Shown here: positions 1 through 5,114 of the stretch, one piece after another
Position numbering within the stretch: the first letter of the stretch is position 1
Layout: every line of letters starts with the position of its first letter
Notes under the pieces: generated by a model
The model's database searches: none
Told to the model about the DNA's origin: nothing
The model's input: only the letters and a program-made list of their open reading frames with translations
Translations under genes and position numbers: made by a program
Source: PVC group bacterium
Lineage (GTDB): Bacteria > GCA-001730085 > JADFSZ01
Reading direction: 5' to 3'
DNA: 5,114 nt
Assembly (NCBI GenBank): GCA_022560555.1
Contig: JADFSZ010000129.1
Coordinates: forward strand, 1-5,114

Positions 1-2
1 AA

Positions 3-572
3 GTTGGGCGTGCTCAAAGTATATCCTTTCGTCTTACAGCCGTTAATCCCTCCAGCAGCAAGACTCAAACGACGGAAATTAAAGGCTACCTCCCGAAAGA
101 AGTGCAACCCGGAGATATTATCGATGATGCCGGCCTGGAAGTTTTTTATGATGAGCAAAAGGGTTTGTACTATGTTTATCGCGGCTCTATACAATTAGCT
201 CCGAAAGAAATCAGATTGTTTGAGATTCAAGTCAATGATATCTGGGTGATTCCTGAGACAGAGTTAACCTCATACAATGAAACGACCGAATCCCTTTTAG
301 AACTTCTCATTGGCACAGATTATTATGCTAAAGCCGATACAATTGCCTACGGTATTTTTGATCGGATAGGGCAGATACGTACCTCTCAAGAGGATGACAC
401 CCAAACGAAAGAAGAACATATCGGCTCATTTCGGGCGAATCAGGTCATTCTGGACAAGATCAAAGAGGATATTGCCCGTCTGGAAAAGATTGTTGTTGTG
501 CCGGCGGTCCTTTGGCTCCGGACATGCTCGCGGATGCGGACATCAAATCAGACTCGCCGACAAAGACGATGA
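3..572 (+). CDS. Hypothetical protein, 5'-truncated at the window edge (beta-rich N-part, charged helical C-part); co-oriented with the ATPase genes and abutting them
   Basis: Frame 3 is open from base 3 with no stop until TGA 570-572. The track's start at 102 (GTG) is only the first in-window start codon. Translation reads VGRAQSISFRLTAVNPSSSKTQTTEIKGYLPKEVQPGDIIDDAGLEVFYDEQKGLYYVYRGSIQLAPKEIRLFEIQVNDIWVIPETE..., followed by a helical-looking stretch ...FRANQVILDKIKEDIARLEKIVV. I recognise no family by eye. The 3' end is uncertain: the last ~25 codons (PAVLWLRTCSRMRTSNQTRRQRR) look less protein-like than the overlapping frame 2. Confidence 0.6.
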   Translation, partial: VGRAQSISFRLTAVNPSSSKTQTTEIKGYLPKEVQPGDIIDDAGLEVFYDEQKGLYYVYRGSIQLAPKEIRLFEIQVNDIWVIPETELTSYNETTESLLELLIGTDYYAKADTIAYGIFDRIGQIRTSQEDDTQTKEEHIGSFRANQVILDKIKEDIARLEKIVVVPAVLWLRTCSRMRTSNQTRRQRR

Positions 573-736
573 CATGGATCGTGATTTTTTCCATTATTGT
601 ATTCACGGCCATTATTGCCGGGGTGCTTTTCTTTACCTGGCAGCACCAAGCCCGCCTTTCTCATGAAGCATTAAGTGAATCACGTAACGAAGCATTTCCT
701 GAAGACGATGATGACTCCAAAAAGGAGGAATCTTAG
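569..736 (+). CDS. Small single-pass membrane protein with an acidic C-terminal tail (55 aa); alternatively the frameshifted C-terminal TM anchor of the upstream protein
   Basis: ATG 569-571 overlaps the upstream stop TGA 570-572 (ATGA coupling motif). Translation is MTWIVIFSIIVFTAIIAGVLFFTWQHQARLSHEALSESRNEAFPEDDDDSKKEES, with one clear hydrophobic helix followed by an acidic tail. There is no convincing SD before 569. Frame 2 is already open from 398 and reads plausibly from ~500 (GGPLAPDMLADADIKSDSPTKT), so TTG 512 or ATG 524 starts, or a frameshift fusion, remain possible. Confidence 0.4.
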   Translation: MTWIVIFSIIVFTAIIAGVLFFTWQHQARLSHEALSESRNEAFPEDDDDSKKEES

Positions 737-749
737 AGCTTGGGCACTT

Positions 750-986
750 ATGATTAAACTCGACGTATCTATCCTGAATCCCGAAAAAGTGGTTTTTAGA
801 GGTGAAGCCAAAAGCGTGATCTGTCCCGGGGAAAATGGTGTGATGGAAATACTGCCTCATCACAAACGCCTCATAGGACGGCTCCTTCGAGGGTGGCTCA
901 TTGTTGACAGTTCGAAAATTAAAATTCGAAAAGGTCTTATCAAAGTGGCTCTCAATAAAGTTGTTATCATTATAGAGGAATATTAG
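750..986 (+). CDS. atpC: F1 epsilon subunit, minimal form (78 aa, beta-sandwich only)
   Basis: MIKLDVSILNPEKVVFRGEAKSVICPGENGVMEILPHHKRLIGRLLRGWLIVDSSKIKIRKGLIKVALNKVVIIIEEY aligns by eye along its full length with the N-terminal domain of E. coli and Bacillus PS3 epsilon (LDVVSAEQQMFSG...GELGIYPGHAPLL...PG / GELGILPGHIPLV). I prefer ATG 750 to the track's GTG 675 because epsilon homology begins at M-x-x-L-x-V. AGGAGG 723-728 lies 21 nt upstream, which is long, and only a weak GGG sits 5 nt upstream. Stop TAG 984-986 lies 1 nt before the next ATG. Confidence 0.8.
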   Translation: MIKLDVSILNPEKVVFRGEAKSVICPGENGVMEILPHHKRLIGRLLRGWLIVDSSKIKIRKGLIKVALNKVVIIIEEY

Positions 987-987
987 G

Positions 988-1227
988 ATGTCGAGAAATA
1001 TAGCGTTAACGCTGATTTTCGGAGCTTGTATCATGGGGCCGTGCATGGTGTTTGCCGCGAGTTCTTTCGCGAGCATTATCGCTTTGGGGCGGAATCCGTC
1101 AGCCGCTCCCAAGGTATTCACGGCACTTGTTTTGGGTTTGGTGTTTGCGCAGACCCTAGCCATTGTCGCGATCTTAGTCGTGTTTCAATTGTATTTGCCG
1201 ACGGAAGCAATTTTGTCGCACACATAA
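988..1227 (+). CDS. atpE: Fo subunit c-like protein, paralog 1 (79 aa), with Gln at the ion-binding carboxylate position
   Basis: Two-helix hairpin with the c-family polar loop GRNPS (compare ARQP in bacteria, ARNPS in mitochondria). Phe at +7 and Gly at +13 after the loop Pro are kept, but position +18 is Gln55 (CAG 1150-1152). SD GAGGA 975-979 lies 8 nt before ATG 988. Helix 1 lacks the GxGxGxG motif and has MGPC instead. Confidence 0.75.
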   Translation: MSRNIALTLIFGACIMGPCMVFAASSFASIIALGRNPSAAPKVFTALVLGLVFAQTLAIVAILVVFQLYLPTEAILSHT

Positions 1228-1261
1228 TTTGCTTGTTCCCGTGGCCGATAAGAGGGAGTTT

Positions 1262-1498
1262 ATGAATCGGAATATGGAGCTTACGCTTATTTTTTTATTT
1301 GTTGTTATGGGGCCGTGTTGTGTCTATGCCGTAAGTTGTTTTACGAGCATTTTGTCCTTAGGACGAAATCCGGACAGGGCTCCAAAAATTTTTATGGCTT
1401 TAGTCATCGGATTAACAGTTGTGCAGATAATAGCTATGGCGGGCGTGCTGATTGCGTATCAGACCTATTTACCGAACGAAACGGCTCTAACTCAATAA
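1262..1498 (+). CDS. atpE: Fo subunit c-like protein, paralog 2 (78 aa), with Gln at the ion-binding carboxylate position
   Basis: MNRNMELTLIFLFVVMGPCCVYAVSCFTSILSLGRNPDRAPKIFMALVIGLTVVQIIAMAGVLIAYQTYLPNETALTQ is collinear without gaps with paralog 1, with about half the residues identical by hand count (41/78). It has the same GRNP loop and the same Gln55 (CAG 1424-1426). I prefer ATG 1262 to the track's TTG 1229 because it matches paralog 1's MSRN/MNRN start and follows SD GAGGGAG 1252-1258. Confidence 0.75.
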   Translation: MNRNMELTLIFLFVVMGPCCVYAVSCFTSILSLGRNPDRAPKIFMALVIGLTVVQIIAMAGVLIAYQTYLPNETALTQ

Positions 1499-1508
1499 TG
1501 GGGTCTCT

Positions 1509-2231
1509 ATGTTAATTGTATCGATGGTTCTTTTTCAAATCTTAATGGTTGTCGGGCTTATAGTGATTTTTCGAAAGATTTTAAATCAAAATGTGTCTTC
1601 GGCTACGCGGCATTTGGAAAGCATGAACGAAGAATATGTTAAAAAAGAGAAGGAGCTGAATTGCCGGCTTGAAGAAATCGATGACGCGTCGAATGAAAAG
1701 ATTCAAAAAGCCACCGAAGAGGGTGAGGAGGAGAGGAAAAAAATATTAGATGAAGCCGAAGGCCAAAAGCAGCACATCATCAATGATGCCCGCAATCAGG
1801 CAAAAATGATTGTGGATCAAGCCGAGAAAACACGCGATCTATTAATTTTAGAAATAGATGATCGTATCACCCAGGAAGGGCTGGGTAAAGCGTGTGAGCT
1901 GATTCAGCATTGTCTTCCCGAAGAATTCAAGAGAGAAATTCATACCCGGTGGGTTAAAGAATTATTGGAAAACGGATTCGAAAACGCGGATCATATGCAG
2001 GTAGATAAAAGTGTGGAAGAAGCCAAGATACGTACAGCATTCACATTAAGTGAAACTGATATGGAAAATATACAAAAGCGAATTTCAGAGTATCTTAAAC
2101 ATGATGTCCGTATCACACAAGAGACGGATTCTAAGCTTGTCGCGGGGATTGTTGTGACGATAGGAAGTTTGGTTTTTGACGGAAGTTTAAATAATCGGGT
2201 TCAGGAGCAAGTGAGTGCACAGTCAAAATAA
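1509..2231 (+). CDS. atpH: Peripheral-stalk fusion protein: b-like N-terminal TM helix and charged coiled coil fused to a delta/OSCP-like C-terminal domain (240 aa)
   Basis: The N-terminus MLIVSMVLFQILMVVGLIVIFRKIL is a single TM helix. It is followed by a long Glu/Lys-rich helix (EEYVKKEKELNCRLEEIDDASNEKIQKATEEGEEERKKILDEAEGQKQHIINDARNQAKMIVDQAEK), as in subunit b. The C-terminus AKIRTAFTLSETDMENIQKRISEYLKHDVRITQETDSKLVAGIVVTIGSLVFDGSLNNRVQEQ matches E. coli delta's C-terminus (...[55 protein letters not shown]). GGGG 1500-1503 lies 5 nt before ATG 1509. Confidence 0.75.
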   Translation: MLIVSMVLFQILMVVGLIVIFRKILNQNVSSATRHLESMNEEYVKKEKELNCRLEEIDDASNEKIQKATEEGEEERKKILDEAEGQKQHIINDARNQAKMIVDQAEKTRDLLILEIDDRITQEGLGKACELIQHCLPEEFKREIHTRWVKELLENGFENADHMQVDKSVEEAKIRTAFTLSETDMENIQKRISEYLKHDVRITQETDSKLVAGIVVTIGSLVFDGSLNNRVQEQVSAQSK

Positions 2232-2242
2232 AGGGGAATACC

Positions 2243-3724
2243 GTGCATGAAGAAAAAGTAATCAACCGTAAATCTCAGGCTCAATTTGATGTCCGCGAGG
2301 TCGGGTACGTCGAATCTATCCGTCAATTTGTCGTCATTGCTAAGGGCTTGCCATTTTGTATGAACGGACAAATTGTTGAATTTGCAAATAAGGTTTTGGG
2401 TCTTGTGATTGGTTTTACTGAACATGAAATCCAGATTCTCGTATTGGGAAGTGCCGCGGATATTCGCGCGGGGGATGAAATTTACAATAAAGGCAAAACC
2501 TTGACTCTCCCGGTCGGCGATGGGTTCGTCGGACGAATTGTGAACGGATTGTGTCAGCCTCAAGACGGATTGGGTCCCATTGAGGCGGATGATCATTTTC
2601 CTGTCTTTCGTGTAGCTCTCGGAGTGATGGAGAGACAGCCCGTGGTCAAAACGTTTGAAACGGGAACTCTGATTCTTGATGCGATCATTCCAACAGCAAA
2701 AGGACAGCGTCAGCTTCTCATTGGGGACCGCTTGACCGGGAAAACGACTGTGGCGATGGATGCCATCCTCAATCAAAAAGGAAAAGATGTTATTTGCATC
2801 TACTGCTGTATCGGTAAACCCTACTCGAGTCTTGTCAAAATCGTAGATTTACTGCAGGAACATGATGCCTTAAAACACACCATCATTGTAACGGGAGTCG
2901 CGTCGTTGTCAACGGGGGAGCAGTATTTGGCTCCTTATACCGCGTGCATGTTGGGGGAGTACTTTATGTTTCAAGGAAAAGATGTGTTTGTCGTTTTTGA
3001 TGATTTGACAAAACACGCGTGGATTTATCGCCAGATTTCCCTTCTTTTAGAGCGTTCGCCCGGACGCGAGGCTTATCCGGGAGATATCTTTTATCTGCAT
3101 TCGCAATTGATGGAAAGAGCCGGGTATTTGAATGAAGAACGGGGTGGGGGATCCATGACTTTTTTCCCCGTTGTGGAAATCTTGCAGGGTGATCTTACGG
3201 GATATATTTCTACCAATATTATCTCCATGACAGACGGGCAATTGTATTTTTCAACGGATCTGATTAAAAAAGGTTTTTTGCCGGCGATTGATTTTGGTCT
3301 GTCGGTGTCCCGTATCGGAAACAAAGCGCAGTGGAGTGCTATGAGAGATGTCAGTAAAATGCTCCGGCTTGAATACATTCAATACAAAGAACTTCTCAAG
3401 ATGACACAGATGCAAGGAGCCTCTGTCACCGAAGACGCCCAAAACAAACTGAGGCGCGGAGAGGCCATCAATGTTCTCATCAACCAATATCGAAACGAGC
3501 CTGTTTCCATAGAAGCCCAGATCGTTTATCTCTACGCGTTGGATAAGGGGTTTCTCGACAGTCTCTCTAAAGAGCAGGTAGGGGTGTTTAAAAAAGATGT
3601 TTGTTCCTTTCTTGAAAAAAAATATCCGAATATTTTTCAAGAGCTTCGGGAAAATCAGGATTTGAATGACGAAATGAAGAAAAAGCTTGAAGCCGGTTTC
3701 AAAGATTATGCGAGTAAAATCTAA
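2243..3724 (+). CDS. atpA: F1 alpha subunit (493 aa)
   Basis: Walker A is GDRLTGKT (canonical GDRQTGKT). [22 protein letters not shown] matches [58 protein letters not shown] matches [36 protein letters not shown], with the Arg-finger Arg retained. GTG start at 2243 follows AAGGGG 2231-2236. Stop TAA 3722-3724. Confidence 0.97.
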   Translation: [493 protein letters not shown]

Positions 3725-3776
3725 GATAGAAGGGATAGGATACGCTACATTGTTTATTAAATTCAGGGAATCAACA

Positions 3777-3846
3777 CCAGATTTTCAGGTCTGCCAATTG
3801 GGGATAACGCCGGATTTGCCATAACCTACGGTTCTGCAAAATCTGG
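3777..3846 (+). promoter_or_regulatory. Long-range inverted repeat (possible RNA stem) inside the alpha-gamma spacer
   Basis: CCAGATTTT (3777-3785) is perfectly complementary to AAAATCTGG (3838-3846). The stem extends by CAG 3786-3788 / CTG 3834-3836 across a 1-nt bulge (C3837) and encloses ~45 nt that contain the palindrome CCAATTGG (3794-3801). Function unknown. Confidence 0.3.
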
Positions 3847-3850
3847 CACG

Positions 3851-3866
3851 GGCTACTTGGGTAGCC
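3851..3866 (+). promoter_or_regulatory. Perfect 6-bp hairpin abutting the gamma Shine-Dalgarno
   Basis: GGCTAC-TTGG-GTAGCC (3851-3866). It is followed by GATT, then GGGGG 3871-3875 (SD), then GTG 3880. No U-tract follows, so it is not an intrinsic terminator. It could be an mRNA processing, stability or translation-control element. Confidence 0.3.
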
Positions 3867-3879
3867 GATTGGGGGTAAA

Positions 3880-4725
3880 GTGAAAACCCTTTCGCAAATC
3901 AAAAAAGATATGGAGTTTAATAAGGATCTGACTGTGTTAATCGAGGCCCTAAAATCTATTGCCATCGGGGAATATTATGCCCTCGAAAAAAAAATAAAAT
4001 TTTATAAAAAATATTTGGCAAGTGTTGAGAGTTTTTTTGAATATATTGATGTGGAGACGATCAATCATCCGTTTGTGAAGCCGCGAACACATAAGCAGGC
4101 TGTGATTGCCATTACGTCGGACGCGGGTTTTTTGGGGGGTGTGAACATGCGCGTGGTTCATGCCGCGCTCCATGAAGCCGAAAATATGCCGACAACACTC
4201 CTTGTCGTCGGAGAGCGTGGAAAAATGTATGTTCCAAGCGGGCTTCATTCTCTTGTGAGTTTCCCCGGGATAAGCGAGGAATCCCGTTTTGAACAGTCAA
4301 TACAAATGAGAAATTATCTTGTCAAGCAAGTCCTTTCAGGCGCTTATGATACCGTCAAGCTTGTGTATCCAAAGCCCGTATCCATGATGGTCCAGCATGT
4401 TGAGGTTGTTCAATTTCTGCCTTTTCGTCCGTCCAATACGAAGCTGGCTCCTCCGGCGGTCATAGCGAATACTATTATGGAATCCCGTCTGGAAGACACT
4501 GTTGAGTATCTTGTGACTTTATGGATGGGAGAGATGCTCTTTGAAATATTTGGATTAAGCCGCTTAGCCGAGTTTTCAGCACGTTATTTTCACCTGGAAG
4601 AGAGTAATGAAAAATTGAATGATGAAAACAAAAAGATTCAGTTACAGTATTTTCGTATCCGTCATGAGCTTATTGACAGATCCATGCGCGAACTATTCGC
4701 GGGAAGGGCTACACGTGGACGTTAG
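3880..4725 (+). CDS. atpG: F1 gamma subunit, divergent (281 aa)
   Basis: The length and position between alpha and beta fit gamma. ITSDAGFLGGVNMRVVH matches canonical VSTDRGLCGGLNINLFK. The C-terminal helix LQYFRIRHELIDRSMRELFAG matches [22 protein letters not shown]. The N-terminal helix SQIKKDMEFNKDLTVLIEALKSIAIGEY resembles [27 protein letters not shown] only loosely. GTG 3880 follows GGGGG 3871-3875. Stop TAG 4723-4725. Confidence 0.85.
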   Translation: MKTLSQIKKDMEFNKDLTVLIEALKSIAIGEYYALEKKIKFYKKYLASVESFFEYIDVETINHPFVKPRTHKQAVIAITSDAGFLGGVNMRVVHAALHEAENMPTTLLVVGERGKMYVPSGLHSLVSFPGISEESRFEQSIQMRNYLVKQVLSGAYDTVKLVYPKPVSMMVQHVEVVQFLPFRPSNTKLAPPAVIANTIMESRLEDTVEYLVTLWMGEMLFEIFGLSRLAEFSARYFHLEESNEKLNDENKKIQLQYFRIRHELIDRSMRELFAGRATRGR

Positions 4726-5114
4726 TAGTGATAAAGCAAAAATAATCGGGAAAGTTGTGGCGGTGCAGGGGCCGGTTGTGGATGTGAAATTCGAGACGCA
4801 ACAAGAAGTCCCGAATGTTTTTGGCCTTATCACTACGTATACCATCGATAAGGAAGAAGTGTTTTTGGAAGTGGCCGAACATTTGCCAGGGAATATCGCG
4901 CGTTGTATTGCTATTCATTCCACGATTAATATTCCACGTTTTGCCAAAGCTTATAATCTCGGGAAACCCATCGAAATTCCTGTAGGGGATGCTATGTATG
5001 GGCGACTTGTGAATGTTTTGGGGCATCCCATTGACAAAGGAGGGGAGATAAAGTCGGATGAGACCATGCCGATTCGAAAAGCTCATATGGGCAGCCTCAT
5101 TAACACAAGTGAGA
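4715..5114 (+). CDS. atpD: F1 beta subunit, N-terminal ~133 codons (3'-truncated by the window edge)
   Basis: This ORF is not in the supplied track because it has no in-window stop. Frame 2 is open from 4619 to 5114. Translation is (M)DVSSDKAKIIGKVVAVQGPVVDVKFETQQEVPNVFGLITTYTIDKEEVFLEVAEHLPGNIARCIAIHSTINIPRFAKAYNLGKPIEIPVGDAMYGRLVNVLGHPIDKGGEIKSDETMPIRKAHMGSL. It matches E. coli beta ([27 protein letters not shown]...[27 protein letters not shown]...[28 protein letters not shown]...IHR). I propose GTG 4715 as the start, preceded by GGGAAGGG 4701-4708 and overlapping the gamma stop by 11 nt. The P-loop lies beyond the window. Confidence 0.9.
   Translation, partial: MDVSSDKAKIIGKVVAVQGPVVDVKFETQQEVPNVFGLITTYTIDKEEVFLEVAEHLPGNIARCIAIHSTINIPRFAKAYNLGKPIEIPVGDAMYGRLVNVLGHPIDKGGEIKSDETMPIRKAHMGSLINTSE

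Follow-up and report, generated by a model that had tools for sequence, protein, structure and literature searches.

An F1Fo-like ATPase gene cluster without a detectable subunit a, adjoining secretion and pilus genes in Omnitrophota

What work could be done by an F-type ATPase whose genes are accompanied by no recognizable subunit a? The question is raised by a locus of a PVC group bacterium (GCA_022560555.1, contig JADFSZ010000129.1, positions 1-5,114 of the forward strand), which we refer to as the window, meaning the entire 5,114-nt stretch analyzed.

Gene content of the locus

ORF and profile analysis of the window confirmed what an initial annotation had observed, namely the order epsilon-c-c-(b-delta)-alpha-gamma-beta with neither a subunit a nor a stand-alone delta. 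The complete order is X-epsilon-c1-c2-(b-delta)-alpha-gamma-beta, all on the plus strand:

3-736, + strand: X, 3' part; split ORFs 3-572 (frame 3) and 512-736 (frame 2)
750-986, + strand: epsilon, 78 aa; Pfam ATP-synt_DE_N alone matched
988-1227, + strand: c1, 79 aa, c-subunit-like hairpin
1262-1498, + strand: c2, 78 aa, second c paralog
1509-2231, + strand: b-delta(C) fusion, 240 aa; C-terminal part of OSCP, E 1.7e-13
2243-3724, + strand: alpha, 493 aa, canonical F1 type
3725-3879, no strand: alpha-gamma spacer, 155 nt
3880-4725, + strand: gamma, 281 aa, strongly divergent
4715-5114, + strand: beta, N-terminal 133 codons; GTG start at 4715, 11-nt overlap with the end of gamma, cut at the window end

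The intergenic gaps are, in order, 13, 1, 34, 10, 11, 155 and -11 nt. Strand and spacing were thus annotated correctly, but the nine genes originally counted become eight once the split X is taken as one gene. Comparison with two contigs approximately 98% identical to the window (L001 and L050) places a 1-nt deletion in the X frame near window position 500, where both contigs have an additional base in ATTGTTGTTGT[T/C]GCC and read through X as one protein of 268 aa (P0016, which matches the L001 X at 100% identity). Forty-two further homologs, mostly of 265-290 aa, all keep a single ORF, and because these and both contigs do so, the "X" and "small TM ORF" of the initial annotation are one gene. 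Its first ~24 codons, signal peptide included, fall upstream of the window.

A conserved head on an altered membrane sector

The alpha3beta3 head is predicted to be conventional and catalytically competent. Alpha scores 527.7 bits on TIGR00962 (cut-off 484) and up to 493 bits against F1 alpha chains in the PDB, and the full-length L001 ortholog of beta scores 563 bits on TIGR01039 (cut-off 463). The Walker A Lys of alpha is present in 48 of 49 family sequences and its Arg finger in all 49, and the catalytic Lys, Glu and Arg of beta are retained in 39 of 39. By curated HMM thresholds both subunits are canonical-type F1, and neither Mycoplasma F1-like nor N-ATPase. The central shaft has diverged further: gamma is recognized by PF00231 (E 1.6e-33) and reaches 82.5 bits on TIGR01146 against a cut-off of 194; it is 19% identical to E. 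coli gamma, with its N-terminal 62 residues outside the BLASTP alignment. Epsilon consists of the N-terminal beta-sandwich only, without the C-terminal helical hairpin; PF02823 covers residues 29-101 of a 103-aa ORF (E 1.1e-12), gene calls in L001 and L050 give 78 aa, and homologs span 78-80 aa.

The membrane sector departs most clearly at the c-ring ion site, which is Gln55 both in c1 (CAG at 1150-1152) and in c2 (CAG at 1424-1426). This position corresponds to the ion-binding Glu in solved c-ring structures. For c1, the residue opposite Gln55 is Glu in 9itj_H and in chloroplast c subunits; it is Gln in the second hairpin of the c1 subunit from Acetobacterium woodii (4bem_J). Neither window paralog has another membrane-embedded acidic residue. 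F-, V- and A-type rotors that lack the c carboxylate or another membrane acidic residue are not known to carry H+ or Na+; with Gln in both paralogs and no other such acid, the c-ring of the window would be unable to do so. The RNP loop, the part of c that binds gamma and epsilon, is invariant in the family alignment. A second c gene is confined to the window, L001 and L050 and, independently, one other locus (L031).

We see the same arrangement in about 45 loci, almost all of them from Omnitrophota; the ion site there is Gln in 26 and Glu in 16, with single cases of Gly, Val and Trp. On a simple neighbor-joining tree of alpha plus beta with only two outgroups, this site changes state 8-10 times in 100 of 100 bootstrap replicates, at least six of these changes being Glu/Gln switches within the family, and the basal branches carry Glu. 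The description of the c paralogs as carboxylate-less therefore holds for the genome of the window and fails as a trait of the lineage. The ion-binding carboxylate appears, from this alignment, to be dispensable in the family; since nearly all of the variation is between Glu and Gln, some constraint remains, and the Glu-bearing members (16 loci) may bind ions.

The peripheral stalk is encoded by the b-delta(C) fusion, in which an N-terminal TM helix and a long coiled-coil helix precede the C-terminal domain of delta/OSCP (AF2 model, pLDDT 86). Alignment by hhalign pairs it with E. coli b residues 54-142 and with E. coli delta residues 87-172 (probability 97%). The N-terminal domain of delta is missing, and the match to the OSCP profile is limited to positions 97-167. 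In the model, the C-terminal domain matches delta/OSCP and the mycobacterial b-delta fusion, with an overall shape like that of V-ATPase subunit E.

Secretion genes and gene X

No ORF resembling subunit a was found in the window, L001 or L050, or within about 10 kb on either side in about 45 loci. A query with E. coli AtpB (phmmer --max), for which the loci offered no positive control, gave no match in them, the ORFs between X and beta are all assigned, and the polytopic ORFs of the flanks are PilC, a permease or a sensor kinase. The initial annotation had proposed extending the contig in search of atpB; longer related contigs instead carry a giant adhesin-like gene upstream of X and, downstream of beta, an MshEN-domain protein, a GspE/PilB-type ATPase with MshEN and PilZ domains, GspF/PilC and pseudopilins, and the secretion genes near the ATPase also take in GspK. 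MshEN and PilZ are c-di-GMP-binding domains. We assign this downstream cluster, by its predicted products, to a type II secretion/type IV pilus-like system. GspE/PilB lies no more than 1.5 kb after the ATPase genes in 31 of 34 loci; in two of the three exceptions GspE sits inside the ATPase gene block. In one locus (L029) a permease follows beta in place of the secretion genes. In distant relatives the two sets are interleaved: epsilon is placed between GspE and GspF in L051 and L053, and in L051 b-delta and c are separated by a Peptidase_MA_2 gene. From synteny alone, the ATPase and the secretion system would be physically associated.

X also belongs to this neighborhood: in 35 of 36 loci it directly precedes the ATPase genes. 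It is a conserved, predicted bitopic periplasmic protein of ~268 aa, comprising a Sec signal peptide, a periplasmic beta-sandwich, a three-helix bundle, an AGGPLAPxMLA motif, a C-terminal TM helix and an acidic tail. Its AF2 model (pLDDT 87.6) found no fold match in the PDB below E 0.1. The TM helix is strongly conserved, with Trp residues on its flanks and a WQxQAR motif, and a conserved Arg lies at its cytoplasmic end. X is 47% identical to the C-termini of giant proteins in L002 and L003, to which it is fused, and is a stand-alone gene elsewhere; in many genomes it would anchor a giant adhesin-like protein to the membrane by its C-terminal end.

Known relatives and the most probable function

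This ATPase was already known, contrary to the novelty implied by the initial annotation: a "symbiotic" or "non-respiratory" F-type ATPase (sF-ATP) that adjoins type IV filament/pilus genes was described in Omnitrophota, with a proposed non-respiratory role in attachment or motility by analogy with Mycoplasma (Seymour et al., 2023, Nat Microbiol; PMC10066038). That study defined sF-ATP by alpha-subunit phylogeny and co-location within 10 kb, and we consider it the same system as the window cluster. New here is the subunit-level detail of the membrane sector; in the text of PMC10066038 we found no statement on gene order, the absent subunit a, the variable c carboxylate, the b-delta(C) fusion, the short epsilon, X or the interleaving with GspE and GspF. 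The same study places alpha with Mycoplasma types 2 and 3, an affinity that our HMM scores do not echo. The Mycoplasma F1-like ATPases of type 2 (the M. mobile gliding G1-ATPase, MMOB1660/1670) and type 3 (MSC_0618/0619) likewise derive from F1 alpha and beta, were recruited beyond ATP synthesis, have no subunit a and are tied to cell-surface machinery. Alpha and beta of the window cluster, however, score higher on canonical atpA/atpD than on the Mycoplasma F1-like models, which we rejected at 393 and 446 bits (cut-offs 600 and 850) and at 298 and 395 bits (cut-offs 520 and 570). The M. mobile G1 beta reaches 352 bits, whereas canonical F1 beta chains in the PDB all fall at 406-485 bits; beta here lacks the ~230-residue N-terminal extension of MMOB1670, and the Omnitrophota system, unlike the Mycoplasma ones, keeps c-like, b-like and delta-like parts.

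With canonical F1Fo (atpIBEFHAGDC) the cluster shares alpha and beta above equivalog cut-offs, the catalytic residues, the gamma and epsilon folds and a two-helix c hairpin with its RNP loop. It differs in having no a, no I, no stand-alone delta, no delta N-terminal domain and no epsilon C-terminal domain, in its unconserved c carboxylate, in a gamma far below cut-off, in gene order and in its embedding among secretion genes. N-ATPases, whose order is reportedly atpDCQRBEFAG, resemble it in having no separate delta and a long b with a delta-like C-terminal end, and the best NCBIfam match of b-delta(C) is alt_F1F0_F0_B (E 1.3e-13). Membership was nevertheless rejected on model scores (51, 506, 488 and 27 bits against cut-offs of 225, 750, 752 and 282); the cluster has a different order and no AtpQ, AtpR or subunit a, and its c-ring ion site is not conserved. 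The hybrid c-ring of A. woodii (4bem), whose c1 second hairpin has Gln for Glu in register with Gln55 of the window c1, belongs to a normal Na+-coupled synthase with a subunit a and has only one hairpin without a carboxylate, whereas both c copies of our cluster carry Gln.

Context and sequence thus argue, as the initial annotation had, for a distinct F1Fo-like lineage without subunit a and with a role other than ATP synthesis; its interpretation as a whole is partly supported. Because no ion channel subunit was found, the ion-binding residue is not needed and the genes lie in a secretion/pilus cluster, ATP is most likely burnt for mechanical work rather than synthesized. We place the window in the "symbiotic" F1Fo-like ATPase module of Omnitrophota and consider this module to be, probably, an ATP-hydrolyzing motor, not coupled to ions, for a secretion/adhesin apparatus. 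Such a complex, its epsilon lacking the inhibitory C-terminal helices, would hydrolyze ATP to turn or strain a gamma-epsilon-c-ring assembly anchored in the inner membrane, with one or two c-like hairpins keeping the RNP loop and a single-pass b-delta(C) stalk, and would transport no ions. The torque would act on some partner, with X, GspF or another protein as candidates. The Omnitrophota that carry it are tiny, predatory bacteria, and the work may be spent on the secretion/pilus apparatus or on the giant surface protein anchored by X, as the cell attaches to its host or prey.

An unlikely alternative is that the complex exports or unfolds proteins and generates no torque, an alpha3beta3-gamma assembly tethered by b-delta(C) supplying the energy to bring pseudopilins or the giant protein to membrane machinery, with the c-like proteins as a static anchor only. 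The FliI-FliH-FliJ complex (SctN-SctL-SctO), in which an F1-related ATPase works inside a secretion nanomachine with a tether resembling b/delta and a stalk resembling gamma, offers a functional analogy only, being a homohexamer with a type III partner and no c-like ring. This reading would suit the dispensable ion site, the position within a secretion system beside a giant exported protein, and the long helix and globular domain of b-delta(C), an architecture seen in V-type subunit E and reportedly shared by FliH/YscL. Against it, the head is still of the heterohexamer type, built from alpha and beta and accompanied by a full gamma and epsilon, the gamma/epsilon-binding loop of c is invariant, as would suit a rotor, FliI/SctN models give about 190 bits compared with 563 for F1, and at least X, with its signal peptide, uses Sec.

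It is improbable that the cluster encodes a working ion-coupled ATP synthase or ATPase with its subunit a elsewhere and Gln as a tolerated or regulatory variant of c. Split atp operons are known in other bacteria, NCBI annotates the genes as F0F1 ATP synthase subunits, and canonical head scores and the 16 Glu-bearing loci fit such an enzyme; the acid-free c paralogs of the window, the repeated changes at the c site, the flanks searched in vain for subunit a and the interleaving with GspE and GspF speak against it, as does the possession by many Omnitrophota of V/A-type or separate "respiratory" F-type enzymes. Also very improbable, in our view, is a stand-in for subunit a in the relatives with Glu: the one TM helix of X and that of b-delta would make up a minimal stator or ion path, and the Gln forms, window included, would be derived and uncoupled. 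The constant adjacency of X, its well-conserved TM helix with flanking Trp and WQxQAR, and Glu in basal lineages would agree, but the conserved Arg of X lies at the cytoplasmic helix end and the PDB search gave X no fold relative; subunit a, moreover, provides two half-channels and an essential mid-membrane Arg, more than a single-pass helix or a pair of them can supply.

Decay of a former ATP synthase operon might be read from the X frameshift and from the loss of subunit a, of the N-terminal domain of delta and of the C-terminal domain of epsilon. This reading is disfavored to the point of being hardly credible, given intact ORFs in about 45 species-level genomes, retained catalytic residues, a frameshift not present in the two 98% identical contigs and overwhelmingly synonymous substitutions. 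Relative to L001, synonymous and non-synonymous changes number 13/0 in alpha (whose protein is identical), 4/0 in c1, 1/0 in epsilon and 17/0 in X; these mostly synonymous changes and the recurrence in about 45 independent loci make the arrangement more than chance. The second c gene evolves faster than the first, with 7/4 changes compared with 4/0. The alpha-gamma spacer (3725-3879), in which no Rfam match, promoter or terminator was seen, differs in length between homologs.

Gene content of the block and the X protein

An open-reading-frame (ORF) listing and profile searches of the window confirmed a co-directional block of genes on the forward strand and bore out much of what the initial annotation had described: the order epsilon-c-c-(b-delta)-alpha-gamma-beta, the intergenic distances (reproduced by the ORF listing), the lack of a stand-alone delta in the window and the lack of subunit a, for which no ORF in the window shows a resemblance. 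Its count of nine genes is corrected to eight, since X and a "small TM ORF" that had been listed separately are a single gene. The features of the window are as follows.

3-736, + strand: X, split into two frames in the window
750-986, + strand: epsilon, 78 aa, the beta-sandwich domain alone
988-1227, + strand: c1
1262-1498, + strand: c2
1509-2231, + strand: b-delta fusion
2243-3724, + strand: alpha
155 nt between alpha and gamma: spacer, plain intergenic DNA
3880-4725, + strand: gamma
4715 (GTG start) onwards, + strand: beta, truncated by the window end

The merging of the first two ORFs follows from two related contigs, L001 and L050, each ~98% identical to the window, in which one extra base in the short repeat ATTGTTGTTGT[T/C]GCC yields a single 268-aa protein (P0016), and from the homologs of X, which form one ORF in every case. 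The corresponding 1-nt deletion in the window, at ~488-512 (near 500), reflects an error of assembly or else a frameshift particular to this strain. The alpha-gamma spacer varies in length among homologs, shows neither a promoter excess nor a terminator and matches nothing in Rfam at E ≤ 1, and we treat it as plain intergenic DNA. Within this spacer L001, an ENA scaffold, carries a run of N and a duplicated alpha 3' end (L001:3717-3980), most likely a scaffold artefact arising from strain variation. Three antisense ORFs of 125-191 aa that lie over coding genes (633-1163, 2201-2776 and 4709-5086, all on the minus strand) have no family support and were taken as spurious.

X combines a Sec signal peptide with a beta-sandwich of seven strands and three long helices; invariant Trp residues flank its C-terminal TM helix, its tail is acidic, and it carries a conserved AGGPxAPEMLA motif. 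It has no Pfam or NCBIfam match, and a fold search with the confident AF2 model (pLDDT 87.6) found no PDB relative below E 0.1; nothing favoured its identification with a known component of the GspC, PilP or PilO type. In the lineage of the window and many others X stands alone at ~270 aa. In L002, L003 and many other homologous loci it forms the C-terminal ~225 residues of a giant protein, a fusion that implies a role for X as the inner-membrane anchor of a giant surface protein; as the position of X is fixed beside epsilon or alpha, this putative anchor would be tied to the ATPase. The giant protein reaches 3017 to >4100 aa on longer homologous contigs, and in L050 the neighbour upstream of X is a separate ORF, ≥1411 aa long, with abundant Thr/Ser and Ig-like repeats. 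One locus (L052:6329-7720) encodes a tandemly duplicated X of 463 aa that adjoins a giant ORF of at least 8495 aa.

The F1 head and the membrane sector

By their profile scores, alpha and beta rank as ordinary F1 subunits at the level of the canonical atpA and atpD equivalogs: the window alpha scores 527.7 bits on TIGR00962 (cut-off 484.45; 528-543 among the alphas scored) and the L001 beta 563.3 bits on TIGR01039 (cut-off 462.85; 563-565 among the betas scored). Among the family members compared (39 beta and 49 alpha), neither the Walker A Lys nor the catalytic Glu-Arg nor the alpha Arg finger varies, and the DELSEED motif is relaxed to (D/E)ELSxxD. Gamma falls below equivalog level (82.5 bits in the window and 82-90 among those scored, against a cut-off of 194.45) and shares 19% identity with E. 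coli gamma. Epsilon, at 78 aa, lacks the C-terminal helical hairpin, which inhibits hydrolysis in canonical enzymes. The b-delta fusion consists of an N-terminal TM segment and a coiled-coil helix of ~135 residues followed by the delta C-terminal domain alone, corresponding by hhalign to E. coli delta residues 87-172, so that the alpha-binding delta N-terminal domain is absent; its Foldseek matches are delta/OSCP and the mycobacterial b-delta fusion, with an overall shape like that of V-type subunit E. The system thus resembles canonical F1Fo ATP synthase in meeting the alpha and beta thresholds and keeping the catalytic residues, but the canonical enzyme has a complete delta/OSCP, an epsilon with C-terminal helices and an equivalog-level gamma, none of which occurs in the window system, and it has a subunit a with c and b, whereas the Omnitrophota cluster has none nearby.

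The initial annotation had allowed for an atpB gene just outside the window; we looked for one on L001, L050 and the longer homologous contigs and found none on either flank, nor in the window or within ~10 kb of ~45 related loci. The search combined a hydropathy screen of all ORFs with phmmer --max queries of E. coli AtpB and AtpI, and returned PilC, an ArsP permease, a PAS-HisKA kinase and noise; L047, chosen as a canonical control, itself lacks a flanking a gene, which leaves the search without a positive control.

Both c paralogs of the window carry Gln55 (CAG) at the position of the ion-binding Glu of solved c-rings. In the alignment this residue coincides as well with a Gln of Acetobacterium woodii, in the second hairpin of its c1 subunit, which lacks the carboxylate. 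The earlier description of the c proteins as carboxylate-less therefore holds for the window but not as a family trait: 26 loci have Gln at the site and 16 have Glu, with Gly found in L036, Val in L053 and Trp in one of the L031 paralogs. Canonical F1Fo has an invariant Glu/Asp there, in c helix 2. L031 (2855-3323) shows an independent second duplication of c, with Trp at the ion site of one copy and Glu in the other. The c proteins have lost the helix 1 Gly-rich motif and retain a cytoplasmic ALGRNPS.APK loop, the RQP/RNP loop by which c contacts gamma and epsilon. In a neighbor-joining (NJ) tree of alpha+beta, with E. coli and the canonical L047 as its few outgroups, the family is monophyletic and its basal branches have Glu at the c site; Fitch parsimony requires 8-10 changes at this site in 100/100 bootstrap trees, at least 6 of them within-family Glu/Gln switches. 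Because the site changes repeatedly here, and is to our knowledge invariant in ion-translocating rotors, the c-ring carboxylate is dispensable in this family. The near-restriction to Glu and Gln points to a continuing need for a polar side chain of about that size. This repeated switching would offer a natural experiment on what a c-ring needs once ion carriage is lost.

Secretion genes and distribution of the cluster

Downstream of beta, L001 encodes an MshEN-domain protein of 151 aa, with a GspE/PilB-type ATPase next in line, and longer homologous contigs extend this arrangement. Their order is giant protein, epsilon, c, b-delta, alpha, gamma and beta, followed by a small MshEN protein, an MshEN-T2SSE-PilZ ATPase, T2SSF, Peptidase_MA_2, and then a GspG-like major pseudopilin, minor pseudopilins and a GspK-like protein. 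Scanning species-representative genomes with the b-delta alignment, we recovered 42 loci with almost identical gene maps, nearly all of them titled Candidatus Omnitrophota. The neighbourhood comparison that the initial annotation had proposed placed X next to the ATPase genes, directly upstream, in 35 of the 36 informative loci; a GspE/PilB gene lies ≤1.5 kb after beta in 31 of 34, and GspE lies within the ATPase block in two more. The b-delta architecture is represented by 135 clusters at E ≤ 1e-30 in a library of 1.84 billion proteins, and homologs and loci alike come almost entirely from Candidatus Omnitrophota/Omnitrophica MAGs and SAGs, the contig nearest to the window being titled 'PVC group bacterium'.

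Low-scoring b-delta-like representatives might have been N-ATPase b subunits, an assignment that we rejected; the contigs of three proteins matching their profile (L051-L053) carry distant versions of the Omnitrophota system with ATPase and secretion genes interleaved. Epsilon lies between GspE and GspF in L051 and L053, a Peptidase_MA_2 gene separates b-delta from c in L051, and alpha precedes epsilon in L052, L045 and L046. Such interleaving is stronger evidence than proximity alone for what, from gene order, would be one functional unit.

Several loci depart from the common plan or add to it. A stand-alone MshEN protein of ~150 aa is encoded between beta and GspE/PilB in ~30 loci (for example L001:6352-6807 and L002:14362-14832), and its gene often overlaps the beta 3' end; since MshEN domains bind c-di-GMP, this protein may be a regulator common to both ATPases. 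L029 has an ArsP-type permease after beta (8173-9234) and is the sole locus without secretion genes there. In the distant relative L053, genes inserted between X and c (4432-9623) encode a bAvd/23S_rRNA_IVP protein, an accessory-like protein of diversity-generating retroelements, and two nucleotidyltransferase/HepT toxin-antitoxin pairs, with a response-regulator-GGDEF protein directly upstream of c; the bAvd protein hints at possible diversification of the giant protein and the GGDEF protein at c-di-GMP control. Two full giant-X-ATPase-secretion clusters from one MAG, STD1_64 (L009 and L043, contig coverage ~49x vs ~15x), represent paralogous systems or else two strains that share one bin.

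Known relatives and possible function

The initial annotation had proposed a distinct, possibly repurposed F1Fo-like lineage. Its functional idea agrees with published work and its implied novelty falls, as both system and idea were described by Seymour et al. (2023; PMC10066038), who reported a non-respiratory 'symbiotic' F-type ATPase adjoining type-4a pilus clusters in 56/111 species of the class Velamenicoccia and in all Omnitrophota classes. On 57/66 contigs it lay within 10 kb of a pilus cluster, and the authors drew on the Mycoplasma parallel to suggest that it serves attachment or motility. The window family matches this ATPase in being encoded by Omnitrophota and in lying ≤10 kb from type IV filament genes, with MshEN and GspE/PilB directly after beta in L001. 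We found nothing in the text and supplements of that study on subunit a, subunit c, epsilon, X, the b-delta fusion or interleaved genes, and our literature search found no other description of the system; the subunit-level anatomy appears to be new detail.

The same authors separated the symbiotic alpha from a 'respiratory' alpha and grouped it with Mycoplasma types 2/3 (Seymour et al., 2023), whereas our HMM scores favour canonical alpha; we judged the Mycoplasma relationship from HMM and PDB scores, and our NJ tree compared the family with E. coli and L047. The type 2/3 F1-like models (MMOB1660/1670 and MSC_0619/0618) gave 393, 446, 298 and 395 bits against cut-offs of 600, 850, 520 and 570 and were rejected. 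MMOB1670 has a long N-terminal extension, and the Omnitrophota beta aligns only to positions 229-689 of the 705 in its model; canonical F1 beta chains in the PDB all score 406-485 bits against 352 for the M. mobile G1 beta. An N-ATPase was also rejected, as the atpDCQRBEFAG order differs, AtpQ, AtpR and subunit a are absent, and scores on the alt_F1F0 models for alpha, beta, gamma and b all fall well short of the cut-offs.

Sequence and synteny, from which all of our inferences derive, indicate an F1-type head with its catalytic residues intact, a gamma-epsilon-c set resembling a rotor and a single-pass stator stalk. Subunit a is absent nearby, the ion site is dispensable, and in the genome the ATPase is obligatorily coupled to X and to a type IV filament system in which c-di-GMP-binding domains abound. 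In the reading that we favour, the complex probably hydrolyses ATP, moves no ions, and passes mechanical work to the secretion/pilus machine or the X-anchored giant protein. If this is correct, a rotary ATPase that once converted energy by ion coupling would now be a purely mechanical secretion/pilus part that burns ATP. A bolder reading, which we hold tentatively, would make the system a third way of using the rotary F1Fo architecture: an ATP-driven rotor of alpha3beta3, gamma, epsilon and c-ring that would have shed its ion channel and ion-binding site and been plugged mechanically into a type II secretion/type IV pilus-like machine and the giant-adhesin anchor X, with c-ring rotation perhaps driving filament assembly or rotation, or adhesin tension in predation, under c-di-GMP control through MshEN and PilZ. 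Members of the phylum Omnitrophota are ultrasmall predators or parasites, and we know of no pure culture.

A FliI-like export ATPase with the c proteins as a static anchor seems to us doubtful; the FliI/SctN complex is homohexameric, whereas the Omnitrophota system has an alpha/beta pair. As a class assignment, a type III/flagellar export ATPase was rejected on best scores of 172-199 bits against cut-offs of 380-619. A true ion-coupled enzyme with subunit a encoded elsewhere would be improbable, particularly for the window genome, because every c copy there has Gln, and we consider it highly improbable that X and b together act as a minimal substitute for subunit a. A decayed former ATP synthase operon is effectively excluded by conservation: synonymous and non-synonymous differences from L001 number 13/0 in alpha, 4/0 in c1 and 17/0 in X, and this pattern argues that the ATPase genes and X of the window are under purifying selection.

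As alpha and beta pass the standard atpA/atpD thresholds, annotation pipelines score such genomes as having an "incomplete F1Fo ATP synthase", which would distort metabolic reconstructions of Omnitrophota. A 2026 preprint reads the same genes as 'incomplete F1F0', with alpha/beta in 125/176 genomes and gamma in 30/176, and reports V/A-type ATPase subunits in 70-99% of most Gorgyraeia (a class of Omnitrophota), a pattern that fits a separate, real ATP synthase alongside a divergent F1Fo-like module. Among the homologous loci, L013, L019, L020, L032, L039-L042 and L046 are titled 'uncultured Planctomycetales/Planctomycetia' or 'Margulisiibacteriota' and carry an Omnitrophota-type cluster; these titles are probably loose taxonomic labels.

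Follow-up and report, generated by a model that had tools for sequence, protein, structure and literature searches.

Glutamine as frequent as glutamate at the ion-binding column of the c subunit in an F-type ATPase cluster of Omnitrophota

Few functional residues in bioenergetics are as conserved as the mid-membrane carboxylate of the c subunit, and changing it from Glu to Gln or from Asp to Asn abolishes ion transport in the F-ATPases that have been studied. In Omnitrophota, an ATPase was described as 'non-respiratory' by Seymour et al. 2023 (PMC10066038) from the phylogeny of alpha and the linkage to type-4a pilus genes, and the 'symbiotic' sF-ATPase of that study rests on alpha and beta phylogeny together with synteny. 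Two of its marks, an Omnitrophota origin and type-4 pilus or type II secretion system (T2SS)-like genes within 10 kb, were both found for the cluster analyzed here, which is almost certainly identical to it. We analyzed a window of 5,114 nucleotides from a PVC group bacterium (contig JADFSZ010000129.1 of assembly GCA_022560555.1) together with related loci. The main text and searched supplements of Seymour et al. (PMC10066038) make no mention of the c subunit, a lost carboxylate or an absent subunit a, nor of the truncated epsilon, the protein termed 'up' here or the adjacency of a giant ORF.

The Type 2 and Type 3 systems of Mycoplasma (M. mobile gliding and MIB-MIP; PMC3369863, PMC8406192, PMC11864180) are comparable in that an F1-derived motor hydrolyses ATP for a surface function, not for ion coupling, and the Type 3 'F1-like X0' indicates that a surface system can be powered by an F1-like motor (PMC12994834). 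Like that of Omnitrophota, the Mycoplasma clusters are encoded beside large surface or membrane proteins, and one protein of the Type 3 cluster resembles 'up' in topology, in that a signal peptide precedes extracellular domains and transmembrane (TM) helices at the C-terminus (PMC12994834). The seven-gene Mycoplasma clusters are devoid of c, a, b and delta and have a 12-TM 'X0' protein as their membrane part (PMC12994834), whereas the Omnitrophota cluster keeps c and b/delta and has no 12-TM protein. The N-ATPases (atpDCQRBEFAG; PMC2881411) share with it the character of a second, laterally mobile F-type operon and a b subunit resembling the b/delta fusion, but they have subunit a, AtpQ/AtpR and a full Na+-binding c, in a different gene order. 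In the hybrid c-ring of Acetobacterium woodii (PDB 4BEM), which belongs to an enzyme with subunit a, a single Gln hairpin is accompanied by sites that retain Glu and bind Na+; in the Omnitrophota cluster, Gln can occupy the site in every local c gene, and subunit a is not found nearby.

Cluster layout and the F1 and stalk subunits

The operon of the window is encoded on the forward strand in the order 'up', epsilon, c1, c2, b/delta, alpha, gamma and beta. Alpha (2243..3724; 493 aa) passed the atpA model (TIGR00962, 527.7 bits; cut-off 484.45) and matched PF00006 (226.6 bits), and its P-loop GDRLTGKT and SVSR arginine finger are conserved in the family. Only the 5' part of beta lies in the window (4715..5114), as a 133-aa fragment (TIGR01039, 94.5 bits) of a gene that continues beyond it; the full-length beta of a related contig (L001) passed the atpD model (TIGR01039, 563.1 bits; cut-off 462.85), and comparison of 60 orthologues showed conservation of the Walker A motif GGAGMGKS, of GERxREGNE and of the DELS region. 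With these F1 motifs intact, alpha3beta3 would keep a working catalytic site. Seymour et al. (PMC10066038) group alpha with Mycoplasma types 2/3, but the NCBIfam scores here are those of canonical atpA and atpD: window alpha scored 393.1 bits with glide_MMOB1660 and 298.4 with MSC_0619_alpha, less than with atpA and below the type 2/3 cut-offs of 600 and 520, and beta scored 445.9 and 394.4 against cut-offs of 850 and 570. The N-ATPase models were likewise not reached (alternate alpha 506 against 750.5, alternate beta 487.9 against 752), and the alternate b model (TIGR03321) matched weakly, with 51.3 bits against 224.7.

The central stalk would be formed by gamma (3880..4725; 281 aa; PF00231, 117.1 bits, cut-off 39.9) and a short epsilon (750..986; 78 aa; PF02823, 49.4 bits, residues 4-76). 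Epsilon is limited to the N-terminal beta-sandwich domain, and its orthologous genes are also only about 230-250 nt long; the missing C-terminal helical domain is the one that inhibits ATP hydrolysis in bacterial enzymes. The peripheral stalk would be a b/delta-like fusion (1509..2231) in which a TM helix at the N-terminus is followed by a charged coiled coil and by a C-terminal delta/OSCP domain (PF00213, 51.5 bits, residues 164-233) that covers only positions 97-167 of the OSCP profile and is fused to the b-like part. In NCBIfam it matched subunit b and alt_F1F0_F0_B weakly, and its TM anchor is retained in the family with a poorly conserved helix sequence. Rfam searches, promoter and terminator scans and folding of the alpha-gamma spacer gave nothing significant.

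Set against a canonical bacterial F1Fo, homologues of alpha, beta, gamma, the epsilon N-domain, b/delta and c are all present, and the c fold and its R-N-P loop are retained. The differences are the lack of subunit a in or near the operon, a variable c carboxylate, an epsilon without its C-terminal domain, a delta represented by a C-terminal domain fused to b, and the gene order epsilon, c, b/delta, alpha, gamma, beta.

Glutamine at the ion-binding column of c1 and c2

Two tandem genes encode c-subunit proteins, an F-type hairpin, c1 (988..1227; 79 aa), and a divergent paralog, c2 (1262..1498; 78 aa from the ATG at 1262), with 52.6% identity (41/78), close to the ~50% given in an initial annotation of the sequence. 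That annotation had reported Gln in place of the ion-binding Asp/Glu in both proteins, encoded by CAG at 1150-1152 and 1424-1426, and our comparisons bear this out. In phmmer searches against PDB chains, GLVFAQTLAI of c1 and GLTVVQIIAM of c2 gave gapless alignments with GIAFTEALAI of the c subunit of Chloroflexus (9itj), and the chloroplast and Paracoccus c subunits were further matches of c1; in these pairwise alignments Gln55 of each paralog occupies the column of the ion-binding Glu. A family profile of 24 sequences placed Gln55 in the same column (E = 6.3e-7 to 9itj). The AlphaFold model of c1 (pLDDT 81.9) is a helical hairpin with helices at 2-35 and 40-68, and all 50 of its 50 best PDB fold matches were F-type c subunits (TM-scores about 0.5-0.7). 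A misaligned column can be ruled out, as the gapless pairwise, profile and fold comparisons concur.

Both proteins carry the polar loop GRNP at 34-37. The helix-2 Asp/Glu regarded as essential in the c family is replaced in both by Gln55, and the PF00137 scores (21.5 bits for c1 and 17.6 for c2) lie below the gathering cut-off of 24, with a precomputed PF00137 match present on most c orthologues. The acidic residues had been listed as Glu73 of both paralogs and Glu6 of c2; this list was incomplete, as c2 also has Asp38 in its loop (GRNPDRAP). The one natural precedent that had been named holds up, in that the Gln in the second hairpin of A. woodii c1 (4bem_J) aligned by phmmer to the column of Gln55.

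Codon 55 is CAG in both paralogs in four assemblies from different samples (the window, L001, L082 and L083), and Gln was found in 38 of 80 other species (see below). A sequencing error, already argued against in the initial annotation, is ruled out by these independent assemblies and species, as is a strain lesion.

Homologues are labelled Omnitrophota or PVC, and the 97 close database homologues of c1 are mostly labelled Omnitrophota. The tandem c2 is particular to the lineage of the window, with a single c gene in 80 of 80 other loci. For c2, neither a word-based search nor a full HMMER scan, the latter covering 1.84 billion representatives, recovered anything above 50% identity beyond its own cluster; one further candidate relative (P0100, 1515 aa) was rejected as a repeat-protein artefact. 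No second c gene or small TM protein was found hidden in the 80 other loci, where the larger gaps between epsilon and c or between c and b/delta hold non-membrane ORFs or are empty.

Variation at site 55 and the search for subunit a

Site 55 was compared across 80 GTDB species-level loci with one c gene each. Glu and Gln were equally frequent (n = 38 each), and Gly, Ala, Ser and Phe occurred once each; among the 97 database homologues, Glu was found in 51, Gln in 45 and Ala in one. The Glu and Gln codons are GAG, GAA, CAG and CAA, and Asp, Lys and Val were never seen at this site among the relatives. On a neighbor-joining tree of the alpha subunit, the Fitch minimum is at least 13 switches, with Glu at the root. 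Conservation of Gln in homologous clusters, which the initial annotation had suggested testing, was not seen. The Glu-bearing orthologues that had been named as the sign of a strain-specific lesion do exist, but Gln is equally common, and the lesion itself can be set aside. That Gln is as frequent as Glu indicates that the carboxylate is dispensable in this family, and since its replacements are nearly always Gln, the site remains constrained to polar side chains that resemble Glu. Roughly half of the species keep Glu, and those members may therefore still bind or even translocate ions.

Covariation with the Glu or Gln state was confined to neighboring helix positions, position 56 being mostly Ala alongside Glu55 and more often Ser/Thr alongside Gln55, and no charged partner was detected in 'up' or b/delta. 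The state was also unlinked to whether 'up' is fused or separate, as both states occur with both forms.

A variable key residue would fit a decaying relic, in which the Fo part (c1 and c2) is unused, Gln is a tolerated lesion and soluble F1 works alone, analogous to the F1-like ATPases of Mycoplasma without a c-ring. The faster accrual of non-synonymous changes in c2 than in c1 among the four close assemblies and the frameshifted 'up' of the window (discussed below) point the same way. We nevertheless consider this reading very improbable, because c is intact and in the same position in 80 of 80 species loci and is under purifying selection (dN/dS about 0.16), and because its gamma/epsilon-facing loop is invariant (L33-G-R-N-P37 and A40 in 81 sequences). 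Moreover, the b/delta TM anchor is kept, the replacements at site 55 are non-random (Gln in 38 against four others), and in many relatives' loci the epsilon ORF runs 3-10 nt into the start of c.

Subunit a was searched for in 81 loci with 10-kb flanks (about 1.1 Mb). No subunit a was found in the window or within 10 kb in any of the 81 loci: Pfam scans of selected ORFs gave no PF00119 match, and no suitable ORF with at least four TM segments was detected. The multi-TM ORFs in the flanks were mainly proteins of ~400 aa at the position of GspF, and those scanned with Pfam were GspF, ArsP permease and sensor kinases. E. coli AtpB gave a best E-value of 0.93 in phmmer (--max) against the 81 loci, whose membrane ORFs also lack a subunit-a motif of the Arg-Leu-Phe-Gly-Asn type.

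These searches bear on a hybrid or trans-complemented chemiosmotic enzyme, in which Gln-bearing c would mix with a Glu-bearing c, as in the A. woodii ring with its carboxylate-free hairpins, and would work with a subunit a encoded elsewhere, and which would still pump or use ions at an altered ion/ATP ratio. The search reached 10 kb to either side, and a subunit a or Glu-bearing c encoded farther away could in principle join the complex. The A. woodii ring indicates that rings tolerate Gln hairpins, some Omnitrophota orders additionally encode a respiratory F-type ATPase (PMC10066038), and by score alpha and beta are still canonical atpA and atpD. However, an operon with both Gln and Glu c genes, as in A. 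woodii, was not seen: both c genes of the window are Gln, 38 other species have a single local c gene with Gln and four have one with Gly, Ala, Ser or Phe, and neither subunit a nor an additional c lies within 10 kb in the 81 loci. The c family is also highly diverged, with a helix 1 that lacks GxGxGxG and Pfam scores near or below the cut-off, so co-assembly with a canonical c is doubtful. According to a 2026 preprint, moreover, 70-99% of Gorgyraeia outside Pluralincolimonadales have V/A-type ATPase subunits, and a complete F1Fo set is missing from most complete Omnitrophota genomes. Taken together, we regard a hybrid enzyme as unlikely.

The 'up' protein, the flanking genes and a proposed motor

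The gene neighborhood is conserved. A fixed order of giant ORF, 'up', epsilon, c, b/delta, alpha, gamma and beta is followed by genes for an MshEN protein, a GspE-like ATPase with a PilZ domain, GspF, a peptidase and a GspG pseudopilin; in the relatives and in L001, the MshEN protein, the GspE/PilB-like ATPase, GspF and GspG are encoded directly downstream of beta. The cluster always has the giant ORF on one side and type II secretion/type IV pilus-like genes on the other. The ATPase goes unmentioned in the study of giant genes by West-Roberts et al. 2023.

A homologue of 'up' lies directly upstream of epsilon in 73 loci and is fused to the giant ORF in 33 of these; in about 45% of the species, 'up' forms the C-terminus of the giant protein. 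In full-length 'up', a signal peptide, a beta-sandwich and a helical bundle are combined with a C-terminal TM helix that is highly conserved. The AlphaFold model of 'up' (pLDDT 87.6) had no match among PDB folds with E <0.1, and the sequence gave no NCBIfam match and only one sub-threshold Pfam match. The TM helix includes two invariant Trp and has no Arg, Lys or other charged residue.

This helix is unusually conserved for a simple anchor, which suggests specific packing near the other membrane parts of the operon. It could accordingly be asked to support a new coupling chemistry, whereby neutral ligands at the Gln/Glu site would hold an ion or a water and subunit a would be replaced by a stator of non-homologous origin, for example the TM helix of 'up' or b/delta, in a still ion-coupled enzyme; the polar side chain at site 55 in 76 of 80 species (Glu or Gln) is also compatible with this. 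Against it, the 'up' helix is uncharged and that of b/delta is poorly conserved, two aqueous half-channels are impossible from one or two single-pass helices, and Gly, Ala, Ser and Phe variants exist. We consider such coupling quite improbable.

Instead, the complex is likely a non-chemiosmotic, ATP-hydrolysing F-type motor whose c-ring serves as an ion-blind membrane rotor. The initial annotation had proposed that a ring made of these proteins could not translocate ions canonically and might serve an F1-like, ATP-hydrolysing motor as a passive membrane rotor or anchor; the variable carboxylate, the purifying selection on c, the lack of a local subunit a and the retained F1 motifs support this proposal and extend it to the whole family. 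We infer that the ring assembles and rotates, that catalysis runs in the direction of hydrolysis and that the output is mechanical. The c subunits would still form a ring, and their family-invariant cytoplasmic loop would dock to gamma and epsilon. With no subunit a encoded nearby, there would be neither half-channels nor a stator arginine, and the mid-membrane Glu of a ring that is never in contact with subunit a would stay protonated and uncharged at all times. A permanently protonated Glu and its amide look-alike Gln would then be functionally equivalent, and the two could interchange through single G/C transversions (GAR to CAR). The same likeness to protonated Glu may explain the persisting polar constraint at site 55. 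In the lineage of the window, the ancestral c1 and the duplicated c2 both happen to carry Gln.

ATP hydrolysis would turn gamma, epsilon and the c-ring within the membrane, and the work would most likely go to the surrounding envelope apparatus and not to an ion gradient. This apparatus would comprise the bitopic 'up', which frequently occurs as the C-terminal domain of a giant surface protein, and the type II secretion/type IV pilus-like system; 'up', the giant ORF and the c-di-GMP-regulated GspE-like ATPase are candidate partners of the motor. More tentatively, the c-ring could act as a transmembrane drive shaft that passes ATP-derived torque through the inner membrane to an apparatus in the periplasm or at the surface, with the 'up' domain and/or the adjacent T2SS/T4P-like machine as its target. 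If true, although we hold this to be a doubtful step beyond the motor itself, it would be the first F-type rotor with mechanical output across a membrane in place of ion transport. It would then be comparable to the flagellar rotor, but driven by ATP, and to the Mycoplasma gliding and MIB-MIP motors, but with a c-ring.

As Seymour et al. 2023 (PMC10066038) had already called the ATPase 'non-respiratory', the idea is not wholly new, whereas the c-subunit evidence is. A literature search for an F-type operon without subunit a or a carboxylate-free c-ring found nothing specific, and the combination of an apparently dispensable carboxylate, a locally absent subunit a and a conserved 'up' partner, as read from sequence, seems to have no earlier description. 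Across the family, selection maintains the c-ring and the loop that docks to F1, while the carboxylate drifts and no subunit a is adjacent. The family may be viewed as a natural experiment that separates the ring's job as mechanical rotor from that as ion carrier, and as direct sequence evidence for a non-chemiosmotic Omnitrophota 'symbiotic' ATPase, in bacteria that are ultra-small and possibly predatory. For annotation, 'F0F1 ATP synthase' in Omnitrophota MAGs should not be equated with oxidative or ion-driven ATP synthesis.

In the window, the 3' part of the 'up' gene (3..736) is split by a 1-bp deletion near position 500 and reads in two frames (3-572 and 512-736). If real, this frameshift would mean decay of the locus in this strain. 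The L001 contig, 98% identical, has one extra base and an intact 'up' ORF, and 'up' is likewise intact in L082 and L083, which suggests an assembly error over decay; a full-length 'up' homologue (P0117) comprises 268 aa.

Tandem c-subunit genes and their ion-binding column

The genes of the window, on a contig annotated as 'PVC group bacterium', were all encoded on the plus strand in a single tight operon. It comprised a protein without family assignment directly upstream of epsilon (hereafter 'up'; 3-736), epsilon (750-986), two small ORFs in tandem encoding c1 (988-1227; 79 aa) and c2 (1262-1498; 78 aa), a b/delta fusion (1509-2231), alpha (2243-3724), gamma (3880-4725) and the start of beta (from 4715). 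A 98%-identical contig of 7.4 kb from another assembly (L001) extended past the window: beta was full length there and was followed by a small MshEN-domain protein and the beginning of an ORF homologous to the GspE/PilB-like ATPase occupying that place in relatives. Subunit a was found neither in the window nor on the L001 contig. An antisense ORF across epsilon and c1 (633-1163, minus strand, 176 aa) was most likely spurious, as conservation and homology favour the plus-strand genes. The 155-bp spacer between alpha and gamma (3725-3879) was non-coding and held a unit of ~70 nt with an imperfect hairpin, tandemly duplicated in L001 (3697-4077) beside a run of N; the spacer had no Rfam match and an RNA fold z-score of just -1.07.

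Both c1 and c2 scored slightly under the PF00137 threshold of 24 bits (21.5 and 17.6 bits, respectively). The AlphaFold model of c1 (pLDDT 81.9) was a two-helix hairpin, and all 50 of its 50 best PDB fold matches were F-type c subunits. The loop G-R-N-P occupied residues 34-37 in both proteins, and helix 2 aligned without gaps to F-type c subunits (phmmer, all PDB chains). In this alignment Gln55, encoded by CAG in c1 (1150-1152) and c2 (1424-1426), matched the ion-binding Glu (for example, 'GLVFAQTLAI' vs 'GIAFTEALAI' in Chloroflexus c, 9itj). The initial annotation had placed Gln in the Asp/Glu column of both paralogs and called for a profile alignment; a 24-sequence family profile gave the identical register (E = 6.3e-7), so that alignment, profile and fold matches agree on a c-family fold with a Gln ion site. 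The precedent it cited was also borne out, the same column being Gln in the second hairpin of Acetobacterium woodii c1. The paralogs, described as ~50% identical, shared 52.6% identity. Sequencing error, which had been argued against, can be dismissed because both paralogs carried the identical codon in three more assemblies from different samples (L001, L082 and L083). The list of acidic residues needed one addition, Asp38 in the loop of c2; all corrections to the initial annotation were minor. In L083, c1 (2202-2441; protein P0001) had Ala54 replaced by Glu (GCG to GAG) and read 'LVFEQTLAI', placing a carboxylate one residue before Gln55 in helix 2 of a Gln-type ring.

Variation at the carboxylate column across relatives

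Among 97 close database homologues of c1, mostly labelled Omnitrophota, the carboxylate column held Glu in 51, Gln in 45 and Ala in one. With one genome scanned per GTDB species, 303 species had a relative, and the best 80 of these loci were analyzed with 10-kb flanks. On the conservation of Gln in homologous clusters, a check that the initial annotation had called for, 38 of the 80 had Gln, Glu was equally frequent (n = 38) and four had Gly, Ala, Ser or Phe (one each). Asp, Lys and Val were never found in this column. When site 55 was mapped by parsimony onto a neighbour-joining alpha-subunit tree (71 taxa), at least 13 changes were required, with Glu ancestral; the codons there were GAG, GAA, CAG and CAA, and a single transversion separates Glu from Gln. 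This variation occurs under overall purifying selection on the c gene, whose median pairwise dN/dS was ~0.16. Residues L33-G-R-N-P37, A40, F11, P18, V21, I30 and Q67 were invariant in 81 c sequences. Thus, the loop that faces gamma and epsilon in canonical enzymes is strictly kept, whereas the 'essential' carboxylate is not.

The c gene was single and in the same place in all 80 species loci, and c2 is a lineage-specific extra copy; when 1.84 billion representative proteins were scanned in full with HMMER, nothing outside the c2 cluster itself exceeded 50% identity. No hidden second c gene was detected in the other loci examined. One MAG contained two copies of the whole cluster (L022 and L023; contigs JAQURC010000010 and JAQURC010000009), both Gln-type and including the giant ORF described below, 'up', the ATPase and T2SS-like genes. 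Protein P0115 (138 aa) fused two c units into a double hairpin within a single polypeptide, and each unit had Glu at the key column. Extra ORFs lay between epsilon, c and b/delta in a few species (e.g., L054:3281-3544 and L050:1304-1738), suggesting that the otherwise tight operon tolerates small mobile insertions; one begins MFYTYVLQS...YTG, resembling a putative GIY-YIG-type nuclease motif.

Subunit a, the F1 sector and a probable ion-uncoupled motor

Subunit a was absent within 10 kb throughout the 81 loci (about 1.1 Mb). The best hit of an E. coli AtpB query (phmmer --max) had E = 0.93, and the subunit-a arginine motif was not in any membrane ORF. Most ORFs with at least four hydrophobic segments encoded proteins of ~400 aa in the place of GspF, and the ones scanned against Pfam proved to be GspF, an ArsP permease and sensor kinases. 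The F1 motifs were competent: Walker A (GGAGMGKS), the GERxREGNE catalytic segment, Walker B and the DELS region of beta were conserved, as were the alpha P-loop and SVSR arginine finger (60-71 orthologues). Alpha and beta exceeded the NCBI canonical atpA and atpD cut-offs, whereas they failed those of the Mycoplasma F1-like ATPases and of the N-ATPase. Epsilon (78 aa) had only its N-terminal domain, the entire C-terminal helical domain being missing, and orthologues were similarly short (about 230-250 nt) in nearly all 80 relatives. In bacterial enzymes, this C-terminal domain inhibits hydrolysis.

Only where it meets subunit a does the c carboxylate lose its proton; facing lipid, it is protonated and neutral. 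Mutants of c with Glu-to-Gln or Asp-to-Asn changes still assemble, but their ion transport is lost. We consider it probable that the cluster encodes an ion-uncoupled, hydrolysis-driven F-type motor. Without subunit a, the ring Glu would stay neutral at all times, which would make Gln its equivalent and let the two drift to and fro. The ring would be kept as a membrane-embedded rotor or bearing for gamma and epsilon, turned by ATP hydrolysis against the b/delta stalk, and the output would be mechanical, handed to the envelope apparatus encoded alongside. The c genes might instead belong to a hybrid or trans-complemented chemiosmotic enzyme. This is unlikely, given that all c genes of a locus can carry Gln, that no suitable gene was found in the 10-kb flanks of the 81 loci, and that the Omnitrophota c family is distant from canonical c.

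The ATPase is already known as a non-respiratory system. According to Seymour et al. 2023 (PMC10066038), all Omnitrophota classes have a 'symbiotic', non-respiratory F-type ATPase, usually ≤10 kb from type-4a pilus genes, which they compared with Mycoplasma type 2/3 ATPases; the searchable text and supplements do not mention 'up', subunit a, or the c subunit and its carboxylate. The Mycoplasma Type 3 'F1-like X0' (PMC12994834), needed by the surface MIB-MIP system, has a 12-TM partner and lacks c, a and b, whereas the Omnitrophota cluster retains c and b/delta. A 2026 preprint reported that 70-99% of Gorgyraeia outside Pluralincolimonadales have V/A-type ATPase subunits and that a complete F1Fo set is missing from most complete Omnitrophota genomes. 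In targeted searches of the available literature, no previous description emerged of an a-less F-type operon with a retained carboxylate-free, ion-blind c-ring. The same holds for the repeated carboxylate loss, the lack of subunit a near the cluster, the truncated epsilon, 'up' as a partner and the giant ORF directly alongside.

The giant ORF, 'up' and the secretion neighbourhood

Every long locus had the order giant ORF, 'up', epsilon, c, b/delta, alpha, gamma and beta. In most loci, beta was followed by the small MshEN protein, the GspE/PilB-like ATPase (MshEN and PilZ domains), GspF, an MA-clan peptidase and the GspG pseudopilin. Synteny with the giant ORF and a T2SS/T4P-like system is thus fixed; together with the selection data it contradicts a decaying relic, which is very improbable. 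The giant ORF, upstream of epsilon in the relatives (L002-L081, e.g., L013:1-8631 and L002:2-9541; also L082:1-4237), encoded >2,700 aa (>2,700-3,250 aa over the loci), ran off the 10-kb flank and matched a Kre9_KNH Ig-like domain. West-Roberts et al. 2023 linked giant genes to T2SS-like loci and did not mention the ATPase, nor did the giant-gene literature examined mention this adjacency.

'up' stood alone as a protein of ~270 aa in 40 loci; in 33 others it formed the C-terminal domain of the giant ORF. Its model (pLDDT 87.6) showed a signal peptide, a beta-sandwich, three long helices and a C-terminal TM helix, with no PDB fold match and no family match above threshold. That 'up' can be fused to the giant protein and sits immediately upstream of epsilon suggests that it may join the giant protein to the ATPase. 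The TM helix was unusually conserved and flanked by invariant Trp residues, and could be imagined as a non-homologous stator that restores ion coupling; we regard this as quite unlikely, as the helix has no charged residue and ion sites with Gly, Ala, Ser or Phe exist. In the window, a 1-bp deletion at 495-515 relative to L001 (GTTGT-GCC vs GTTGTCGCC) broke the reading frame of 'up' in two (3-572 and 512-736), which reflects either an error of assembly or a pseudogene specific to the strain; 'up' was intact in L001, L082 and L083.

The GspE/PilB-like ATPase (L013:14717-17326 and equivalents) carried MshEN at its N terminus and PilZ at its C terminus, in addition to the MshEN-only protein downstream of beta. 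Both families are annotated as c-di-GMP-binding, suggesting from domain content that the linked secretion/pilus machine may be under second-messenger control.
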